Assembly: GCA_965208105.1 (NCBI GenBank)
Contig: OZ242318.1
Location: forward strand, 3,936,001 to 4,000,000
DNA: 64,000 nt
Direction: 5' to 3'
DNA from: Candidatus Latescibacterota bacterium
GTDB taxonomy: Bacteria > Latescibacterota > UBA2968 > UBA8231
Shown: piece after piece, positions 1 through 64,000 of the stretch
Numbering within the stretch: position 1 is the first letter of the stretch
Layout of the letters: the number at the start of each line of letters is the position of its first letter
The notes under the pieces: generated by a model
Seen by the model: only the letters and a program-made list of their open reading frames with translations
What the model was told of the DNA's origin: nothing
The model's database searches: none
Translations under genes and position numbers: made by a program

Positions 1-1
1 C

Positions 2-649
2 GTGCAGGAGCTGCTCGGCAACGCCAACCTGTCGCCGCGCAACTACGTGGCCTTCAAGGTGTTCTCCGGCCGGGCCTTCTTCGGCAACCTGCGCATCCCG
101 GCGTTGCCTTCACTGCCTCACATCCTGCGCATCTTCTCCCTGGAGCGGCAGCCGCGCTGGGTGACGGCCATCGTCTTCGTCGCCTTTCCCCTCGGATTCC
201 TCGTTGCCGTGAGCTCCAATCTCTACCTGGGCTACGGCAGGGGCGAGCTGGTATTCATGGCCAGCGGCACCATCAGCCAGTTTACCCAAACCGCCTCGTT
301 TCTGAACAACCCCCGGGACCTGGACCTCGACCGCTGGGCAGTCTGGCTCGTGGGCTTTCTGGAGGCGGCCGGGCTGGCGTTATTGCGCGCCCGCTTCCAC
401 TGGTTTCCCCTGCACCCGGTGGGCCTGGCCTTCCAGTGGACCATCGTCGCCATTATCTACTGGAGTACCTTGATGATCGTCTGGATCGTCAAGTTCCTCC
501 TCCTGCGCTTCGGCGGCGTGCGCGCCTACCTGGCGGGGAAGCCCTTCTTCTACGGGCTGGGAATCGGCTACGTGGCCGCGGTCATCGTCTCGGTGGCCGT
601 GGACCTGATCTGGTTTCCCACCGCGGGTCACCTGATTCACGGCTGGTAG
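2..649 (+). CDS. Multi-pass membrane protein, DUF6785/DUF6784 (putative OPT-like peptide transporter) family; C-terminal part, 5'-truncated by window edge
   Basis: 215-aa hydrophobic ORF with WFPLHPVG and KPFFYGL motifs typical of this family's C-terminus. Confidence 0.7.
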   Translation: MQELLGNANLSPRNYVAFKVFSGRAFFGNLRIPALPSLPHILRIFSLERQPRWVTAIVFVAFPLGFLVAVSSNLYLGYGRGELVFMASGTISQFTQTASFLNNPRDLDLDRWAVWLVGFLEAAGLALLRARFHWFPLHPVGLAFQWTIVAIIYWSTLMIVWIVKFLLLRFGGVRAYLAGKPFFYGLGIGYVAAVIVSVAVDLIWFPTAGHLIHGW

Positions 650-693
650 GATAGGAAAGGGTAATTCCGGCTCGGGAGGAGGTCCTGCCTCGG

Positions 694-2901
694 CTACTCG
701 GTCCAGAAGGAGTAGAACTCTGCGTTGCGCAGGTAGAAGCGCAGGCGCACCGTCTGGTTCTTCAGGTGGCTCAGGTCGCCGCCGAAATCCACGGCCATCC
801 GGGTGTGGTCGCCGTCAATGGGTGCGGACCTGTTCCTGGATTGCCCGGAGCCCCAGAGGTTTCCCGCTTCGTCCAGGATCTCCACCTCCACCTCGCCCTC
901 GGCGGCGGCAGCGTTGATCCACAGGGTGGAGCCGCGCCATATCAGGGGCCTGGTCAGCAGGACCCCTTCGCCTTCATCGGCGTCGAGGGAGACGAAGCCG
1001 TCCCGGCGCAGCACCGCCAGGCAGATCGCTCCCGCGTCCTCCTCGTAACCGGGCCGGGGAACGAACTCTCCGTGGGGGAAGGTGCCCTCGTAGCGCCAGG
1101 CGCCGCGATACTTGATGCCGGTATAGTAGAACCACAGCTCGTCGCCGCGCACCAGGGCATTGGAAGGGCCGATGAGCTGGGTGAGATCGTAGGCCCCCGA
1201 ATCGCGCCGCGAGGGGCCGATGAAGGGCTGGCGGTCGCCGACGCGCTCCCAATCTTTCAGGTTGCGGCTGACGGCCAGCTGGATCAGGTGGAAGCCCACG
1301 GTGTTGGGGTAGTTGGGCACCGGCGCGACGGCGTGGTAGAGGGCAGGGGTTCCGATGTAGACCGATTCGTAGCGGAAGACCCCCATGTTGTAGGCGTCGA
1401 CGTTGTAGACGCGGGGATCGTTCCAGGGCGGGTGCTGCAGGCTTTCGTCGGCGAATCGCGCGGCGATATTGCGGCGCCCCAGCTCCTGGTCGAGATCGTC
1501 GGCGTGGAAGATCAACTCGGGAATACTCCAGCGCTTGAAATCCTTGCTGGTGGACAGGTAGACGGCGCGTCCGTATGGCCCGCCTTGCTTGACGGTGGCG
1601 ATGTAGAGGTGGTCTTCCAGATCGAGGGAGAAGTTCCATTCGTCCTGGGAGCGAATCTGCGCCCCGACCACCTGCCAGTTGCGGCCGTCGGGAGAGACGG
1701 CCAAACGGCGGGGATGGAAGGCTTTGTAGCGTCTCTCCGGATCGGGGTCGAGCGGATCGAAGAAGACTCCCGCGGGAGCCTCCGCGTCCCGATCGATGAC
1801 CCAGTGCAGACCGTCCACGCTGGTGCGGTAAAGGCCGTCGGTGAAGAGCCAGACCTTGAACACACGGTCCAGCGGATCCCAGAACGGGGCGGCGCGCGTC
1901 TGCAGACTGGTCACACCTGCGGGCCAGTCGGGCCTGATCACCGCCCCTTTTTTCACCGGCTGGTGCATGGTCCGGCGCAGCCGGTTCCTGTCCTCGATGA
2001 CGAAGTCGTCGAGGAAAAGCTGGCGCTGGCCCTCCTTCAGGAACACGACGCCTTCGCGGCGGTCCTCCGCTACGATGAAATCGAGCTGGGTGTCCGCTTC
2101 GACCACGACGCCGGAGAGCTCGAAGGGAACGAGCTTGAAACCGTCGATGACGACGCGATAGGTTCGCCCCCGGGCGATTTTGGCCGCCGCTCCCCGGAGC
2201 CGGGGCATGCCTTCCACCAGTCCGGGGTCGGAAGCTCCGCCAGGATCCGCCCTCATGGGCAAAGGTCGGTTTTCTCCCGCAGCGCCTCTGTCCGGGGTGG
2301 TCGCATGCAGCATCGGAAAAGGCGCCGCGCCGTCGATCAGGACCATCTTTCTGGAGTCGCTGAAGTCGCCCGCCTCGAGGCGGTAGATGTAGACCCCGGA
2401 GGCCAGACTGGCGCCGCTGTCGTCGCGGCCGTCCCACACCGCTGCGTGCGAACCGGCGGTCCTCCAGGCATCGACCAGGGTGCGCACCCGCTGACCTACG
2501 CTGTTGTAGATGTCCAGCCGTACCGGCACGTCCCGGGCAAGCTGGTAGGAGACCACGGTCCCGGGGTTGAAGGGGTTGGGATAGTTCTGGTCCAGCCGGA
2601 AGGCGACGGGCTTGGCGCTCTCGCCTCTTTCCACTCCGGTGGCCGGCTCCAGTTCGATCCTGTAGCGTCCTTCCACATCCGTGGTATCGGAGAAGACCTC
2701 GGGAGGATCGGTCTCGCTGATGAAACTGACAACCGCCCCGCGGATGGGGACCTTCTGCCGGAATGGAGGTCCGGCGATGGCCTCTTCCTTCTGCACCAGG
2801 CCGGTCACTTCCAGGCCGGATGCGGCAACGGCCAAGAAAAGCAGCCAAATTGCCGGCAAAAAACCCACCGGCGCAAACAATCCCTTTGGTCCGGCTGTCA
2901 T
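694..2901 (-). CDS. Secreted protein: signal peptide, FlgD-Ig/T9SS-sorting-like domain, GH32/GH43-like beta-propeller
   Basis: Hydrophobic N-terminus; LDQNYPNPFNP...WDGRDDSG...SGVYIYRL motif; downstream RQLFLDD...LRRDGFVSL...LWINA pattern shared with the neighbouring ORF. Confidence 0.75.
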   Translation of the reverse strand: MTAGPKGLFAPVGFLPAIWLLFLAVAASGLEVTGLVQKEEAIAGPPFRQKVPIRGAVVSFISETDPPEVFSDTTDVEGRYRIELEPATGVERGESAKPVAFRLDQNYPNPFNPGTVVSYQLARDVPVRLDIYNSVGQRVRTLVDAWRTAGSHAAVWDGRDDSGASLASGVYIYRLEAGDFSDSRKMVLIDGAAPFPMLHATTPDRGAAGENRPLPMRADPGGASDPGLVEGMPRLRGAAAKIARGRTYRVVIDGFKLVPFELSGVVVEADTQLDFIVAEDRREGVVFLKEGQRQLFLDDFVIEDRNRLRRTMHQPVKKGAVIRPDWPAGVTSLQTRAAPFWDPLDRVFKVWLFTDGLYRTSVDGLHWVIDRDAEAPAGVFFDPLDPDPERRYKAFHPRRLAVSPDGRNWQVVGAQIRSQDEWNFSLDLEDHLYIATVKQGGPYGRAVYLSTSKDFKRWSIPELIFHADDLDQELGRRNIAARFADESLQHPPWNDPRVYNVDAYNMGVFRYESVYIGTPALYHAVAPVPNYPNTVGFHLIQLAVSRNLKDWERVGDRQPFIGPSRRDSGAYDLTQLIGPSNALVRGDELWFYYTGIKYRGAWRYEGTFPHGEFVPRPGYEEDAGAICLAVLRRDGFVSLDADEGEGVLLTRPLIWRGSTLWINAAAAEGEVEVEILDEAGNLWGSGQSRNRSAPIDGDHTRMAVDFGGDLSHLKNQTVRLRFYLRNAEFYSFWTE

Positions 2902-3127
2902 GAGTGGCCTCTCTCGCTGCAGGTGAGGCTAATCATCCCGAGAATTAGAGGTGCGGCTCAATCCTTGAAACCAGGGCCGGGAAAGCCGGGAGTAATATGG
3001 TCGATCGCACATGGATGATCAACGGGGAAGGGTTTCTTTCATCCTGCTCTCCATTTTGGCCACCCAGGCTCTATTCCAAGGCACTATTGAAATCCCGCGA
3101 CAATGGCCGGGGCCACCCCATTCTGCC

Positions 3128-3156
3128 TTGATCGCCCTGGAACAGAATGCTATACT
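3128..3156 (+). promoter_or_regulatory. Sigma70-type promoter for the downstream glycoside hydrolase-like gene
   Basis: TTGATC-17 bp-TATACT with extended -10 TG. Confidence 0.5.
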
Positions 3157-3321
3157 TTCGGCCCTGAGAAATCCGCCGAAAGCGATTCCGCCGGCCTGGT
3201 GGTGCCTCTTGCCAAGTGGTATGCACCGCGGCCCTCGCCAATGGTCCGGCCCCTTACCCGGCGCAAGGAAGCGAGACGATTTTTCGCCAGGTTTCAACGG
3301 TGCTGCAGAAAGGAAAATCCA

Positions 3322-4764
3322 ATGCCTCTCGAAATGATTGACCCCAAGAAAAACCGCCAGCTATTCCTCGACGACCACGCAGTGGAGGAGATGAGCAGAA
3401 CGACCCGCACCCTGCATTCTCCGAAGAAATGGGGGCCTCTCATAAACGGGGGGGTTCAGACCAGGATCTGTCCCCAGTGGAACTCGGAGAAGGGACTGTG
3501 GGAGTGGTGGTACTCCGGGGACCATGTCTACTACGCCACCTCGGAGGATGGAGAGCACTGGGAGAAACCCGTCCTGGGGCTGTTCGAATGGAATGGATCG
3601 AAGGACAACAACATTGCCTTCGATCCACAGGACAAAGGTCCGGGAAGGCCGTATCACGTTTTGCGCGACGAAACCGACCCGGACCCGGCCCGCCGCTACA
3701 AGGCGATGCTCGCCACCGACAACCGCCATCCGGCCGTTTCCCCGGACGGATTTCACTGGACCATGGTGGATACCCCTCCCGTTCCCAGCTACGACGAGTC
3801 CCAGTTCACCCACGACCACCAGTCCGGGCAATTCCTCGCCCTGGTGAAGCTGGGCACCGAATGGGGGCGCTCGGTTTGGCTATCCACCAGTTCGGACTTC
3901 AAGGAATTCTCAGAGCCTGAGCTGATCTTCCACACCGACGAGATCGACCGCGAGAACCGCCGCCGCCGGGTCCGGGAGGTCATCGAAAACCCGGCCTATA
4001 TCACTCCTGCCGTCATCGACGACGAGGACTACATCGCCGAGTGCTACAACATGGCGGTCCTGCCCTACCAGGGATTTTACATCGGTTTCCCGACCATCTT
4101 CAATCCCTTCGGCGCCATCCCTGCGCCGGCTACCAACTTCACCCGCATCAACCAGATCGAAATGACGGTCTCGCGCGATCTCCACCATTGGGAGCGCGTC
4201 GCCGACCGCGCCCTGTTCATCGGGATCGAACCTTTCGACGGAGAGAACTACGGTTGCACCCAGTTGCTGATGGCGGGGCATCCCATCGTGCGCGACGACG
4301 GCGAGATCTGGTGTTACTACAATGCCCTGAGGACCCCTTCGAGAATCGAGCAGTACAGGGAGTTCGGCGCCACCGGGGAGCTCTTCAGGCTCAACGCCAA
4401 ACCCGAGCACTTCGAAGATTCCGGCGCCCTGTCCCTGGCCAAGCTGCGCCCTGACGGATTCGTTTCGATCGACGGCGACCGGTGCGGCACCATCCTGACC
4501 AAACCCTTCGAACTCAAGGGCGAGGATGTCTATATCAACGCCAGCGCCGATTGGGGCGAGATTTACGCCGAGATCGTCGATGCGGAAACCAGGAAACCGC
4601 ACGAAGGATTCTGGGTCCCCGGACAGGAGCCGCCGGCCTTCACCGGCGACAGCACCAGGGCGAAGGTCCGGTGGAAACATCCGCACGACCTGGTGTTCGA
4701 AAAGCCGGTGCGCCTCAAGTTCTATCTGCGCCAGGCCCGCCTGTTTTCCTTCTGGATCGAGTAA
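3322..4764 (+). CDS. GH32/GH43-like beta-propeller protein (cytoplasmic paralogue of 694-2901)
   Basis: ATG at 3322 after AAGGAAA RBS (MPLEMIDPKKNRQLFLDD); DPDPARRYK, LRPDGFVS and LFSFWIE motifs shared with the upstream protein. Confidence 0.75.
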   Translation: MPLEMIDPKKNRQLFLDDHAVEEMSRTTRTLHSPKKWGPLINGGVQTRICPQWNSEKGLWEWWYSGDHVYYATSEDGEHWEKPVLGLFEWNGSKDNNIAFDPQDKGPGRPYHVLRDETDPDPARRYKAMLATDNRHPAVSPDGFHWTMVDTPPVPSYDESQFTHDHQSGQFLALVKLGTEWGRSVWLSTSSDFKEFSEPELIFHTDEIDRENRRRRVREVIENPAYITPAVIDDEDYIAECYNMAVLPYQGFYIGFPTIFNPFGAIPAPATNFTRINQIEMTVSRDLHHWERVADRALFIGIEPFDGENYGCTQLLMAGHPIVRDDGEIWCYYNALRTPSRIEQYREFGATGELFRLNAKPEHFEDSGALSLAKLRPDGFVSIDGDRCGTILTKPFELKGEDVYINASADWGEIYAEIVDAETRKPHEGFWVPGQEPPAFTGDSTRAKVRWKHPHDLVFEKPVRLKFYLRQARLFSFWIE

Positions 4765-4848
4765 TCCCCGGGGTCTCCCGTACTCGGCCCGTGTCCGGAC
4801 CCGGCACCGGGTTCTCCATGCGGCCTCGCGTATTTCGCTTTCCAGCCG

Positions 4849-6024
4849 CTACTTCGACCCGGCCTGATTCTGACTTTTTGCCGCAGCCCCTGCCCGGAAC
4901 CGTTCCAACACCTCGGCCAGGGCCGTGCAGATGTAGGATACGTCCTCCTCGGTCAATCCACAGAACAAGGGCAGAGTAAGAGTGCGGGACAAAACCTCTT
5001 CGGCAACCGGAAAGCTCCCGGCTTTCCATCCGAATTGGCGGCGGAAATAGGGTTGCAGATGACAGGGGGGCCAGTAGATGCTGCCCCCGATAACGCCGAA
5101 TTCCTCCTGCAATGCGCCCAGGATTTCCTCGCGCCCGCAGCCCGCGGGCAGGAGCAGGGGGAACTTGTAGTAGGCGTGAACCTGGTCGGCAGGAGGAGGA
5201 AACAATCCTATCCCCGGATATCGCCCCAGCTTGTCCAGGTAGAGCCGGGCAAGAGAGTTGCGCTCCCCTATGAACTCGTCGAGGCGCTGCAGCTGCCGCA
5301 GACCCAGGGCGGCACTCAGCTCGGGAAGGCGGTAGTTGGCACCGAGGCGCACCAGTTCCCCGCCGTCTTCGGCAATGCCGTGGCAGCGAAAGCTGCGGGC
5401 GAAAGCCGCCAGTTCGGCGCTGTCGGTGGTGAGCATGCCGCCCTCGCCACAGCTCATCACCTTGGTAGGGTAGAAGGAGAAGCTGGCCGCGTCTCCCAGG
5501 CTTCCGGCTTTGCGCCCCCGCCAGGCCGCTCCGGCGGCATGGGCGGCGTCTTCGAGCAAAAACAGTCCGCGCTTGCGGCAGAATTCCGCGATCCTTTCCA
5601 TGTCCGGCGAGACCAGGCCGGCTATGTGCACTGATACGACCCCGCGGGTTTTCGGCGTGACCTTTTCCCGGAGCTCGTCCATCCCCATGCAGAGGGATTC
5701 AGGATGGATGTCGGCCAGCACCGGGGTCCCGCCGGCCAGGGTCACCGCATTGGCAGAGGCCGCGAAGGTGTTGGTGGGCACGACGACCTCGCGTCCCCGA
5801 ACCTGCCAGTGGCGCATGGCGATCTCCAGTGGCGCCGTCCCCGAGTTGAGTCCAACGGCGTATTTCGTCCCCACGTAGCGGGCAAACTCCGCTTCAAACC
5901 GTTCCAGGTACTCACCCTGGGTCAGCCGGCCGCTGCGCAGGATCGCGGCAAAATCTTCCAGCAGGCAGCCCAGGTCCTCCTCGGGTATCCAGGGTCTGGC
6001 TTTTGGAAGGGATCTATCGTTCAT
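4849..6024 (-). CDS. DegT/DnrJ/EryC1/StrS PLP-dependent sugar aminotransferase
   Basis: NSGTA, EDAAHA and SFYPTKVMSCGEGG motifs; start at 6024 or 6042. Confidence 0.9.
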   Translation of the reverse strand: MNDRSLPKARPWIPEEDLGCLLEDFAAILRSGRLTQGEYLERFEAEFARYVGTKYAVGLNSGTAPLEIAMRHWQVRGREVVVPTNTFAASANAVTLAGGTPVLADIHPESLCMGMDELREKVTPKTRGVVSVHIAGLVSPDMERIAEFCRKRGLFLLEDAAHAAGAAWRGRKAGSLGDAASFSFYPTKVMSCGEGGMLTTDSAELAAFARSFRCHGIAEDGGELVRLGANYRLPELSAALGLRQLQRLDEFIGERNSLARLYLDKLGRYPGIGLFPPPADQVHAYYKFPLLLPAGCGREEILGALQEEFGVIGGSIYWPPCHLQPYFRRQFGWKAGSFPVAEEVLSRTLTLPLFCGLTEEDVSYICTALAEVLERFRAGAAAKSQNQAGSK

Positions 6025-6127
6025 AGCCAATGAAATCCTCATCCCATGCCCGGCTTTGACAGGGTATCCTGCCGGGCGTATAATTTGAAAATCCGACGCC
6101 GCGCAAAATTTTTCCTGGCAGAATATC

Positions 6128-7264
6128 ATGGGAACAGCAAAGCGCAATCCGACCCGGCCGGTCGAAATCGGCTCCACCACCATAGGAGACGGGCATCCCA
6201 TTGCCGTTCAGAGCATGGCCGCGACCCGCACCCGTGATATTGCAGCTACGGTGCGCCAGGTCCAGCTTCTGGAGCAAGCCGGCGCCGACATAATCCGCAT
6301 AGCGGTGGACAGCAAGCGCGACGTCGAGGCCCTCGCCCGGATCAGCCGGCATGCCACCGTTCCGCTCAGCGTCGATCTCCAGGAAAACTACCGGCTCGCA
6401 AGCCTGGTGGCTCCCTACGTCCAGAAGATCCGCTACAATCCCGGTCATCTCTACCACCACGAAAAGGACCGTCCGGTGGAGGAAAAGGTCGCCTTCATTG
6501 CCACGGAGGCCGAAAACAACGACTGCGCCATTCGCATCGGAGTGAACTGCGGCTCGGTGGATCCGGAGAAGCGCGACCGGTTCGATCCGGAGGATTCGAT
6601 TTCGCCCATGCTGGCCTCGGCGCTGGAACACTGCGAGATCCTCGACGGACGGGGATTCCAGCGCTACTGCGTATCCCTCAAGGATTCCGACCCCCAAAAG
6701 GTCATCGAAGCCAATTTGCGCTTCGCGGACCAGCGCCCGGACGTGCCTTTGCACCTGGGAGTGACCGAAGCCGGAATGCCGCCCGACGGAGTCATCAAGA
6801 CGCGGATCGCATTCGAGCAGCTCATTTCGCGGGGCATCGGCGATACCATTCGCGTCTCCCTCACCTTGCCCTTCGATGACAAGGGCGAGGAGGTTCACGT
6901 GGGCAGGGAGATTCTCAGGGACATCGAGGCGGGGCGCTTTCGATCCGTTCCCAAATTCTTCGGTACGGGGATGAACATCATCTCCTGCCCTTCCTGCTCC
7001 AGGGTCGAAAACGAGGCCTTCATCGAGTTGGCCCAGAAGGTGCGCGAAGTGACGGCCTACGCCAGCGAGCACTCCATCACCATCGCCGTCATGGGTTGCC
7101 GGGTCAACGGTCCTGGTGAAACCGATGATGCCGACCTGGGATTGTGGTGCGCCCCCAATTTCGTCAATCTGAAAAGAGGACCCGAGCATATAGGGCATTT
7201 TTCCTACGACGAGGTCCTCGGCCGCCTGAAGGAAGAGGTGGACCAGCTGATCTCGTCCCGCTAG
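6128..7264 (+). CDS. ispG: (E)-4-hydroxy-3-methylbut-2-enyl-diphosphate synthase
   Basis: [53 protein letters not shown]. Confidence 0.97.
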
Positions 7265-7428
7265 CAGCCCGTTGATAAAGTTGCTCTGCAGGCGAGGCCG
7301 AGTCATGGCGGCCGAAGGCAAGGCGTGCGACCGAGGCGAATCGAGGGGCTTCGGGGAGGGAGCGCAACGCCGTATTCGAACGCCAGGTCCGGCCGCAGCC
7401 CGGATGGACTTTTTCAACGGGCTGCTAT
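7261..7428 (+). mobile_element. 168-bp MITE-like element, TIR type C (CTAGCAGCCCGTTGA...TCAACGGGCTGCTA)
   Basis: Terminal inverted repeats beginning at the ispG TAG stop; central AAGGCG(7320)...CAACGC(7370) core shared with other copies. Confidence 0.8.
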
Positions 7429-7504
7429 GTTGCGCCCGCCTCAACCTCGGAAACGGCCGCCAATCCTTCACCACCGGGCTCCGTCCCCGGATAGGTGATT
7501 TTCC

Positions 7505-8566
7505 TCAGGCCACCTCAGCGCACGCCACCGCCTCGGCGTGCGCGTTCCTCAACATTCTCTCGGTGGTTTCCCAGCCTACGCACTCGTCGGTAATGGAGAC
7601 CCCGTACTGCAGGTGCTCCAGATCCTCGGGAATCTTCTGGTTTCCGGGGTTGAGGTTGCTTTCGATCATCACCCCGATCAACGCGTCGTTGCCCGACCTG
7701 CGCTGGTGGACTACGCTTTCGCAAACAGCTTCCTGGAGTTCGTGCTTTTTGCCCGAGTTGGCATGGCTGCAGTCGACCATGAACACGGGGTCGAGGCCGC
7801 CCTGGTGCATCTGCCGCGCCGCCTCCTCGATGCTCTCGGGCTCGTAGTTGGGACCTCTGCCACCCCCGCGCAGCACCACGTGCCTCCAGGGATTGCCGGT
7901 GGTCCTGACTACGCAGGTCCGGCCTTCCTGGTCGATGCCAAGGAAACTGTGCGGATGCCGGGCCGACTCCATGGCGTCGATGGCTACCTGCAGGTTGCCG
8001 TCGGTGCTGTTCTTGAATCCAACGGGCATTGACAAGCCGCTTGCCATCTCCCGGTGAGTCTGGGACTCGGTGGTCCGCGCGCCGATCGCCGCCCAGCAGA
8101 TCAGGTCGGCGGTGTACTGGGGGGTGATCGGGTCCAGCATCTCCGTTGCGGCGGGAAGTCCCATGCCGTTGATCTCGAGCAGGAGCCTGCGGGCGATCTT
8201 CAATCCGTTCGGCATATCCCCGGAACCGTCGAGGTGGGGATCGTAGACCAGGCCCTTCCACCCGATGGTGGTGCGGGGTTTTTCAAAGTAGACGCGCATC
8301 ACAATGCAGAGGCGGTCTTCAAGCTGCGACCTCAGTTCATTCAAGCGGTGAGCATACTCCTGCGCTGCATCCAGATCGTGCAGCGAACAGGGTCCGACGA
8401 TGGCCAACAGCCTCTGGTCCTCCTTGCGCAGGATGCGCTTGATTTCCTCGCGTCCCCTGGTCACCGTCTCGTTGGCGATCTCGGTCATCGGCAACTCTTC
8501 CTTCAATCTGCGGGGTGACAAAAGGGTCTGGGTGGCGCGAATGTTCAGGTCATAGGTTTTTTCCAT
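7505..8566 (-). CDS. aroF: 3-deoxy-7-phosphoheptulonate (DAHP) synthase, class I-alpha (AroF/G/H type)
   Basis: [44 protein letters not shown]; isoenzyme symbol uncertain. Confidence 0.93.
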
Positions 8567-8590
8567 GGAATGTTCCCCTTTCTGCTGGGC

Positions 8591-8620
8591 AATAAAAAAG
8601 CCCCTGAATATTCAGGGGCT
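8591..8620 (-). terminator. Attenuator terminator upstream of DAHP synthase
   Basis: Perfect palindrome AGCCCCTGAATATTCAGGGGCT (8599-8620) running into a U tract on the minus strand, 25 nt before the ATG. Confidence 0.9.
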
Positions 8621-8657
8621 AGAAGCGGAATTGATCAAAGGCGTACGCCGGTACCTT

Positions 8658-8723
8658 CTAACCCCCGGAAAATTTCCAGGTGAAAAAATAAAATGAAAAG
8701 TACCGCGCGGTCCGACAGGTCAT
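8658..8723 (-). CDS. Attenuator leader peptide MTCRTARYFSFYFFTWKFSGG
   Basis: Manual translation of 66 nt; 5 Phe, 2 Tyr, 1 Trp; GAGG RBS 9 nt upstream; overlaps the antiterminator arm. Confidence 0.88.
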   Translation of the reverse strand: MTCRTARYFSFYFFTWKFSGG

Positions 8724-8764
8724 GTTCTGCAGCCTCGGTAAAGGCGGGAAAAAATAGAGTTGGA

Positions 8765-8793
8765 ATAATAATTAATCCCATCCACTTCGTCAA
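8765..8793 (-). promoter_or_regulatory. Sigma70 promoter of leader-aroF
   Basis: TTGACG-17 bp-TATTAT on the minus strand. Confidence 0.75.
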
Positions 8794-8928
8794 GTAAGCA
8801 AACCAGTTCGAGGGGGCTTCGAGGCTTGTCCGGCTGGAAATTTACCGTTATTTTCCTGCCTCGCCATTTCAAACCGCAATAATGATCCGCAATTCAGAAA
8901 ATGGAAATGCCATCACCAGGAGGAGATC

Positions 8929-9669
8929 ATGGAAAACCCGATTCGCGCATCCCTGGCCCAGGGCCAACCGTCGATTGGCAGCTGGCTCAATCTGGCTTCT
9001 CCCCTCGCCGCCGAGGTTATGGCGGCGGCCGGCTACCCCTGGATCGTGGTGGACGCTGAGCACGCGCCATTCGATCTCGATCTCATTACCCACACCTTCC
9101 GCGCCATCGAGTCGCGGGGGTCCGTTCCCATCGTCCGCACCTGGGACCACGACCCCGTCACCGTAGCCCGCCTCCTGGACGCAGGCGCCTACGGCATCAT
9201 CTTTCCCCATGTAAGCACTCCCGAGCAGGCTGAAATACTCGCCAGGGCGATGCGCTATCCTCCGGCGGGAACGCGTTCTTCGGGGACTGGCCGCTGCGTG
9301 ACCATCTCGCCCGACTACCGCAGCAAGGCCAACGACGAGGTTCTTTGTATCCCGCAGATCGAGGATCTTCAGGGAGTGGACAACGGCGAGGCGATCGCCC
9401 GCGTCGAAGGGGTGGATATCGGGTTTCTGGGCCCCAACGATCTGGCACTCTCCATGGGGGTGGAAGCAGGGCATCCGGACCACGAAGCGGCTCTGCAGCG
9501 TTTTCTCGCCGGCTGTCGGCGGGCGGGCAAGCCATGCGGTCTCCCCGTGCCAGACTCGGCTGGTGTATCCCGGCGCCTCCAGGAAGGTTTTCAGTTTATC
9601 GATCTGGGGAACGACCTGCGGTTTCTGGAAGGGGTAGCCAAAAAACAACTCGAAGACGTTCAACAATAG
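8929..9669 (+). CDS. HpcH/HpaI aldolase family protein
   Basis: VDAEH, LDAGAYGIIFP, QIE and GPNDLALSMG motifs; AGGAG RBS. Confidence 0.92.
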   Translation: MENPIRASLAQGQPSIGSWLNLASPLAAEVMAAAGYPWIVVDAEHAPFDLDLITHTFRAIESRGSVPIVRTWDHDPVTVARLLDAGAYGIIFPHVSTPEQAEILARAMRYPPAGTRSSGTGRCVTISPDYRSKANDEVLCIPQIEDLQGVDNGEAIARVEGVDIGFLGPNDLALSMGVEAGHPDHEAALQRFLAGCRRAGKPCGLPVPDSAGVSRRLQEGFQFIDLGNDLRFLEGVAKKQLEDVQQ

Positions 9670-9696
9670 GCGGGGGAAGTTCGGTCCGGCGGGATA

Positions 9697-9863
9697 CTAG
9701 TGCCTGCTTGCGTAATTCCGCGTGAATTCGGCCGCCGCTGCATCCCGGCTCGCGGCGTTGCCCTCCCTCGCCGTACACTCCAGGTACGACTCGCTCAGGC
9801 GCCTTGCGAGCCGGGCGCTTCTGCGCCCTCGTTCGTACGCTTAATTACGCAAGCAGGCACTAG
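9697..9863 (-). mobile_element. 167-bp MITE-like element, TIR type A
   Basis: Perfect 21-bp TIR CTAGTGCCTGCTTGCGTAATT/AATTACGCAAGCAGGCACTAG; core nearly identical to the 42700 and 44385 copies, inverted. Confidence 0.88.
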
Positions 9864-10016
9864 CTCCGCGGTGTTGGAGCTGATTCCAGGCTCCGGGCAA
9901 GAAGGCCGGTGGGATATATTTTCCTTTGCGCCCAGGCACCGGCATGCCGGTTGCCGTCCAGGATGCTTGCGGTGGAATATCGAGAACGAGTGAACGCGGA
10001 TTCCCCCTCACATGTC

Positions 10017-10045
10017 TTGCCGCCATCTCTCTCTCTCCATATATT
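10017..10045 (+). promoter_or_regulatory. rpsT promoter with (TC)6 spacer
   Basis: TTGCCG-17 bp-TATATT, 24 nt upstream of the start codon. Confidence 0.6.
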
Positions 10046-10068
10046 CATCAGGGAAAAAGGAGACTAGT

Positions 10069-10323
10069 GTGCCAATCCTGAAATCTTCGAAAAAACGCTT
10101 GCGTACCAACCTCAAGGCGCGGATGAGAAACAAGGCCATTCGCACGCGGATGCGCACCGCAATCAAGGCCGTGCGCCAGGCTGAGGACCAAGCCAGTGCC
10201 CAGGAAGCCCTGCAGCTCGCATTCTCCAAGATAGACAAGTCCGCCAAGCACAACGTCATCCACAGGAATATGGCAGCGCGCTACAAGTCGCGTCTTGCCC
10301 GTTATGCCCAGGGCTTGTCCTGA
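10069..10323 (+). CDS. rpsT: 30S ribosomal protein S20
   Basis: GTG after AAGGAG; PILKSSKKR...IDKSAKHNVIHRNMAARYKSRL. Confidence 0.96.
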   Translation: MPILKSSKKRLRTNLKARMRNKAIRTRMRTAIKAVRQAEDQASAQEALQLAFSKIDKSAKHNVIHRNMAARYKSRLARYAQGLS

Positions 10324-10461
10324 CCTGTCTCCAGTTTTTTTAGAAGAAGCCGCTTCAGCTCGGAACGAAATCCAGGGGGATGCTTTTGGACCGGGCAAGT
10401 TGGATGAACTTGAGATGGATTCAGGGATTTGCGGGGGCAAGTGGATTTTTGTGGGGAAGCA

Positions 10462-11379
10462 TCACTCGTACACCCGGGTACTCAGGTAGCGCTGTCCGCT
10501 GTCGCAAAGGATGGTGACTACCTTTTTACCGGGACCTAGCTCGCGCGCCACCTCTGCGGCCTTGTGGGCATTGGCGCCAGCCGAAATGCCTACCAGCAGC
10601 CCCTCCTCGCGCGCCAGGCGACGAGCCATCTCGTAGGCATCGTCGTCGCTTATGGTGCGCACTTCGTCGAATATCCCGCTGTTCAGAACCTCGGGCACGA
10701 AACCGGCGCCCAATCCTTCTATGTAGCTGAATCCAGGGTTGCCGCCGGAGAGGACCGCGGAGCCTTCGGGCTCTACGGCTATGATGCGTACCCGGGGGAG
10801 GGCATCCTTGACGATTTCGCCCACTCCGGTGATCGATCCTCCCGTCCCGACCCCTGCCACGAGGGCATCGATCTCTCCGTCCATTTGGGAGAGAACTTCC
10901 CGGCCGGTGGTGCGGCGGTGGATCTCCGGGTTGGCGGGATTGATGAATTGCTGGGGCAGGAAGTAGTCGGGGTTTTTCGCCTTTAGTTCAAGCGCCTTCT
11001 CAATGGCTCCCCGCATACCATCGGCTGACGAAGTCAGCACAACCTCGGCACCATAGGCCTGGATCTGCATGCGCCGCTCCCGGCTGGCAGTATCGAACAT
11101 GGTGATGATGAGGCGGTATCCCTTCACTGCCGCCACCATGGCGAGGCCTATTCCGGTATTGCCGCTGGTCGGTTCGACGATGGTTCCTCCCGGCCGCAGA
11201 ACCCCCGCCTCCTCCGCGGCCTCGATCATGGCCAGAGCGATCCGGTCCTTGACACTGCCTGCCGGGTTGGCGGACTCCAGCTTTGCCCAGACCTCGGCCG
11301 CCGGTTCTCCCACTACCTGATTCAGGCGTACGATGGGGGTAGCTCCAACCAGTTCCAGCACATTATTAGCTTTCTTCAA
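10462..11379 (-). CDS. cysK: Cysteine synthase A (O-acetylserine sulfhydrylase)
   Basis: KLESANPAGSVKDR, EPTSGNTG, QQF, GVGTGG, GISAGAN. Confidence 0.92.
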   Translation of the reverse strand: MKKANNVLELVGATPIVRLNQVVGEPAAEVWAKLESANPAGSVKDRIALAMIEAAEEAGVLRPGGTIVEPTSGNTGIGLAMVAAVKGYRLIITMFDTASRERRMQIQAYGAEVVLTSSADGMRGAIEKALELKAKNPDYFLPQQFINPANPEIHRRTTGREVLSQMDGEIDALVAGVGTGGSITGVGEIVKDALPRVRIIAVEPEGSAVLSGGNPGFSYIEGLGAGFVPEVLNSGIFDEVRTISDDDAYEMARRLAREEGLLVGISAGANAHKAAEVARELGPGKKVVTILCDSGQRYLSTRVYE

Positions 11380-11397
11380 TGGAGCCCCACCTCCACC

Positions 11398-11685
11398 CTA
11401 CCCTCGCAGGCAGCCGCCTGCAATAGCCGGCACGATGGTGAGACTGTCCCCTTCCCGCAGCTCCGTACCCGCGCCTTCGAGAAAGCGGATGTCCTCGTCG
11501 TTGACGTAGATGTTGACGTAGCGCCTGATTTCACCGGCCTCGTCGACCAGCTTGTCCTTCATGCCGCTGTAGGCCAGGTTCAGATTTTCCACCAATTCGC
11601 CCACCGAACCGGCTTCGACCTCGACCTCGGCCTGGTTGTCGGTCAGCTTGCGCAAAGGTGTGGGAATATGGACGGTAACGGGCAT
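11398..11685 (-). CDS. cysO: MoaD/ThiS/CysO ubiquitin-like sulfur carrier with C-terminal extension after GG
   Basis: MPVTVHIPTPLR...YVNIYVNDEDIRF...PAIAGG-CLRG; AGGAGG RBS. Confidence 0.85.
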   Translation of the reverse strand: MPVTVHIPTPLRKLTDNQAEVEVEAGSVGELVENLNLAYSGMKDKLVDEAGEIRRYVNIYVNDEDIRFLEGAGTELREGDSLTIVPAIAGGCLRG

Positions 11686-11843
11686 TTTTATCCTCCTGTG
11701 TTTGACTATGGATGAAACATTTTGAATGAAATTATAAATACCCCTCAGGCTGAGGACCACCCCGCTATTGCCGGGATGGAAGATGCCACGGGCCGGAATG
11801 AGAAGTCGGTTCACGGCCTCTCCGACTGCAGGGAATATTGAGC

Positions 11844-12311
11844 TCAGCCTATGATTTGGAGGCCGGTTTCGGCAAAATCCCGCGAGGATTCAACCCAGCC
11901 AAAGCACTTGTAGCCGATAATTTTTCTGTCGCAGACCGAGATGACCAGGTAGATTGCATCGGCGTAGGCTGGCTCATCCCATACCATGGCGCGCTCCCTG
12001 TCTTCCTCGGAGAAATAGGCGTCGCAGTCGATGTGGGAATGGTAGAAACCGGATATCCGACCTCCGGACTTTTCCGCGGAGGAGCCAACCTCGTAGAGTT
12101 CCTGGGGATCAATGCAGTACGCCGTACTCGAGTCTCGGGGGTAGCTTTCCGGGTCCTGTCGGTGGAGATGATCCTGGATATTCCTGCAAGGGTGGATCTT
12201 CGAAACTGATTCACCGGCGCCAACTGTGAGGATGCCGCAGCACTCCGAGGGGTATTCCCCGAGGGCATGGGCATATATCTGGTCGAGATCAGCTCTTTTT
12301 ATTTTCAGCAA
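11844..12311 (-). CDS. mec: JAB/JAMM (M67) metallopeptidase, Mec+/CysO-Cys peptidase-like
   Basis: YPSECCG and FYHSH...FSEED JAMM motif; adjacent to sulfur carrier and cysM. Confidence 0.88.
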   Translation of the reverse strand: MLKIKRADLDQIYAHALGEYPSECCGILTVGAGESVSKIHPCRNIQDHLHRQDPESYPRDSSTAYCIDPQELYEVGSSAEKSGGRISGFYHSHIDCDAYFSEEDRERAMVWDEPAYADAIYLVISVCDRKIIGYKCFGWVESSRDFAETGLQIIG

Positions 12312-12326
12312 CGGGCACCTCGGCTT

Positions 12327-13270
12327 TCAAATCGTGCCATTCAAGGATGTGCGCCACATCGGGGTGCTCATGTACTTGTCTCCGCCGTCGCAAAAAATGG
12401 TTGCCACGACCCCTTCGTCCAGCTCTTTGGCCACCTCGATGGCGGCCCAATAGGCCGCGCCGGAGGATTGTCCCACCAGTACTCCGGTCTCCCGCGGCAG
12501 CCGCAGGGTCGTGTCGTAGGCGACTTCGGTGTCAACCGTGATCTTGTGATCGAGAAAACTCTCGCTATAGATTTCCGGAACGATGGAACTCTCCATGTGC
12601 TTGAGGCCTTCGATGCCGTGAAAGGAGGTGGGTTCGACGGCGATGACCTCGATGTCCGGGTTCAAGGCTTTCAAGCCTCGGCCAGTGCCCATGACCGTGC
12701 CGCTGGTCCCGATAGTGGCGACAAAGTGGGTAACGCGCCCCTGAGTTTGCTTCCAGATCTCAGGCGCCGTGGTATCGCGGTGGGCTTTCCAGTTGGAAGG
12801 ATTGTTGTATTGGTCGGGTTTGAAGTAGAGGCCGGGGTTTTCCTCGTAGATTCGGCGAGCCTCGAGAATGGCCCCGTCGGACAATTCCCCCGGGTCGGTG
12901 AAGATGACCTCCGCCCCGTAGGCAGCCAGAACCGCCTTGCGCTCCTGGCTGACATTGGCCGGCATCGCCAGCCTCACGCGATACCCTTTGGCCGCCCCGA
13001 TCATTGCGTAGGCGATTCCCGTATTGCCGGAAGTGGAGTCCAGGATGATCTTGCCCGGGCGCAATTTCCCGCTGCGCTCACCGTCTTCGATCATCCGGCG
13101 CGCCGGTCGGTCCTTCACCGAGCCGCCCGGGTTGAAGAATTCAAGCTTGGCATAGACCTCGACCCTGGAGGGCAATGCCGGATCGCGCAGGCGCAACAAC
13201 GGTGTGTTGCGATCGCTTCGATGAGGGATCGACCCGATTGTATGCAGGATCGTCCCGTCTGGGCAGCCAA
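12327..13270 (-). CDS. cysM: Cysteine synthase CysM-like, with a 1-bp frameshift near the 5' end (about 13210); pseudogene or assembly error
   Basis: NPGGSVKDR, TSGNTG and GTSGT motifs; upstream AGGAGAGG + TTG at 13270 encodes ...SLIEAI, out of frame with (G)NTPLLRL. Confidence 0.8.
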
Positions 13271-13439
13271 ATTCAGACCTCTCCTATTCGCAGTGCGGCC
13301 CTCCTTTCCCCTGCGGCTCTTCGCTCCCTCCCGAGGTTCTTCGAGTTTGGTTCAGACCGTGTTCCGCGGCGCTTCCGACAGCCACCCGCCCCGGCGGGGC
13401 CAATTCTCTCAACCGCCTGCAAAATCATCAAGTTCCACC

Positions 13440-13468
13440 AATATATTCCCCCCCCAAAGCACTGTCAA
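13440..13468 (-). promoter_or_regulatory. cysM operon promoter with G8 tract in the spacer
   Basis: TTGACA-17 bp-TATATT on the minus strand; C8 at 13448-13455 on the plus strand. Confidence 0.7.
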
Positions 13469-13488
13469 GCGAGGTCCCCGGGCACTGC

Positions 13489-13517
13489 TTGACATTCCGC
13501 GGGCAAGGATTTATTTT
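13489..13517 (+). promoter_or_regulatory. aspS promoter, back-to-back with the cys promoter
   Basis: TTGACA-17 bp-TATTTT. Confidence 0.6.
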
Positions 13518-13581
13518 CTCAGGTCTTTCTTTAGAGTTCCTCTGAAACTTCAACCCGACCCTCAGCATTCAGCACCACCTC

Positions 13582-15369
13582 ATGCCCACTCTTATCGAAC
13601 CATTGGGCGACTGGCAGCGCAGCCACGACTGCGGTTCCCTGGACGACACCCAAATCGGCGCAAATGTCACCCTCATGGGTTGGGCTTCGCGCCGGCGCGA
13701 CCACGGCGGGGTTATCTTCATAGACCTGCGGGACCGATGCGGCATTACTCAGGTCGTCTTCAATCCTCAGCACAATTCCGCCGCCCACCACAAGGCCGAG
13801 AGCCTGCGCAACGAATCGGTTCTGGCGGTGCAGGGGGTCGTGGAGGCCCGGCCGGAGGGCATGGTCAACCCCAGAATCAAAACGGGGACCATCGAGGTCA
13901 ACTGCCACGCCGTCCGCGTCCTCAACATCTCCCAGGCCCCGCCCTTTCTTCCGGACGACTCTCTCGACGTTGGAGAAGAGACCCGCCTCAAATACCGCTA
14001 TCTCGACCTGCGGCGACCCCACATGCAGCGCAACCTGCTTTTGCGCCACCGTGCCTACCAGGTTACCCGAAAGCTCTTCGACAGTCTGAACTTCATCGAA
14101 ATAGAGACCCCCTTCCTGACCAGAAGTACCCCTGAAGGCGCGCGAGACTACCTGGTCCCGAGCCGGGTCCACGCCGGACAATTCTTCGCGCTTCCCCAGT
14201 CCCCCCAGACCTACAAACAACTCCTCATGATGTCCGGATTCGACCGTTACTTTCAGATCGTCAAGTGCTTCCGGGACGAGGACCTGCGGGCTGACCGCCA
14301 GCCTGAATTCACCCAGATAGACGTGGAGATGTCCTTCGTCGGCGAAGACGATGTCATGGGGGTTTCGGAGCAGGTCACTCGCGCCTTGTTCAGGGAGGTA
14401 GGTGGTGTGGATCTTCCCGATCCCTTTCCTCGCCTTTCCCACAAGGAGGCCATGGAGCGCTATGGGACGGACAAGCCGGACCTGCGCTTTGGTCTCGAAC
14501 TGCGCGATATGGCCGAAGCGGCGCGCGGGTCGGAGTTCGAGGTCTTTCGCTCCGCGATTGAAAGTGGCGGCCAGGTAAAGGGTATCAACGTCAGGGGCCG
14601 CGGAGATTTGCCGAGGAGCCAGATCGATCAGCTTATCGCCTTCGCCCGGCAGGCGGGGGCGAAGGGGTTGAGCTGGATCAAACACACGGAAAGGGGACTT
14701 GAATCCTCCATTGTAAAGTTCTTCCCCGAGCCGGCAAGGCAGCTTCTGATCGCTGGACTGGACTCGAAGCCAGGAGATTTATTGCTCTTCGTGGCCGACC
14801 GGGCCGAAGAGACCGCCAGGATCCTCAGCGCCTTGCGGCTCGAGCTGGGACGCCGCCTCGACCTGATCGACTCCCGCATGTGGCGGCCGCTCTGGGTTAC
14901 CGAATTTCCTTTGCTGGAACGCGATCCCGAGGCCGATCGTTTTGCCGCAGTACACCACCCGTTCACCGCGCCCATGGAGGAAGATATCCCTCTTCTCGAA
15001 ACCGATCCCGGTTCCGCCCGCGCCCGCGCCTATGATCTGGTCCTCAACGGCAACGAGATCGCCGGCGGCAGTATTCGCATCTTCCAGCGTCCGACTCAAA
15101 GCCGGATTTTCGAATTGCTGGCCATCGAGGCGGAGGAAGCCACCCGGAAATTCGGATTTCTTCTCGAGGCCCTCGACTACGGTGCCCCGCCCCATGGCGG
15201 AATAGCTTTCGGCTTTGACCGGCTCGTCGCTTTGCTGGCGGGAGAGGACTCTATTCGCGAGGTAATCGCCTTTCCCAAGACCAATAAAGCCGCGGGGTTG
15301 ATGGAAAGCGCTCCCGCCTCCGCCGACGCCGCCCAACTGCGCGAATTGAGCCTTGTCGTACCCCCCTGA
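13582..15369 (+). CDS. aspS: Aspartate--tRNA ligase
   Basis: RRRDHGGVIFIDLRD, RLKYRYLDLRR, CFRDEDLRADRQPEFTQID, GAPPHGGIAFGFDRL. Confidence 0.98.
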   Translation: MPTLIEPLGDWQRSHDCGSLDDTQIGANVTLMGWASRRRDHGGVIFIDLRDRCGITQVVFNPQHNSAAHHKAESLRNESVLAVQGVVEARPEGMVNPRIKTGTIEVNCHAVRVLNISQAPPFLPDDSLDVGEETRLKYRYLDLRRPHMQRNLLLRHRAYQVTRKLFDSLNFIEIETPFLTRSTPEGARDYLVPSRVHAGQFFALPQSPQTYKQLLMMSGFDRYFQIVKCFRDEDLRADRQPEFTQIDVEMSFVGEDDVMGVSEQVTRALFREVGGVDLPDPFPRLSHKEAMERYGTDKPDLRFGLELRDMAEAARGSEFEVFRSAIESGGQVKGINVRGRGDLPRSQIDQLIAFARQAGAKGLSWIKHTERGLESSIVKFFPEPARQLLIAGLDSKPGDLLLFVADRAEETARILSALRLELGRRLDLIDSRMWRPLWVTEFPLLERDPEADRFAAVHHPFTAPMEEDIPLLETDPGSARARAYDLVLNGNEIAGGSIRIFQRPTQSRIFELLAIEAEEATRKFGFLLEALDYGAPPHGGIAFGFDRLVALLAGEDSIREVIAFPKTNKAAGLMESAPASADAAQLRELSLVVPP

Positions 15370-15409
15370 ATGGAGGTCTGTAACTCTTTGTAAGGACAGT
15401 AATTTTCAC

Positions 15410-15438
15410 TTGACATCCAACCTTGGGAATATTACTTT
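15410..15438 (+). promoter_or_regulatory. Sigma70 promoter for the lipoprotein-LysM pair
   Basis: TTGACA-17 bp-TACTTT. Confidence 0.6.
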
Positions 15439-15495
15439 TTGACGGTATTGCACTGCTGAAACAAATTCTCTTTCTCTGCCGGAGGTAACCCTTTA

Positions 15496-15780
15496 ATGAG
15501 CCGTTGTTTTTCCCTCATCGCAAAATTTCAGGCAGTTGGGCTTGTGGCAGCATTCTCTTTTGCTCTTTTGTCCGGATGTGCCGGAGTGCCGTCCAAAGAG
15601 GAAATGAGCATGCTGGAAGAGAAACGGCAAGCCGTGGAAAAAGCCGAAAATACTGTTGCGGAACGCAAGGCCGAGAAAGCGCAACTGGAGAAGAAGGTGG
15701 CCGAAAAGAAGGCCGCCCTCGAGGAGGCCAAGGCAAAGAACGAAGCCACCAAGGCGGCCCTCGCCGCGCGTTCCGAGTAA
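15496..15780 (+). CDS. Small coiled-coil lipoprotein
   Basis: GGAGG RBS; lipobox LSGC; Ala/Glu/Lys-rich heptad helix. Confidence 0.8.
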   Translation: MSRCFSLIAKFQAVGLVAAFSFALLSGCAGVPSKEEMSMLEEKRQAVEKAENTVAERKAEKAQLEKKVAEKKAALEEAKAKNEATKAALAARSE

Positions 15781-15825
15781 GTTTGGAGAAGTTGAGATTC
15801 TCTTTAGAGAAAGGTCATTTTAATA

Positions 15826-16662
15826 ATGATTGGGAAATATATTTCGGGTGCCTGGGTTCTCTCCCTTTTCATCCTGGCCTCGGGTGTAGATTCGGTCGCC
15901 GAGCAGAAATTGACATGTGTTCAATATCTTGCCGAAGTAGCCAGGTTGACCGAAGCCGATGCCGCGGCTTGGGAGGAGATCAGCAGGTTGGATGCCGACA
16001 TAGCCTCTCTGCAGGAGGAACTCGACTCGCTGAAAGCCGAGATTGCGTCGGTCGCTGACGAGACTCTGGGCCTGATTGGCGTGACCATGGGTGGGTTCCA
16101 GGCTACTCAAAAGAGGCTTGGGGATCTTGCTGAAATTCTCCGTGGATTGGCTTCGCTGCCCATTGAAGAACTCTTCAATCAACGAGACCAGCTCGATGCG
16201 ATCGCAGCCGAGATCGCCGCCCTCAAGGCGGACAAAGTTTCTGCTCACCCGGACATTGCGGCGCAGATTCCATCCCTCGTTGATATGGTTACTGAACTCC
16301 AGGCCCAACTGCCTCGCCAGACCGATATAGACTACGTCGTGAACCACGGCGACAACCTGTGGGATATTGCAGGGGCAGAGGATATCTACTCAGATCCCTA
16401 TATGTGGCCGCGGATCTATCGCGCCAACCGGGATCAGATCCGTGACCCCGACCTTATTTTTCCCAAGCAGACCCTGGTAGTTCCTTTTGGAGTAGGAGAA
16501 AATCAGTACTTGGTAACCCGAGGGGATTTCCTTACGAAGATTGCTGCCGACGTCTACAACGATCCCACGAAGTGGCACAGGATTTACAAGGCCAACAAGG
16601 AACAGATTGTTGATCCTGCCATGGTATTCCCCGCCCAGGTCTTTGATATCCCAGACGATTAA
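15826..16662 (+). CDS. Secreted coiled-coil protein with two LysM domains
   Basis: Signal peptide; YVVNHGDNLWDIA...WPRIYRAN and YLVTRGDFLTKIA...WHRIYKAN. Confidence 0.88.
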   Translation: MIGKYISGAWVLSLFILASGVDSVAEQKLTCVQYLAEVARLTEADAAAWEEISRLDADIASLQEELDSLKAEIASVADETLGLIGVTMGGFQATQKRLGDLAEILRGLASLPIEELFNQRDQLDAIAAEIAALKADKVSAHPDIAAQIPSLVDMVTELQAQLPRQTDIDYVVNHGDNLWDIAGAEDIYSDPYMWPRIYRANRDQIRDPDLIFPKQTLVVPFGVGENQYLVTRGDFLTKIAADVYNDPTKWHRIYKANKEQIVDPAMVFPAQVFDIPDD

Positions 16663-16706
16663 GCGCGGGCTCTGCTGTGCAGCGTTGAAATTATCCTGAG
16701 CAAATA

Positions 16707-16752
16707 CAAAAAGGGGTTTGAATCTCCATTGAGAGACTCAAGCCCCTTTTTG
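16707..16752. terminator. Bidirectional intrinsic terminator
   Basis: CAAAAAGGGGTTTGAATCTC/GAGACTCAAGCCCCTTTTTG hairpin with A and T tracts. Confidence 0.75.
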
Positions 16753-16774
16753 CATTGATTCCCTTGTATTCCAT

Positions 16775-17743
16775 TTGAAATTCCACAACAGCATACCCAT
16801 TGACAAAGTCGACCTGCTCGCCCTTTTTGGCAGAAACGACCGTAATCTGGCCCTCATTGAGAGTGGCTATGGCGTTTCGTTGGTTGCCCGAGGCGACCAA
16901 CTCCTGCTCAAAGGTCCGGCAGAATCGATTCGCGCCGCCGCCGGGTTGCTCAACTTCCTTATTGATAGACTCCGCAAGGGTGTCTCTATTGAAGAAGAGG
17001 ATCTCAGAAGGCTTATCAAACAGGACCGTCTCTTGAAAGATTCCAGCAATGACCAGGTAGTTGAAACCTACAAGGGCCCGATTAGAGCTCGAACCGATGG
17101 CCAAGCAGCCTACCTCGATGCCATGGAAGCCAAGGAGATAATTTTTGCAATAGGCCCGGCAGGTACCGGGAAGACCTACCTGGCCGTGGCGGCGGCCGTT
17201 GCGGCCCTGAGGCAAAAGCGCGTTTCAAGGCTGGTGCTGGCACGTCCTGCGGTAGAGGCAGGCGAGCGCCTGGGCTTTCTGCCCGGTGCCCTCGAAGAAA
17301 AAGTGCACCCATATCTGCATCCGCTCTACGATGCGCTTCAAAACCTGTTGGAACCCGAGCGACTGCGCAGGTTCCAGGAAATGCAGATAATCGAGATTGT
17401 TCCCTTGGCCTATATGCGGGGCCGAACCCTTGACGACGCGTTTATCATTCTCGATGAGGCCCAGAATACCACTCCCCAGCAGATGAAAATGTTTCTCACC
17501 CGACTCGGCAGCCGTTCCAAGGCGGTCGTAACCGGCGACATTACCCAGACTGATTTACCGCAGGACCAACCTTGCGGTCTGGTCGAGGTTCAGAAGGTGT
17601 TAACCGGTATTGCCAACCTGACCTTTGTATATCTCAGCGAACACGACGTCATTCGCAATCCGCTGGTCCAGCACATCATCAGGGCTTACGATTACTATGA
17701 ACAGGCGCCCTTGCGAATGGATGCCGAAGCCAACGGGCAATGA
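16775..17743 (+). CDS. phoH: PhoH family ATPase
   Basis: GPAGTGKT, RPAVEAGERLGFLPG, AYMRGRT, LDEAQN. Confidence 0.95.
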   Translation: MKFHNSIPIDKVDLLALFGRNDRNLALIESGYGVSLVARGDQLLLKGPAESIRAAAGLLNFLIDRLRKGVSIEEEDLRRLIKQDRLLKDSSNDQVVETYKGPIRARTDGQAAYLDAMEAKEIIFAIGPAGTGKTYLAVAAAVAALRQKRVSRLVLARPAVEAGERLGFLPGALEEKVHPYLHPLYDALQNLLEPERLRRFQEMQIIEIVPLAYMRGRTLDDAFIILDEAQNTTPQQMKMFLTRLGSRSKAVVTGDITQTDLPQDQPCGLVEVQKVLTGIANLTFVYLSEHDVIRNPLVQHIIRAYDYYEQAPLRMDAEANGQ

Positions 17744-20013
17744 ATTTCCTCGATTTCCAGCGGTTCTTGTATCGTCCCAGGTCACTGATTCGCTCCATTC
17801 TCGGAGACAAGCCGGGGTGGAGCCAGCACGGGTTGTGGTTTTACCGCGTGCTTCTGGCAGCCGTGGCCATTGGGTCGTTGACTTATTTTTCTTCATATCA
17901 CAGGCCCTACAACATCGGCGAAATGAGGATTGGAAGCGTTGCTCCGGAGCGGATCAAGGCACCCTTCCTCTTCCAGGTTCCCAAAAATGAAAACGCACTG
18001 GCGAAAGAACGATGGGCAGCTGAGGCGGCTGTTCCCACCCTCCTTCTCCATAATCCCGAGGTGAAGGCTGAACAAATAGCCCGCCTGGATTCGGTATTCA
18101 AGATCCTTATTCCGGGATTGCGGCTGCAAATGCCCGAGTCGCTCAAACAGCGACATCTTCAACGCGAACTACCTCACGTAATCGGTTCCCTCTCCGACCA
18201 GGCGCTCAGCAACCTTGCGCAGGTCCTCTCCAGGACGAGCACATCCTACATTCGGGAGTTTGAGGCCGTCTGCAAGCAGATCCTCGAAAATATTTACACC
18301 ACAGGGGTCCTCTCTTCCAAGCAGGTTATCCTTGACGATGTCTCTCAGCAGGTGAAAATAGGAGAACGCGAACTGCCAGTCGACGCGGTCTATAGCGAAG
18401 AATCGCTCAAGCAAGGTGAAGCCATTTCCCTCATAGAAGGATATCGAGCCATAGTCGACCACCAGGCAGTAGAAGCGGTGCATGAGTTACTGAGCCTTTT
18501 CATCACTCCAAACCTGACCATTGCCGAAGGAGAGACTCAACGTCTCCGAGCAGAGGCTCGCGGGGGGATTGCAAGCATCAAACGAATTTATGCGCAGGAT
18601 GACGTGATCGTTGAAAAAAACGAGACCGTTACCGAGGAGCATGTCGAAGCGTTGAACGCGCTCGCCGAAAGGATTGCCGCCCGGGAATTGGAAAACCCGG
18701 TAACACGTATTTCGCAGACCGCTGCGGCCGTCGTGATATCTACCTTTCTCATTTTCGTCTTCGGCTACTATCTGGCCACTCGTGAAGGGGAAGTTTACCA
18801 GCAACCCGGCTCATTGCTTCTTCTGGCCATTCTCGTTTGCGCCGTAGCGGCAACAGCATCCTATATAAAAAACAATTCCCTGGACGTGTATCTCGTCCCC
18901 ACTCCCCTGTCTGCGATGCTGGCTACGATTTTGCTCAACCCGCAGATCGGACTGGTCGTTTCCCTGCTTCTCGGGCTCTTCGTTGGCAACCTCTTCGGCG
19001 ATTTTTACGTAGCTTTGATCTGCGCACTCACCTCTGCAGTGGCCGTATATTCCGTGCGCCAGGTCAGGCATCGGAACCAGTTCTACCGGGCAATGACCCT
19101 GCTTCCCATTTCCTATGGGCTGCTCATTGCGGCTGCCGACATTTTGCGCTTCGTACCGGTTGAAGAGCTGTACGACCATATCCTGCCTGGAATTTTCATT
19201 GGGGTCGCTACCCCCATTCTCACCATTGGTCTTCTGCCCATCTTTGAGAGTCTCTTTCGCCGAACCACGGACATTACCTTGCTCGAACTCTCGGATCTGA
19301 ATCGGCCCCTGCTGCGGGACCTGGCAATCCGTGCTCCCGGGACCTATACTCATAGCCTGATCATGGCCAATTTGTCCGAGAGTGCGGCCGAAGCCATAGG
19401 CGCAAACTCTCTTCTGGCGCGGGTTGGCTGCTATTATCATGATATTGGAAAGATGATCAAGCCTGAGTATTTTGCGGAGAATCAGGGGTTGCAGGGCGGG
19501 CGCAACCCCCACAATCACCTGACGCCGAACATGAGCATGCTCGTGATAACTTCACATGTAAAGGAAGGTCTCGAGCTGGCCGAGGATCACGGGCTGCCCC
19601 AATCGATTTCCGATCTCATTCCACAGCACCATGGTACAACGGTGGTTGATTACTTCTACAACCGCGCGGTCGAACTCGGTGACGAAAACGTGCGGCAGGA
19701 CGATTTTCGATACAATGGCCCCAAGCCCCAAACCAAGGAGGCCGGTATCCTCATGCTCGCCGATTCCGTGGAATCGGCCGTGCGCACCCTGACCGAACGC
19801 ACGCCCAACAGGGTCCGCCAACTGGTGCAGAATATCACCCAGCAAAAGTTTACCCTGGGAGAACTTGACGAATGCGCCCTCACTCTGCAGGACCTCCACA
19901 AAATTGAGGAGAGTTTTATTCCCGTGCTCATGGGTACGTTGCACGGTCGAGTGGAGTATCCCTGGCAACAAACGAAAAAGAAGGCACGCAAAAGTCTTGC
20001 AGGTTCTGTATAG
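17740..20013 (+). CDS. 7TM-HD (HDIG) membrane phosphohydrolase, PgpH-like
   Basis: Extracellular domain, about 7 TM segments, APGTYTHS, YHDIGK, HHGT, MLADSVE. Confidence 0.9.
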   Translation: MNFLDFQRFLYRPRSLIRSILGDKPGWSQHGLWFYRVLLAAVAIGSLTYFSSYHRPYNIGEMRIGSVAPERIKAPFLFQVPKNENALAKERWAAEAAVPTLLLHNPEVKAEQIARLDSVFKILIPGLRLQMPESLKQRHLQRELPHVIGSLSDQALSNLAQVLSRTSTSYIREFEAVCKQILENIYTTGVLSSKQVILDDVSQQVKIGERELPVDAVYSEESLKQGEAISLIEGYRAIVDHQAVEAVHELLSLFITPNLTIAEGETQRLRAEARGGIASIKRIYAQDDVIVEKNETVTEEHVEALNALAERIAARELENPVTRISQTAAAVVISTFLIFVFGYYLATREGEVYQQPGSLLLLAILVCAVAATASYIKNNSLDVYLVPTPLSAMLATILLNPQIGLVVSLLLGLFVGNLFGDFYVALICALTSAVAVYSVRQVRHRNQFYRAMTLLPISYGLLIAAADILRFVPVEELYDHILPGIFIGVATPILTIGLLPIFESLFRRTTDITLLELSDLNRPLLRDLAIRAPGTYTHSLIMANLSESAAEAIGANSLLARVGCYYHDIGKMIKPEYFAENQGLQGGRNPHNHLTPNMSMLVITSHVKEGLELAEDHGLPQSISDLIPQHHGTTVVDYFYNRAVELGDENVRQDDFRYNGPKPQTKEAGILMLADSVESAVRTLTERTPNRVRQLVQNITQQKFTLGELDECALTLQDLHKIEESFIPVLMGTLHGRVEYPWQQTKKKARKSLAGSV

Positions 20014-20482
20014 TCCGGACATTCCCGAGTTGTCCCCGACCCAATGTGAGCTCCTGGAGCAACTGGCAGGGGACATAACTGCCGTCCATCCTGTTGTGGG
20101 CGGCCAGGTCCAGCTCATTTTCACCGATGATGCACACATGCGTCATCTCAACGCTTCCTTTGGAGGTGTCGACCGGACTACGGATGTGCTATCTTTCTAT
20201 CTCGGACCAAGTGCATGCCCCGAGCTGCCTGGGGTGGATACTGTGGCGGGAGAGATTTACATTTCCCTGGAGCGAGCCCGGCTTCAAGCCTCCGAGCAGC
20301 AGGTTTCCACCAGCCAGGAAGTCGCTCGCCTGTTTGTCCACGGGCTTTTGCATCTAGCCGGATTTGATCACGATACGCCGGATAAATTGGCCGTTATGGA
20401 GCGAGAGACCGATCGCTTCCTACAGGCAGCCGACCTGTTTGCAGCTTCCCAAACCATGGACTGCCCTGGCGGGCAGTGTTGA
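19997..20482 (+). CDS. ybeY: rRNA maturation RNase YbeY
   Basis: TDVLSF, GEIYIS, HGLLHLAGFDH; start uncertain (TTG at 19997). Confidence 0.9.
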   Translation: MQVLYSPDIPELSPTQCELLEQLAGDITAVHPVVGGQVQLIFTDDAHMRHLNASFGGVDRTTDVLSFYLGPSACPELPGVDTVAGEIYISLERARLQASEQQVSTSQEVARLFVHGLLHLAGFDHDTPDKLAVMERETDRFLQAADLFAASQTMDCPGGQC

Positions 20483-20503
20483 CGCGAAAGGAGTACCTCC
20501 TTT

Positions 20504-21823
20504 TTGGAACCTCCACAGGCTGCAGCCCTAATTATTGCCGTTTTATCATCCACAGAGCTATTTCTGGTAGCCACCTACGAAGCTACCTTCTCGGTCCTCT
20601 CGAGATCTTCCCTGGAAAAATTGCAGGACGAACGCTCTCGCCTCATGCTCCGGATCTACGAGCCGCGCCACAGGTTGCGATTGCTCGCCCGGATTGGCGA
20701 GGTCCTGGGGACCGTGGCTCTCACTCTCTCCCTCCTCCTTCTGGTTTATCCCGTCCTCGAAGCCTACGATTTTCCAGGGTATTATGCCGTCGTAATTTCC
20801 GCCCTCTGCACGGTGGTAATCTACCTGACAATATGTGCCCCGCGCCGAATTCGCTTTGACGAGGACGGCGAGGAAATGCGGATTCCGGCGCTGGCCCTGG
20901 CATTCGTGCCACTGCACGCGATGCTGCTTCCCCTGACCAATCTTTTCGACCGCATTACTTCCGGAGACTACAACGACGAGGAATTTCGCGCCGAAAAGGA
21001 AGAGGAATTGCGCAGCATCGTGGAGTCCGAAAGCGAAACCGGGGTTATAGAGGAAGGAGAAAGGGAAATGATCCAGGGCGTCTTCGGCTTTCACGACAGG
21101 ATTGCCCGTGAGGTCATGGTGCCCAGGGTAGATATCGCCGCAGTGGAATTGACGGATACGCTCGAAGACCTCCTCCGCGTCATCGGAGAGGCCGGACACT
21201 CCCGGATTCCGCTTTACCAGGAAAGCCTGGACAACATTCGCGGCATAATCTTTGCAAGGGATTTGCTTCAACTCCTGATAAACGGAGAGCACATGGACCT
21301 GGGGACACCTCTGTCCGTCCTTGTAAAGGGACGGGATGGAGGAGGGCTCAACGGATCATTTGTCCACGAGCCATACTATGTGCCTGAAACCAAGAAGATT
21401 GAAGCATTGTTGCGCGATTTCCGAGCTGCCAGAAATCGACTGGCTATCGTCGTCGACGAGTATGGAGGCACGGCGGGGCTTTTGACCATAGAGGATATGG
21501 TCGAAGAAATCGTAGGAGAGATTCAGGATGAGTACGATGACGAAGAGGAACTTTTCCGCTGGGAAAAGCCCGAGGATATTCTCATCGCCAATGGCCGCAT
21601 CGATATCGACGATCTGAACAATATGCTTGAGACCGAACTTCCCAACGAGGGTTTTGAGACCCTGGGTGGATTCATCTATGACCACCTGGGCCACATCCCC
21701 AGCGCCGGGCAGAGTTTTCGCGCAGATAATCTCGAAATCACCGTACTCAAGGTCGAAGGCCAGCGGATCAGCGAAGTACAGATCAAGCGTATCTCCAGGA
21801 CCAGCAGGGAAGAGGTAAAGTAG
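20504..21823 (+). CDS. Hemolysin/CorC-HlyC family CBS domain protein
   Basis: N-terminal TMs, REVMVPR, HSRIP, VVDEYGGTAG, ETLGG. Confidence 0.9.
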   Translation: MEPPQAAALIIAVLSSTELFLVATYEATFSVLSRSSLEKLQDERSRLMLRIYEPRHRLRLLARIGEVLGTVALTLSLLLLVYPVLEAYDFPGYYAVVISALCTVVIYLTICAPRRIRFDEDGEEMRIPALALAFVPLHAMLLPLTNLFDRITSGDYNDEEFRAEKEEELRSIVESESETGVIEEGEREMIQGVFGFHDRIAREVMVPRVDIAAVELTDTLEDLLRVIGEAGHSRIPLYQESLDNIRGIIFARDLLQLLINGEHMDLGTPLSVLVKGRDGGGLNGSFVHEPYYVPETKKIEALLRDFRAARNRLAIVVDEYGGTAGLLTIEDMVEEIVGEIQDEYDDEEELFRWEKPEDILIANGRIDIDDLNNMLETELPNEGFETLGGFIYDHLGHIPSAGQSFRADNLEITVLKVEGQRISEVQIKRISRTSREEVK

Positions 21824-21858
21824 AGGACCAGGGAATCGGGCCTTGCGGCGGAAGGACC

Positions 21859-21887
21859 TTGCGTCTCTTAGATACAGTAATTATATT
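21859..21887 (+). promoter_or_regulatory. tRNA promoter
   Basis: TTGCGT-17 bp-TATATT, 22 nt upstream of the tRNA. Confidence 0.6.
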
Positions 21888-21908
21888 ATTTATTCAGAAT
21901 CTGGGTAA

Positions 21909-21985
<77 letters not shown>

Positions 21986-21992
21986 ATATCAC

Positions 21993-22033
21993 AAAGCGCA
22001 GTTCTCTTTTCTGAGAGTTGCGCTTTTTTATTT
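21993..22033 (+). terminator. Intrinsic terminator after the tRNA
   Basis: AAAGCGCAGTTCTC/GAGAGTTGCGCTTT stem followed by a T tract. Confidence 0.85.
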
Positions 22034-22094
22034 TCCTGCCCCTCCAATCATTTAATCATTCAATTCCGGCACCAGGCGATCATTCGGGCAAAAT

Positions 22095-22151
22095 TGAACA
22101 AGAATACCCTTGAAGGAGATTGAGTTGGTCTCCCTCAAGGGTATTTGTTCA
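22095..22151. terminator. Long hairpin at the 3' end of the autotransporter gene
   Basis: TGAACA-AGAATACCCTTGA-AGGAGA...TCTCC-CTCAAGGGTATT-TGTTCA inverted repeat. Confidence 0.6.
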
Positions 22152-22173
22152 GGCCGGATGAAATGTCAGGGTG

Positions 22174-25100
22174 CTAAAACCGAACTGCCCCCCTCACATC
22201 TATGCGATGTTCGGCGGATTGCTGGACTCGATTGCCTCGTCCGGCGGAAACGTTGAGGTCCAGCATCTCAAAGGCCGTACCAGTGAAGCGGCCCAGTTGG
22301 AATCCAAGGCGCATTAGCGACCGCTCCGAGCTGACAGGTCCGAACTCGGCAAACGGGGTCAGCACTCCATGCAAGGGCTCGACTCGCATACTGTAGCCGA
22401 CCAGGGCATCCATGGACCAAACGTCGGGGGAAAGCCCGAAACGGCCGGTCTGGAGCGCACCGTCGCGCCACAGGGCATGGGTACCGCGGTCGGCAGCACC
22501 CCAACGCGGGGCAAGCGACATCGACAGGCCAAGGCCGTCCCTGCCCGGTGACAGGCTGGCAATGATGCTGCCTCCACTCTCCTGGTAGGTTGAATTTAAC
22601 GCAAGCATGCGGCCCCTGGCCTCGATCTGGAATCGCGACCTCGGGCACTGGTAACGCAACCCACCAGCTACCTCCAGGCCCCCGCCGGTCTGGCCATCAC
22701 CGCCGTCGTAGCGGCCACCAAGTTCACCGAAGGGAGTTATCGTTGCGCAGCTGGCCAATACCACGGTGCGAGCGCCTTCCACACCAAGGCGGAAGCGTTG
22801 ACCCGCCACGGCTTGATCGTCGAGTACTTCCTCTCCTTCGGCAGTGGAGAGATTCACGATTCCCACGTCGCCCCGGAGAGACATGTCCAACCCACCCATG
22901 GATCCCAGGGATTGCCTCGCTCCCAGGAGCCCCAGGGACATGGAGAGATCGCTTTCCTCCGTGGTAGAAGTGACCCCTCGCTCGTTTTCGGCAGTGCCTA
23001 CCCCGACGCCACCCAGGGCCCAGATGTCCATTCCGGCACTAGGTGCCCAGCGCACATAGGGATATACACTTGTCAGAACCGTGGTCAACGTGCCGCCTCC
23101 AATTGCTCCATCTCCAGAGAAGGTGTAGTTGGCCTCACCCATACTGTAGGATACCGACACACCTGCCTGACCGGTTGCGGCCACGCGCTTGTCGGCTCCG
23201 AGATATACCGTCATCAAGGTCCCGTCGTGGCTGCCGTGATCCGGGGTACCTTCGAAGGCCTGGTAGTCGCCCAGGCCCCACAAGGTCCAGTTCGGCAGTC
23301 CTTGATCGGCATCGCTGGATCCTACCGGGACGGCGAAGGAGGTGTTCCGAATGGCCTGTTTCCAGGAAATTCCTCCTCCAAGGGTGCCCAATCCGCGAGG
23401 ATAGCGGAAATCGCCCTCCAGGCCTGTGACCTGGGAAGCCAACGGATCTCTATCGCTTCCACTCAGGAGGGAAAGCCCCGCCAGGGTTGCTTTATTGGAG
23501 CCCGAACTGGAGGCGAAGCGAGCACCGATTGCCGATGAAACGCTCGATAGAGTGCTCCGGCCAATCGCTGCCAACGCGTCGCCTACAATTGCCACCTCAG
23601 CCGGTTCGGTGACCACGGTCACGACGAAGGTTTGAGAAGCATCGGGGCCAATTGTGTTCATTGCAACCACTTCAATGGTAGATTCACCTTCTATTACGGC
23701 CGCCACGGTTACCTCAGACCCCGCGACGGAAACGGTGGCAACCCCGGGATTCGAGGAGGTTGCGCTATAGTTCAGGTCAAGGCCGCGGAAATTGTCCGAA
23801 ACGTCCTCGACCCCGTCAGCACCGCCGACGTACAGCATCATGACGGGGATTGGATCGACCCTGGTCGGCTCGTCGTCGTTGTCGGTCAGAGTAATGGTCA
23901 CTGACTCGACCGTAAAGCCCTCTGCGGACCCCTCGACCACGATGGTCTCATCGTACTCGGGAATGAGCTCCTCGGGCGGGGTCAGCGTCAGGGTCCCGCT
24001 GCTTTCAGTCGTACGGGCTCCAACCGTGATCGTTGGAATCGATGCGGCGTAGTCCGTGCCTTCTTCGGCAGTTCCCGACAAGGACAGCGATACTTGCGTA
24101 TCAGTCAGCAGGGCGGTGCTGCCATCGCCCAGAACGGCCGTCACTTCGAACGAGGTTTCCCCATCTCCTTCGTCAAAGCTGGGCACGTCCACGCTCAGAG
24201 TGATGGAGGTTGGCGCCACATCGTTGTCGGTCACGGTCAGCTCGACAGAAGCGATTTCGAACCCCTCGGCGCTGCCTTCGAGGACGATGATCTCGTCTCC
24301 CTCAGCCAGGTTGTCGTCCACCAGAGAAATGGGAATGGTTGCGCTGCCCGTCGTGCCCCTGGCGGCGATGGTCAGAGTGGCAGCTGTGGCGGCATTGTCT
24401 TCGCTTTCGGCCACCGAGAGGGCGACCTGGGTGTCGGTCAACAGGGCGGTGCTGCCGTCGCCCAGGACCGCCGACACCGTGGCCTCGCCGCCGGTCCCTT
24501 CGTCGAAGCTGGACACGTCCACGCTCAGAGAGATGGTGGTCGGCATCACGTCGTTGTCGGTTACGGTCAACTCGACGGAGGCGATACCATATCCCTCGGC
24601 GCTGCCTTCGAGGACGATGGTTTCGTCGCCCTCGACCAGGTTGTCGTCCACCAGGGAAATGGGAATGGTTGCGCTGCCCGTCGTGCCCCTGGCGGCGATG
24701 GTCAGAGTGGCAGCTGTGGCGGCATTGTCTTCGCTTTCGGCCACCGAGAGGGCGACCTGGATGTCGGTCAGCAGGGCGGTGCTGCCGTCGCCCAGGACCG
24801 CGGTCACCGTGGCCTCGCCGCCGGTCCCTTCGTCGAAGCTGGACACGTCCACGCTCAGAGAGATGGTGGTCGGCATCACGTCGTTGTCGGTCACGGTCAA
24901 CTCGACGGAGGCGATATCATATCCCTCGGCGCTGCCTTCGAGGACGATGGTTTCGTCGCCCTCGACCAGGTTGTCGTCCACCAGGGAAATGGGAATGGTT
25001 GCGCTGCCTGCCGTCTCCCTGGCGGGAATGGTCAGGGTGGCTTCGGCGGCGGCGTTGTCTTCGCTTTCGGTCACCGAGAGGGCGACCTGGGTGTCGGTCA

Positions 25101-27747
25101 GCAGGGCGGTGCTGCCGTCGCCCAAGACCGCGGTCACCGTGGCCTCGCCGCCGGTCCCTTCGTCGAAGCTGGACACGTCCACGCTCAGAGAGATGGTGGT
25201 CGGCATCACGTCGTTGTCGGTCACGGTCAACTCGACGGAGGCGATTTCAAACCCTTCGGCGCTGCCTTCGAGTGCGATGGTTTCGTCGCCCTCGACCAGG
25301 TTGTCGTCCACTAGAAAGAAGGGAAGGGTTGCGCTGCCTGTCGTCTCTGTGGCGGGAATGGTCAGGGTGGCTTCGGCGCCGGCATTGTCTTCACTTTCGG
25401 CCACCGAGAGGGCGACCTGGGTGTCGACCAACAGGGCGGCGCTGCCGTCGCCCAAGACCGCGGTCACCACGACCTGGCCTCCCGGACCTTCTTCAAAGCT
25501 GTTCGGGTCGAGGCTCAGAGAGATGGTGGTCGGCATCACGTCGTTGTCGGTTACCGTCAACTCGACGGAGGCGATTTCAAATCCACCTGCGCTGCCTTCG
25601 AGTGCGATGGCTTCGTCACCCTCGACCAGGTTGTCGTCCACCAGGGACAGGGGCAGGCTCACGCTGCCTGTCGTCTCCCTGGCGGGAATGGTCAGGGTGG
25701 CTTCGGCGCCGGCATTGTCTTCACTTTCGGCCACCGAGAGGGCGACCTGGGTGTCGACCAACAAGGCGGCGCTGCCGTCGCCCAAGACCGCGGTCACCGT
25801 CACCTCGCCGCCCGTTCCTTCATCGAAACTGGATGCGTCCACGCCCAGAGAGATGGTGGTCGGCATCACGTCGTTGTCGGTTACCGTCAACTCGACGGAG
25901 GCGATTTCAAATCCACCTGCGCTGCCTTCGAGTGCGATGGCTTCGTCACCCTCGACCAGGTTGTCGTCCACCAGGGACAGGGGCAGGCTCACGCTGCCTG
26001 TCGTCTCCCTGGCGGGAATGGTCAGGGTGGCTTCGGCGCCGGCATTGTCTTCACTTTCGGCCACCGAGAGGGCGACCTGGGTGTCGGTCAACAGGGCGGT
26101 GCTGCCGTCGCCCAAGACCGCGGTCACCGTCACCTCGCCGCCCCTTCCTTCATCAAAACTGGATGCGTCCACGCTCAGAGAGATGGTCGTCGGCATCACG
26201 TCGTTGTCGATTACCGTCAACTCGACGGAGGCGATTTCCAGACCATCTGCGTTGCCTTCGAGTGTGATGGTCTCGTCACCCTCGACCAGGTTGTCGTCCA
26301 CCAGGGATATGGGCAGGGTTGCGCTGCCTGTCGTCTCTGTGGCGGGAATGGTCAGAGTGGCAACTGTGGCTGCATTGTCTTCGCTTTCGGCCACCGAGAG
26401 GGCGACCTGGGTGTCGGTCAACAGGGCGGTGCTGCCGTCGCCCAAGACCGCGGTCACCGTCACCTCGCCGCCCCTTCCTTCATCGAAACTGGATGCGTCC
26501 ACGCTCAGGGTAACGGAAGTGGGCGCCACATCATTGTCGCTCAACCCGACCATGGCCGATTCGACGATGAAACCGGGGGAAACACCCGACACTTCGATCG
26601 TCTCTTCGCCTTCGGCCAAATTATCCTCGATCAAGGTTAAGGCTATGGTTCCCGACCCTTCTGCTTGCTCGGCGGGAATCGTAATGGTCAGCTCGGAGGC
26701 CTCGTAGTCGGGGCCGAATTCCACGTGAGTGCCGGACAGCGACACCACCACTTCCGTGTCCACCAGAAGGACAGTGGAGCCGTCACCCAGCAGGCCTGTC
26801 ACGTTGACCGAGACTCCTCCTTCCCCTTCCCCAACGTTGGAAGGATCGACTGAAAGGGAAATCGAAGTCGGGGTTATGTCGTTATCCGTCAAGGCAACCT
26901 CTGCGGTGGAAACCTCCAGATCCTGGGCGTCCACAGTGGCACCACCGGTGGCGGAGGATGAACCCACGATCACGATGGTCTCGGGATCATCCCCTTCTAC
27001 GATGTTGTCGTCGTTGATGTTCAGGGTCAGGATCGTCCTTCCCTCGGTTCCGCCGGCTGGAATGACAACTTCCTGATCACCCAACTCCCCAACGTAATCT
27101 CGGCCATCCACATTCTCCGCCGTACCAGACAAGGAGAGCTGAATCGGGGTGGCAAGGGACCACGACTTGCTCAAGGTCGCGGTTACGACCGAATTCACCA
27201 CACCATCATCCTCGGCTACACTGTTGGGGTCAACAGACAGGGTTACAGTGGGCAGAGTAAAGTCAATTTGAGGACTGGCCTCGGCGGGGATGCTCTCTTC
27301 GCCACTAATCGTAGAGATGGTAGTGACAGAAAAGGTATAAGTTGCACCCAGGGTGAGAGAGTTGTCCACGAAGGAGGTCTGGCCGGAGGGAACAGTACCT
27401 AATAGTGCAGGTTCGGAACCTCCTGAGGCTGAACGCCACACATTATACCCAGCCACATCGTTGAAATTGAGAAAGTTTCCCTCAGAGGTAAAATTGCTGC
27501 CGGCCGGGACACTGCGCAGTTGGTCATTCGGCGACAGGTTCCAGGAGATGGTGACACTCCTTCCGTCCGCGCTTAGGTCAGCCCGAACCCCGCTGATCGG
27601 CTCAAAGACTCGCTCAGCGCTACCCCCCGCTCCGGACCCATCCTCTGTGCTGCCCGTGAGCTGTGCTGCCAGGGGGCTTGAGCACAGGAAAACGCTCAGG
27701 CCCAGCAGAATGGAAATTGTGATTAGGCCTTCTTTACTTCTTGACAT
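22174..27747 (-). CDS. Giant acidic autotransporter adhesin: signal peptide, FN3-like domain, about 10 Calx-beta-like repeats, Ig-like domain, beta-barrel
   Basis: ATG at 27747 after GAGGAGG; DDNLVEGDET...TDND repeats; C-terminal barrel motifs (YPYVRW, GGGLEVAGGLRY) and terminal Phe. Confidence 0.88.
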   Translation of the reverse strand: MSRSKEGLITISILLGLSVFLCSSPLAAQLTGSTEDGSGAGGSAERVFEPISGVRADLSADGRSVTISWNLSPNDQLRSVPAGSNFTSEGNFLNFNDVAGYNVWRSASGGSEPALLGTVPSGQTSFVDNSLTLGATYTFSVTTISTISGEESIPAEASPQIDFTLPTVTLSVDPNSVAEDDGVVNSVVTATLSKSWSLATPIQLSLSGTAENVDGRDYVGELGDQEVVIPAGGTEGRTILTLNINDDNIVEGDDPETIVIVGSSSATGGATVDAQDLEVSTAEVALTDNDITPTSISLSVDPSNVGEGEGGVSVNVTGLLGDGSTVLLVDTEVVVSLSGTHVEFGPDYEASELTITIPAEQAEGSGTIALTLIEDNLAEGEETIEVSGVSPGFIVESAMVGLSDNDVAPTSVTLSVDASSFDEGRGGEVTVTAVLGDGSTALLTDTQVALSVAESEDNAATVATLTIPATETTGSATLPISLVDDNLVEGDETITLEGNADGLEIASVELTVIDNDVMPTTISLSVDASSFDEGRGGEVTVTAVLGDGSTALLTDTQVALSVAESEDNAGAEATLTIPARETTGSVSLPLSLVDDNLVEGDEAIALEGSAGGFEIASVELTVTDNDVMPTTISLGVDASSFDEGTGGEVTVTAVLGDGSAALLVDTQVALSVAESEDNAGAEATLTIPARETTGSVSLPLSLVDDNLVEGDEAIALEGSAGGFEIASVELTVTDNDVMPTTISLSLDPNSFEEGPGGQVVVTAVLGDGSAALLVDTQVALSVAESEDNAGAEATLTIPATETTGSATLPFFLVDDNLVEGDETIALEGSAEGFEIASVELTVTDNDVMPTTISLSVDVSSFDEGTGGEATVTAVLGDGSTALLTDTQVALSVTESEDNAAAEATLTIPARETAGSATIPISLVDDNLVEGDETIVLEGSAEGYDIASVELTVTDNDVMPTTISLSVDVSSFDEGTGGEATVTAVLGDGSTALLTDIQVALSVAESEDNAATAATLTIAARGTTGSATIPISLVDDNLVEGDETIVLEGSAEGYGIASVELTVTDNDVMPTTISLSVDVSSFDEGTGGEATVSAVLGDGSTALLTDTQVALSVAESEDNAATAATLTIAARGTTGSATIPISLVDDNLAEGDEIIVLEGSAEGFEIASVELTVTDNDVAPTSITLSVDVPSFDEGDGETSFEVTAVLGDGSTALLTDTQVSLSLSGTAEEGTDYAASIPTITVGARTTESSGTLTLTPPEELIPEYDETIVVEGSAEGFTVESVTITLTDNDDEPTRVDPIPVMMLYVGGADGVEDVSDNFRGLDLNYSATSSNPGVATVSVAGSEVTVAAVIEGESTIEVVAMNTIGPDASQTFVVTVVTEPAEVAIVGDALAAIGRSTLSSVSSAIGARFASSSGSNKATLAGLSLLSGSDRDPLASQVTGLEGDFRYPRGLGTLGGGISWKQAIRNTSFAVPVGSSDADQGLPNWTLWGLGDYQAFEGTPDHGSHDGTLMTVYLGADKRVAATGQAGVSVSYSMGEANYTFSGDGAIGGGTLTTVLTSVYPYVRWAPSAGMDIWALGGVGVGTAENERGVTSTTEESDLSMSLGLLGARQSLGSMGGLDMSLRGDVGIVNLSTAEGEEVLDDQAVAGQRFRLGVEGARTVVLASCATITPFGELGGRYDGGDGQTGGGLEVAGGLRYQCPRSRFQIEARGRMLALNSTYQESGGSIIASLSPGRDGLGLSMSLAPRWGAADRGTHALWRDGALQTGRFGLSPDVWSMDALVGYSMRVEPLHGVLTPFAEFGPVSSERSLMRLGFQLGRFTGTAFEMLDLNVSAGRGNRVQQSAEHRIDVRGAVRF
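24221..26540 (-). repeat. Seven near-identical 330-bp (110-aa) tandem repeats
   Basis: TC(G/A)TTGTCG recurs at 24221, 24551, 24881, 25211, 25541, 25871, 26201 and 26531. Confidence 0.95.
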
Positions 27748-27984
27748 TTTCGATATCCTCCTCAACGATTTTCCCGCAAATGTAGGAATGAAAATTTAGA
27801 GTTAGAATTTGATTTGGAATTGGAATTCTCAGATGCCCTTCGTCCTGTTTGTGAAATAATTACATAAAGTTATGCGCAGTTATACAAATTCACATTAAAC
27901 ATTATAAGCTACGAAAAACCGCTGAGTAGCGCAACGGATTATTATGGATCAACTTCCATTTAGTGGTCCAAATCGCCCTTCTCC

Positions 27985-28018
27985 CGGCATGGGATCTTGG
28001 ACGGCATGGGATCTTGGA
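27985..28018. repeat. Perfect 17-bp tandem duplication
   Basis: CGGCATGGGATCTTGGA twice. Confidence 0.9.
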
Positions 28019-28194
28019 TTCGGGACGGGTCCGGTTTGAGTCGCTCCTGTGGACGAGCCACAGCGATATGGCCTCTCCTGAGGTCCCCGGCAGGTGAAAT
28101 CGCCCCATCTCTCCACGGACGGCAAATGATGAAGCAGCCATGGTCCGGTTCCTTTCCACTGCAGCCCAGGGTCATCGAGAGTATGGAGAGGGCC

Positions 28195-28227
28195 CAGCAG
28201 CCCGTTGAAATAGCCCATCCGGGCCGC
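28195..28227 (-). mobile_element. Terminal relic of a type C 168-bp element, interrupted by IS630
   Basis: 29/33 identity with the reverse complement of 7395-7427. Confidence 0.75.
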
Positions 28228-28967
28228 TAGTGCGCTGTTAAAGAGTCGGCATTGAATTTTGTATTTTGGCGAGCTTGGCATCGTCCTGGTTTCGATTTCT
28301 CCATACGAGGTATTCCTGCATGTGCTGGCCGATGTCTCGATGGTCCCTTGGGTCGCTGTTCTTGATGACGAAGTAGTGGGCGGCCGTCATGTGGCATTCG
28401 AGACGGTTCATCCAGGAGGCGTTGGTAGCGATGAAGACGAGGGAGACTCGATGCTGCCGACACCATTGCCGAATCTTTTGGGTCGCGTGCGTCGACAAAT
28501 TGTCCAGAACGAGGTAGATGCGTTGGGCCTTGCGGTAGCGGTGCCGGATGGCCTTGAGGAAAGTGAGCACCTCCGAGGCGTGCTTCTTTCGCTTGTGATG
28601 CATCCACAGGACGTCCTCGTGGACGTTGTAGGCGCCGAAGAAATAGTGACCCCGGCGTGCCGGGTGTAGGTGGCTCGGTGCCGCACCGGGTGCTTCTGCG
28701 GCGCCCAGGAGGAGCCGGCATGGGGCTTGATCTGCACGGGTCCCATTTCGTCGAAGCAGACTACGACCGAGTCCTTCGGCGCACGCCGGTAGAGGCGGTC
28801 GATGCGTTTTTTTCTGAGGAGAAATCCGGATCCTTCGACTCTTTCCAGGTGCGGGTACGTTGGTAGGTGACCTTATGCCGGTCCAAGACCTTGGCGATGG
28901 TCACGTGCGAGACCTTGGGGATCATCTTGCGCCCGACCAGACAGTCGGTCATCTTGCGCAGCGACCA
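28227..28967 (-). pseudogene. IS630-family transposase remnant, 5'-truncated and split over three frames
   Basis: WSLRKM...TWKESKDPDF; CFDEMGP; LDNLSTH...ASWMNRLE; element end CTAGTG at 28227. Confidence 0.9.
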
Positions 28968-29059
28968 CTGATATGTATTGACGGTTGTCAACCCTCTCCG
29001 GGGTGGTCGTTTCGGGTGTTATCTTTGCATAGTTTGTTCGGGGACAGATGGGACGCTGT

Positions 29060-29200
29060 AGCGACGGTTGATCCGACTGATATTCGCGGGTTGGCTACCG
29101 CCTGTCCTGGGTGCGTCGCGGAGCGGCCTCAATCTAGAGTCGAGGGTCAGCCTGAAAAGGCGCCTCATAGTGTCTTCGAGGATTCTCCTGACCGGTCCCT
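29060..29200 (-). ncRNA. Putative bridge/seek RNA in the IS110 right end
   Basis: Two stem-internal-loop-stem modules identified by eye; one loop contains ATATCAG identical to the element terminus; boundaries approximate. Confidence 0.65.
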
Positions 29201-29262
29201 TCTGTCCCGTTTCGATTTACATGAGCAAAGGTCCTATGCCGGCTTCTGAGACGATGAGCTTA

Positions 29263-30402
29263 TCAGGCGGCGATCCGAGGTCTCCTGGCCACGAGGCGGC
29301 CGGGGCGTTTCTGCTCCCAGGCGATGGCCCAGATGAAACCCAAAAGCTCCCGCGCGATCGCGGTGCAGACTTTGTTTTTCGGCATCCCTCGCCCACTCAG
29401 CCGTCGATAGCGTCCACACAGGCGTTTCTGTGCCTTCCAGGCGATGGCCTGTATGGGGGGTGCGGTCTGTTCGGCGCGTCGTTGCAAGGCGGCCGTCTTG
29501 CGGGCGGGAAAGCGATAGCACCAGGCCGCTTCCACCAGCACGCGCCGCACGTGGGCGTTGCCCGCCTTGGTGATCGCCCCTCGCTTTTGGCGGGAGCCGC
29601 TGGAATGCTCGCTGGGGACCAGACCGACGAAGGCCATCAGTTGGCGCGGCGAGTCAAAGCGGGTGAGGTCCCCCAACTCGGCCAGGGTCGTAACCGCGGT
29701 GAGCGTGTCTACCCCGCGCAGCGCCCTCATAGCCCGCGTCTCCCCTTCCAAAGACCATCCCTCCAGCGCCTGCTGCAGGGCCTGGTCCAACCCCTGGATC
29801 CGACCTTGGGCTTCCTGTACCGCGTCCACGTATTCCTGAAAGACGATCTGCTGGGCCGGATGATCGAAGCGCTGGGTCTGCAGCCAGCGAAAGTGGGCTT
29901 GGGTCCAGCGACTGCGCCCGGAGTAGATCCGGCCGTGGCGCTGCAAGAAGCTGTTCAGCCGCTGGCGCACGCGGCGCTCGGCGTGCTTGAAGTCTTCCCG
30001 GCAGCGCTCCAGATCGCGCATCGCCTCCTGCGCTTGGTCGGGCACCCACACGGGGGTCAACTCGCCGTGTTGGAAAAGCCGCACCAGAGACACAGCATCG
30101 CGGCGGTCGGTCTTGATGCGGTCGCCCGGCCGACGCGGGATCAGCGAGGGCGCCACCACCGTGCAGGCGTGCCCTAGGGCTGTGAGCTGACGGTAGACGC
30201 CGTAGCCGCAGGGTCCGGCCTCGTAGCAAAACCGCAACGACGTCTCCGAGCCGGCCAGTTTGGCCGCCAGTTGGGACAACGCGGCGCCCGTAGAAGGTAT
30301 CGTTCCATACAGGTCCGGCCCTTTTCGGCCTTCACCGGCCAGGGCGACGGTGATCGAATCTTTATGTATGTCCAAGGCGACGAATTTCGTAGATTTACGC
30401 AT
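29263..30402 (-). CDS. IS110 DEDD recombinase/transposase
   Basis: ALDIHK, CYEAG, KTDRRD and GLVPSEHSSG; AGGAGG RBS; intact 379 aa. Confidence 0.96.
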   Translation of the reverse strand: MRKSTKFVALDIHKDSITVALAGEGRKGPDLYGTIPSTGAALSQLAAKLAGSETSLRFCYEAGPCGYGVYRQLTALGHACTVVAPSLIPRRPGDRIKTDRRDAVSLVRLFQHGELTPVWVPDQAQEAMRDLERCREDFKHAERRVRQRLNSFLQRHGRIYSGRSRWTQAHFRWLQTQRFDHPAQQIVFQEYVDAVQEAQGRIQGLDQALQQALEGWSLEGETRAMRALRGVDTLTAVTTLAELGDLTRFDSPRQLMAFVGLVPSEHSSGSRQKRGAITKAGNAHVRRVLVEAAWCYRFPARKTAALQRRAEQTAPPIQAIAWKAQKRLCGRYRRLSGRGMPKNKVCTAIARELLGFIWAIAWEQKRPGRLVARRPRIAA

Positions 30403-30516
30403 GGCCTCCTCCTTTTCGCTGGGGATAGGTCTTTGGGTGAACTCCGTTTTCCCAAAGATAACCCCCGAAAACCGAAATCGGAGGAGGTCTTTCATATCTC
30501 CGTCAATACATAAGGT

Positions 30517-31410
30517 CTAGCGCTCGATCTCATCGGTATGAGAGCTGATAATTCCATATGTCTCCGGGCGGCGGTCGCGATACATGAAATGCAGGCGGCG
30601 TGCATGGAGCAGGTGGTCTCTGTCAATGACCACGTTCAGAACCTCCTCGCGGTCATTGCTGCCCTCGGTCATCAGCTCACCCAGAGGGTCGAAAGCGATG
30701 CTGCGCCCTCCCATTAGAATGGGCATGTCCGGAGCTGGCACCCAGCCAATGCTGTTGGCAGCGAGGATGTAGGCAATATTTTCGAAGGCACGGGTGGCCA
30801 GAAGCTCCTTCCAGATAGTCTTTTTCGTATCCGAGATTCCAAACGGCGCCAGAATCGCCTCGGCTCCCGACAGTGCAAGACAACGGGCAGCCTCGGGGAA
30901 GTAGGCGTCATAGCAGAGGAGGATGCCTATCTTCCAGGCCCCGATCCGGAATACCGGATAGCGAGAGCCGGTGCGGAAGTAGATCGACTCGATTCCCAGG
31001 TCCGTTACTATCTCACCGTCGATCAGGATGTGCCTCTGGCCGCCAATATGGGTCTTGCGGTACTTGCCGACGATGTCCCCTCCGGGCCCGATCAGGATGG
31101 CCGTGTCGTAGAACAGATCGGTTCCGTCGCGCTCGAAGATGGTAGCCACGATATGGCACCGGTACTGTGCGGCTTTCGATCTCATGGTGGCTATGGCAGG
31201 ATCCTCAACGGTGGATGCGAGGTCGAAAAGGGCATAGTCGCGCGAGGCAGGGAAGAAGCCGGTGCTCCAGTACTCGGGCAGAAGGATCGCGTCGGAACCC
31301 TCCGCAGCCGCCAGGTCGACGAGGCGAACGGCCGTCTCGATGTTGCGTTCGACTTCTCCGACCGCGCTTTCCATCTGGATCAGCCCGACATTTAAATTTT
31401 CAGGAGCCAT
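30517..31410 (-). CDS. Carbon-nitrogen hydrolase (nitrilase superfamily)
   Basis: Catalytic triad LPEY, YRKTH, LCYD; RAFEN; RDRRPETY. Confidence 0.92.
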   Translation of the reverse strand: MAPENLNVGLIQMESAVGEVERNIETAVRLVDLAAAEGSDAILLPEYWSTGFFPASRDYALFDLASTVEDPAIATMRSKAAQYRCHIVATIFERDGTDLFYDTAILIGPGGDIVGKYRKTHIGGQRHILIDGEIVTDLGIESIYFRTGSRYPVFRIGAWKIGILLCYDAYFPEAARCLALSGAEAILAPFGISDTKKTIWKELLATRAFENIAYILAANSIGWVPAPDMPILMGGRSIAFDPLGELMTEGSNDREEVLNVVIDRDHLLHARRLHFMYRDRRPETYGIISSHTDEIER

Positions 31411-31520
31411 TGGTCCATACCCGGGGGTTCCAGGGGTGTTTCGGGTCCCGGCGTCGCCGTGCTGATGCGGACCCCGGAAGGGCGCAAATTAATCTTTTCA
31501 AGCTAACCCGCAGTTCATAT

Positions 31521-31559
31521 TATAATCGAAATATAAGCGAAAAATATATAAGCGAAAAA
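31521..31559. promoter_or_regulatory. AT-rich direct repeats in a divergent intergenic region (candidate operator)
   Basis: ATATAAGCGAAAAA at 31531 and 31546, plus variant TATAATCGAAA at 31521. Confidence 0.45.
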
Positions 31560-31603
31560 CCCATACTGAAGCTGTCAACTTGCATGCAACCGACCTGTCT
31601 AGG

Positions 31604-32380
31604 ATGGAGAACAGCACCTTTCAAAAGAACCTGGATCTCCTGAATAATCAGGGGTTTCTGCTGATCGAGCAGGCCCTGGACCGTGAAACGGTAGATTCAT
31701 GGGCGCGAACTTTGTACGATCTCTACGATGAAGGTCGGCATCAGGTCGACAACAGTGTCGGCAACGTGGCCTTCGAGAAGCTGCTGGAATTGCAGCCCGA
31801 GAGATCCAGACGACTGGTAGGGCACGAAAGTGTTGCTCCCTACCTGCAGTCGGTGCTGGGCAAACAGTGCCAGCTGCGCAGTATAAGGGCGCACCTCAAT
31901 CCCCGGGACTACCTCCAGGAATGGCACATGGATTTCTACGATTACTGGTACCAGGAGGAAAAAGCCGGGGCCAGCCGTCCTCTGGCCGGAACCTGCATGA
32001 ACACCACCTTCTACCTGACCGACAACACACCTGAGCGAGGGAGACTCAGGTTCGTGCGCGACTTTTTCGTCAAGGCGGTTCCCGGGGAAATGCGCCGGCA
32101 CATGGGATATACGCATGACCGCGCAAACCCATTCCAGGTGTGGTGCGACGGGCAGGAGCACGTGGATCTACATCCCATGGCAGGGGACGCGGTGGTTTTC
32201 TACAGCCACGTTCCGCACCAGGGAGCAAAGACGGGACCGGATGCGCCGGGAAGGATGCGCGCGAATATCGTCCTGCATTACCAGCAAAACCCGATGTACC
32301 CGGACATCAGGTTTGTGAGCGACCCCCAGTTCACCTTGAACCAACTGGGGTATGCGGGGACGTTTCCCTTTGCGCAATGA
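31604..32380 (+). CDS. Phytanoyl-CoA dioxygenase (PhyH) family protein
   Basis: WHMD, YLTDNT and AGDAVVF...PH facial-triad motifs. Confidence 0.85.
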   Translation: MENSTFQKNLDLLNNQGFLLIEQALDRETVDSWARTLYDLYDEGRHQVDNSVGNVAFEKLLELQPERSRRLVGHESVAPYLQSVLGKQCQLRSIRAHLNPRDYLQEWHMDFYDYWYQEEKAGASRPLAGTCMNTTFYLTDNTPERGRLRFVRDFFVKAVPGEMRRHMGYTHDRANPFQVWCDGQEHVDLHPMAGDAVVFYSHVPHQGAKTGPDAPGRMRANIVLHYQQNPMYPDIRFVSDPQFTLNQLGYAGTFPFAQ

Positions 32381-32552
32381 ATTTCCCAGTGTCTGCCGGG
32401 CTGCTGGTCGAGCCGATTTTTCCGCGGTCTGTTGCTGATCCTTCATCCTCTTTTCATGCGCCTCCGGTTCGAGTCCAGCCGAGTTCCCGCTGGATCTTCG
32501 TTTCCGCGTATTTCTCGCATCTGTTTTCAAGACCGGGAGGTATTTCGAGAAG

Positions 32553-33659
32553 ATGAAAAAAGCAATTCTGTCAATCGTCCTTTTCTGGGGTTTTTCCTTG
32601 TGCGGCGCGGAGACATCGGGAGATGCAGAGAACGGTGCGGACCTGATTCTGCGCGCAAAGGTGAAAAAGAAGTTCAAGTTCCGCGGGAATTTCGGTGTCA
32701 AGTTCGGCGTTGAGAAAGTGGAAAAGGGGGCCCTACAGGAGGGAGCAATCCAGATTTACTTCGATCCATGGGAAGAAAGGAGAATAGATCTGGAAGAGTT
32801 GAAGGGCGGTGACATGTTTACGCTTGAATGCGTCGAATCGGATGAAGTATCCGACACCGACTTCATCGAGATACTGGCAGCCGGCGCCGAGGCCAGGAAA
32901 ACGAATTGGAAGGTAATCCGGATCGCAGCATTCATTGCCGATGAGGACAGGGTATATGATTCCTTGCAGGAAGCCCTGGCGAACCGTGAAAGGGTTTATA
33001 TCCTCCACCTGAACAGAGAGGGATTGGACAGATGGCCCGCCAGAGTTGGCAAACTCACCCGTCTGAAAAAGCTCTCTTTAGCCAAGAATAAAATTGCGAG
33101 ATTGCCCCAAAGAATCGGCGAGCTCAGCCACCTGGAACACCTCGATGTCAGCAAGAATGCCCTAGGGGAGGTTCCTCGAGAGCTGTGGAATCTTGCCAAT
33201 CTGGAGTTCCTGTCTCTTGCGGGCAATGAAATTTCGGGACTTCCCCAGGGGATGGCCAAATTGAAGAGGCTGAGAGTACTGCACCTGAACAAAAACTCGT
33301 TCGCGGTGTTGCCGCCTGAAATAGCAGAGCTTGATTCCCTGCGGGAATTGGATTTGCACGGCAACAAGCTCAGCAGCCTCCCGCCCGGGATAAAAAATCT
33401 GAAGAAACTGAGGAAATTGAGCTTGGGGAACCCATTCTACGGTGGTAACGAGTTCAAGACCCTGCCCCTGGAGATAACCGAAATTGAAAGCCTGGAAGAA
33501 CTGGTCCTGAGTAGAAACAGCATCGCCGCACTTCCGCCCGAGATGAAAAAATTGAGAAACCTCAAGAAGCTGTGGGTAAACCAGGACTTTGACACGAAGG
33601 AAGTTCGCAAGGTCAAATCCCTCATACCGAATTTACACGTCTTGCAATTTTCAAAATGA
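32553..33659 (+). CDS. Secreted leucine-rich repeat protein
   Basis: Signal peptide; about 8 LxxLxLxxNxLxxLP repeats of about 23 aa. Confidence 0.92.
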   Translation: MKKAILSIVLFWGFSLCGAETSGDAENGADLILRAKVKKKFKFRGNFGVKFGVEKVEKGALQEGAIQIYFDPWEERRIDLEELKGGDMFTLECVESDEVSDTDFIEILAAGAEARKTNWKVIRIAAFIADEDRVYDSLQEALANRERVYILHLNREGLDRWPARVGKLTRLKKLSLAKNKIARLPQRIGELSHLEHLDVSKNALGEVPRELWNLANLEFLSLAGNEISGLPQGMAKLKRLRVLHLNKNSFAVLPPEIAELDSLRELDLHGNKLSSLPPGIKNLKKLRKLSLGNPFYGGNEFKTLPLEITEIESLEELVLSRNSIAALPPEMKKLRNLKKLWVNQDFDTKEVRKVKSLIPNLHVLQFSK

Positions 33660-33798
33660 AGATTCGGCCGCGGAGGCAAAATCTGTCTCCATGTGCTCCA
33701 TGATCGCGGTTCCGGTTTCTATTTCGCCCGCTTCACACCGGGTATGGCCATTGCCGGGATCAGATTTCCCACCTGCCACCACCTACAATGAGGGCCAC

Positions 33799-34107
33799 AT
33801 GGCGGGATCCGACAAAGTCACCAGGCTGCAGCGCGTGCCTCTGGACGAGCGGTTCATCGAACTCGTGCTTCCGGAGACCGTTGAGGACCGGATAGAGGCG
33901 CAGGAACTGCGCCAGATTCTGCACAAGGCGCTGCAGAAACTGACCCCGGAGGAGCTCGAAGTCATCGGTCTCCGACACCAGCACAAAAGATCCCCCGGGC
34001 AGGTGGCGGCGAAGTTGGGCGTCAGCCGGGAAGAGGTCGCCAGGCTCGAGGCGAGTGCGCTCGAAAAACTGCGCAAACCTCTGGAAGCCTGGTACCTGGA
34101 GCCCTGA
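33799..34107 (+). CDS. Stand-alone sigma70 region-4 HTH protein (102 aa)
   Basis: LQKLTPEELEVIGLRH...QVAAKLGVSREEVARLEASALEKLR. Confidence 0.75.
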   Translation: MAGSDKVTRLQRVPLDERFIELVLPETVEDRIEAQELRQILHKALQKLTPEELEVIGLRHQHKRSPGQVAAKLGVSREEVARLEASALEKLRKPLEAWYLEP

Positions 34108-34108
34108 A

Positions 34109-35695
34109 TTGGGCTTCTTCCAGGTCCTCCACAAAGGTCCCTGGTCTCCGCTGCAGCTCGCGGCGGCTGGCAGCATCTCGGGGCTTCTCTTCTGGGCAAG
34201 CATTCCAGGAGCCGACGTCCAGCTGCTGGCCTGGACCTGTTTGATCCCCTGTTTTCTTGGGCTCCGGCACGCAACCCCTGGGGCCCTCTTCGCCATGGGG
34301 ATGACCTCCGGCTTCATCTCCGGCCTGGGCCGCGTCTACTGGATTACCGAAACCCTACAACTCTACGGGGCCCTTCCCCTGCCCCTTGCCCTCGCCTCGA
34401 ATTTCTTCCTCATCCTCTATTTGGCTCTCTACCCGGGGATTTTCTTTTTTGCATGTTCCAGGTTAAATCTTTCGTCCCCGTTCTTTCCCTGGCAAGCCGC
34501 CAGCCTGTGGGTTCTCCTGGAGTGGGTCCAGACCTGGCTCATCAGCGGGTTTCCGTGGATGCTGCTGGGCTATTCCCAGTACCTCAATCTTTCCATCCTG
34601 CAAATTGCCTCCCTTACCGGAGTCTATGGACTCAGCTTCCTGATCGTCCTGGTCAATGCAGGCCTCGCCGGGGTTCTCGTATCCAGGTCAGGCCTGCTGA
34701 CCCGGATCGGACCACCAGCCCTGCTGCTAGTCGGGGTGTTGATCTGGGGTCGGGAGCGCATCGGCGAACTCGATGAGGAATCCGGTGCCGCGTTGAAGGT
34801 GGGGATCGTTCAGGGCAATATCCCTCAGGGAGAAAAGTGGAAAAAGGACAGAATCGCTCGCTCCACTCACCGTTACGTCGAGCTGACCCGCGCCTTTCCA
34901 TCCGACCAGCTCGATCTCATCGTCTTCCCCGAGACGGCCCTGCCCTTTCGCTTCCGGGATCAACACTACCGGACCCATCACCAGCAGATCCTCGAGCTTG
35001 CCCGCCAGCTCCGCACCCCCATGCTCGTAGGCAGCCTGGAAGGCAGCGGGGGAGGGGAGTCGGAGGACCTCTACAACCGCGCATTCCTTTTGGATGAGGG
35101 TGGTGGCGTCCACGACTTCCAGGACAAGGTCCACCTCGTGCCCTTCGGAGAGTATCTTCCCCTCGCCTTTCTGTTTCAATATCTGGAAGGTCTGACTGCC
35201 GAAAGCGGGGTATTTGCCCCGGGGAAGGACCACAAAGTCCTCACCTTGCCGTCGACAAAGCACAGCTTCGGGGTGTTCCTCTGCTACGAGTCGATCTTTC
35301 CATCGATAGCCCGCAATCTGGCAGGCTCCGGAGCGTCCTTTCTGGTCAACACGACGAACGATGCCTGGTTCGGCCTGACGGCAGCGCCTTACCAGCACCT
35401 TGCCATGGCCGTGCTGCGCGCCGTGGAAACCGGGCGCCCCGTGCTGCGGGCCGCCAATACGGGCATCTCCGGAATCATAGATCCGGCGGGGAGGGTCAGG
35501 AGAGAGACGGGCTTGTTCGAGACCGCCGCCTTTACGGTCGAGATCAGGCCGCGGACGGAATCAACGGTCTACGTGCTCTGGGGGGATTCGTTCCTGGCAC
35601 TGTGCGCCCTGTTCCTGGCCGGGGCCTCAGGTCCCGGCGTCCGGCGCTATTTTTCCCGGAACCCTTCCAGGTCGGGAGTTTCACCGGTCAAATAG
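34109..35695 (+). CDS. lnt: Apolipoprotein N-acyltransferase
   Basis: GFPW, VQGNI, FPETA, KVHLVPFGEY, CYES, TNDAWF, RAVE, RAANTGIS; start uncertain. Confidence 0.95.
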   Translation: MGFFQVLHKGPWSPLQLAAAGSISGLLFWASIPGADVQLLAWTCLIPCFLGLRHATPGALFAMGMTSGFISGLGRVYWITETLQLYGALPLPLALASNFFLILYLALYPGIFFFACSRLNLSSPFFPWQAASLWVLLEWVQTWLISGFPWMLLGYSQYLNLSILQIASLTGVYGLSFLIVLVNAGLAGVLVSRSGLLTRIGPPALLLVGVLIWGRERIGELDEESGAALKVGIVQGNIPQGEKWKKDRIARSTHRYVELTRAFPSDQLDLIVFPETALPFRFRDQHYRTHHQQILELARQLRTPMLVGSLEGSGGGESEDLYNRAFLLDEGGGVHDFQDKVHLVPFGEYLPLAFLFQYLEGLTAESGVFAPGKDHKVLTLPSTKHSFGVFLCYESIFPSIARNLAGSGASFLVNTTNDAWFGLTAAPYQHLAMAVLRAVETGRPVLRAANTGISGIIDPAGRVRRETGLFETAAFTVEIRPRTESTVYVLWGDSFLALCALFLAGASGPGVRRYFSRNPSRSGVSPVK

Positions 35696-35699
35696 GGAT

Positions 35700-36806
35700 T
35701 CAGGCATCGCAGCTGGGCACGTCCACCCAGCGCCGCGTCCGCGCCGCGGTAAGGATGGCGTCTGCCACCGCCTGGGCCCGCATGCCGTAATAGAACGAGG
35801 GGACGCACTCCCTGCCCTTGAGAATGGCGCAGGTGAATTCCCAGGCCTGGTCCCAGCGGAAATTCTGCAGCGGATTCCCTTCCCCGGGATTGCGGGGTGA
35901 GCCGGGCAGCCTTAGAAATTTCTCGGGAACCTTGCGGGAGCGGTATGGCTCCCCTCTGCGAGCGAAGAGGATCCGGTCAGCGGGGTCCAACTGGTATGCA
36001 GCAGAGGCTGCGCTGCCGTTGAGCTCGGCTACATCGTGATCGCCGCCCGGTCCCCGTCCCTTGGTCAGCTTGCCCATCTCGAAGACTCCGGTGGCCCCGC
36101 TCCCGAACTCGGCGATCCATGCCACCCAATCCTCCAGGTCCTGGGGAGGACAGGGCTCGCCCGCCTCGGTTCGATCACGTGCCAGCACCTGGCGGGTGGC
36201 GGCGCACACCGACGTGACGGGTCCAAGCAGGTCTTCGGCGAAGTCAATGCGATGGATGCCCATATCTCCCAACTCACCTGAGCCTGCCCGGTCCTTGTAC
36301 TGGCGCCAGCCGATTGAATATTCCCCCCAGTCCTGCAGCCGTTGAAAGCGTGCGTGGCGGATTTCCCCCAATTCCCCCTGCCGCACGAGGTGGCGCAGGT
36401 AGGCCATTCCGGGCGCAAAACGGTAGGTGAAGGCCGTCATGTGCCGCAGGCCGGACTCTTTGGCTGCCCGGTAGATTTCCACCGTCTCGCCGTAGTCCAT
36501 ACCCAGGGGTTTCTCGCACAGCACGTGGCAGCCGGCCTCCAGGGCATTCAGAATGAAACTCCGGTGGAGCACGTTGGGGACGGCGATGACCACGGCGTCG
36601 GGTTCGACCTCGCGCAGGAACCGGTCGAAATCACTGCACCCCACCGCTACGCCCCACTCCTCCTGGCGGCGGGCAAGCAGCTTCGCGTCCACCTCGCAAA
36701 GGCCGGCGATTTCCACCTGCGGAATCCGGCGGAAGCCGGGGTAGTGCACCGCGGCGCAGACTCCACCGAGACCGACCAGGCCAATCCGCAACTTTTCTTC
36801 AGCCAT
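35700..36806 (-). CDS. Gfo/Idh/MocA oxidoreductase
   Basis: GLVGLG, HVLCEKP, GELGDMGIH. Confidence 0.9.
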   Translation of the reverse strand: MAEEKLRIGLVGLGGVCAAVHYPGFRRIPQVEIAGLCEVDAKLLARRQEEWGVAVGCSDFDRFLREVEPDAVVIAVPNVLHRSFILNALEAGCHVLCEKPLGMDYGETVEIYRAAKESGLRHMTAFTYRFAPGMAYLRHLVRQGELGEIRHARFQRLQDWGEYSIGWRQYKDRAGSGELGDMGIHRIDFAEDLLGPVTSVCAATRQVLARDRTEAGEPCPPQDLEDWVAWIAEFGSGATGVFEMGKLTKGRGPGGDHDVAELNGSAASAAYQLDPADRILFARRGEPYRSRKVPEKFLRLPGSPRNPGEGNPLQNFRWDQAWEFTCAILKGRECVPSFYYGMRAQAVADAILTAARTRRWVDVPSCDA

Positions 36807-36825
36807 CAGCTCTCGACCTTGAAAG

Positions 36826-36958
36826 GGGCCGCCGAGGCGCCCGGCTCACAAGGCGCCTGAGCGAGTCGTACCAGTGGTGTACGGCGAGTGAAGGCAACGC
36901 CGTGAGCCGGGATGGATCGGCGGAATAATGGCGACATATTTCTGCGACGGGACACTAA
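36826..36958 (+). mobile_element. Left-truncated copy of the 168-bp element, TIR type B
   Basis: Nearly identical to 42735-42867; ends GGGACACTAA overlapping the cupin TAG stop. Confidence 0.88.
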
Positions 36959-37326
36959 CGCCAGACCGTTTGGTCAGAGGTTTCCACATACTGGTTGTAG
37001 CGCTGGAGGTAATCCTCGCGAATCGGGGAAAAGATGTCCAGGACTCGTGCAGGCCCCTCCACTACCTCCCCTCCGTGCACCACATTCGACGGCACCATGA
37101 AGGCGTCGCCGGGCTCCATGAGCATCTCCTCCTCTCCGACCCTGAATTTCAGCTTGCCCTCCAGCATCAGTCCGGCCTGCTCGTGGGGGTGGCTGTGGTC
37201 GGGCACTACTCCACCCTGCTCCAGAACCAGGAAGGAGAGCATGAGGCGCTCTCCGGCGATGACGCCGCTGAGGGCACCCGGGAACAATTCCATTTTTGGC
37301 AGATCTTCAGAACGGATAAACGGCAT
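36955..37326 (-). CDS. Cupin domain protein
   Basis: PDHSHPHEQ...VPSNVVHG...DIFSPIREDY. Confidence 0.9.
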   Translation of the reverse strand: MPFIRSEDLPKMELFPGALSGVIAGERLMLSFLVLEQGGVVPDHSHPHEQAGLMLEGKLKFRVGEEEMLMEPGDAFMVPSNVVHGGEVVEGPARVLDIFSPIREDYLQRYNQYVETSDQTVWR

Positions 37327-37339
37327 AATTGCCTCCTCT

Positions 37340-38674
37340 CTATTTGTCATTGAAGGTCCGCAGCCAGGCCCTTCCGCGGTAGCGGGGCAACAAGGCCAGG
37401 AAGCGTCCGACCATCAGGGTGTCGTAGGCCAGCCAGGCGCCCAGGAGGCCCCAGTCCAGCCAGGCTACGAAAACTACGAGTGCAGGTCCGAAAAATCCGA
37501 ATGCGGCGATGGCGGTGGCTTTGAGCATGTAGCCGACGTCATTTGCGCCGATGAAGATGCCGTCGAAAATATAATCTACGGCATTGAGGGGCTGGACGAG
37601 GGCGATCGCCAAAGCCAGGGAGGCGACCACCTCGACTACTTCCCCATGGTCGGTAAAGGCGCGGGCCAGGTATTCCAGGCCAAAGGCATACAACAGGGTG
37701 AAGCCCGCCCCTATTACCGCGCCCCACCCTATGAGCCGCCTGGCGAAACGCCGCGCCCCCTCGAAGTCCCGGTCGCCGAGATGATTCCCCACGAGGGTTT
37801 CAGCTGCATGGGCAAATCCGTCAACCCCCGAGCTCACCAGGGCCCAGAGCTGCCAGACGATGGCGTTGGCGGCCAGTGGCACCTCGCCCAGCCGGGATGC
37901 GATGGCCAACATGGAAAATTGGGCGGAGAGCAGGCACAGGGTGCGAAGGAAGAGGGTGAGATTGGTCCGCAGGACGAGAAGGAACTGCCGGCGTTCGAAG
38001 AAGCGTCCGATCGGTTCGCGCAGGTAGTCGCCGTACTTCCACAGCAGGATCCCCGCTCCGGTCAAGGCTGCAGCCCCGTTTCCCAGCACCGCCGCCCATG
38101 CCGCCCCCACAACCCCCAGCTCGGGAGCGCCCCACTTGCCAAAGATCAAGGCATAGTCCGCCCCGAGGTTCACCAGGTTGGCTACCAGGGTGATGTACAT
38201 GGGCGCCAGGGCGTTGGCCATCCCGAGAAAGAACCCGTTGAGGGCGAATACGCCCAGGACGAGGGGCATTGCGCAGATCCGCACCTCGAAGTAGCGCTGC
38301 CCCCAGAACTGCACTTCCGGGCTTCCGGCGGCCAGGCGAAAACCGATCCAGGCAATGAAATCCCGCGCCGCCAACATCAGGGCGGCCAGGGCCAGGGCGA
38401 TGGCCAGCGAACGGTACAGGGTGGCAATGCACGCCCGCCGGTCGCCGGCGCCGTGGTACTGGGCGACGAGGGAGGTGGTGCCCATGCGCAAAAACCCCGT
38501 GCTCCAGAACAGAACGTCGAAGATCACGCTTGCGGTGGCCACGGCTCCCAGGTAGGCGACCTTGGGAAGGTGTCCCACCATGGCCGTGTCGGCGATTCCG
38601 ATCAGGGGCACGGAAACAGAGGCGAAGAAATTTGGGACGGCAAGGCGCAGGATGCGCCTGTTCAGCTCGCTCAC
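37340..38674 (-). CDS. dinF: MATE efflux transporter, DinF-like
   Basis: DTAMVGHL, FLRMGTT, DGFAHAAE; about 12 TM segments. Confidence 0.88.
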   Translation of the reverse strand: MSELNRRILRLAVPNFFASVSVPLIGIADTAMVGHLPKVAYLGAVATASVIFDVLFWSTGFLRMGTTSLVAQYHGAGDRRACIATLYRSLAIALALAALMLAARDFIAWIGFRLAAGSPEVQFWGQRYFEVRICAMPLVLGVFALNGFFLGMANALAPMYITLVANLVNLGADYALIFGKWGAPELGVVGAAWAAVLGNGAAALTGAGILLWKYGDYLREPIGRFFERRQFLLVLRTNLTLFLRTLCLLSAQFSMLAIASRLGEVPLAANAIVWQLWALVSSGVDGFAHAAETLVGNHLGDRDFEGARRFARRLIGWGAVIGAGFTLLYAFGLEYLARAFTDHGEVVEVVASLALAIALVQPLNAVDYIFDGIFIGANDVGYMLKATAIAAFGFFGPALVVFVAWLDWGLLGAWLAYDTLMVGRFLALLPRYRGRAWLRTFNDK

Positions 38675-38973
38675 TCCCCTGGCCGCCAGCGGAAACAGGC
38701 GAGGTCAACCCTGTTGTTTCTGAAGACCACACCCTCCCCTTCCAGCAGATCGTACTGCCACTCGTGGAATCCGTTGTGGACGCGGGGCGAAATCCTGCCA
38801 TGGGCATTGATCACCCGGTGCCAGGGCAAATCCAACTCCTCGGGCATTCCGGCGAGGGCATACCCTACCTGGCGCGCCCGTCCGGGATATCCCGCCAGGG
38901 TGGCGACCTGACCATATGTAGCGACCCGTCCCCGGGGAATCCGCGCCACCACCCTGTAGATGGCACGGCGCAT
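38671..38973 (-). CDS. Alkyltransferase-like (Atl/YbaZ) DNA base-flipping protein
   Basis: IPRGRVATYGQVA, ARQVG, PWHRV (Trp replaces the catalytic Cys). Confidence 0.9.
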   Translation of the reverse strand: MRRAIYRVVARIPRGRVATYGQVATLAGYPGRARQVGYALAGMPEELDLPWHRVINAHGRISPRVHNGFHEWQYDLLEGEGVVFRNNRVDLACFRWRPGE

Positions 38974-38980
38974 GGGGTTC

Positions 38981-39226
38981 TCAACAGTTGGGCGCAAGGG
39001 TTCCGTCCCTGCCCTCGAGGAAGTCGAGGGCCTTGGCGTAGCTGCGCTTCTCCAGATAGTGCAGCAGCATGGGCGGCGCCTGCCCTCCGAGCTCCTCCTT
39101 CAGGCGGTCCAGGCGCTGCAGGTGGTCGACCAGCCCCGGACCCTGGTCGGGGGCGGACCGGCCGGCTTCGATAAGCTGCATCATCGCGGAGAGAGTCTGG
39201 TGGAGTTCCCTTTGTATGGTCATCAT
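38981..39226 (-). CDS. Small hypothetical protein
   Basis: AAAGGA RBS; LLHYLEKRSYAKAL motif; tight operon packing. Confidence 0.65.
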   Translation of the reverse strand: MMTIQRELHQTLSAMMQLIEAGRSAPDQGPGLVDHLQRLDRLKEELGGQAPPMLLHYLEKRSYAKALDFLEGRDGTLAPNC

Positions 39227-39252
39227 CGGTCCTTTCCCATTGGGTCCTGACC

Positions 39253-40068
39253 TCATGGCGCCGCCGCTTCCCCGTCGGGGAGTGCGAGAATTCGCCTCAT
39301 CCGTTCCCCCATTTCCACCAGGGTCCGGTGGTCTCCTCCTACCTCGTGGATGAGGGTCGAGTCGTAGTTCGCCCGGCGCAGCTCGCGCATAACCAGCGGC
39401 CAGTCCGTATCCCCGTCCAGAAGGTTGACGAAGCGATGCTCGCCGCGGACGTAGTCCTTCAGGTGGACCCTTTTGATGCGGCTGCCGAGAGACCGGATCC
39501 ACTGCTCCGGATGTCCGTATTCCATCATGTTGGCGGTGTCCAGATAAATCGCCACCCAGGGACTGCCGATCTCGTCAATGAGCTGGCGGGCTTCCCTGGG
39601 GCTCAGAATGAATTTGTTCCACACGTTCTCCAGCGCAATTACCGCCCCGTGGCTCTCGGCAGTTTCCGCCATTCCAACCAGGGCGTCGCGAAGGTCGTTC
39701 CAGGCTTCCTCGTAGGTTCCCTCCGCCGGGAGTGCGCCCGGGTGCAGAAGAACGGCGCCTGCTCCCAGGATTCCGGCGATCTCCAGGGCGCGGCGCAGAC
39801 ACAGGCAGCACTGCTCGCGTTCTGCTGCATTGCGGCTCAAGAGGTTGCCCCTGGCGGCGTAGTGAGCAACCACGCTGCCGATCTCCACACCTGCCTCCGC
39901 GCATTGGTCCCCCACCGCCCGGATTTCGTCCTTGCCCAGACCTATGTCCAGGTCCTTGCCTTCGGCAAAGACCAATTCCACGGCATTGTAGCCGGCCTGC
40001 CGGCACAGGCTCAGGGTATCTGCGAGGGACATTCCACCCAGGACGATCTGGGTAACTCCGATTTTCAT
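39253..40068 (-). CDS. Sugar phosphate isomerase/epimerase (xylose isomerase-like TIM barrel)
   Basis: ALENVWNKF, YLDTAN, VHLKD. Confidence 0.9.
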   Translation of the reverse strand: MKIGVTQIVLGGMSLADTLSLCRQAGYNAVELVFAEGKDLDIGLGKDEIRAVGDQCAEAGVEIGSVVAHYAARGNLLSRNAAEREQCCLCLRRALEIAGILGAGAVLLHPGALPAEGTYEEAWNDLRDALVGMAETAESHGAVIALENVWNKFILSPREARQLIDEIGSPWVAIYLDTANMMEYGHPEQWIRSLGSRIKRVHLKDYVRGEHRFVNLLDGDTDWPLVMRELRRANYDSTLIHEVGGDHRTLVEMGERMRRILALPDGEAAAP

Positions 40069-40454
40069 TCTCATTTCTCCCATGCGGAAATCCTATGAAA
40101 ACTAAAGCGGGCAAGGCTCCTCGTCCAGCCGCGCGGCGGGGCTCCGTTGCCAGGCCCAATTGCGGATCCGGGGCTTTGCCTCCATTGAAATTTGCGGAAT
40201 GATTCACGCGCTCCGTCCACCCTGTCCATTCAACTTCATGATCGAGTCCGCCCCTTGAGGAAGGCAGCGACAACCGGGGAAGGCGTGGGTAATCATTCCC
40301 CTGTTGTTGGCAGGGGGAGGGACAGGGGCTGACCTGCCTCGGCAGGCAACCGGGACCAACCAGCGGGGAACCGGCATTTTTTCGGTTGTGGACGCGCTCC
40401 TGTCGCGCTATTTTCATTGACCAAATTTCGTCCACCATTCCCGGGAGTTTCCTC

Positions 40455-41375
40455 ATGGCCAAGAAGAAAGCAGCCTTCAAGATCGGCATCGTCGGCACCG
40501 GCCGCATGGGCGGCAATATCGCCCTCCACCTCAAGGACGTTGGATTCTCGGTGACCTCCGTTTACGATTCTCATGCGCCCACCGCACGCAATTCGGCACG
40601 GCAGTTGGGCCTCAAGCCGGCCAGGACCCTGGCCGAAGTCTCCGCTGCCGCCGATGTAATTATAACCGTGGTCACCGACGACAAGTCCATGAACAGCATC
40701 TTCGCCGAGCGGGGGGACAGCCTGCTGCAGGACGCTGCCGGCAAGGTTTTCATCAACTGCGCCACCGTCTCGCCTGACGCTCACCGGAAAGCCGAGAAGC
40801 GCGCGGCCAAGGTCGGCGCCGCCACCCTGGAAGGGTGCATGGCCAGCAGCATCACCCAGGCGCGCGAAGGAACCCTCTACCTGATGTGCGGCGGCGAAAA
40901 AAAGGTGTTCGACCGGGTTCGTCCAATTCTCGACGCCATGAGCGTCGATCTGCGCTACATCGGCAAAACGGGCCAGGCCGCCGAGGTCAAAGCCCTGGTC
41001 AACATGGTGATGAACATAAACACCGCCGGCCTGGCCGAAGGCCTGGGTCTCGGCAAGGCCCTGAAGCTGGACCTGGAAATGCTGATGGAGGTTTTCTCCC
41101 AGACCGGGGCGAATTCCCGCGTCCTCGAAACCGACGGAGAAGACATGGTTGCCCGCGACCACGAGTGCTACTTTTCGGCCGCCCACGCTGCCAAGGACTC
41201 GGGGATCGCCCTCAAGTTGGCCCGGGAAGCCGGCCTCAATCTGCCCCTGGCTCGGGCCACCAAAGCCCAGTTCAACCGCATGATGGCGATCGGCAAGGGA
41301 GAGCTCGACAAATCCGGCGTTGCCGAGCTGACCTTCCCCGGCCGCTCCGGCACCAGGAGGAAGGCGAAGAGATAG
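40455..41375 (+). CDS. NAD(P)-dependent beta-hydroxyacid dehydrogenase family oxidoreductase
   Basis: GIVGTGRMG, A..GTL.LMCGG, VKALVN, AAKD. Confidence 0.9.
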   Translation: MAKKKAAFKIGIVGTGRMGGNIALHLKDVGFSVTSVYDSHAPTARNSARQLGLKPARTLAEVSAAADVIITVVTDDKSMNSIFAERGDSLLQDAAGKVFINCATVSPDAHRKAEKRAAKVGAATLEGCMASSITQAREGTLYLMCGGEKKVFDRVRPILDAMSVDLRYIGKTGQAAEVKALVNMVMNINTAGLAEGLGLGKALKLDLEMLMEVFSQTGANSRVLETDGEDMVARDHECYFSAAHAAKDSGIALKLAREAGLNLPLARATKAQFNRMMAIGKGELDKSGVAELTFPGRSGTRRKAKR

Positions 41376-41408
41376 ATCTCCCGTGGTTTCATCCCGGGAG
41401 CAGCGCTT

Positions 41409-42689
41409 TCAGGAGCCCTTCCTTCGCGGCGGGGATTCCTCGGCGCCGGGGAGTGGTTTTCTTCCCTCCACCCTGCCTACCTGGATGTCCTGCATGGCTT
41501 TCCAGACCCAGGCCGAAACCAGCGCAAAGAGCACGGCGGTGGTGAAGAACGCCGAGCGGAACCCCCACTCGGCTCCGATGTAGGCCCCGGCGACAGGGCC
41601 CAGCGCAAAGCCCAGGGCGCTGGCGCTGGTGGTTATTCCGAAGGCCTTGCCGCGGTCGTCCTGGGGCACCACATCGGCGATGATGACGTTGGTCAGGGGG
41701 CGGATTCCACCGTATGCGAGACCGCCCGCTATGGTCAGGGCGGCCAGCATGGTCACGTTGGTGGCCATACCCTGTGCACCGAGAAAAAGCGCCGTGCCTG
41801 CGAGCGCCCCAAGCATGGTTTTCTTTGGCCCCAGGGAATCGCTCCACCGCCCCATCGCCATCGAAGACAGCGCTCCCACCAGGCCCCTCATGGCGAAGAT
41901 CAGGCCTGCCGTCGATACGATGTTCTCGCCCTCGGCCAGGTATTGCAGAAAGAGGGGCAGTACGGGCATGGTGACTCCGAAGGCGAACTGAATCAGGATC
42001 AGGCTTACAAGCATGAGGAGAAATGGCCTGAGTCCGAGCAGGCGCCTGGTGTCGCGCAGAAACCCACCCGAGGTTTTCCTGCCCCCGTCGTCCTTTCTGT
42101 TGAAATCCTCCTTCACCCACAGCTGTACGGCCACACCGGCAAAAACCAACAGGACTCCGGAGATTATGAAGGTGTCGTGATAGCCCAGGAGATCGATGAG
42201 CGGCCCCCCGAACAGGGGGCCCATGGAGGTGCCCAGCATGAAGGCGCCCTGCATCATTCCCAGGGAATAGCCCAGGCGCGCCTTGGGTACTGTAGTGGAT
42301 ACAAGGGTCACGCAGGCGGTCACCGTGCCGGCCATCGCGCCCTGCAGGATGCGCACGGCTACCAGCTGCTCCACGCTGGTGACCCAGCTCATCAGGAGGA
42401 TGGCGATGCTTCCTCCGAGCATGGCGCGCACAACCATGGGCTTGCGGCCGGAGCGGTCGGCCAGGGCGCCCCAGAACGGGGAGGACAGGGCCATGGCGAG
42501 ACCGCCGAAGGTCCCCATATATCCGGACCATATCAGCGCCTCCGAGAGGTCCTTGACGTCGAATTCCTGAATGTAGTAGGGCAGGAAGGGCTGGACGGAC
42601 TGCAGGCCGATGAGAGCGCAGAGTTCGGCGACCCACAGTGTGTAGAAATTGCGCTTCCATGAAATGGTAGGGCTGGCTTTGTCTGCCAT
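41409..42689 (-). CDS. MFS transporter (DHA1/MdtG-like)
   Basis: WKRN, WGALADRSGRKPM motif A; about 12 TM segments. Confidence 0.9.
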   Translation of the reverse strand: MADKASPTISWKRNFYTLWVAELCALIGLQSVQPFLPYYIQEFDVKDLSEALIWSGYMGTFGGLAMALSSPFWGALADRSGRKPMVVRAMLGGSIAILLMSWVTSVEQLVAVRILQGAMAGTVTACVTLVSTTVPKARLGYSLGMMQGAFMLGTSMGPLFGGPLIDLLGYHDTFIISGVLLVFAGVAVQLWVKEDFNRKDDGGRKTSGGFLRDTRRLLGLRPFLLMLVSLILIQFAFGVTMPVLPLFLQYLAEGENIVSTAGLIFAMRGLVGALSSMAMGRWSDSLGPKKTMLGALAGTALFLGAQGMATNVTMLAALTIAGGLAYGGIRPLTNVIIADVVPQDDRGKAFGITTSASALGFALGPVAGAYIGAEWGFRSAFFTTAVLFALVSAWVWKAMQDIQVGRVEGRKPLPGAEESPPRRKGS

Positions 42690-42699
42690 TTATCTGACG

Positions 42700-42867
42700 C
42701 TAGTGTCCCGTCGCAGAGATAGGTTGACGAAATTGGGCCGCCGAGGCGCCAGGCTCACAAGGCGCCTGAGCGAGTCGTACCAATGGTGTACGGCGAGTGA
42801 AGGCAACGCCGTGAGCCGGGATGGATCGGCGGAATAATGGCGACATATTTCTGCGACGGGATACTAG
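42700..42867 (+). mobile_element. 168-bp MITE-like element, TIR type B
   Basis: CTAGTGTCCCGTCGCAGA...TCTGCGACGGGATACTAG. Confidence 0.92.
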
Positions 42868-43078
42868 TTGAGGGAGGACCCGGGGCAGGTTGACTTGGCA
42901 GGTCGGTTGTTTTCACCAAACCTGTTGCAACTTCATCATCCGGAAGGCCACATTCAAGGTCCCCCGCCGCGGAGGCGGAGATATTGCGCAGCCTTTCAAC
43001 CACCGGACCGTTGGCGCCGCAGAATCCAGTCCACGTGCCACCGCAGGTTTTTCGCTCTCCCGGCCGCCGTCTCCAGCT

Positions 43079-44209
43079 CTATCTCAAGGCCGATACCCCG
43101 CCGCCTTCGAGCGCCCGCTTCACCTCTTTCTCCACATCGCCCTGCGTTACCATGGTCGTGTCCCCAGGGGTTTCCTGCACCAGTATCCCGTGAGCCGCTC
43201 CCCACTGCACCGCGACTTCGGGTCCCCTTCCCTTGAGCAGGGCGGCGATCACGCCCGCGGCGAAGGAGTCGCCGCCCCCCGTCCGGTCGGCGATCTCGAT
43301 GTTCTCGCGCACCACCGCCTGGTGGATGCGGTTCTCCCCCACCTCGTAGAGCACAGCTCCCCAGTTGATCCGGTCAGCGCTGAGCGCTCCCCGCAACTGG
43401 GTGCCGATGTACTTCAGGTTGGGAAAGTCGGCGGATACGGCGCGCAGCATCCCTGTGTAGACGCCCAGCCATTCATCGAAGGGGGCCTCTGCCGAAACTG
43501 ACGGCGCATGGTAGCCCAGGGCGTCGGAAAAGTCGTCCTGATTTCCCACCAGAAAGTCCACATGGGGCAGGATGGCGCGGTTGATCTGCCGCGCCCGCTC
43601 CTTGTCGGGTTCCACCTTGGAGCGATAGTTCAGGTCGAAGGAGCGCCCGGCGCCGTGATCCCCGGCTGTGCGCATCGCCTCCAGTGCCAGGTCCGCCGTC
43701 TTGGCCGAGAGAAGAGTGTAGATCCCCCCGGTGCTGAACCACCGCGTGCCCAGCGTTGCGAAGAGGTGGTCCCAATCCACGTCCCCCGGCCCAACCTCGC
43801 GTATGGGGGCGTGGGCCCTGTAGTACTCGGTTACCGAAGGCAGTACCCCCTTGCCGGCCCAGGTGAAGTTGATGCCGTTGTGCAGAGTGCCCCTGGCATC
43901 GGTGCAGAACCTTCCCTCACCCCTGGTGTTGAACCAGATGATGTGCCTGGTGTCGATACCCGCCTCGCGCAGCTGGTTTTCCATGTTGCGGCCGATGCCG
44001 TCGTCAACCAGGGCGGTAACCACGGCAGTGCGCAGTCCGAAGGCATAGCTCAATCCTTCGGCCACATTGGTCTCGCCCCCTCCGTGCCAGATGCGCGCCG
44101 TTCGCGCCCTGGCCGCCGGAACGTCGCCAGGATCGATGCGCAGCAACACCTCCCCCAGGGAGACGGCGTCATAGAGGGTTTCATCCGCGGACTTGATCTC
44201 CATTGCCAT
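43079..44209 (-). CDS. kdgK: PfkB sugar kinase, 2-keto-3-deoxygluconate kinase-like
   Basis: SLGEVLLR, GGGETNVA, FDLNYR, DRTGGGDSF; AAGGAGG RBS. Confidence 0.82.
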   Translation of the reverse strand: MAMEIKSADETLYDAVSLGEVLLRIDPGDVPAARARTARIWHGGGETNVAEGLSYAFGLRTAVVTALVDDGIGRNMENQLREAGIDTRHIIWFNTRGEGRFCTDARGTLHNGINFTWAGKGVLPSVTEYYRAHAPIREVGPGDVDWDHLFATLGTRWFSTGGIYTLLSAKTADLALEAMRTAGDHGAGRSFDLNYRSKVEPDKERARQINRAILPHVDFLVGNQDDFSDALGYHAPSVSAEAPFDEWLGVYTGMLRAVSADFPNLKYIGTQLRGALSADRINWGAVLYEVGENRIHQAVVRENIEIADRTGGGDSFAAGVIAALLKGRGPEVAVQWGAAHGILVQETPGDTTMVTQGDVEKEVKRALEGGGVSALR

Positions 44210-44384
44210 TGGTTTCAGATCCTCCTTTCTCAGTGCCTGCCTCCATTCCCGGAGGGCTCTTCGGGGTGAATCGGAGTTGCGGCAAAGGGAGTCCCCGCGC
44301 CGCTCCTCCCCCCAGCAAAGAACTTCCGGGCCTGCGATGCATTCGGTCCGCAAGGGAACCGGAGCAGGGGAGCAATGCCGGCAG

Positions 44385-44552
44385 CTAGTGTCCCGTCGCG
44401 GAGCTAGGTTGACCAAATTGGGCCGCTGAGGCGCCCGGCTCGCAAGGCGCCTGAGCGAGTCGTCCCGGTGGTGTACGGCGAGTGAAGGCAACGCCCTGAG
44501 CCGGGATGGATCTGCGGAAAGATGGCGACAAATTTCTGCGACGGGACCCTAG
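44385..44552 (+). mobile_element. 168-bp MITE-like element, TIR type B
   Basis: CTAGTGTCCCGTCGC...GCGACGGGACCCTAG; the right CTAG contains the TAG stop of 44549-45415. Confidence 0.92.
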
Positions 44553-45415
44553 ATGGAAACCCGGACCTTTCGCCTGAGGGCCATGGATTTCTCCAGGGCT
44601 TCGAGCACGGCCACCGGGCCCAGCATGGTCTGCACCGTTTCCCTGGTCCGGCCGCTCCGGAATACCCTGACGAAATCCCTGATTCCCGCAAGGTAGATGC
44701 TCTCGTCGAACTCGATGAACTGGTCGACCCGTCCCTTCGATCCAACCACGCTGAGGTGAAAGGGCGCATCTCCGGCTCCGACGAGGTTCATGGTGGCTAC
44801 CGCGCCATCGCGGAAAAAAAGATGGGCGGCGTGATTTTTCCCGGTTCCGGATACGGACTGGACCTGACCTACCTCGTATCCGGCCAGGCGCAGAACCATA
44901 TCCACCTGGTGAATGCCGTAGAAGAAGATTCCTCCCCACCTGGAGTTGACGTCGCAGGTCCCGGTGGAAACAACCGTGTAAATTCTCCCCAGGCTGCGCA
45001 TCTTCCTTGCAAGGGCGACGAAGGAGGACTGTTTCGGCAGGACCGAGAAGGAGCACACCGGAACTCCAAGTTGGCGCGCCCGGGAAAGGAAACGCTTGCC
45101 CTCGGCCTTGCGATAGCAGAAGGGCTTGTCGATAAACAGAGGCATGCCGGCCTCGAGCAGGGGCCGCGCCGCGGGGAGGTGAAATTTGCCGTGGCGATGG
45201 TCCACTACGGCGGCGTCGACGGAGCCGATCAAATCATCGGGCCTCTCCACCGTGTGGGGAATGCGGCCGGCCGCCGCTACCCGGCGCGCCAGACTCCCCT
45301 TCTCTCCCCACAGGTGAGTCACCCGCACCCCGGCGATCTTCCTCTCCACGTTGAGCACCCTGGCAATGGCTGCGGTGTGGCTGTTCTCCGCCCCGACTAT
45401 TCCCACGTTCAACAT
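44549..45415 (-). CDS. Gfo/Idh/MocA oxidoreductase
   Basis: GIVGAENSH, FIDKP, YGIH. Confidence 0.85.
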   Translation of the reverse strand: MLNVGIVGAENSHTAAIARVLNVERKIAGVRVTHLWGEKGSLARRVAAAGRIPHTVERPDDLIGSVDAAVVDHRHGKFHLPAARPLLEAGMPLFIDKPFCYRKAEGKRFLSRARQLGVPVCSFSVLPKQSSFVALARKMRSLGRIYTVVSTGTCDVNSRWGGIFFYGIHQVDMVLRLAGYEVGQVQSVSGTGKNHAAHLFFRDGAVATMNLVGAGDAPFHLSVVGSKGRVDQFIEFDESIYLAGIRDFVRVFRSGRTRETVQTMLGPVAVLEALEKSMALRRKVRVSI

Positions 45416-45430
45416 ATTTTGTCAGCTGTC

Positions 45431-46264
45431 CTACATGGGTTTCTCTTCGCCGAAGGACCAGAGCCTCAAAACCGTTTTGCACATTACCCACTCCAGGTCC
45501 CCGGGGGCAATGAATTTCATTTCGTCGCGCACCGCCCTCAGGGCCTCCTCGTAGGTCGTGTTCTTGAGGCACACCGGCCAGTCGGTCCCCCACATTATGC
45601 GCCGGGGCCCATAGGCCTGGTACACTTCCTCCACGAGGCCGTGGGTGTCCCTCCAGGGAAATCCTTCATGCGAGAGTCTCCAGGTGTGGCTTATCTTGAC
45701 GTAGACCCGCGGAAACCGGGCCAGGTCCATGAGTATCCGGCGGCCATTGGCGTCTTCGGGATGAACGCTGGCCATGTGATCGATGACCACGTCCAGATCC
45801 GGGTAGTTTTCCAGCCTTCGGGCCAGATCCAACAGCCGGCTTGAGGTGGTCAGGAGCAACAGGGGCACGCCCAATTCCTGGGCCCGCGCAAAGATCGGAT
45901 CCATCAAGGGCCCGGCAAACCAGTCTCCGGCGGCCTGTGGCGACGGACTCAGCCTCATGCCGTGGAGGCCGTGCTCCTCCGTCCACATGCTCAGGTGGTC
46001 CGCCGCCGCGGGGTCCTCGGGATTGATGCGTCCCACCGCCATGAATTTGTCGGGATACTGCCGGATCACGTGGGCGACGTAGCTGTTGTCCCAGCGGTAG
46101 TAGATGGTCTGCACCAGCACCGTCTTCTCCACTCCGTTGGCGTCCATCGACTCCAGCAACATCTCCGCACTGCGGTCCTCGGTGGGAGGACTCTCGTTTT
46201 CCGCCGGCCAGGGAAACGCCGGATCATTCTTCCATACGTGAACGTGGGGATCGATAATGCGCAA
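45431..46264 (-). CDS. Amidohydrolase_2 family protein
   Basis: IDPHVH, VIDHM, YVKIS, MWGTDWP. Confidence 0.9.
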   Translation of the reverse strand: MRIIDPHVHVWKNDPAFPWPAENESPPTEDRSAEMLLESMDANGVEKTVLVQTIYYRWDNSYVAHVIRQYPDKFMAVGRINPEDPAAADHLSMWTEEHGLHGMRLSPSPQAAGDWFAGPLMDPIFARAQELGVPLLLLTTSSRLLDLARRLENYPDLDVVIDHMASVHPEDANGRRILMDLARFPRVYVKISHTWRLSHEGFPWRDTHGLVEEVYQAYGPRRIMWGTDWPVCLKNTTYEEALRAVRDEMKFIAPGDLEWVMCKTVLRLWSFGEEKPM

Positions 46265-46424
46265 AATTGTTCTCCTATCTGTTTTCTTCTTCTGTTTTCC
46301 TCCACCGCCGCCCGGTGTTCATGCCTCGCGGCGCGTGGACCCTTTCCTTCCCGTTGAGGACAGGGTGGACTACCGCGGTGCCTGAGGAAATCCGGCCCTT
46401 TCGCGATTGACCGCCGGCCATGTC

Positions 46425-47627
46425 CTATGAGGATCCATGTCCGGTGACGCCCTCCCGGTGCAGGACTTCCAGGTCCTCGGCGGAGAGGTCCAACAGGTCT
46501 TGCAGGACCTCGTCGGTATGCTGGCCCAGGACAGGAGCGGGCAAATTCAATTCGACCGGGGTGGAAGAGAATTTCAGGGGGGAGTTGGGCATGGCCAACT
46601 CCCCGGCCAGCGGATGCGCCAGCTCGACGATCATCCGGCGGTCCTGCACCTGGGGATCGGAAATCAACTGCTCCACATTGTGAATAGGGCCGCAGGGAAC
46701 CCCGGCTGCCGCCAGCAGGTCGGTCCATGCGGCCACGGTCTTTTCCACGAGGGACCGGGAGAGCAGAACCTCCAGGTCGGCGTGGTTTTCAGTGCGTTTC
46801 GCGTTGCTCTGAAAACGCGGGTCGGAAATCAGCTCGGGCAGCCCCAAGGTCTCGCACAGGCGGCCCCACAGTTTGTCGTTGCCGGCGGCAATTACGATGT
46901 AGCCGTCCTGCGCCTCGAAGAATTGGAAAGGGGTGATGGCCGGGTGGCGGGATCCCAGAGGCCCCGGAACCTCGCCGGTGACGAAATAGCGGGCGATGGC
47001 GTTCTCCAGGAGCGCCACCTGACAGTCCAGCATGGAAATGTCGAGGTGCTGTCCCTTTCCGGTTTCCCGGGCGTGAATGAGCGCCGCAAGCAAGCCGATG
47101 TTTCCGAAGAGCGCGGCGTTGAGATCGGCGATTGAGGAGCCCACCCTCACGGGGGGGGACTCCGGGTTACCCGTGATGCTGGCAATTCCCCCCATGGCCT
47201 GGATGACCACGTCATAGGCGGGCAGCCGGGCGTAGGGGCCTGTCTGCCCGAAGCCGGAGATGGAGACGTAGACCAGGCGCGGGCAGAGCGAACGAAGAGT
47301 CCTGTAGTCGAGTCCGAAGCGCTCCATGCTTCCCGGCCGGAAGTTCTCGATGAACACATCGCAGCGGGAGGCCAGCTGTTGTGCCAGCTCCCGGCCCCTG
47401 GACTTGCGAAGGTCGATGGCAACACTCTTCTTTCCCCGATTAATACTCATGAAGTATGCGCTCTCGCCATTGAGAAAGGGACCGAAGTCACGCGCTTCAT
47501 CGCCCTTGCCTGGAAGTTCCACCTTGATGATTTCGGCACCCAGATCGGCCAGGATCATGGAGGCATAGGGGCCGGCCAGGACCCGGGTCAAATCCAGAAC
47601 GCGGACCCCTTCCAGCAATTTTTTCAT
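46425..47627 (-). CDS. CaiB/BaiF class III CoA transferase
   Basis: LDLTRVLAGP, LADLGAEIIKVE, NRGKKS, ENFRPG, SGFGQTGP, AYD. Confidence 0.95.
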   Translation of the reverse strand: MKKLLEGVRVLDLTRVLAGPYASMILADLGAEIIKVELPGKGDEARDFGPFLNGESAYFMSINRGKKSVAIDLRKSRGRELAQQLASRCDVFIENFRPGSMERFGLDYRTLRSLCPRLVYVSISGFGQTGPYARLPAYDVVIQAMGGIASITGNPESPPVRVGSSIADLNAALFGNIGLLAALIHARETGKGQHLDISMLDCQVALLENAIARYFVTGEVPGPLGSRHPAITPFQFFEAQDGYIVIAAGNDKLWGRLCETLGLPELISDPRFQSNAKRTENHADLEVLLSRSLVEKTVAAWTDLLAAAGVPCGPIHNVEQLISDPQVQDRRMIVELAHPLAGELAMPNSPLKFSSTPVELNLPAPVLGQHTDEVLQDLLDLSAEDLEVLHREGVTGHGSS

Positions 47628-47654
47628 GGGTGAATCCCTCCCTGAATTATCAAA

Positions 47655-49940
47655 CTAAATAACTCCGGACAGCGCCAGGGAAAAGCGCCGCATGGGCCTG
47701 ATTTTGCGCTCGGTCAGGATGTAGTGGTACTGGAGAAGGTTGTCCACCCTGAAATTGACTTGCACCGGTCCCCATCGCCGCCCGACGAAGGCATCCACAA
47801 GGTAGATCGGGCGGTGGTCGCGCCTGCATTCGGGAAAGAGCCCGGAGACGCGCTCGAAACGGCTCAGGTAGCGCAGTGTCGCGCCCATCCGATTGTCTCT
47901 TCCCGCGGCCGCGATACCCGTGGTCAGTTGATGGCGGAAGCGGTAGGGCAAAGGGGCCTGTCCTCCGGGCACCAGATCCTTGCGGCAATAGGGTGGCAGG
48001 ATCTCGTCCTGGGCGAGAAATTCCACCGCGTCGAGGAAGGTGAAGGCAGTGCGCCAGCGCAGACCATGGGGCAGCGCCAACTGTCCCTCCACCTCCAGTC
48101 CTCTGATTCGCGCACGGGATATATTGCGGAAGCTCGTCGCCGCGGAGGCGGCGTCGGGGAGGGGATTCGGCCGGGCCTCTATCAGGTCCTCGAAGGCGTT
48201 CCAGAACAGGGCGAGGTCCAGTGCGGCGAAATCGGCGAGGGACTGCCTGATCCCCAGTTCGCTGGACCAGTTGTGCTCGGCGTGGAGACCAGGGTTGGGA
48301 CAAACCAGAAGCCCCGAGGCGATGGCCTGGGTATGGATTTCAGCCACTGAAGGAGCCCTGAATCCTCGGCCGGCGGAGGCGCGCAAGGCCGTGCCCGATC
48401 CGAAGCGGTATGACATGCCGATCTGGGGACTGAGTTGACGCTGCAGGTCCCGGATGTCCCGGTTGGACGAGGGTGGACATGGCGACTCCGGGGCGGATTG
48501 TTCACCCGGGTCGCGGCGGTGCAGGTCGTAGCGCAGGCCAACCGATATTTCCGCCTGGGGCAGGAGGGAGTAGACTCCGTGAGAGTAGAAGGCCAGATTG
48601 AGGAGAGTGCGGCGGCCGAGGAAATCTCCGGGCGACCTCACTAGATCGAATGCGGCAAAGGTCCCGGCGGTCAGCGCTGCAGGTTCCCACCCGGTGTAGT
48701 CGACTTGAAACTCTCCCCCCGTCTTGTGGCCCACCGACTCGAATCCACCCGCCGACCGGGTGTTGTCGAATGCGGTTCTGTAGTAGAAGCCCTTGAGTCG
48801 ATAGCCGAGGGACCGGTTGAGCAGGCGATAGAACTCGGAGTTGAGGTTCAGGTTCCACGAAACCGTGCTGGCATCCTGGTCCTTTGCGGGGACCTCGAGC
48901 GGTTCCAGGCGATTCTTCCAGCGCAGGAACACTCCGTGATCGTCGACCGACCAGTTCACCAGATTGCTCCAGTAGGTCCCCGGGGCAAAATGGTGAACGC
49001 CTTTGGCGAATAGATGATAGCGCCTGAAGTCGTCGTTTTCGTGATAGCCGCTGGACCGCTTGTACCCTGCCGAAACCAGCGCGCCGGTGCGGCCGATCCG
49101 GCGGCTGTGGCTCCAATCCATTCCGGTAATGTACATGGGACCGTCGGTCCAGCGCCACGATTCGTGGGCAGGCTGGCTGTAGAGCCCTCCCAGCAGGCGG
49201 AAGCGGGTCTGGGGATCGGCGCTGGGCTGGCGGGTTATCACATTGATGACTCCTCCCAGAGCGCCGGTACCGTACAGGGCCGATCCGGAGCCCTTGATCA
49301 CCTCGAGGCGCTCTACCTCCCCAACCGGGATGGCTCTCCACTTGATGTCGCCCAGGTCGGCCGAAAGCATGGGGAATCCGTCCAGGAGCAGGAGGACCCG
49401 GCTCCCGGTGCCGCGGCTGTATCCGCTGGAGCCGCGGATGTTTACCTGGCTGCCCACCATGCTGACCCCCGGCTGGTAGCGCAGGGGCGCCTGCAAGGTA
49501 AAGGAGTTGTGCGCGGCTATGTCACCGGAATTGGCGACGGAAAGGCTGAGCGGAGCCTCTATGAAGGCCTGCCGGCGCCGCGTGGCCGAGACCACCAGGG
49601 GGGGAAGCTCGATGGATGAGCGCCGCAGGGAGATCTGCATTTCCCGGCCGCTGCCTGCTTCTACGTCGTTGAGCTTGAGAGCCTCGTAGCCTACGAAAGA
49701 GACCAGCAGGTCGTAGCTCCCGGGCGGCAGCCCTTGCAGGCAGAAGCGCCCTTCCCCATCCGCAAAAGCGCCGGATTCCGTTCCCAGGACCGCGACGGTG
49801 GCTCCGGGGAGAGCCGTCCCGCCCTGGCGGTCGAGAATCCGGCCGCAAAGCATCGGTGCGGCTGCTTCAGCGGCCTCGACCCAGCTCGTCCAGCAACTCA
49901 GGAGGCAAAGCCCCCAGGCAAGTGGCTTGAGATGCTTCAT
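47655..49940 (-). CDS. TonB-dependent receptor with carboxypeptidase-regulatory-like N-terminal domain
   Basis: Signal MKHLKPLAWG; VVSATR; plug LLLDG...ERLEVIKG.GSALYG..ALGGVINVIT; GFRAPS. Confidence 0.92.
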   Translation of the reverse strand: MKHLKPLAWGLCLLSCWTSWVEAAEAAAPMLCGRILDRQGGTALPGATVAVLGTESGAFADGEGRFCLQGLPPGSYDLLVSFVGYEALKLNDVEAGSGREMQISLRRSSIELPPLVVSATRRRQAFIEAPLSLSVANSGDIAAHNSFTLQAPLRYQPGVSMVGSQVNIRGSSGYSRGTGSRVLLLLDGFPMLSADLGDIKWRAIPVGEVERLEVIKGSGSALYGTGALGGVINVITRQPSADPQTRFRLLGGLYSQPAHESWRWTDGPMYITGMDWSHSRRIGRTGALVSAGYKRSSGYHENDDFRRYHLFAKGVHHFAPGTYWSNLVNWSVDDHGVFLRWKNRLEPLEVPAKDQDASTVSWNLNLNSEFYRLLNRSLGYRLKGFYYRTAFDNTRSAGGFESVGHKTGGEFQVDYTGWEPAALTAGTFAAFDLVRSPGDFLGRRTLLNLAFYSHGVYSLLPQAEISVGLRYDLHRRDPGEQSAPESPCPPSSNRDIRDLQRQLSPQIGMSYRFGSGTALRASAGRGFRAPSVAEIHTQAIASGLLVCPNPGLHAEHNWSSELGIRQSLADFAALDLALFWNAFEDLIEARPNPLPDAASAATSFRNISRARIRGLEVEGQLALPHGLRWRTAFTFLDAVEFLAQDEILPPYCRKDLVPGGQAPLPYRFRHQLTTGIAAAGRDNRMGATLRYLSRFERVSGLFPECRRDHRPIYLVDAFVGRRWGPVQVNFRVDNLLQYHYILTERKIRPMRRFSLALSGVI

Positions 49941-50421
49941 CCTCCAGGACCTCGAAGTCGACGCTGATATCGATCCCCCGCGTGATCTCACCCTGAGTTA
50001 CAACTACGGGTGACGGCAGATCATCCCCCGGGATGTGGTAGCATCCCAGCAGGGAATCGAAATTCCAAAAGGCATCCTTGCGGCGCCAGGCCACCACCAC
50101 CCAGCGATATGTGCCTTCCCTGTCAAGGGGAACGAAGTAGGAATATTCCCGGGCCTTGAACTCCACTTCCGTGTCCCACCCGCCAATGGCCCAGAAATCA
50201 CTCAGGGTCTGGGGTGTTTCCCTGTATACGGCCACCGCCACCTGTTCGATGTCATCCGGCCGCTCTCCCGCGAAGGTGATGAGCCCGGAAATGCCCGTGG
50301 GCCCGGGCGGACGGGCTTCCAGGCCGTGGTCGCAGGCGCTGTTCCAGCAAAGGAGAACAGCCCATAGCATGGCCCCAGGCCATGCCCTGACGGGGCCCCG
50401 GTCCACCAGGCTATCCTTCAT
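49867..50421 (-). CDS. Hypothetical lipoprotein paired with the TonB-dependent receptor
   Basis: Lipobox-like NSAC-DHG; GISGLITF; beta-rich composition. Confidence 0.7.
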   Translation of the reverse strand: MKDSLVDRGPVRAWPGAMLWAVLLCWNSACDHGLEARPPGPTGISGLITFAGERPDDIEQVAVAVYRETPQTLSDFWAIGGWDTEVEFKAREYSYFVPLDREGTYRWVVVAWRRKDAFWNFDSLLGCYHIPGDDLPSPVVVTQGEITRGIDISVDFEVLEDEASQATCLGALPPELLDELGRGR

Positions 50422-50621
50422 TCACTCCGGTGCGATTCTCCAGTGCCGCAGTGAACTCCATGGTCATTTCCGCCTTTTTCTTTCCCCGGACCGAGCTCGA
50501 CGCATCCGGCCTTCCCATCCGGAAGGCGGGCGCAAGCCGCAGGGGAAACGTCACCGCCGTTCCGCAAGGTCAAATATCCCCCATCCACGTGGCTCGCACA
50601 ATAGCCGAGCCTCGGCCGGGG

Positions 50622-51686
50622 TCAAGGAACAAAGCTGATCTTCTCGTCCAGCGACCTGACGAATCCGACGAGCAGCTTCGTTGTATTGTCCAGGTCTTCG
50701 AGGGAGAGCACTTCCGTCGGGGTGTGCATGTAGCGTTGGGGAACGCCGACCAGGCCGGTGGCCACTCCGGAACGGCTCAGCTGCATGGCATTGGCGTCGG
50801 TGCCCGTCCCTCCTGATTCGGCCTGGATCTGGTAGGGGATGCCATTCTCTTTCGCGGTGCGGACCAGCAGGTCGAAGACCACGGGGTTGATGTTTGCTCC
50901 CCGGGCGATCACCGGACCTCCGCCGATGACGGTGGCTCCCGTCTTGCGTTTGTCCACGTCCGGATGGTCCATGGCCCAGGTGACGTCAAGGGCGACGCCC
51001 ACATGCGGATTGATTCCAAAGGTGCTGGTTTTGGCTCCGCGCAGCCCGACCTCCTCCTGCACCGTGGCCACCGCATAGAGCGCGGCTTCGGGATTCCCGT
51101 CCTCCCTGCTGATACAACGCATGGTCTCGGCCACCAGGAAGGCGCCCATCTTGTTGTCGAGACCGCGCGAAACGACGAGATCGCCCCGCAGCACCTCGAA
51201 GTTGGCATCGTAGGTGACGGGGTCGCCGATCTCCACCCGTTTCCTCGTCTCCTTCCCGTCCTTGGCTCCGATATCGATCCACATCTGGTGTTTCTCCGGG
51301 ACCTTGTCGCGCTCGGACGAGGTCATCAGGTGAACGGGCTTCTTGCCGATCACCCCCAACACCGGCCCCTTGCGGGAATGAATCCGCACCTTGCGGCCCG
51401 AAATGGTACTCAGGTCGAAGCCCCCGATCGTATCGAAGTAGATGAAGCCCTCGTCGTCTATGTGGACGATTTGCAGCCCCAGCTCGTCCATGTGGCCGGC
51501 CAGCATGATGCGCGGCTTGCCTTCTTTGTTGTAGACGGCAATGGCATTGCCGTGTACGTCTACCTTGACTTCGTCAGCATATCCCGCCACTTCGTCCTTC
51601 CACACCTTGCGTACGGGTCCCTCGTAGCCGGAGGGGGATGGCGCCCGCAGCAGGGCTTCCAGAAATTTCCGCGATGATTTGCGCAT
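50622..51686 (-). CDS. M42 family metallo-aminopeptidase
   Basis: SPSGYE, GHMDE, LDNK, QEEVG, DVT, GTD, RYMHTP. Confidence 0.95.
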   Translation of the reverse strand: MRKSSRKFLEALLRAPSPSGYEGPVRKVWKDEVAGYADEVKVDVHGNAIAVYNKEGKPRIMLAGHMDELGLQIVHIDDEGFIYFDTIGGFDLSTISGRKVRIHSRKGPVLGVIGKKPVHLMTSSERDKVPEKHQMWIDIGAKDGKETRKRVEIGDPVTYDANFEVLRGDLVVSRGLDNKMGAFLVAETMRCISREDGNPEAALYAVATVQEEVGLRGAKTSTFGINPHVGVALDVTWAMDHPDVDKRKTGATVIGGGPVIARGANINPVVFDLLVRTAKENGIPYQIQAESGGTGTDANAMQLSRSGVATGLVGVPQRYMHTPTEVLSLEDLDNTTKLLVGFVRSLDEKISFVP

Positions 51687-51726
51687 GGCCCAGAGCTTTC
51701 CTTTCGCAGTGATGGGACGTGGAGAA

Positions 51727-53208
51727 TCAGCCCTGTTGCCCCGCGGGGTCTGCTTCCCGAGGTGCAATCAGGGTGCCCGCGGCGCACCAGATCAGGTTGA
51801 GGGCAAGGCCGATAACCCCTGCGTGAAATCCCCATACCCTGGGGTGGCCCGCCCAGGTGAGGCCCAGGGCCACGACAAGCCCGGCCACCATGCCCCCCAG
51901 GACGGTGCGGGCGGAGAGCCTTCTCCAGTAGAGTCCCAGGAAGAAGCAGGGGACGATCTGAATGAGGAGCTCGAATTTGAGTTCCAGCAAGCGGATCAAG
52001 GTTTTTTCCGTTCCGATTGCAATCAGAACCAGGAGCGCGATGATGACCCAGGAGCACATCTTCCCCACCAGGGTCAACTCGGACTGGTTGCTCCGGGGTC
52101 TGATGTGAGCCTGGTAAATGTCCCGGGTGATCATGGAAGAGATGGACAGCAGGGCGGAGTCTGCCGTCGACATCAGGGCGGCCAGGATGGCGGCGAAGAC
52201 CACCACCACAAGCCAGTAGCCCAGGGTGGAATGGCTCATGACGAGGGCGCAGAGGCGCGCCAGCACCTGGTCGGTTTCTCCCCGCTCCAGCCCCGGAAGA
52301 ACGACGATGGCCACCATTCCGCAGACCAGGGCGATCAGGGTGGTGGTCAGCGGCATGAAGGCCATCAGGGCCAGAGACCGCTTCAACACTCGCAGGGACC
52401 TGCTGGCGTAGAGGCGCTGAATCGCCTGCGGGTAGATGGCTGCCCCGCAGCCCAGGAGAAAGACGTAGCTTATCCAGGTGTTGCATCCCTCCAGGGAGGG
52501 GACCTCCACCTTGGGGGGTTCGAGCTGGCCGACCTTCTCCACCACCGCGGTCAGTCCTCCTCCCATCGCGGGGATAGTGAAGAGCAGCAGCAGAAATCCG
52601 GTGAGAAGCACGAGGCCCTGTATGACGTCGGTCCACGCCACGCTGCGCATTCCTCCCAGCGTTTCGTAGACCACCATGATGATGGCCAGCCCCACGATTC
52701 CGTACTCGGAAGGCACCATTCCGTCGGTGATGCCCTCTACGGCAGCTCCCATGGCCTTCAGCTGGGCAAGAGTGTAGTTGCCCAGCGCGTAGATCATCAG
52801 GATGGTGCTGAGCAAGGTGAGGACGGGCGATTTGAAACGATGGGATATGTAGTCTCCCGGGGTGATGAAGTCCATCTTGCGCGCCAGCAGGACAAGCCTG
52901 GGAGCGAAGAGCATGTATCCCGCGATGATGGAGAACATGAAGAGGACCGAGACCGTCCATTCAAATCCGATGCGATAGGTCTTGCCCGTGTAGCCGAAGA
53001 GGGTATTGCCGCTGTACTGGGTGGCGTAGAGGGTGAGGAAGAGGACCAGGAAACCCATGGAACGGCCGGCCAGATAGAAATCGGCGAGTGTATTGCTCTT
53101 GCGCTTGAGGCGCCCGATCCAGCCGATGCCCAGCATGGACAGCAAATAGAGGCCAACGAGGACCAGTGCTCCAGTGCCGAAAACAAGTTGATCGGAGGAG
53201 GCTCCCAT
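51727..53208 (-). CDS. Sodium:solute symporter (PanF-like)
   Basis: FYLAGR, ATQYSG, GGMRSVAWTD, AALMSTADS. Confidence 0.92.
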   Translation of the reverse strand: MGASSDQLVFGTGALVLVGLYLLSMLGIGWIGRLKRKSNTLADFYLAGRSMGFLVLFLTLYATQYSGNTLFGYTGKTYRIGFEWTVSVLFMFSIIAGYMLFAPRLVLLARKMDFITPGDYISHRFKSPVLTLLSTILMIYALGNYTLAQLKAMGAAVEGITDGMVPSEYGIVGLAIIMVVYETLGGMRSVAWTDVIQGLVLLTGFLLLLFTIPAMGGGLTAVVEKVGQLEPPKVEVPSLEGCNTWISYVFLLGCGAAIYPQAIQRLYASRSLRVLKRSLALMAFMPLTTTLIALVCGMVAIVVLPGLERGETDQVLARLCALVMSHSTLGYWLVVVVFAAILAALMSTADSALLSISSMITRDIYQAHIRPRSNQSELTLVGKMCSWVIIALLVLIAIGTEKTLIRLLELKFELLIQIVPCFFLGLYWRRLSARTVLGGMVAGLVVALGLTWAGHPRVWGFHAGVIGLALNLIWCAAGTLIAPREADPAGQQG

Positions 53209-53459
53209 CACACCTCTCCTCCCCGGTCCCGCCAGTAGTGGGCGATGACCCAGGCGGTCCAGCAGGCCAGGAGCAGAACCGCGGACAAGGTGACCACCAC
53301 CCAGAGCGGGAATCCGGCTACCAGCGGCCCGCGGTACCCTGCGGGCCAGTACCAGGGGATGGCGATTGCGTAGAGCAGAAGGTAGACCAGCCACACCCAG
53401 CGGACCTTGCGCGGCTCTCTGACGAGCTCTTCGTACTCGTTCTTCATTTGACCGGTCAT
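53208..53459 (-). CDS. Small two-TM SSS-associated protein (DUF3311/DUF997-like)
   Basis: AGGAG RBS; AIPWYWP...GFPLW; stop overlaps the symporter start. Confidence 0.75.
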   Translation of the reverse strand: MTGQMKNEYEELVREPRKVRWVWLVYLLLYAIAIPWYWPAGYRGPLVAGFPLWVVVTLSAVLLLACWTAWVIAHYWRDRGGEV

Positions 53460-53660
53460 GGTAAGTTCTCCTGTCGAAATGGCCGTCCGAAAATTTCCCT
53501 GCCGCAAGGAATTGGAGCCGCAGGCAACCGTTGCAGGCCGCCTGTCTCCGGCCCGAATCCGGCCCAGCCCTTTTCCCCTCGAGACGGCTTCGGGCTCTTC
53601 CCTTGTAATTCCATGGCCCGAATAATTAATTTGGCATTGGATTTCATCCGGACGGGCTTC

Positions 53661-55508
53661 ATGGAAGCAGCTATTCCGCAGAACAGCCTGGTACTCTACA
53701 AAAAACAGCCCGCCTGCGTCAAGCGTTGCCGGGACAAGCTGGAAATCCTGTTGCCGCAGGGGAAGATACTCAGGGTGCGTCCCAAGGACGTGATTCTCCT
53801 GCACCCCGGTCCCGTGTCCAGCCTCGACCAGCTCCAGCCCCGGGCCGGTGAGGTGAAGACAGCCTGGGAGCTTCTCGAGGGCGGCATGACCACTCTGGCC
53901 GATTTGGCCGAGCTGGCCTATGGAGCCTTCACCCCGGCCACGGCCTGGTCGGCATGGCAGCTGCTCGAGGACGGCCTCTACTTCCGCGGGTCTCCCGGGC
54001 GGATCAGGGCATGCACGGCACAGGAGGTGGACCGGGAGGAGGACCGGCGCAGGACCCGCGCCGCCCTGGAGAAAGCCCGCGGCGCATTCCTGGACCGGGT
54101 TCGCGCCGGCAGGATAGTTGCAGCTGATGGGCCCTGCCTCGTAGACGTGGAGCGACTGGCCCTGGGGCGCAGCGGCAAGAGCCGGGTCCTGCGCGAACTG
54201 GGACGCAGGGAAGATCCTGAAAATGCCCACTCCCTGCTGCTGGAATTGAGGTACTGGGACGAAGGAGTCAACCCCTATCCACAACGCTTCGGCCTGCCTT
54301 CGACAGGACCCGAGGTGGAGCTGCCTCTCCTGCCCCGGGAGGAACGCCTGGACCTTACCCACCTGCCGGCCTTCGCGATTGACGACGAGGACAGCCGCCA
54401 CCCGGACGATGCTCTGAGCCTTGAGGGCAACCGTCTCTGGGTCCACGTGGCCGATGTCGCTGCCCTGGTTCGACCGGGCAGTGCGGCGGACCTGGAAGCG
54501 CGCCGGCGAGGCTTCAATCTCTACCTCCCCGAGGAGACCGTGCCCATGCTCCCGCCTCGCGCTGCAGCGGCTGTGGCCCTGGGGTTGGACGCGGTTTCGC
54601 CAGCGCTCTCGTTTGGATTGGACCTGGACTCGCAGGGCCGGGTGGTGGATGTGGAATTGGCTCCGAGCAAGGTGCGGGTCACTCGAATGACTTACGAGCA
54701 GGCCCAGGCCCGAATTGCGCAGGAGCCCCTTCGAAGCCTCCACAGGCTATCGCGGTCCTCCCGGGAACGCCGTCTCTCGAAGAACGCCGTTTTCATCGAG
54801 TGGCCCGAGGTCAGGATTCTCCTGAACGACCACCGGGTGCGCATCCTTCCCATACCGGGTGTGGAGAGCCGGGACATGGTAGCCGAGGCCATGCTCATGG
54901 CCGGGGAGGCTGCAGCCCGCTTCGCCTTGGAACGCGGGATTCCATTTCCGTTCACGACTCAGGATTCGGCCGGGGAGGTGGATGAAATTCCCGACGGGTT
55001 GGCGGGCATGCGGGCCCGCCGCCTCACCCTCAGACGCAGCCGGTTCACGACCTCACCCCTCCCCCATGCAGGTCTCGGCCTGGACGCCTACGCCCAGGCT
55101 ACGAGCCCTCTGCGGCGCTACCTCGATCTTCTGGCGCACCAGCAGTTGCGCGCCTGCCTGAGCGGGGATGGGCCAATGGATGAGCAGGAGGTTTTGGAGC
55201 GCGTCGGCGCAGTCATGGCGGTATCTGACGGCGTGCGCAGGGCCGAGCGGCTCTCCGCCCGCCACTGGACCCTGGTCTTCCTGCTGCAAAACCCCGATTG
55301 GACCGGTGAGGGCATACTGGTTCACAGGCAAAATGGCCGCGGCATGGTGCTCATTCCTCGACTCGGCCTCGAAGTACCTGTTCATGTGAGCCGGGAACTT
55401 CCCCTGAACAGCTCCCTGCCCCTCGCCCTCGAGAGCGTCAATCTTGCCCGCCTCCAGGCCCGCTTCCGGCCGCTGGGCCGGAAAACGAACGGTCCCGGGG
55501 AGGGATAG
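53661..55508 (+). CDS. RNB domain exoribonuclease (RNase II/R-like)
   Basis: AIDDEDSRHPDDAL, VHVADV, ATSPLRRYLD. Confidence 0.92.
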   Translation: MEAAIPQNSLVLYKKQPACVKRCRDKLEILLPQGKILRVRPKDVILLHPGPVSSLDQLQPRAGEVKTAWELLEGGMTTLADLAELAYGAFTPATAWSAWQLLEDGLYFRGSPGRIRACTAQEVDREEDRRRTRAALEKARGAFLDRVRAGRIVAADGPCLVDVERLALGRSGKSRVLRELGRREDPENAHSLLLELRYWDEGVNPYPQRFGLPSTGPEVELPLLPREERLDLTHLPAFAIDDEDSRHPDDALSLEGNRLWVHVADVAALVRPGSAADLEARRRGFNLYLPEETVPMLPPRAAAAVALGLDAVSPALSFGLDLDSQGRVVDVELAPSKVRVTRMTYEQAQARIAQEPLRSLHRLSRSSRERRLSKNAVFIEWPEVRILLNDHRVRILPIPGVESRDMVAEAMLMAGEAAARFALERGIPFPFTTQDSAGEVDEIPDGLAGMRARRLTLRRSRFTTSPLPHAGLGLDAYAQATSPLRRYLDLLAHQQLRACLSGDGPMDEQEVLERVGAVMAVSDGVRRAERLSARHWTLVFLLQNPDWTGEGILVHRQNGRGMVLIPRLGLEVPVHVSRELPLNSSLPLALESVNLARLQARFRPLGRKTNGPGEG

Positions 55509-55549
55509 CTCCTGGTGAAGATTTGCTCATCCGTTCCCCGTCTGCAAAC

Positions 55550-55578
55550 TTGATGATTCGCCGGCACGGGGATACTAT
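55550..55578 (+). promoter_or_regulatory. Sigma70 promoter
   Basis: TTGATG-17 bp-TACTAT. Confidence 0.45.
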
Positions 55579-55637
55579 ATCAGGTGCTGAGGAGATCCAT
55601 TCCTGCGCTCCGCCCCTTGCGCGGGACCGAACTGGTG

Positions 55638-56417
55638 ATGATTGAACCAGAGCAGAAGTCATACTTCGAAACCTTCGGATTCATTCACCTCCCAAGGCAG
55701 TTCTCCGGAGAAGAAATGGAGACTCTCTCGAGCGAAGCCGACCGGCTGTGGCAGGAGGACCGCGGCGGACCATTTGCCGGGAGGACCCACAATATCCAGG
55801 AGTTCGTCGAAAAAAGCCCTGTCCTCACCCGGTTCGTCGTTGACGACAGGATCTGCGGAACGGTCGAGGACCTTCTGGGGTCGCGGTTTCTCTGGAACGG
55901 CTCCGAGGGCAATCAGACCGCCCATCAGGAGCACCGCTGGCACACCGACCGGCCCGGCGAACCTCACGCAACCACCTACAGCTTCCATCTTTACCTGGAC
56001 CCGGTCAGGGCGGATACGGGTTGCCTGCGGGTTATACCTGGATCCCACAGACCCCCAATGTACAATGCTCTCTCCTCCATCAACGCGCAGAAAGCGGACA
56101 GCACCCTGACAACCTATGGGCTCGATGGGACCGCCATGCCGTACCATGCACTGGAGTCCGACCCGGGAGATGTTGTTTTTTTCAACCAGAAGATCTACCA
56201 CGGGGTCTACGGCGGCCGGGCGGGCAGGCGCTTCATCAAGCTCAGGTTCGTCAAGCGTCCACGAACGAGCGAGCAGATCGCCTCGTTGATGCGCTACAAC
56301 AGGAGAAATCGCATCTACCGTGCAGATGATGCATTCCTCAACAGCGAGCACCCGCGAATAAGGGCTATGGTCGACCCATTGCTGGAACTCGAGCAGCATA
56401 CCCGAGGCTGGATTTGA
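55638..56417 (+). CDS. Phytanoyl-CoA dioxygenase (PhyH) family protein
   Basis: FETFGF, WHTD, GCLRVIPGSH, PGDVVFF...H. Confidence 0.9.
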   Translation: MIEPEQKSYFETFGFIHLPRQFSGEEMETLSSEADRLWQEDRGGPFAGRTHNIQEFVEKSPVLTRFVVDDRICGTVEDLLGSRFLWNGSEGNQTAHQEHRWHTDRPGEPHATTYSFHLYLDPVRADTGCLRVIPGSHRPPMYNALSSINAQKADSTLTTYGLDGTAMPYHALESDPGDVVFFNQKIYHGVYGGRAGRRFIKLRFVKRPRTSEQIASLMRYNRRNRIYRADDAFLNSEHPRIRAMVDPLLELEQHTRGWI

Positions 56418-56552
56418 TCATGGACCGAGCCGGCGGGGCAGATCTCTCTCCCCATCCGGAGGGCGGGAGATAATTTTATTTTTTGAGTCCAACTATGGGG
56501 GAGGATTGAGTATATTATGTGCAAATCAACCTTAAACCTGGAGACTCCCGCC

Positions 56553-57941
56553 ATGACGATTTCCCGCCGCTACTTCATGCGCACTGCCGCAGCGACATTC
56601 GCAGGGTTTTCCGGCCTTCATCAGCTCGTGACATACGCCTACTCCGAGGCACCCAGCGCAGAGGCTGCAACGGAGGGGTTCGGCCCTCTTAACCTCGATC
56701 CCGATGAGATCCTGGATCTTCCCCCCGGCTTTACCTATCGCGTTGTTTCGCGTGTGGGAGATTCCATGGTGAACGGTCTTCTGGTTCCCGGGGCCCAGGA
56801 CGGCATGGCGGCCTTTCCCGGTCCCCAGGGCAAGACAATTCTGGTCTGCAATCACGAACTCACCACCGGTTCGAACAGGGGACCCTTTGGCGAGGGCAAC
56901 GAGCTGCTCTCGCGGCTCGATCCCGCAATGCTGTACGACTCAGGTGGAGGAGAGGACCCCTGTCACGGAGGCACCACCACCATGGTTTACGACCCCGAAA
57001 CCGGAATGGTCGAAAGACAGTGGTTGAGCCTCGCCGGTACCGTGCGCAACTGCGCCGGCGGACTCACCCCTTGGAACTCATGGATCACCTGTGAAGAGAC
57101 CACCCAGAGGGCAGAGGATTCATTCGAGCAGGACCACGGCTACAATTTCGAGGTTCCGGCCACGCTTCATCCGCCGTCCGTCCCACCCCAAGCTCTCAAA
57201 TCCATGGGCCGCTTCAACCACGAGGCTGTGTCGGTGGATCCGGCCTCCGGAATCGTCTACCAGACGGAGGACCGAGGCGATGGCCTCATCTATCGATTCG
57301 TTCCTCTCAACCCCGGCCGCCTGACCGAAGGAGGCCGGCTCCAGGCCCTCGTGGTCCGCGAGCGCAAGCAACTGGATACCCGCAACTGGACCGAGAGACT
57401 CGTCTCCCCGAACGTGTCCATGGAGGTGGAGTGGATCGATGTCGAAAACGTGGAATCACCCGAGGACGATCTGCGCATACAGGGATTCAGCAACGGAGCC
57501 GCCCGATTTTCCCGCGGCGAGGGCATGTGGTACGGCCGCGGGGCGGTGTACTTCGTATGCACCGATGGAGGAAGTGCGCGCAAGGGCCAAGTCTGGCGCT
57601 ACATCCCGAGTCCGCACGAAGGCCGCCCGGAGGAAGAAAGTTCTCCGGGAAGCTTGGACCTGTTCATCGAGCCCAACGATGGAAACCTGATCGACAATGC
57701 CGACAACCTGACCGTATCGCCCTGGGGCGACCTGATATGCTGCGAGGACGGCCCCGACACCCAGTACATGGCGGGTGTTACCCCCGAAGGCAGGATCTAC
57801 AAGCTCGCGCGCAATGGAATGAACCAGTCCGAGTTCGCCGGCGCCACCTTCTCCGCGGACGGGTCCACCCTGTTCGTCAATATTCAGAACCCGGGCCTGA
57901 CCCTGGCCATCTCGGGACCCTGGCCAGGTGTCGGGGGCTGA
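56553..57941 (+). CDS. phoX: Tat-exported PhoX-family alkaline phosphatase (DUF839)
   Basis: SRRYF twin-arginine signal; NHE, NCAGG, CEE, GRFNHEA, GEG, DN, CED, SEFAG, NIQ. Confidence 0.85.
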   Translation: MTISRRYFMRTAAATFAGFSGLHQLVTYAYSEAPSAEAATEGFGPLNLDPDEILDLPPGFTYRVVSRVGDSMVNGLLVPGAQDGMAAFPGPQGKTILVCNHELTTGSNRGPFGEGNELLSRLDPAMLYDSGGGEDPCHGGTTTMVYDPETGMVERQWLSLAGTVRNCAGGLTPWNSWITCEETTQRAEDSFEQDHGYNFEVPATLHPPSVPPQALKSMGRFNHEAVSVDPASGIVYQTEDRGDGLIYRFVPLNPGRLTEGGRLQALVVRERKQLDTRNWTERLVSPNVSMEVEWIDVENVESPEDDLRIQGFSNGAARFSRGEGMWYGRGAVYFVCTDGGSARKGQVWRYIPSPHEGRPEEESSPGSLDLFIEPNDGNLIDNADNLTVSPWGDLICCEDGPDTQYMAGVTPEGRIYKLARNGMNQSEFAGATFSADGSTLFVNIQNPGLTLAISGPWPGVGG

Positions 57942-57996
57942 TTCAGGCAACGGTTGCGGATTCATTCAAGTTCTCTCCGCGCCACCCGGATACCGA

Positions 57997-58025
57997 TTGA
58001 CAGCCAAAAGGCCATGGAGTATAGT
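57997..58025 (+). promoter_or_regulatory. Near-consensus sigma70 promoter
   Basis: TTGACA-17 bp-TATAGT. Confidence 0.8.
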
Positions 58026-58099
58026 TAGGTCTCTACCATAATCCCCTGAGTCTTTCCCACCTGGGCCTGTTCAACGGCCCTACTCAAAGGAGGACGAAA

Positions 58100-58537
58100 A
58101 TGGCTATTCCCCTGATCAGTTCCGACCTCGCCGGTCCGCTTGGCGCCATCCATCTCCCCCGTCTGTGGTCCAAGGTGCTCCTCAGTGCCAAGGGTCAATT
58201 GGAAGATGGCTACGACGAGTGCGGAATGGGCTTCGACCAGATGGTCCTCGACGGCCTGGGAATCGATCGCGATTCTGCCGTTAGCTACATCAAGGGCAAT
58301 CTGCCTACCTATCCCCAATTTGAAAGTTGGGTTCTGGCGCAGCGCGGCGGCAGCATTCCCCAGGCGGAAATCGACAGCTCCAACGCCGCAATCCGTGGCT
58401 ACAATCACGACGACGATACTCGCGGAAGTATCCTCTCCGCGGCGGGAGTCGACGACGACGGATCGATCCTGGACGCGGTCAATCTCAACAACCTCGACGA
58501 CTGGACCGAACTGCACACTTCGGTAGCTGGTGGCTAG
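58100..58537 (+). CDS. DUF5069-like conserved protein
   Basis: AAGGAGG RBS; PLISS..AGPLG..HLPRLW.K, PTYPQFE.W, LNNLDDW; family recalled from memory. Confidence 0.7.
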   Translation: MAIPLISSDLAGPLGAIHLPRLWSKVLLSAKGQLEDGYDECGMGFDQMVLDGLGIDRDSAVSYIKGNLPTYPQFESWVLAQRGGSIPQAEIDSSNAAIRGYNHDDDTRGSILSAAGVDDDGSILDAVNLNNLDDWTELHTSVAGG

Positions 58538-58604
58538 TACCGGGACCAGCCCTCAGGGCCTGCCGTGAAATTCCGGTGACAGGCCATTATAGAACCCCCA
58601 TCGC

Positions 58605-58654
58605 AGCCGGTGGAGCCGCCATAGCTCAGCAATTGGGTGGCGGCTCCACCGGCT
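58605..58654. repeat. Perfect 17-bp-stem hairpin between convergent genes
   Basis: AGCCGGTGGAGCCGCCA-16 nt-TGGCGGCTCCACCGGCT. Confidence 0.85.
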
Positions 58655-58900
58655 CGCCGCCATGGCCAGGTTAGGAGAGATGCCCCTCCCGTTTCCCGGG
58701 CAGCCGGGGTCCCTTCTACTGGTTCTGGATGGAACCCACCCTCGCAAGCTGCCTCCTGCCTTCAACTGCACTGGAGATCGCCCCTGTCCTTCCACGGGCA
58801 GGTACCATACCGGTCCCGATTTTTCCGTTGCGAAGCTCGGAACCATCATCGACTGAATTCGCATTCGTCGAGAGACCGGGCAGTACCGGCCGCGAGAAAA

Positions 58901-59935
58901 TCAGTTCCCCTCTTGCCAGACTTCCGTGAAAATGCGCATCCAGTTGCCTCCCAGAACCTTTTCAATGTCCCGGGCAGGATAGCCGCGATCGAGCAGTGCC
59001 TCGGCCAGATGGGGGAATTCGGCGGGGGATGACATTCCTTTCGGCTGGAATGGAAGCTCATCGTAGGGCAGGGAAGGATTGGCGAAGGTGGAGGGGTACT
59101 TGGTGCCCTGCTGGGAAGTGATGTAGTGCCAGAAAGACAGAGGCTGGTCCTGGGTGGAGTCGGTCCCCACCGCCACGTGGTCGATGCCGATGCGCTGCAC
59201 CAGGTCGTCGATGGCGTCGACGAAGTCCTCGACGGTGGATTCGAATTGAGGAGGCAGGAATTGAGCAAAGGAAGTCGCTCCTACCATGCCATCCTTTTCT
59301 GCCAGCGCCTTGAGCACCTCGTCGGTTTTATTGCGGCGGTGGTCGCAGAAGGCGCGCGCGTTGGCATGGGTGATGGCCACCGGCTTGTCCGAGACCTCGA
59401 TGGCCTCCAGTGAGGTCCGGTCGCCCACGTGGGACAGGTCGATCAGGATTCCCAGCTCGTTCATTTGCCGCACCGCATCGACGCCGAAGTTGCTCAGACC
59501 CTCGTCGCGGCGCTCCCAGCAGCCATTGCCCAGGAGATTGCGCTCGTGGTAGGTGAGCTGAATGATGCGAACGCCGAGGGCGTGGAAGAGGGCGAGCCGA
59601 TCGAGGTCGTTCTCGATGGGAGACGCGTTCTGGAAGCTGAGAATAATACCCGTCCTGTCGGTTTCCTTGGCGGCAAGGATATCGGCGGTGTTGTGGATCT
59701 GCATGAAGTCGCCGCGCTCGCGGAATCGGCGTTGCCATGCGGAGAGGTGGTCCATGGTCTCGAGAAAGTTCTCCCAAACCGCGACGGTGGCACTTACCGC
59801 GGTGAGCTTGCCTGCGCGAAGGCTGTCGAAGACGGCCGGGCTGTTCCAGTTGCTCACATTGAGACCGTCGATGACGATGGCCCGGTCGTAAATTCCCCGC
59901 GCTTTTTCCACTACTTCTGAGGCTCGGCGATCCAT
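58901..59935 (-). CDS. Membrane dipeptidase (peptidase M19)
   Basis: IDGL, GVRIIQLTY, IDLSH, THAN, GTD. Confidence 0.92.
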   Translation of the reverse strand: MDRRASEVVEKARGIYDRAIVIDGLNVSNWNSPAVFDSLRAGKLTAVSATVAVWENFLETMDHLSAWQRRFRERGDFMQIHNTADILAAKETDRTGIILSFQNASPIENDLDRLALFHALGVRIIQLTYHERNLLGNGCWERRDEGLSNFGVDAVRQMNELGILIDLSHVGDRTSLEAIEVSDKPVAITHANARAFCDHRRNKTDEVLKALAEKDGMVGATSFAQFLPPQFESTVEDFVDAIDDLVQRIGIDHVAVGTDSTQDQPLSFWHYITSQQGTKYPSTFANPSLPYDELPFQPKGMSSPAEFPHLAEALLDRGYPARDIEKVLGGNWMRIFTEVWQEGN

Positions 59936-60349
59936 AAACTCAACCTTGATTTGGGGGCGGTATGTCGAATTGAAAGGTCCATTCACCGGACCTGGCACGA
60001 GGGGCGGGATCCGGCAGCCGACCGAGTCCCCTGCGCCGGGGTGAACCGGGGAAACCAGGCCGAGGTTCTGCCAGATAACCGGCCCGGTCTCCATCTAAAA
60101 TTTAAACCAATTTCCCATTCAGTCCACGGGCTGGGAGACAACCGCAGGAATTGTCCGGATTCTCCGATGGCCGAATTCCATCTCACCCTGGGAAGGTGCG
60201 CCTTACGGTCGGAGGGTTGACCACTACTGCAGCAATGCCTTAATTCGTTCTGCATGAACATCGGGAGTCCACCAAGATAGACACAGCCACCCTGGTACCT
60301 TCACCTCAACTCACCGCACGTTTTCTCAATACGAGAGACGAGGAATCTC

Positions 60350-61060
60350 ATGCAAGAAGCTCTACTGCAGTTACTGCACCTGCAGGAAGTAGATCTGGAA
60401 CTGAGAGACCTGGAAAAAGCTCGCGACCAGTACCCCGCGGAAATTGATCAGCGCCAAAACGAAATCAAACGCGTCACTTCGACCCTGGAAGGGCTGAAAG
60501 ACAGCGCAGAAGATCTGGCCAAAAAACACCGTCAGCTCGAACGCGAACTGGAAGATTCCAAGACCAGCCTGAAACAACACGAGGAGCGGTTTGCCGTCGT
60601 TACGACCAACAAGGAATACGATGCCTTGCAGCTCGAGATCGAAGCCTGCAAGGCGGGAATTTCCGTGCGTGAGACCCAGATCCTCGAAATAATCGAAACT
60701 GCGGAAGACCTGCAGGAACAGATCGAGGCGGAAAAGCAGGGTGTTGAAGAGGTATGCCAGGAACAACAGTCCCGAATCGATGAACTCCAATCGACCCTGG
60801 GAACTCTTCAGCAGGAAATCGATGGTGTAATGGCGCGGCGCGAAGCTACGAGCCGGGACATCGGTGCCGACTTGTTGAGGGTTTACAACCGCCGCCGCAA
60901 GAGCACCGGGGTGAGCGTAGCCGCCGTCAGGAAGGGAGCCTGCGGCGCTTGTTTCATGCAGATGCCTGCGCAGCAGAAGACCAATGTCCGGCGCAACGAT
61001 CGGATCAACTTTTGCGAGAACTGCGGATCGATTCTGGTCTGGGATGACAAATCGGATTAA
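60350..61060 (+). CDS. Coiled-coil C4 zinc-ribbon protein (DUF164)
   Basis: LQEVD, NKEYDAL..EI, CGAC...CENC. Confidence 0.9.
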   Translation: MQEALLQLLHLQEVDLELRDLEKARDQYPAEIDQRQNEIKRVTSTLEGLKDSAEDLAKKHRQLERELEDSKTSLKQHEERFAVVTTNKEYDALQLEIEACKAGISVRETQILEIIETAEDLQEQIEAEKQGVEEVCQEQQSRIDELQSTLGTLQQEIDGVMARREATSRDIGADLLRVYNRRRKSTGVSVAAVRKGACGACFMQMPAQQKTNVRRNDRINFCENCGSILVWDDKSD

Positions 61061-61229
61061 TGTCTGCAGACTCCTGGTCAGGCTCGAATGGAGGATTCAG
61101 GAGCCTTCTGGTCTCGAGCGCGCCTCCGCCAGGGTTGCCGGCCGGGCAAGCCGGTTCTGGGGAGCCGGAATGGCGAGACCGCCCGATCGATTATGACCTG
61201 GCGCGCAGGCACAGGCTCTGAGCCAGTCG

Positions 61230-61603
61230 GGAGTGGGTCGGGCGATCGCGCCATCCGGCCATTTCATGGCCGGAGGTGAGGAAAGTCCGAGCTCCAAAGG
61301 ACGGGATGCTGGGTAATTCCCAGGAGGGGCGACCCTACAGAGAGTGCCACAGAAAACACACCGCCCGGGTCTTCAGACCTGGGTAAGGGTGAAAAGGCGA
61401 GGTAAGAGCTCACCGCGTTTCCGGCGACGGAAACGGCATGGTAAACCTCATCCGGAGCAAGGCCAAATAGGGGAAGAGAGGTGGTCCGCCTCGATATTAT
61501 TCCCGGGTAGGCCGCAAGGAGGCATGCGGGCAACCGCTGCCCAAGATGAATGATCGCCCCGCACGATAGCTCGCGGACAGAACTCGGCTTACAGACCCAC
61601 TCC
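61230..61603 (+). ncRNA. rnpB: RNase P RNA, class A
   Basis: GAGGAAAGTCCGAGCTCC, AGTGCCACAGAAA, GGTAAACC, GAGCAAGGCCAAATA, ACAGAACTCGGCTTAC; P1 GGAGTGGGTC/GACCCACTCC. Confidence 0.97.
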
Positions 61604-61702
61604 TTCTTTCTTTTCTCGAAGTTTCCTCACCATATACTGCAGTACTGCGGGACTTCTACTGCAGGCGGCCATCTCAAGACTGGGGTTCATGGAGGTTCTG
61701 TA

Positions 61703-62725
61703 ATGCTCCGCTCTCTCATGGTTCTGGCCATTTCAGCCGCAATGACAGGTCTCCTCGGAGCCCTGGACATCGAGGAGCAGTTGAGCCTGGAAAGAGAGCA
61801 GGACCTGGTCATCGAAGGCCGTGTCGACTGGGGAGAAAACCTGCTCATCGCCTACGGAGAAAGTGCTGCGACCGAGGCGTTGACCGATCCGGTACAGCGG
61901 CGCTTGATGGGGTTTCGCGCCGCCAAAGCGGCGGCTTACCGCAATCTGCTGGTGCTTGCCGGGGAGGTGCAGATTGACGCAGGGACCAAGGCAGGGGCGG
62001 CGATGGCGGGCAACGACACCCTGCGCTCGCGCATTGCCGCAATTGTCCGGGCTGCCCGTGTGAAACCCGGAAGCAATCGCGAAGTCGACGGAGCCTATCG
62101 CCTTGCCCTGCAACTCAATCTTCTCGACGATTTTGCCGATGCCGTGCTGTCCGTCCTGACATCCGACCCGCATGGATGGGCATTCGCATCAGGCTTGGCT
62201 GACACCCTGGCACCGTATATTCCGGCAGCGCCCTATAGCGGCCTGCTGGTCGATGCGCGCGGCCTCGCCGTGAGGCCCTGCATGGCACCGCGCATCCTTG
62301 GGAAGAACGGCGGTGTCCTCTACAGCGCCGGATCGGTCGAACGCCACCAGGCTACTCGCATGGGCGTGGTAGGATACTACGATGACATGGAGGAGGCTGC
62401 TTCCAGTGACCGCCTGGGAGGGGAGGAAGCAGATCCCCTGATTGTCAAAGCCGAGGAAGTAGCGGGATTATTCAACGGCGATGTGGTACTGGGCGACGAA
62501 GATGCCCTTCGCCTATACCTGGCCAGCGAAGAATCCAACTTGCTGGGCGGATGCCGGGTCGCTCTCGTTATTGGTCCGGAGCCGGTATCGATTGATTCAA
62601 CTTTGGCCGATTCCACCTTGCTGGACTCCACTCTTCTCGACTCCACCCTGCAGATTTTCCCTCACTTGGAGGAGAACATCCATGACCTTCCAGGAGAAGC
62701 TGGCGCAGGCAGTTGCCCGGAATAA
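61703..62725 (+). CDS. Secreted LPP20-like hypothetical protein with a (DSTL-x)4 tail
   Basis: GGAGG RBS; signal peptide; RAAK..AYRNL and YSGLLVDARG..PCMAPRI motifs. Confidence 0.65.
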   Translation: MLRSLMVLAISAAMTGLLGALDIEEQLSLEREQDLVIEGRVDWGENLLIAYGESAATEALTDPVQRRLMGFRAAKAAAYRNLLVLAGEVQIDAGTKAGAAMAGNDTLRSRIAAIVRAARVKPGSNREVDGAYRLALQLNLLDDFADAVLSVLTSDPHGWAFASGLADTLAPYIPAAPYSGLLVDARGLAVRPCMAPRILGKNGGVLYSAGSVERHQATRMGVVGYYDDMEEAASSDRLGGEEADPLIVKAEEVAGLFNGDVVLGDEDALRLYLASEESNLLGGCRVALVIGPEPVSIDSTLADSTLLDSTLLDSTLQIFPHLEENIHDLPGEAGAGSCPE

Positions 62726-63536
62726 CTCGCTGCTCTGCATCGGGCTGGACCCGGACCCGCGACAACTGCCGCAAAGGGCGCAAACCGAGGAGAATCCCGT
62801 CCTCTACTTCAATCGCCGGATTATAGAGGCCACCTCCGACCTGGTTTGCGCATACAAACCCAATTTCGCCTTCTATGGTGCTCTCGGGTCAGAGGGCTGG
62901 CCCACCCTGCGAGCGACCCTGTCCCATGTGCCTCCTTCCATTCCCATCGTCATCGACGCCAAGGTGGGAGATATCGGCTATACTGCGGAAAAGTACGCCA
63001 CCATGTTCTTCCATGAGCTCGGCGCCGATGCCGTGACGGCAAACCCCTACATGGGCGGGGACGCGGTAGCTCCCCTGCTGCAGTATGCGGACAAAGGCGT
63101 CTTTCTCCTCTGCCTGACTTCCAACGATGGAGCCCGGGACTTCGAAACGCTGTCGCTGGGGGACCGTCCACTCTACGAACATGTCGCCCTCAAGGCGGGA
63201 TCGTGGAATCGGAACGGCAACTGCGGATTGGTGGTTGGCGCCACCCGGTCAGATGCCATGGAGAAAATTCGCTCCCTGGCTCCAGATCTGCCTTTTCTCG
63301 TTCCTGGAGTTGGAGCTCAGGGCGGCGACCTGACGACTGCCGTGTCCTGCGGCCAGGATGGAGCCGGAGGTGGAGTGCTGATCAACGCTTCACGTTCCGT
63401 TCTCTACGCCGGGAATGGTGACGACTTCGCCATGCTTGCGCGCCAGGCGGCCTGCAAGTTGCGCGACGAGATAAACCGCTGTCGCACCCGAGTTGGGGAG
63501 GGGCTTGCGACCACGAGGATTGGTGTGTCAGGATGA
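62682..63536 (+). CDS. pyrF: Orotidine-5'-phosphate decarboxylase
   Basis: LCIGLDP, YKPN, DAKVGDIG, PYMG, GLVVGAT, PGVGAQGG, NASR. Confidence 0.96.
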   Translation: MTFQEKLAQAVARNNSLLCIGLDPDPRQLPQRAQTEENPVLYFNRRIIEATSDLVCAYKPNFAFYGALGSEGWPTLRATLSHVPPSIPIVIDAKVGDIGYTAEKYATMFFHELGADAVTANPYMGGDAVAPLLQYADKGVFLLCLTSNDGARDFETLSLGDRPLYEHVALKAGSWNRNGNCGLVVGATRSDAMEKIRSLAPDLPFLVPGVGAQGGDLTTAVSCGQDGAGGGVLINASRSVLYAGNGDDFAMLARQAACKLRDEINRCRTRVGEGLATTRIGVSG

Positions 63537-63561
63537 GCCCATCCCCGGTCGAGGAGCCGGA

Positions 63562-63610
63562 GGCCGGTTTCCATCTGTTCCGGGTGCGTCGTGGAGCGGC
63601 CTCGGTCTAG
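63562..63610 (-). mobile_element. Relic of an IS110 right-end (bridge-RNA) sequence
   Basis: 38/49 ungapped identity to 29089-29137. Confidence 0.7.
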
Positions 63611-64000
63611 ACCTTATGTATTGACGGAGATATGAAAGACCTCCTCCGACTCGGTTGTCGGGGGTTATCTTTGGGAAAACGGAGTTCACCCAAAGACCTA
63701 TCCCCAGCGAGAAGGAGGAGGCCATGCGTAAATCTACGAAATTCGTCGCCTTGGACATACATAAAGATTCGATCACCGTCGCCCTGGCCGGTGAAGGCCG
63801 AAAAGGGCCAGACCTGTATGGAACGATACCGTCTACGGGCGCCGCGTTGTCCAAGCTGGCGGGCCAACTGGCCCGTGGTGGGACCTCGTTGCGGTTTTGC
63901 TACGAGGCCGGACCCTGCGGCTACGGCGTCTACCGTCAGCTCACAGCCCTGGGGCACGCCTGCACGGTGGTGGCGCCCTCGCTGATCCCGCGTCGGCCGG
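63607..64000 (+). mobile_element. Second IS110 copy (left end and transposase 5' part), truncated by window edge
   Basis: Left end nearly identical to the reverse complement of 30403-30520. Confidence 0.93.
63724..64000 (+). CDS. IS110 transposase, partial
   Basis: MRKSTKFVALDIHKDSITVA...CYEAGPCG. Confidence 0.93.
   Translation, partial: MRKSTKFVALDIHKDSITVALAGEGRKGPDLYGTIPSTGAALSKLAGQLARGGTSLRFCYEAGPCGYGVYRQLTALGHACTVVAPSLIPRRP

Follow-up and report, generated by a model that had tools for sequence, protein, structure and literature searches.

A conserved RNA fold downstream of an IS1111-type transposase gene and its match to the ends of a MITE

What does the long non-coding stretch behind the transposase gene of an insertion sequence encode, and does it decide where the copies of that element land? 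The question arises from the window (the whole stretch of DNA analysed here, 64,000 nucleotides), in which an IS110-family transposase gene is followed by 297 nt of non-coding DNA and preceded by 117 nt. A first-pass annotation of this DNA had described the region as the bridge-RNA-like right end of an IS110 element, and had suggested that its guides predict a target at the termini of a repeated element of 168 bp. We propose that the 297-nt region encodes an IS1111-type guide RNA (bridge RNA or seekRNA) with the address CTAG|TGTC, and that insertions therefore gather at the ends of a MITE. We regard this proposal as very probably correct. The element and its parts are the following.

28970-30518, minus strand: IS110-family insertion sequence with IS1111-type anatomy, 1549 bp by the IS1111 convention (AGACCTT-sTIR ... 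sTIR-ATC)
30512-30518, minus strand: left terminal extension AGACCTT, 7 bp, the first two bases being the AG core
30500-30511, minus strand: left subterminal inverted repeat, 12 bp, ATGTATTGACGG, conserved in relatives as ATG(T/G)ATTGAC...
29263-30402, minus strand: DEDD transposase, 379 aa from M32 (Pfam PF01548 and PF02371, NCBIfam NF033542)
28973-28984, minus strand: right subterminal inverted repeat, 12 bp, CCGTCAATACAT, placed from the junctions of the copies
28972-28970, minus strand: right extension ATC, 3 bp, followed by the AG core copy of the right junction (28969-28968)
63607-64000 (genome C1:3999607-4001160), plus strand: another copy of the element, interrupted where the window stops; its right end, outside the window, adjoins a MITE end

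The genome to which the window belongs, a single 4.85-Mb contig, contains 12 copies of this insertion sequence, 95-100% identical to one another. Eleven of them are 1554-1556 bp long and the remaining one has an internal deletion. BLAST identity among the copies spans positions 28966-30520, since they also have CT and, from the target, AGTG in common. In transposase orientation, all copies read flank-CTAG|ACCTT-ATGTATTGACGG ... CCGTCAATACAT-ATCAG|TG-flank. The dinucleotide core AG is thus found at both junctions, as well as in the empty target CTAGTGTC, and there is no target duplication beyond this short core. The IS1111 family, which includes the seekRNA elements ISEc11, ISKpn4 and ISPa11 (Siddiquee et al., 2024; PMC11187229), is described as having subterminal repeats that usually measure 11-13 bp, terminal extensions that are 7 (or 6) bp long at the left end and 3 bp long at the right, and a long non-coding region downstream of the gene (PMC11187229). 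The element studied here shares these features, with repeats of 12 bp, a 7-bp and a 3-bp extension and the longer of its two non-coding regions downstream.

In the window copy the transposase reading frame comprises 410 codons (29263-30495, minus strand), and an in-frame upstream ATG at 30495 would give a protein of 410 aa. As only the codon equivalent to M32 opens the frame in 7 of the 12 copies, and alignments with homologues begin at about residue 25-38, the transposase probably has 379 aa. A frame of at least 379 aa is kept in 10 of the 12 copies. The protein includes the N-terminal DEDD/RuvC-like domain PF01548 (E = 4e-13) and the C-terminal domain PF02371 (E = 2e-22), and its score with the model NF033542, "IS110 family RNA-guided transposase", is 262.6 bits, where the cut-off is 140. 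The translation contains GLVPSEHSSG, which corresponds to the motif GL-P----S(t)G reported for the C-terminal domain of the IS1111 group (PMC11187229). Matches to solved structures are confined to the C-terminal domain (ISCro4, 9T56, E = 3e-9; IS621, 8WT6, E = 1e-5). The protein is about 26% identical to IS4321/IS5075, in an alignment that covers 57% of the query, and about 27% identical to the IS110-like IS5708, so that IS4321/IS5075 is no closer. Assignment to the IS1111 group is by anatomy; the length of 379 aa, compared with the 330-350 aa given for that family (PMC11187229), and the identity of about 26% stand apart.

The non-coding region downstream of the gene contains the following elements, whose coordinates were checked in the sequence. 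The stems, the loops and the motifs AUAUCAG and AGGAC are all present where the first-pass annotation had placed them.

29056-29196, minus strand: bridge RNA/seekRNA core, 141 nt, with the closing stem GGAG/CUCC, the target module and then the donor module (covariance model R1, 131.6 bits)
29181-29176 and 29132-29127, minus strand: outer stem of the target module, CCUCGA/UUGAGG
29175-29167, minus strand: 5' strand of the target loop, AGACACUAU, complementary over 7 bp to top-strand TAGTGTC (T, core AG, right flank TGTC)
29166-29163 and 29145-29142, minus strand: inner stem of the target module, GAGG/CCUC
29141-29133, minus strand: 3' strand of the target loop, GACUCUAGA, of the same sense as the top-strand left flank and core, ..YCT-AG
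29118-29114 and 29066-29062, minus strand: outer stem of the donor module, CGACG/CGUCG
29102-29113, minus strand: 5' strand of the donor loop, CACCCAGGACAG, holding AGGAC (29108-29104), a tentative assignment
29101-29098 and 29089-29086, minus strand: inner stem of the donor module, GCGG/CCGC
29067-29085, minus strand: 3' strand of the donor loop, including AUAUCAG (29083-29077), the same sequence as the right end and core

Minimum-free-energy folding of stretches of 311 and 141 nt recovered both stems of the target module and the outer stem of the donor module. Fold energies were no better than those of shuffled sequences (z = -1.24 and z = +0.21 for the 311-nt and 141-nt stretches, respectively), so that the single sequence gives no statistical support for the fold. 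Relatives were collected by scanning one genome per species, which gave 80 loci with transposases 48-78% identical. A subterminal repeat of the same ATG...-type pair is found in 42 of the 78 relatives with a complete gene end, and their ends are conserved, the left one as (C/T)TAG|ACAT(C/A/T) and the right one as ATC|AG. The central 140 nt or so of the downstream region can be aligned across phyla, with a constant scaffold and four variable stretches. We tested a structure of 23 pairs in five helices (GGAG/CUCC, CCUCG/CGAGG, GAGG/CCUC, CGACG/CGUCG and GCGG/CCGC) on an alignment of 34 sequences: 95.6% of 780 cells are paired, versus 34-47% when the partners are slid, and compensatory changes occur at 12 of the 23 pairs (52 cells). 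None of 500 shuffles reached the observed values. The RNA fold is conserved across relatives.

The covariance model R1, built from the alignment of the 34 relatives, was then applied to held-out homologues. It matches 37 of 43 loci, in every case downstream of the transposase gene and on the same strand; the loci missed are L028, L069, L085, L097, L101 and L107, and of these at least L028, L069, L085, L101 and L107 are truncated. The model also matches the 12 copies, and one remnant, in the genome that contains the window. Together with the covariation and the transposase domains, these results bear out the earlier description of the region as the bridge-RNA-like part of an IS110 element. The remnant, a piece of guide region at C1:3931310-3931420, stands beside the 12 copies as a separate observation. 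A scan of positions 27500-31500 against Rfam 15, with E values up to 10, gave only chance-level matches and no relevant family. Between 28900 and 30600, no sigma-70-like promoter was found, and the two terminator-like sites lie on the wrong strand and are at chance level. A promoter formed at the circle junction, with a -35 box TTGACA beside the right repeat and a -10 box from the left end, was considered and rejected, as there is no convincing -10 box. Over the same interval, four metatranscriptome runs gave assembled contigs of relatives 90-99% alike, which do not show starts, ends or strand and come from libraries that may contain DNA. We infer that the RNA is made and is bound by the transposase.

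The sites in which the element resides were then compared. For ten of the 12 copies the insertion point is precisely CTA|GTGTCCCG, where a TA-flanked MITE of 162 bp meets its surroundings, and their right flank, TCCCGTCGCAGA(A/G)ATA..., is the start of the repeat; these copies read flank-CTAG|IS|TGTCCCGTCGCAG. The 168-bp element of the first-pass annotation is this 162-bp MITE counted together with the CTA and TAG that border it, and the claim that the target loop matches its termini holds, as does the match of the repeat ends to the predicted target: the sequence of the ends is CTA|GTGTCCC, or GGGACACTAG when the opposite strand is read. It had also been cautioned that the two left flanks in the window match only CTAG. 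This is true, and it follows from the side that was compared: the left flank is unique DNA ending in CTA, while the repeat lies on the right flank, ...ATATCAG|TGTCCCGTCGCAG.

A census of the MITE with its two end sequences, allowing up to 8 mismatches in 40, gave 195 ends, that is, about 98 elements of 162 bp, with 10 ends occupied. The 185 unoccupied ends are preceded by C in 150, T in 162 and A in 160 cases, which indicates that the MITE sits TA-flanked inside CTAG, as C-TA|GTGTCCCG...|TA-G. In the occupied ends the insertion sequence lies between CTA and the first G of the repeat, with CTA and unique DNA on its left and a complete MITE on its right; hence the target is nnnCT-AG-TGTCCCG, with the crossover inside AG. 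End A is occupied seven times and end B three times. The perfect word CTAGTGTC is unoccupied 87 times, 70 of them at MITE ends and 17 elsewhere, and one copy lies at a non-MITE site, CTAGTGTT (C1:2089780). As so many perfect sites at MITE ends and elsewhere are empty, either activity is low or there are further constraints. At position -3, a pyrimidine is present in 10 of 10 occupied ends and in 37 of 70 perfect empty MITE ends (one-sided Fisher p = 0.003), which fits a guide with U or C at this position if a U.G wobble is tolerated. Three MITEs in the window are free of the insertion sequence or illustrate the end:

42703-42864, unstranded: unoccupied 162-bp MITE, the end at 42703 being a perfect CTAGTGTC target
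44388-44549, unstranded: second unoccupied MITE, the end at 44388 being a perfect CTAGTGTC target
36790-36961, unstranded: third MITE copy, the end at 36955 reading TTAGTGTC

A further MITE is inserted at the CTAG within a remnant of a guide region (window 63575-63611 and beyond). A search of the genome for a full-length element with the MITE ends, which could be its autonomous partner, found none: matches to the first 14 nt of the repeat (up to 2 mismatches) form 81 pairs 160-169 bp apart, and the two far-apart pairs both look accidental. An orthologous empty site was sought in 20 relatives with a 600-bp left-flank query (C1:183438-184037) and none was obtained; the first 152 bases of the query were unmatched, and bases 153-600 belong to a multicopy gene family.

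The copy in the window that carries the region under study is not itself at a repeat end. Its right flank is the following.

28227-28965, minus strand: truncated and frameshifted IS630-type transposase gene, which is read through in nine other copies

This flank, GTCGCTGCGCAAG..., is an internal part of the IS630-type gene, with TGGTC at that place; nine other copies of the gene run through the junction point as ...cttcaacCAGTGGTCGC..., and an intact copy encodes HTH_32 and DDE_3. On the left, the window copy borders on a carbon-nitrogen hydrolase gene, whose stop codon forms the flank, with G at -3. The two flanks do not belong together. Either an off-target event took place at cCAGTGgtc and the other side was later lost, or a deletion ran from a proper site to a half-matching word; the reciprocal product of such a rearrangement is absent from the genome.

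The first-pass annotation had proposed to compare guides with targets among homologues and to compile the flanks of all genomic insertions. The flanks of the insertions in this genome are related to the loops, as the 10 copies at CTA|GTGTCCCG show, and among homologues the loops follow the flanks (36 and 38 pairs and 32 held-out loci for the analyses given below). The 5' strand of the target loop, AGACACUAU, is unchanged in all 12 copies. Its reverse complement was compared with the right flank, core included, in 36 distinct guide-flank pairs (35 relatives and the window element): the longest common stretch averages 6.36 nt, versus 3.08 nt for mismatched pairs, and 19 of the 36 elements reach 7 nt or more, versus 0.24% of mismatched guide-flank pairs. 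When the best match of the 5' strand was sought over 420 nt downstream in 32 held-out loci, it coincided with the ...ATC|AG junction in 23. About 15 distinct guides are represented among those loci, 8 of the 23 loci being copies of one Bryobacterales element. Relatives in Burkholderiaceae and in one Pseudomonadales genome have the same GACACUA guide and TGTC flanks.

The 3' strand of the target loop, GACUCUAGA, occurs in three variants among the 12 copies. Across 38 pairs from relatives, agreement of this strand with the left flank was 97% at position -1 (77% when permuted), 84% at -2 (40%), 63% at -3 (27%) and 47% at -4 (23%), with permutation p <= 0.0015 at each of these four positions and no signal past -4. 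In the window's genome, guide positions -4 and further (GAC..) find no match in the real flanks, where CTAG and the pyrimidine at -3 match. The target earlier predicted from the guides, GACAC-TA-GAGTC, is consequently upheld in one half: GACAC matches the repeat ends, and GAGTC is unmatched except for CTAG and the -3 pyrimidine. All three copies whose guide has C at -3 also have C in the flank; among the nine with U, the flank base is T in four, C in four and G in one, which is the window copy. This tracking of the flank base by the guide variant within one genome is only suggestive (p = 0.16). Across relatives, loop sequences differ from element to element and follow each element's own flanks, and the stems stay fixed. 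The covariation between loops and flanks, the insertion sites and the anatomy of the element are direct observations.

The donor module was examined in the same way. AUAUCAG in its 3' strand had been reported as identical to the right terminus of the element, and the terminus does read ...CAATACATATCAG. Compared with the final seven bases of the element to which it belongs, this strand is identical at 7 of 7 positions in 29 of 41 relatives and at 6 of 7 in the other 12. Rare ends are paired with matching changes in the guide, as in ACCAG, or in CAGAG opposite GAGAG. The 5' strand is less clear. AGGAC had been called close to the complement of the left end, and it does pair with the left end G-A-C-C-T at 4 of 5 positions, the exception being an A.A mismatch beside the core. 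In relatives, pairing of this strand is limited to G-A-C(-C) of the left end, and covariation here is weak: GGUC stands opposite GACC, and it occurs with ACC ends but also with some ACA ends. Locus L102, with the same left end, has AGGUC, and L035 has the same GAC variant as the window element.

From these data we propose the following mechanism. The 5' strand of the target loop, AGACACUAU, would pair with the top strand over T-AG-TGTC, and the 3' strand, GACUCUAGA, with the bottom strand over the left flank and core (Y-CT-AG), so that the predicted target with its flank is NNYCTAGTGTCCCG, with insertion in the AG core. Strand exchange would take place within the common AG, in an order that we presume. 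The donor loop would hold the joined ends of the excised element, presumably a circle, whose junction is expected to read ...CAATACATATC-AG-ACCTTATGTATTG, that is, ATATC-AG-ACCTT; AUAUCAG would read the right end and core, and AGGAC the G of the core and the start of the left end. As CTAG|TGTC in this genome is mostly the TA flank and the first inverted-repeat bases of the MITE, an insertion sequence with this address would collect at MITE ends.

A guide that is real could nevertheless read nothing but the short word (Y)CTAGTGTC, the MITE ends being simply the place where most copies of the word are held. The pairing between guide and target is only about 8-9 bp, 70 of the 87 unoccupied words are at MITE ends, and the non-MITE copy at C1:2089780 is as expected from such a reading. 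Occupancy, at 10 of 80 MITE sites and 0 of 17 other perfect sites, differs too little to separate it from targeting of the MITE as such. The relatives suggest selection rather than accident. In 9 of 55 distinct right flanks the initial 16 bases recur in inverted orientation (<=3 mismatches) at a distance of 93-1563 bp, compared with 5 of 368 control 16-mers (p = 7e-6; 8 flanks and p = 3e-5 when two Bryobacterales flanks are counted once), and the inverted copy is followed by TA in 9 of 9 cases. Relatives in other phyla also lie at inverted-repeat ends of TA-flanked elements. A sister genome of the same genus (G001) points in the same direction. One copy in it, 85% identical, has the altered first guide GCGCACUAU and the right flank TGTGCCGTCCCG (TGTGCC), at the end of a variant repeat-like sequence: a change from G to C in the guide is opposite a change from C to G in the flank, with one G.T wobble in addition, and the second guide strand has a 7-nt deletion. 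The same genome contains a decayed copy, with guides as in the window genome and a poorly matching site, and a 107-nt solo right end that adjoins a MITE end; in a metatranscriptome contig from another sample, a MITE end is joined to the right end of the element at 28966. We consider the short-word reading less likely than not, but far from negligible.

Still less of the evidence fits the view that the structure is a protein-binding or transcript-stabilising element, that the transposase protein picks the target and that the matches of loops and flanks are coincidental. The fold energies equal those of shuffles, RNA libraries cover the region with contigs only, and a single 7-mer match within 297 nt is estimated to arise by chance about once in two tries. 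Against this stand the loops, which covary with flanks across about 36 and about 15 independent elements with the stems fixed, the rarity of 7-nt matches in mismatched pairs, and experiments on related families in which RNA guiding is the mechanism (PMC11208160, PMC11187229). We regard protein-based target choice as very improbable. The reverse order of events, with a MITE that inserts at the TA of CTAG landing beside the end of the insertion sequence, is the most remote of the alternatives. The MITE does use CTAG sites, one of them in the remnant guide region at 63575. At the 10 junctions, however, no TA belonging to the MITE is present where it meets the insertion sequence (...ATATCA|GTGTCCC), and the missing CTA is on the far side, beside unique DNA, which places the insertion sequence between CTA and MITE. 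Both MITE ends are used, as expected if the shared inverted repeat defines the target.

An RNA guide that addresses the element to CTAG|TGTC is thus the reading that we retain, and its mechanism is that already described in 2024 for bridge RNAs and seekRNAs (PMC11208160, PMC11187229); it is ordinary here, with nothing mechanistically new. As in the IS1111 seekRNAs, the complement of the top strand lies 5' of the complement of the bottom strand and the target matches overlap at the crossover (PMC11187229). Unlike the seekRNAs, the RNA in our model, built from sequence, is about 141 nt long and combines a target loop with a donor loop. The two internal loops resemble those of the bridge RNA of IS621, of the IS110 group (Durrant et al., 2024; PMC11208160), in which likewise each loop reads both DNA strands over a common core of 2 nt (the AG of the present element corresponds to CT on the opposite strand) and the donor loop recognises the element's own joined ends. 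The IS621 RNA, in contrast, is in the left end, upstream of the gene, and not downstream (PMC11208160), and the 5' strand of each of its loops pairs with the bottom strand, the order being reversed here (PMC11208160, PMC11187229).

Insertion into other mobile elements has precedents. IS4321/IS5075 is an IS1111-type element with a fixed target, the terminal inverted repeat of another transposon (Partridge and Hall, 2003, as cited in PMC11187229 and PMC11208160). Its host is a Tn3-family transposon, and not a 162-bp TA-flanked MITE, and it differs in that the crossover here is exactly at the boundary of the flank TA and the first base of the repeat. ISPpu9/ISPpu10 and ISPa11, which target REP sequences (PMC12288879; bioRxiv 10.64898/2026.03.19.712850), are similar as IS110-family elements that accumulate in a multicopy intergenic repeat and that have solo copies of the small-RNA region elsewhere, of which there is one remnant here; the target in the present case is a transposon end and not a REP hairpin. 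Our literature search found no report of IS110/IS1111 elements targeting the ends of IS630-type MITEs, and the supplementary target tables of PMC11208160 and PMC11187229 may hold such cases.

The relatives suggest, and do not prove, a clade-wide habit of inserting at the outer edge of inverted-repeat elements that are flanked by TA. A wider reading, which we offer tentatively and rate as somewhat more doubtful than plausible, is that a widespread clade (80 loci under at least a dozen phyla-level labels) has specialised as a parasite of other transposons, with the labour of guiding divided between the two strands of the target loop. One strand may be nearly hard-wired to (C/T)TAG, the footprint of TA-duplicating IS630/Tc1-like elements that insert in CTAG; it has U or C at -3 among the copies of this genome, a variation that would follow the flank base. 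The other may be reprogrammed from host to host so as to match the resident element over the initial 5-7 bases of its inverted repeat. Insertion may in this way sever the resident element from its flanking TA.

With a natural guide-target pair and 10 filled and 70 perfect empty sites in one genome, the rules of targeting can be read from nature, for example whether a U.G wobble at -3, or an A.A mismatch within the donor loop, is tolerated; the polymorphism of the guide inside one genome is a useful detail in this respect. The approximately 50 distinct natural guide-target pairs on one conserved scaffold of 141 nt could help in the engineering of IS1111-type recombinases. For the organism, the ends of one transposon serve as the landing pad of another, which probably disables that end and spares host genes. 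The point may be a wider one, as some relatives are also found at the ends of TA-flanked inverted-repeat elements.

The features of the window and of C1, the genome contig that contains it, to which we refer are the following:

9732-9834, 36790-36961, 42703-42864 and 44388-44549: copies of the 162-bp TA-flanked MITE
22174-27765, minus strand: ORF of 1863 codons with seven 330-bp tandem repeats inside
28227-28965: window copy of an IS630-type element, whose intact copies have two ORFs with HTH_32 and DDE_3
28985-29000, with the corresponding positions in relatives: conserved palindrome TTGAC-N2-4-GTCAA
63575-63611, with C1:4001325-4001432: older fragment of the guide-RNA region, 85% alike, split by a MITE
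C1:3931310-3931523, about 4.5 kb ahead of the window start: diverged solo right-end fragment of the insertion sequence

The MITE, with about 98 copies of 162 bp genome-wide, is flanked by TA and its two ends can be told apart; a full-length element carrying its inverted repeats was not found in the window's own genome. One copy is inserted in the older guide-RNA fragment, at the CTAG of that fragment's second guide strand, and the end of this same MITE later became the landing site of a full insertion-sequence copy. Three layers are nested at this locus: the guide-RNA fragment, then the MITE and then the insertion sequence. The solo right-end fragment is 88% alike over 178 bp and scores 61.5 bits with the RNA model; its target-loop hairpin contains a 51-nt insertion and its loop letters differ. 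As to the guide in other samples (29131-29139), in three contigs from RNA libraries corresponding to close relatives (X15-X17), the variation is concentrated in the guide, with changes at 29138 and 29139 that give GAAACUAGA in the second guide strand.

The IS630-type element beside the insertion sequence has at least 10 copies (an intact example lies at 838-1898 of retrieved locus L023), the window copy being frameshifted and cut off at the right end of the insertion sequence. Near 28225, the end of the window copy itself has the sequence CTAGTGCGCTGTT; despite this sequence matching the insertion-sequence target at 6/8 positions, none of the ends of the element's copies is occupied by the insertion sequence. 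The 1863-codon ORF, with repeats 81-92% alike (24167-26446) and an N-terminus near 27700 of signal-peptide-like appearance, probably encodes a large repetitive surface protein.

The palindrome shares bases with the right subterminal repeat and, in most relatives, contains the word TTGACA; possible roles are an outward -35 box and a site bound by protein. A subgroup of relatives (L072, L074, L077-L080, L083, L086, L093, L098, L099 and L105) has ATCAA instead of ATCAG at the right junction. The target loop of this subgroup reads ..UUAACG..., and the donor loop usually retains AUAUCAG. The second core base is thus unequal at the two junctions (left TAG, right CAA), as if the donor and target cores differed by one base.

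Relatives from five different taxa (L029, L035, L036, L053 and L100) share the same guide and a near-identical right flank, GAGCCTGTCGGACTTAG, of which an inverted partner lies 1563 bp off in L036 and 161 bp off in L035. Both the sharing and the inverted partners suggest that a transposon family is widespread and has its own insertion-sequence parasite following it.

Follow-up and report, generated by a model that had tools for sequence, protein, structure and literature searches.

The left junction of the second copy of an IS110-family IS, which lies near the end of the 64,000-nucleotide stretch of DNA analyzed here (the window), is best explained by three successive layers of mobile DNA: the relic of an old IS, a MITE, and then IS copy 2. 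We put the probability of this three-layer explanation at about 85%. The locus is an ordinary pile-up of mobile DNA, in which nesting occurs about as often as chance predicts, and the IS itself is an IS1111-type bridge-RNA element that targets the ends of IS630-type elements.

The anatomy of the IS was consistent across its 12 copies in the genome, two of which fall at least partly in the window (Table 1). The transposase of copy 2 is intact (379 aa, 98% identity), and both transposase domains scored above the curated cut-offs (PF01548, E = 3.5e-13; PF02371, E = 1.7e-22). Sub-terminal inverted repeats of 13 bp (TATGTATTGACGG and CCGTCAATACATA) were found in 12 of 12 copies, with asymmetric terminal extensions that total 8 bp. 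Between the stop codon and the right end lies a non-coding region of 300 nt, while the left non-coding end measures ~115 nt. Insertion was both site- and orientation-specific: all 12 copies sit at CT-AG-TG, without a target duplication, and read CTAG at the left and ...ATATCAG-TG at the right. Occupied MITE ends differ from free ones by exactly the IS, the two sharing just AG. Transposase domains, sub-terminal repeats, downstream non-coding region and site-specificity, taken together with the bridge/seek RNA predicted below, assign the element to the IS1111 group, as far as its sequence can tell.

Table 1. Features at the two IS copies and around the copy 2 junction (window positions unless marked as genome positions).
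Feature	Position	Strand	Basis or remark
5'-truncated IS630-like element adjoining the right end of copy 1	28238..28965	-	DDE_3, E 4.3e-10
IS copy 1, IS110 family, IS1111 type, 379-aa DEDD transposase	28966..30520	-	PF01548 + PF02371
Predicted bridge/seek RNA scaffold, copy 1	29061..29188	-	62 distinct relatives aligned; compensatory pairs in RNAalifold consensus
3' loop strand CTCTAGA, predicted left target guide + core	29133..29139	-	Left-flank co-variation, 21 relatives
5' loop strand AAGACACTA, predicted right target guide	29168..29176	-	Right-flank co-variation, 51 relatives
ORF with pyrF (orotidine 5'-phosphate decarboxylase)	62481..63536	+	PF00215, E 4.7e-31; orthologous alignment through stop
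Relic piece A of old, decayed IS110/IS1111-type element (putative)	63575..63610	-	31/36 to 29102-29137; left boundary from three-way alignment
CTAG, IS630-type insertion site, now relic/copy 2 junction	63607..63610	.	Empty-allele contigs; CTAG left of all 12 copies
IS copy 2, left end + start of transposase gene	63609..64000	+	Element 1548 bp, on to genome 4001156
162-bp MITE after copy 2	genome 4001157-4001322		Flanking TA halves counted

An IS-like match at the copy 2 junction, reported in the original prediction, was reproduced. The 49 nt at 63562-63610 align without gaps to 29089-29137 in the right end of copy 1, with 38 of 49 positions identical and 10 of the 11 mismatches being transitions, as compared to a mean best gapless score of 25.0 (maximum 30) when the 49-mer was shuffled 1000 times and aligned to both strands of the IS. 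As claimed, the match stops at the CTAG just before the left end of copy 2, and the relic lies antisense to copy 1 (minus strand) and opposed to copy 2 (plus strand), its orientation being that of the window's plus strand. Over the outermost 13 nt (63562-63574), just 7 positions agree with the IS, and a better alignment is obtained with the orthologous sequence downstream of pyrF in a same-genus genome. The secure part of the relic is the 36 nt listed as piece A, which are 86-92% identical to extant IS copies and correspond to a part of the element's downstream non-coding region that ends in the left-guide CTAG. In these 36-49 nt, the non-coding right end of a sibling IS survives as a relic. 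The same relic had also been proposed as the source of a C-terminal extension of pyrF, a suggestion that fails on position: the stop codon ends ~39 nt before the relic, and both the pyrF tail and the position of its stop are common to the same-genus genome.

Past the end of the window, the relic resumes, as had been anticipated, but it does so only after an intervening MITE, and no remnant of a transposase comes after it; all tblastn matches to the transposase outside the 12 IS copies had E > 1. This second piece, relic B, extends from genome position 4001323 to about 4001445, and its core (4001325-4001432) is 85% identical over 110 nt to window positions 29140-29249 (E = 5e-27). The order along the DNA is relic A, CTAG, IS copy 2, MITE, TA, relic B. 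An empty allele was recovered from two runs of two other studies (one contig each), in which 63610 is joined straight to genome position 4001323. It skips 1712 bp, i.e., 1548 + 162 + 2, and restores ...CTAG-CTTCGAAGG, with the relic at the empty site reading CTAGCTTCGA. Absence of both the IS and the MITE is the sole allele seen besides the reference at this locus, in four runs whose contigs break at repeats; nor was a joint of the right to the left IS end, as in a circular intermediate, listed among these contigs. The base that follows the right-hand TA is A in the studied genome; in the empty allele it is G, a difference that requires one substitution. We attribute the break at CTAG to an IS630-type insertion with duplication of the TA, and the AG of this same CTAG is the crossover dinucleotide common to target and IS. 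The TA in 5'-CTAG-3' was reportedly the subject of a study by Tenzen & Ohtsubo in 1991. The sequence of the relic site is GTCTAGCTTC.

The association with MITE ends extended over the whole genome. For 10 of the 12 IS copies the right flank belongs to the same palindromic MITE family, and the remaining two adjoin another MITE and an IS630-like element. Copy 2 has the MITE's inverted-repeat end AGTGTCCCGTCGCAGA at its right, as do 9 other copies. The MITE is small (162 bp) and non-coding, has terminal inverted repeats (GTGTCCCGTCGCAGA and its inverse), duplicates TA with a preference for CTAG, and is present in 87 full-length copies, whose 174 ends include 10 that the IS occupies. The 164 free ends carry nTAG in 124 cases, CTAG in 102, and CTAGTGTC in 65. 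At copy 1, the IS630-like element meets the IS at position 418, counted in the intact 1162-bp version of that element. This was the only IS630-like IS found in the genome (9 copies, with a DDE_3 domain); it has C-TA-GTG in common with the MITE, and its repeat diverges from the MITE's thereafter (GTGCTCTGTTAAG). A search of the genome for an autonomous element with the exact terminal repeat of the MITE gave just a second MITE family. A family termed MITE-2 adjoins a further relic, relic 2.

The downstream non-coding region is predicted to encode a bridge/seek RNA with loop strands complementary to the two target flanks. In the computed scaffold, an internal loop serves as the target loop; it is enclosed by the GGAG/CUCC plus CCUC/GAGG stems on one side and by an inner hairpin on the other. 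A second domain is formed by a GCGACG/CGUCGC stem. Within the 5' loop strand, GACACTA is exactly complementary to TAGTGTC at the MITE end. We found 223 relatives, and a looser flank pattern made the right flank usable in 51 of 60 relatives (a stricter pattern gave 5 of 60; nine relatives without a recognizable right end were excluded). Nucleotides 3-8 of the right flank agreed with the reverse complement of the 5' loop strand at, on average, 4.31 of 6 positions, a mean that register-shifted guides pull down, versus 1.77 ± 0.17 (maximum 2.39) for shuffled pairs; agreement was 6/6 in 11 of these 51 relatives and 5/6 in 18. On the other side, the left flank, over its last 2-3 nt, tracks the 3' loop strand (1.86 of 3, versus 0.79 ± 0.16 when shuffled) among the 21 relatives that matched the junction pattern. 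The left flank fits the guide U at position -2 in 4 of the 12 copies, and 7 more have C, for which a G-U wobble pair is needed. The predicted right guide reads the core and 6 further nt, the predicted left guide the core and ~2 further nt. The CTAG at 29134-29137, which had been placed in the right guide, does lie in a guide strand of the predicted RNA, but in the left one, the 3' loop strand, variants of which occur among the copies; it is with AAGACACTA that the right flank co-varies. A comparison of the non-coding region with Rfam gave no family above chance (best E = 1.8, to unrelated snoRNA models). Several k-mer candidates from matching the non-coding region to the target (ACGGGACA, CCGTCGC and TGTCCC) were unsupported as loop strands by the family alignment.

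These assignments bear directly on the explanation first offered for the locus, in which copy 2 inserted directly into the guide DNA of a sibling, whose antisense serves as a half-target, such that ISs would self-target and disable the guide genes of their relatives. The break does fall exactly within a guide strand, and the antisense of an intact non-coding region (ATCTAGAGTC) shares 8 of 10 positions with the ideal target (CTCTAGTGTC). However, copy 2 is flanked on its right by a MITE end instead of relic sequence, the relic resuming only past the MITE, and what follows AG in the relic at the empty site fits TGTC poorly. Because the CTAG strand is the left guide, the half-target logic would moreover hold in sense, not in antisense. 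A survey for IS110-in-IS110 nests yielded none: all 12 intact copies in the genome were uninterrupted, and 0 of 77 foreign loci had a second match to the non-coding-region model within 1.5 kb. We consider self-targeting extremely improbable, and the idea of RNA-guided ISs hunting the guide genes of their relatives, attractive but unsupported, was removed. As for the coincidence itself, CTAG is ten-fold depleted in this genome (1649 observed versus about 16956 expected), and a rough estimate from at least 111 IS630-type insertions and ~11 guide-DNA CTAGs predicts roughly one such hit by chance.

The relative ages of the IS copies and their MITEs are informative on the order of events. Seven IS copies are only 0-6 per 1000 apart, and their attached MITEs 18-79 per 1000, with individual pairs showing, for example, 0 versus 36 per 1000, or 1 versus 24 per 1000 for copy 2. 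MITE distances were taken from same-orientation MITEs, leaving out three flipped ones; one MITE in the IS/MITE distance comparison has the flipped orientation. Across the genome the MITEs are the older of the two, because near-identical IS copies adjoin MITEs that have diverged this far. At the copy 2 locus, the MITE would likewise have preceded the IS. Two further IS loci were uninformative on the order, since in the same-genus genome both IS and MITE are absent or the region is rearranged.

Joint movement of the IS and its neighboring MITE, as a 1712-bp composite that entered the relic CTAG in one step, would equally produce the sole allele seen, in which both are absent. Two further observations point the same way: attached MITEs are more alike than random MITE sets (0.959 versus 0.926; the observed value was attained in 0.4% of permutations), and IS distances correlate weakly with attached-MITE distances (Mantel r = 0.39, permutation fraction 0.045). 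A common cargo is nevertheless hard to reconcile with identical or near-identical IS copies next to such diverged MITEs, with attached MITEs that occur in both orientations (7 and 3), and with 7 of 10 attached MITEs that have a free MITE as their nearest relative, one of them being 100% identical to it. The IS also has other partners, namely the second MITE type, the IS630-like element and, at relic 2, the MITE-2 family. Furthermore, the complementarity of the 5' loop strand to the MITE end marks this end as a target rather than as cargo. A composite transposition thus appears very unlikely.

The origin of the relic could be followed in the same-genus genome. There, the orthologous locus, which is rearranged, contains a MITE and, after it, what remains of the IS right end on the minus strand, with orthology resuming inside relic B. 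The 107 terminal bp of the right end survive in this remnant, next to the MITE; remnant and relic are collinear and have the same orientation, and the right-hand relic boundary is identical in both genomes. Judging from this alignment, the relic is an old IS whose own insertion had been at a MITE end. Its right-guide region, ACTGCACTA, mismatches the MITE end under the ancestral copy in the sister genome. A candidate right guide of the relic, TGCACTA, for the MITE-2 ends TAGTGCC matched partially (6/7) and is contradicted by the sister-genome relic lying on a MITE-1 end. One might instead see in the relic a free-standing bridge-RNA module that was once mobile by itself, like the solo ssr9/MITEPpu9 copies of ISPpu9: it barely exceeds the non-coding region, running from ~20 nt inside the 3' end of the transposase gene to region position 173, and excerpts of PMC12288879 describe solo small-RNA modules for an IS110-family element. 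The relic in the studied genome has neither IS end, however, and the 107-bp right end retained next to a MITE in the same-genus genome, with its shared right-hand boundary, speaks for a decayed IS, making a self-mobile module a highly improbable source.

The three-layer explanation would proceed as follows. An IS110/IS1111-type element would have inserted in minus orientation at a MITE end, before the split from the same-genus genome, and would then have decayed, losing its transposase gene. In the studied lineage, a 162-bp IS630-type MITE would subsequently have entered the relic CTAG and duplicated the TA; that the CTAG it hit was the left-guide DNA of the dead element would be happenstance. 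Copy 2 would finally have inserted at the end of this new MITE, with recombination at AG, because the predicted RNA reads YC-TAG on the left (3' strand CUCUAGA) and AG-TGTC on the right (5' strand GACACU). That this recognition would proceed by RNA-guided chemistry is suggested by analogy with published work on IS621, ISEc11 and ISPpu9.

An IS1111-type element with sub-terminal inverted repeats, described by Partridge & Hall in 2003, reportedly resides in the terminal repeat of another transposon at a fixed position and orientation. The prey in that case consisted of 38-bp Tn3-family repeats, whereas here it is the TA-flanked ends of IS630-type MITEs and ISs, and the site of the studied IS, unlike that one, includes the prey's own target-site remnant (C-TA). 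The seekRNA elements ISEc11, ISPa11 and ISKpn4, in the excerpted text of PMC11187229, likewise have a downstream non-coding region, no target duplication, and a short RNA in which a top-strand-matching segment lies 5' of a bottom-strand-matching one, the two overlapping in the target. Set against the same excerpts, the transposase here is longer (379 aa versus 330-350 aa for IS1111), the terminal extensions sum to 8 bp versus 9-10 bp, and the left guide of the studied IS has, unlike theirs, only ~2 variable nt plus TAG. In the bridge RNA of IS621, as portrayed in parts of PMC11208160, internal-loop strands likewise pair with the bottom strand left and the top strand right of the target, and a second domain serves the donor. 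By comparison with those parts of PMC11208160, the RNA here would lie at the right end instead of the left, with reversed strand order, and the core is AG within a conserved TAG instead of CT. ISPpu9 and ISPpu10 of Pseudomonas putida, according to excerpts of PMC12288879, resemble the studied IS in recombining at an invariant AG, in using abundant palindromic repeats as targets, and in leaving fragments and solo modules scattered in the genome, but their targets are REP/BIME sequences instead of transposon ends. The MITE, in turn, resembles the IS630/Tc1-mariner elements and MITEs covered in portions of PMC2170065 in its terminal inverted repeats, TA duplication and CTAG preference, and the co-resident 1162-bp IS has, like IS630/Tc1-mariner elements, a DDE_3 domain, with C-TA-GTG ends as those of the MITE. 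Our literature search found no paper on IS110/IS1111 elements that target IS630-type MITE ends, and the supplementary target tables of PMC11187229 and PMC11208160 may hold such cases.

Similar arrangements may exist beyond this genome. An inverted copy of the right flank (at least 13 of 16 positions) was found within 1.5 kb downstream at 16 of 66 foreign loci, from several phyla, most of these copies being 130-165 bp away, with CTAG after them. A widespread IS1111-type clade might specialize on the TA-flanked ends of IS630-type MITEs, in a reciprocal parasitism of two transposon classes, a broader reading that we regard as rather unlikely. Its logic would be that the left guide must spell (C)TAG to read MITE ends, so that each bridge-RNA gene is also a landing pad for IS630-type elements. 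If true, a MITE in the guide CTAG would at once destroy the guide gene and provide a new IS target, and nests such as this one would be self-reinforcing, not accidental. Our analysis documents an IS1111-type bridge-RNA element that naturally targets the tip of a different transposon family, at a locus that yields a clean natural read-out of both predicted guide strands. It also provides, as a resource, 65 unoccupied perfect targets in one genome and an empty-site allele in other populations, and the co-variation over 51 relatives may aid the annotation of right-end-encoded bridge RNAs of IS1111-type elements, and of their targets.

A BLAST search of the complete 4.85-Mb genome with copy 1 as query recovered 12 copies of this IS110-family element, 11 of them full length and one internally deleted. 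Outside these copies, tblastn found no further homolog of the 379-aa transposase (domains PF01548 and PF02371) in the genome, all other matches having E values above 1. The left end reads CTAG-ACCT-TATGTATTGACGG and the right end CCGTCAATACATA-TCAG-TG in all 12 copies. The element is 1548 bp long and has 13-bp sub-terminal inverted repeats and a 300-nt non-coding region downstream of the transposase gene, features that PMC11187229 gives as typical of the IS1111 group. Comparison of occupied and free miniature-element (MITE) ends places recombination at CT-AG-TG, with AG alone common to target and IS, in agreement with the invariant AG given for ISPpu9 in PMC12288879.

While the left flanks of the 12 copies have only CTAG in common, the right flank is the same palindromic element at 10 of them. 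This is the main MITE, a 162-bp IS630-type miniature element with terminal repeats GTGTCCCGTCGCAGA, of which 87 full-length copies share at least 85% identity. Its 174 ends carry the IS at 10; the 164 free ends include 124 with nTAG, 102 with CTAG, and 65 with CTAGTGTC, a pattern that reads as the signature of IS630/Tc1-type insertion into the TA within CTAG, with TA duplicated. Tenzen and Ohtsubo are said to have described the TA in 5′-CTAG-3′ as the IS630 target in 1991. Insertion of IS630/Tc1-type elements at TA within CTAG, with TA duplication, also appears in PMC2170065. A 1162-bp IS630-like IS in the same genome (9 copies, DDE_3 domain, two-frame ORF) has the C-TA-GTG ends and CTAG flanks of the main MITE. 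The IS110 copy at genome position 2089780 adjoins a different, shorter MITE, and copy 1 adjoins an internal site of the 1162-bp element: the right end of copy 1 abuts position 418 of that element, whose first 417 bp are absent. On its left, copy 1 is flanked by a carbon-nitrogen hydrolase gene, at the 3′ end, and the stop codon TAG of this gene falls within the junction CTAG. The copy 1 site looks as if the IS had inserted at the IS630-like end and an adjacent deletion had then extended to an internal AGTGG pseudo-site. The main MITE has an internal core in common with a second MITE family (167 bp, ~15 copies, ends C-TA-GTGCCTGCTTGCG).

Features of the locus and of the IS and MITE copies (window positions unless marked genome, i.e., whole contig)
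Feature	Position	Strand	Remark
Second-family MITE	9732-9828		no IS attached
1863-aa ORF	22174-27765	minus	many near-identical ~100-aa tandem repeats; C-terminal region resembles an outer-membrane beta-barrel
IS630-like element beside copy 1	28238-28965		
IS copy 1	28966-30520	minus	
Left guide (predicted)	29133-29139		CTCTAGA
Right guide (predicted)	29168-29176		AAGACACTA
Copy 1 left flank	30517-30520		
Carbon-nitrogen hydrolase gene	30517-31410	minus	
Main MITE copies	36826-36956, 42701-42865, 44383-44550		no IS attached; one truncated, two full length
pyrF ORF end	63536		
Relic piece A, secure extent	63575-63610		ends in CTAG 63607-63610
IS copy 2		plus	runs past window end
Relic piece B	genome 4001325-4001432		
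Second relic	genome 3931330-3931523		~4.5 kb before window start; terminal ~180 bp of IS right end, 88-90% identity; adjoins a second-family MITE
Defective-looking IS copy	genome 1994946-1996379		internal deletion; 1434 bp long
Defective-looking IS copy	genome 2923416-2924969		4.4% diverged; transposase in two tblastn segments
Variant left guides	genome 2703095-2703287, 2924716-2924908		copies 2701793 and 2923416
Variant left guide	genome 2091082-2091264		

The preference for these ends is mirrored in a predicted guide RNA. Scanning one genome per species yielded 223 relatives, and the analysis kept the best 80 loci (transposases 57-85% identical; hosts, by title, Ca. Latescibacterota, Gemmatimonadota, Gammaproteobacteria, Nitrospirota, and Acidobacteriota MAGs). 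Part of the non-coding region is conserved in 77 of those 80 loci (62 distinct sequences), and for it RNAalifold predicts an internal loop lying between the stems GGAG/CUCC plus CCUC/GAGG and an inner hairpin with compensatory changes, followed by a second domain closed by GCGACG/CGUCGC. The 5′ loop strand comprises 6 variable nt and a mostly conserved CUA, and the 3′ strand 3 variable nt and a mostly conserved UAGA. Among the 51 of 60 relatives whose right end could be located, the right flank begins with AG in 50, and the 6 nt after AG match the reverse complement of the variable 5′ part at 4.31 of 6 positions on average (6/6 in 11 relatives, 5/6 in 18), against 1.77 ± 0.17 (maximum 2.39) for shuffled pairs. 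For the 21 relatives with a recognizable left junction, the last 3 left-flank nt match the variable 3′ part at 1.86 of 3 positions (shuffled pairs, 0.79 ± 0.16), with 18 matches at -1, 16 at -2, and 5 at -3. In the terms of PMC11208160, this co-variation assigns the right target guide to the 5′ strand and the left target guide to the 3′ strand; the same order is reported for IS1111-type seekRNAs. Within the predicted right guide of this IS, GACACTA exactly complements the MITE-end sequence TAGTGTC. On the left, position -1 is C in all 12 flanks, and at -2 there is T in four and C in seven, where a G-U pair with the left guide is possible. The left-guide strand is CTCTAGATT in the majority of copies, CCCTAGATT in one, and CCATAGACT in two; the copies with variant left guides nonetheless all lie at CTAG left flanks, which implies action of the guide in trans or a change in it after insertion.

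The MITEs predate the IS insertions, which struck them independently. Divergence within a group of seven IS copies, copy 2 among them, is 0-6 per 1000, whereas it is 18-79 per 1000 between their attached MITEs. One pair of copies with identical IS sequences has MITEs 36 per 1000 apart, and for copy 2 and the copy at 183437 the figures are 1 for the IS and 24 for the MITE. One MITE within this seven-copy group has the opposite orientation (7 versus 3 overall), and for 7 of the 10 attached MITEs the nearest relative is a free one, to which one attached MITE is identical. Movement of IS and MITE as one composite unit is thus unlikely. Compared with random sets, the attached MITEs lie somewhat nearer the family consensus (0.959 versus 0.926; the observed value was reached in 0.4% of permutations), which fits a requirement for an intact end.

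The copy 2 locus consists, from left to right, of relic piece A, CTAG, IS copy 2, MITE, TA, A, and relic piece B, the relic being the decayed non-coding right end of a sibling IS downstream of pyrF. The original prediction held that copy 2 had inserted, antisense, into the right-guide DNA of this sibling. The alignment behind it is sound: window 63562-63610 matches 29089-29137 without gaps at 38 of 49 positions, with 10 of the 11 differences being transitions, whereas 1000 shuffled 49-mers gave, on both IS strands, a mean best match of 25 and never more than 30. The match does stop at the CTAG immediately before the copy 2 left end, and relic and copy 2 are antiparallel. The relic also resumes past copy 2, as anticipated, but only beyond the intervening MITE: piece B matches window 29140-29249 at 85% (E = 5e-27), after which weaker similarity takes in about the last 20 nt of the transposase gene and goes no further, with no transposase remnant following. 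The CTAG is indeed guide DNA, but by flank co-variation it belongs to the left guide, not the right.

We compared contigs from four public runs with this locus. In one contig each from two runs of two studies (9459 and 458 nt; depths 13.7 and 5.8), position 63610 is joined directly to genome position 4001323, skipping 1712 bp, i.e., 1548 + 162 + 2. This empty allele reads ...GGTCTAG-CTTCGAAGG... Other populations thus hold the uninterrupted relic, with a perfect CTAG at the insertion site.

The orthologous locus in a same-genus genome contains pyrF, ~75 bp, a MITE, the terminal 107 bp of the IS right end (minus strand; equivalent to window 28966-29072), which adjoins the MITE in the usual way, and ~700 bp of other sequence; orthology restarts at genome 4001421, inside relic piece B. 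The two genomes thus retain separate but collinear portions of a single ancestral insertion, whose right-hand boundary they have in common. Every extant IS copy in both genomes is 85-92% identical to the relics, and the flanks of the two genomes are 81-89% identical, which fits a relic age similar to their split. Host orthology left of the relic extends to about 63572-63584, and the first 13 nt of the 49-nt match are probably host sequence. In the right-guide region of piece B (genome ~4001395-4001403), ACTGCACTA replaces the guide of the extant element; it would pair with TAGTGCAGT, mismatches the MITE end TAGTGTCCC beside the ancestral copy in the same-genus genome, and is nearer to ends of the GTGC type, as found on the IS630-like element and on the second MITE family. 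A proposed origin of the pyrF C-terminal extension from the relic fails, as the tail ends ~39 nt upstream of it and the same-genus genome shares both tail and stop position. Similarity at the DNA level with more distant members of the family dwindles near 63477-63490, and the tail is lineage-specific.

Chance could supply such a nest. CTAG occurs 1649 times in the genome against ~16,956 expected from base composition (~ten-fold under-represented), and IS630-type MITEs flank a sizeable share of these sites. The IS has one internal CTAG, within the left guide, lost in two copies (2701793 and 2923416), which have CCATAGAC there. With at least 111 IS630-type insertions (87 + about 15 + 9), ~7% of ~1550 CTAG sites available before insertion were used, and for ~11 guide CTAGs we roughly estimate about one chance insertion; one interruption was seen, and the copy concerned is dead. 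All 12 intact copies are free of interruptions, and in 77 foreign loci the non-coding-region model found no second match within 1.5 kb, a survey that would overlook pieces shorter than ~40 nt and any lying farther away. With the MITE intervening and no other nested case in these sets, self-targeting of sibling guides is not supported: the MITE end explains the copy 2 site, and the relic does not. The locus is a three-layer nest arising from two ordinary target preferences.

Our literature searches brought up no account of IS110/IS1111 elements targeting IS630-type MITE ends; the closest precedent found is IS4321/IS5075, which occupies the terminal repeats of transposons of the Tn21 family. At foreign loci L016, L017, L021, L030-L035, L044, L052, and L072, relatives from several Gammaproteobacteria MAGs share near-identical right flanks AGGAG(C/T/G)CTGTCGGACTTA, with an inverted flank copy ~160 bp downstream that ends in CTAG, which suggests a widespread MITE family as prey. 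Overall, 16 of the 66 foreign loci with a recognizable right end repeat the right-flank sequence in inverted orientation downstream within 1.5 kb (at least 13 of 16 positions). Most of these inverted copies are 130-165 bp away and one is 1180 bp away, and most end in CTAG. It therefore seems common in this IS clade to target the TA-flanked ends of MITEs or ISs.
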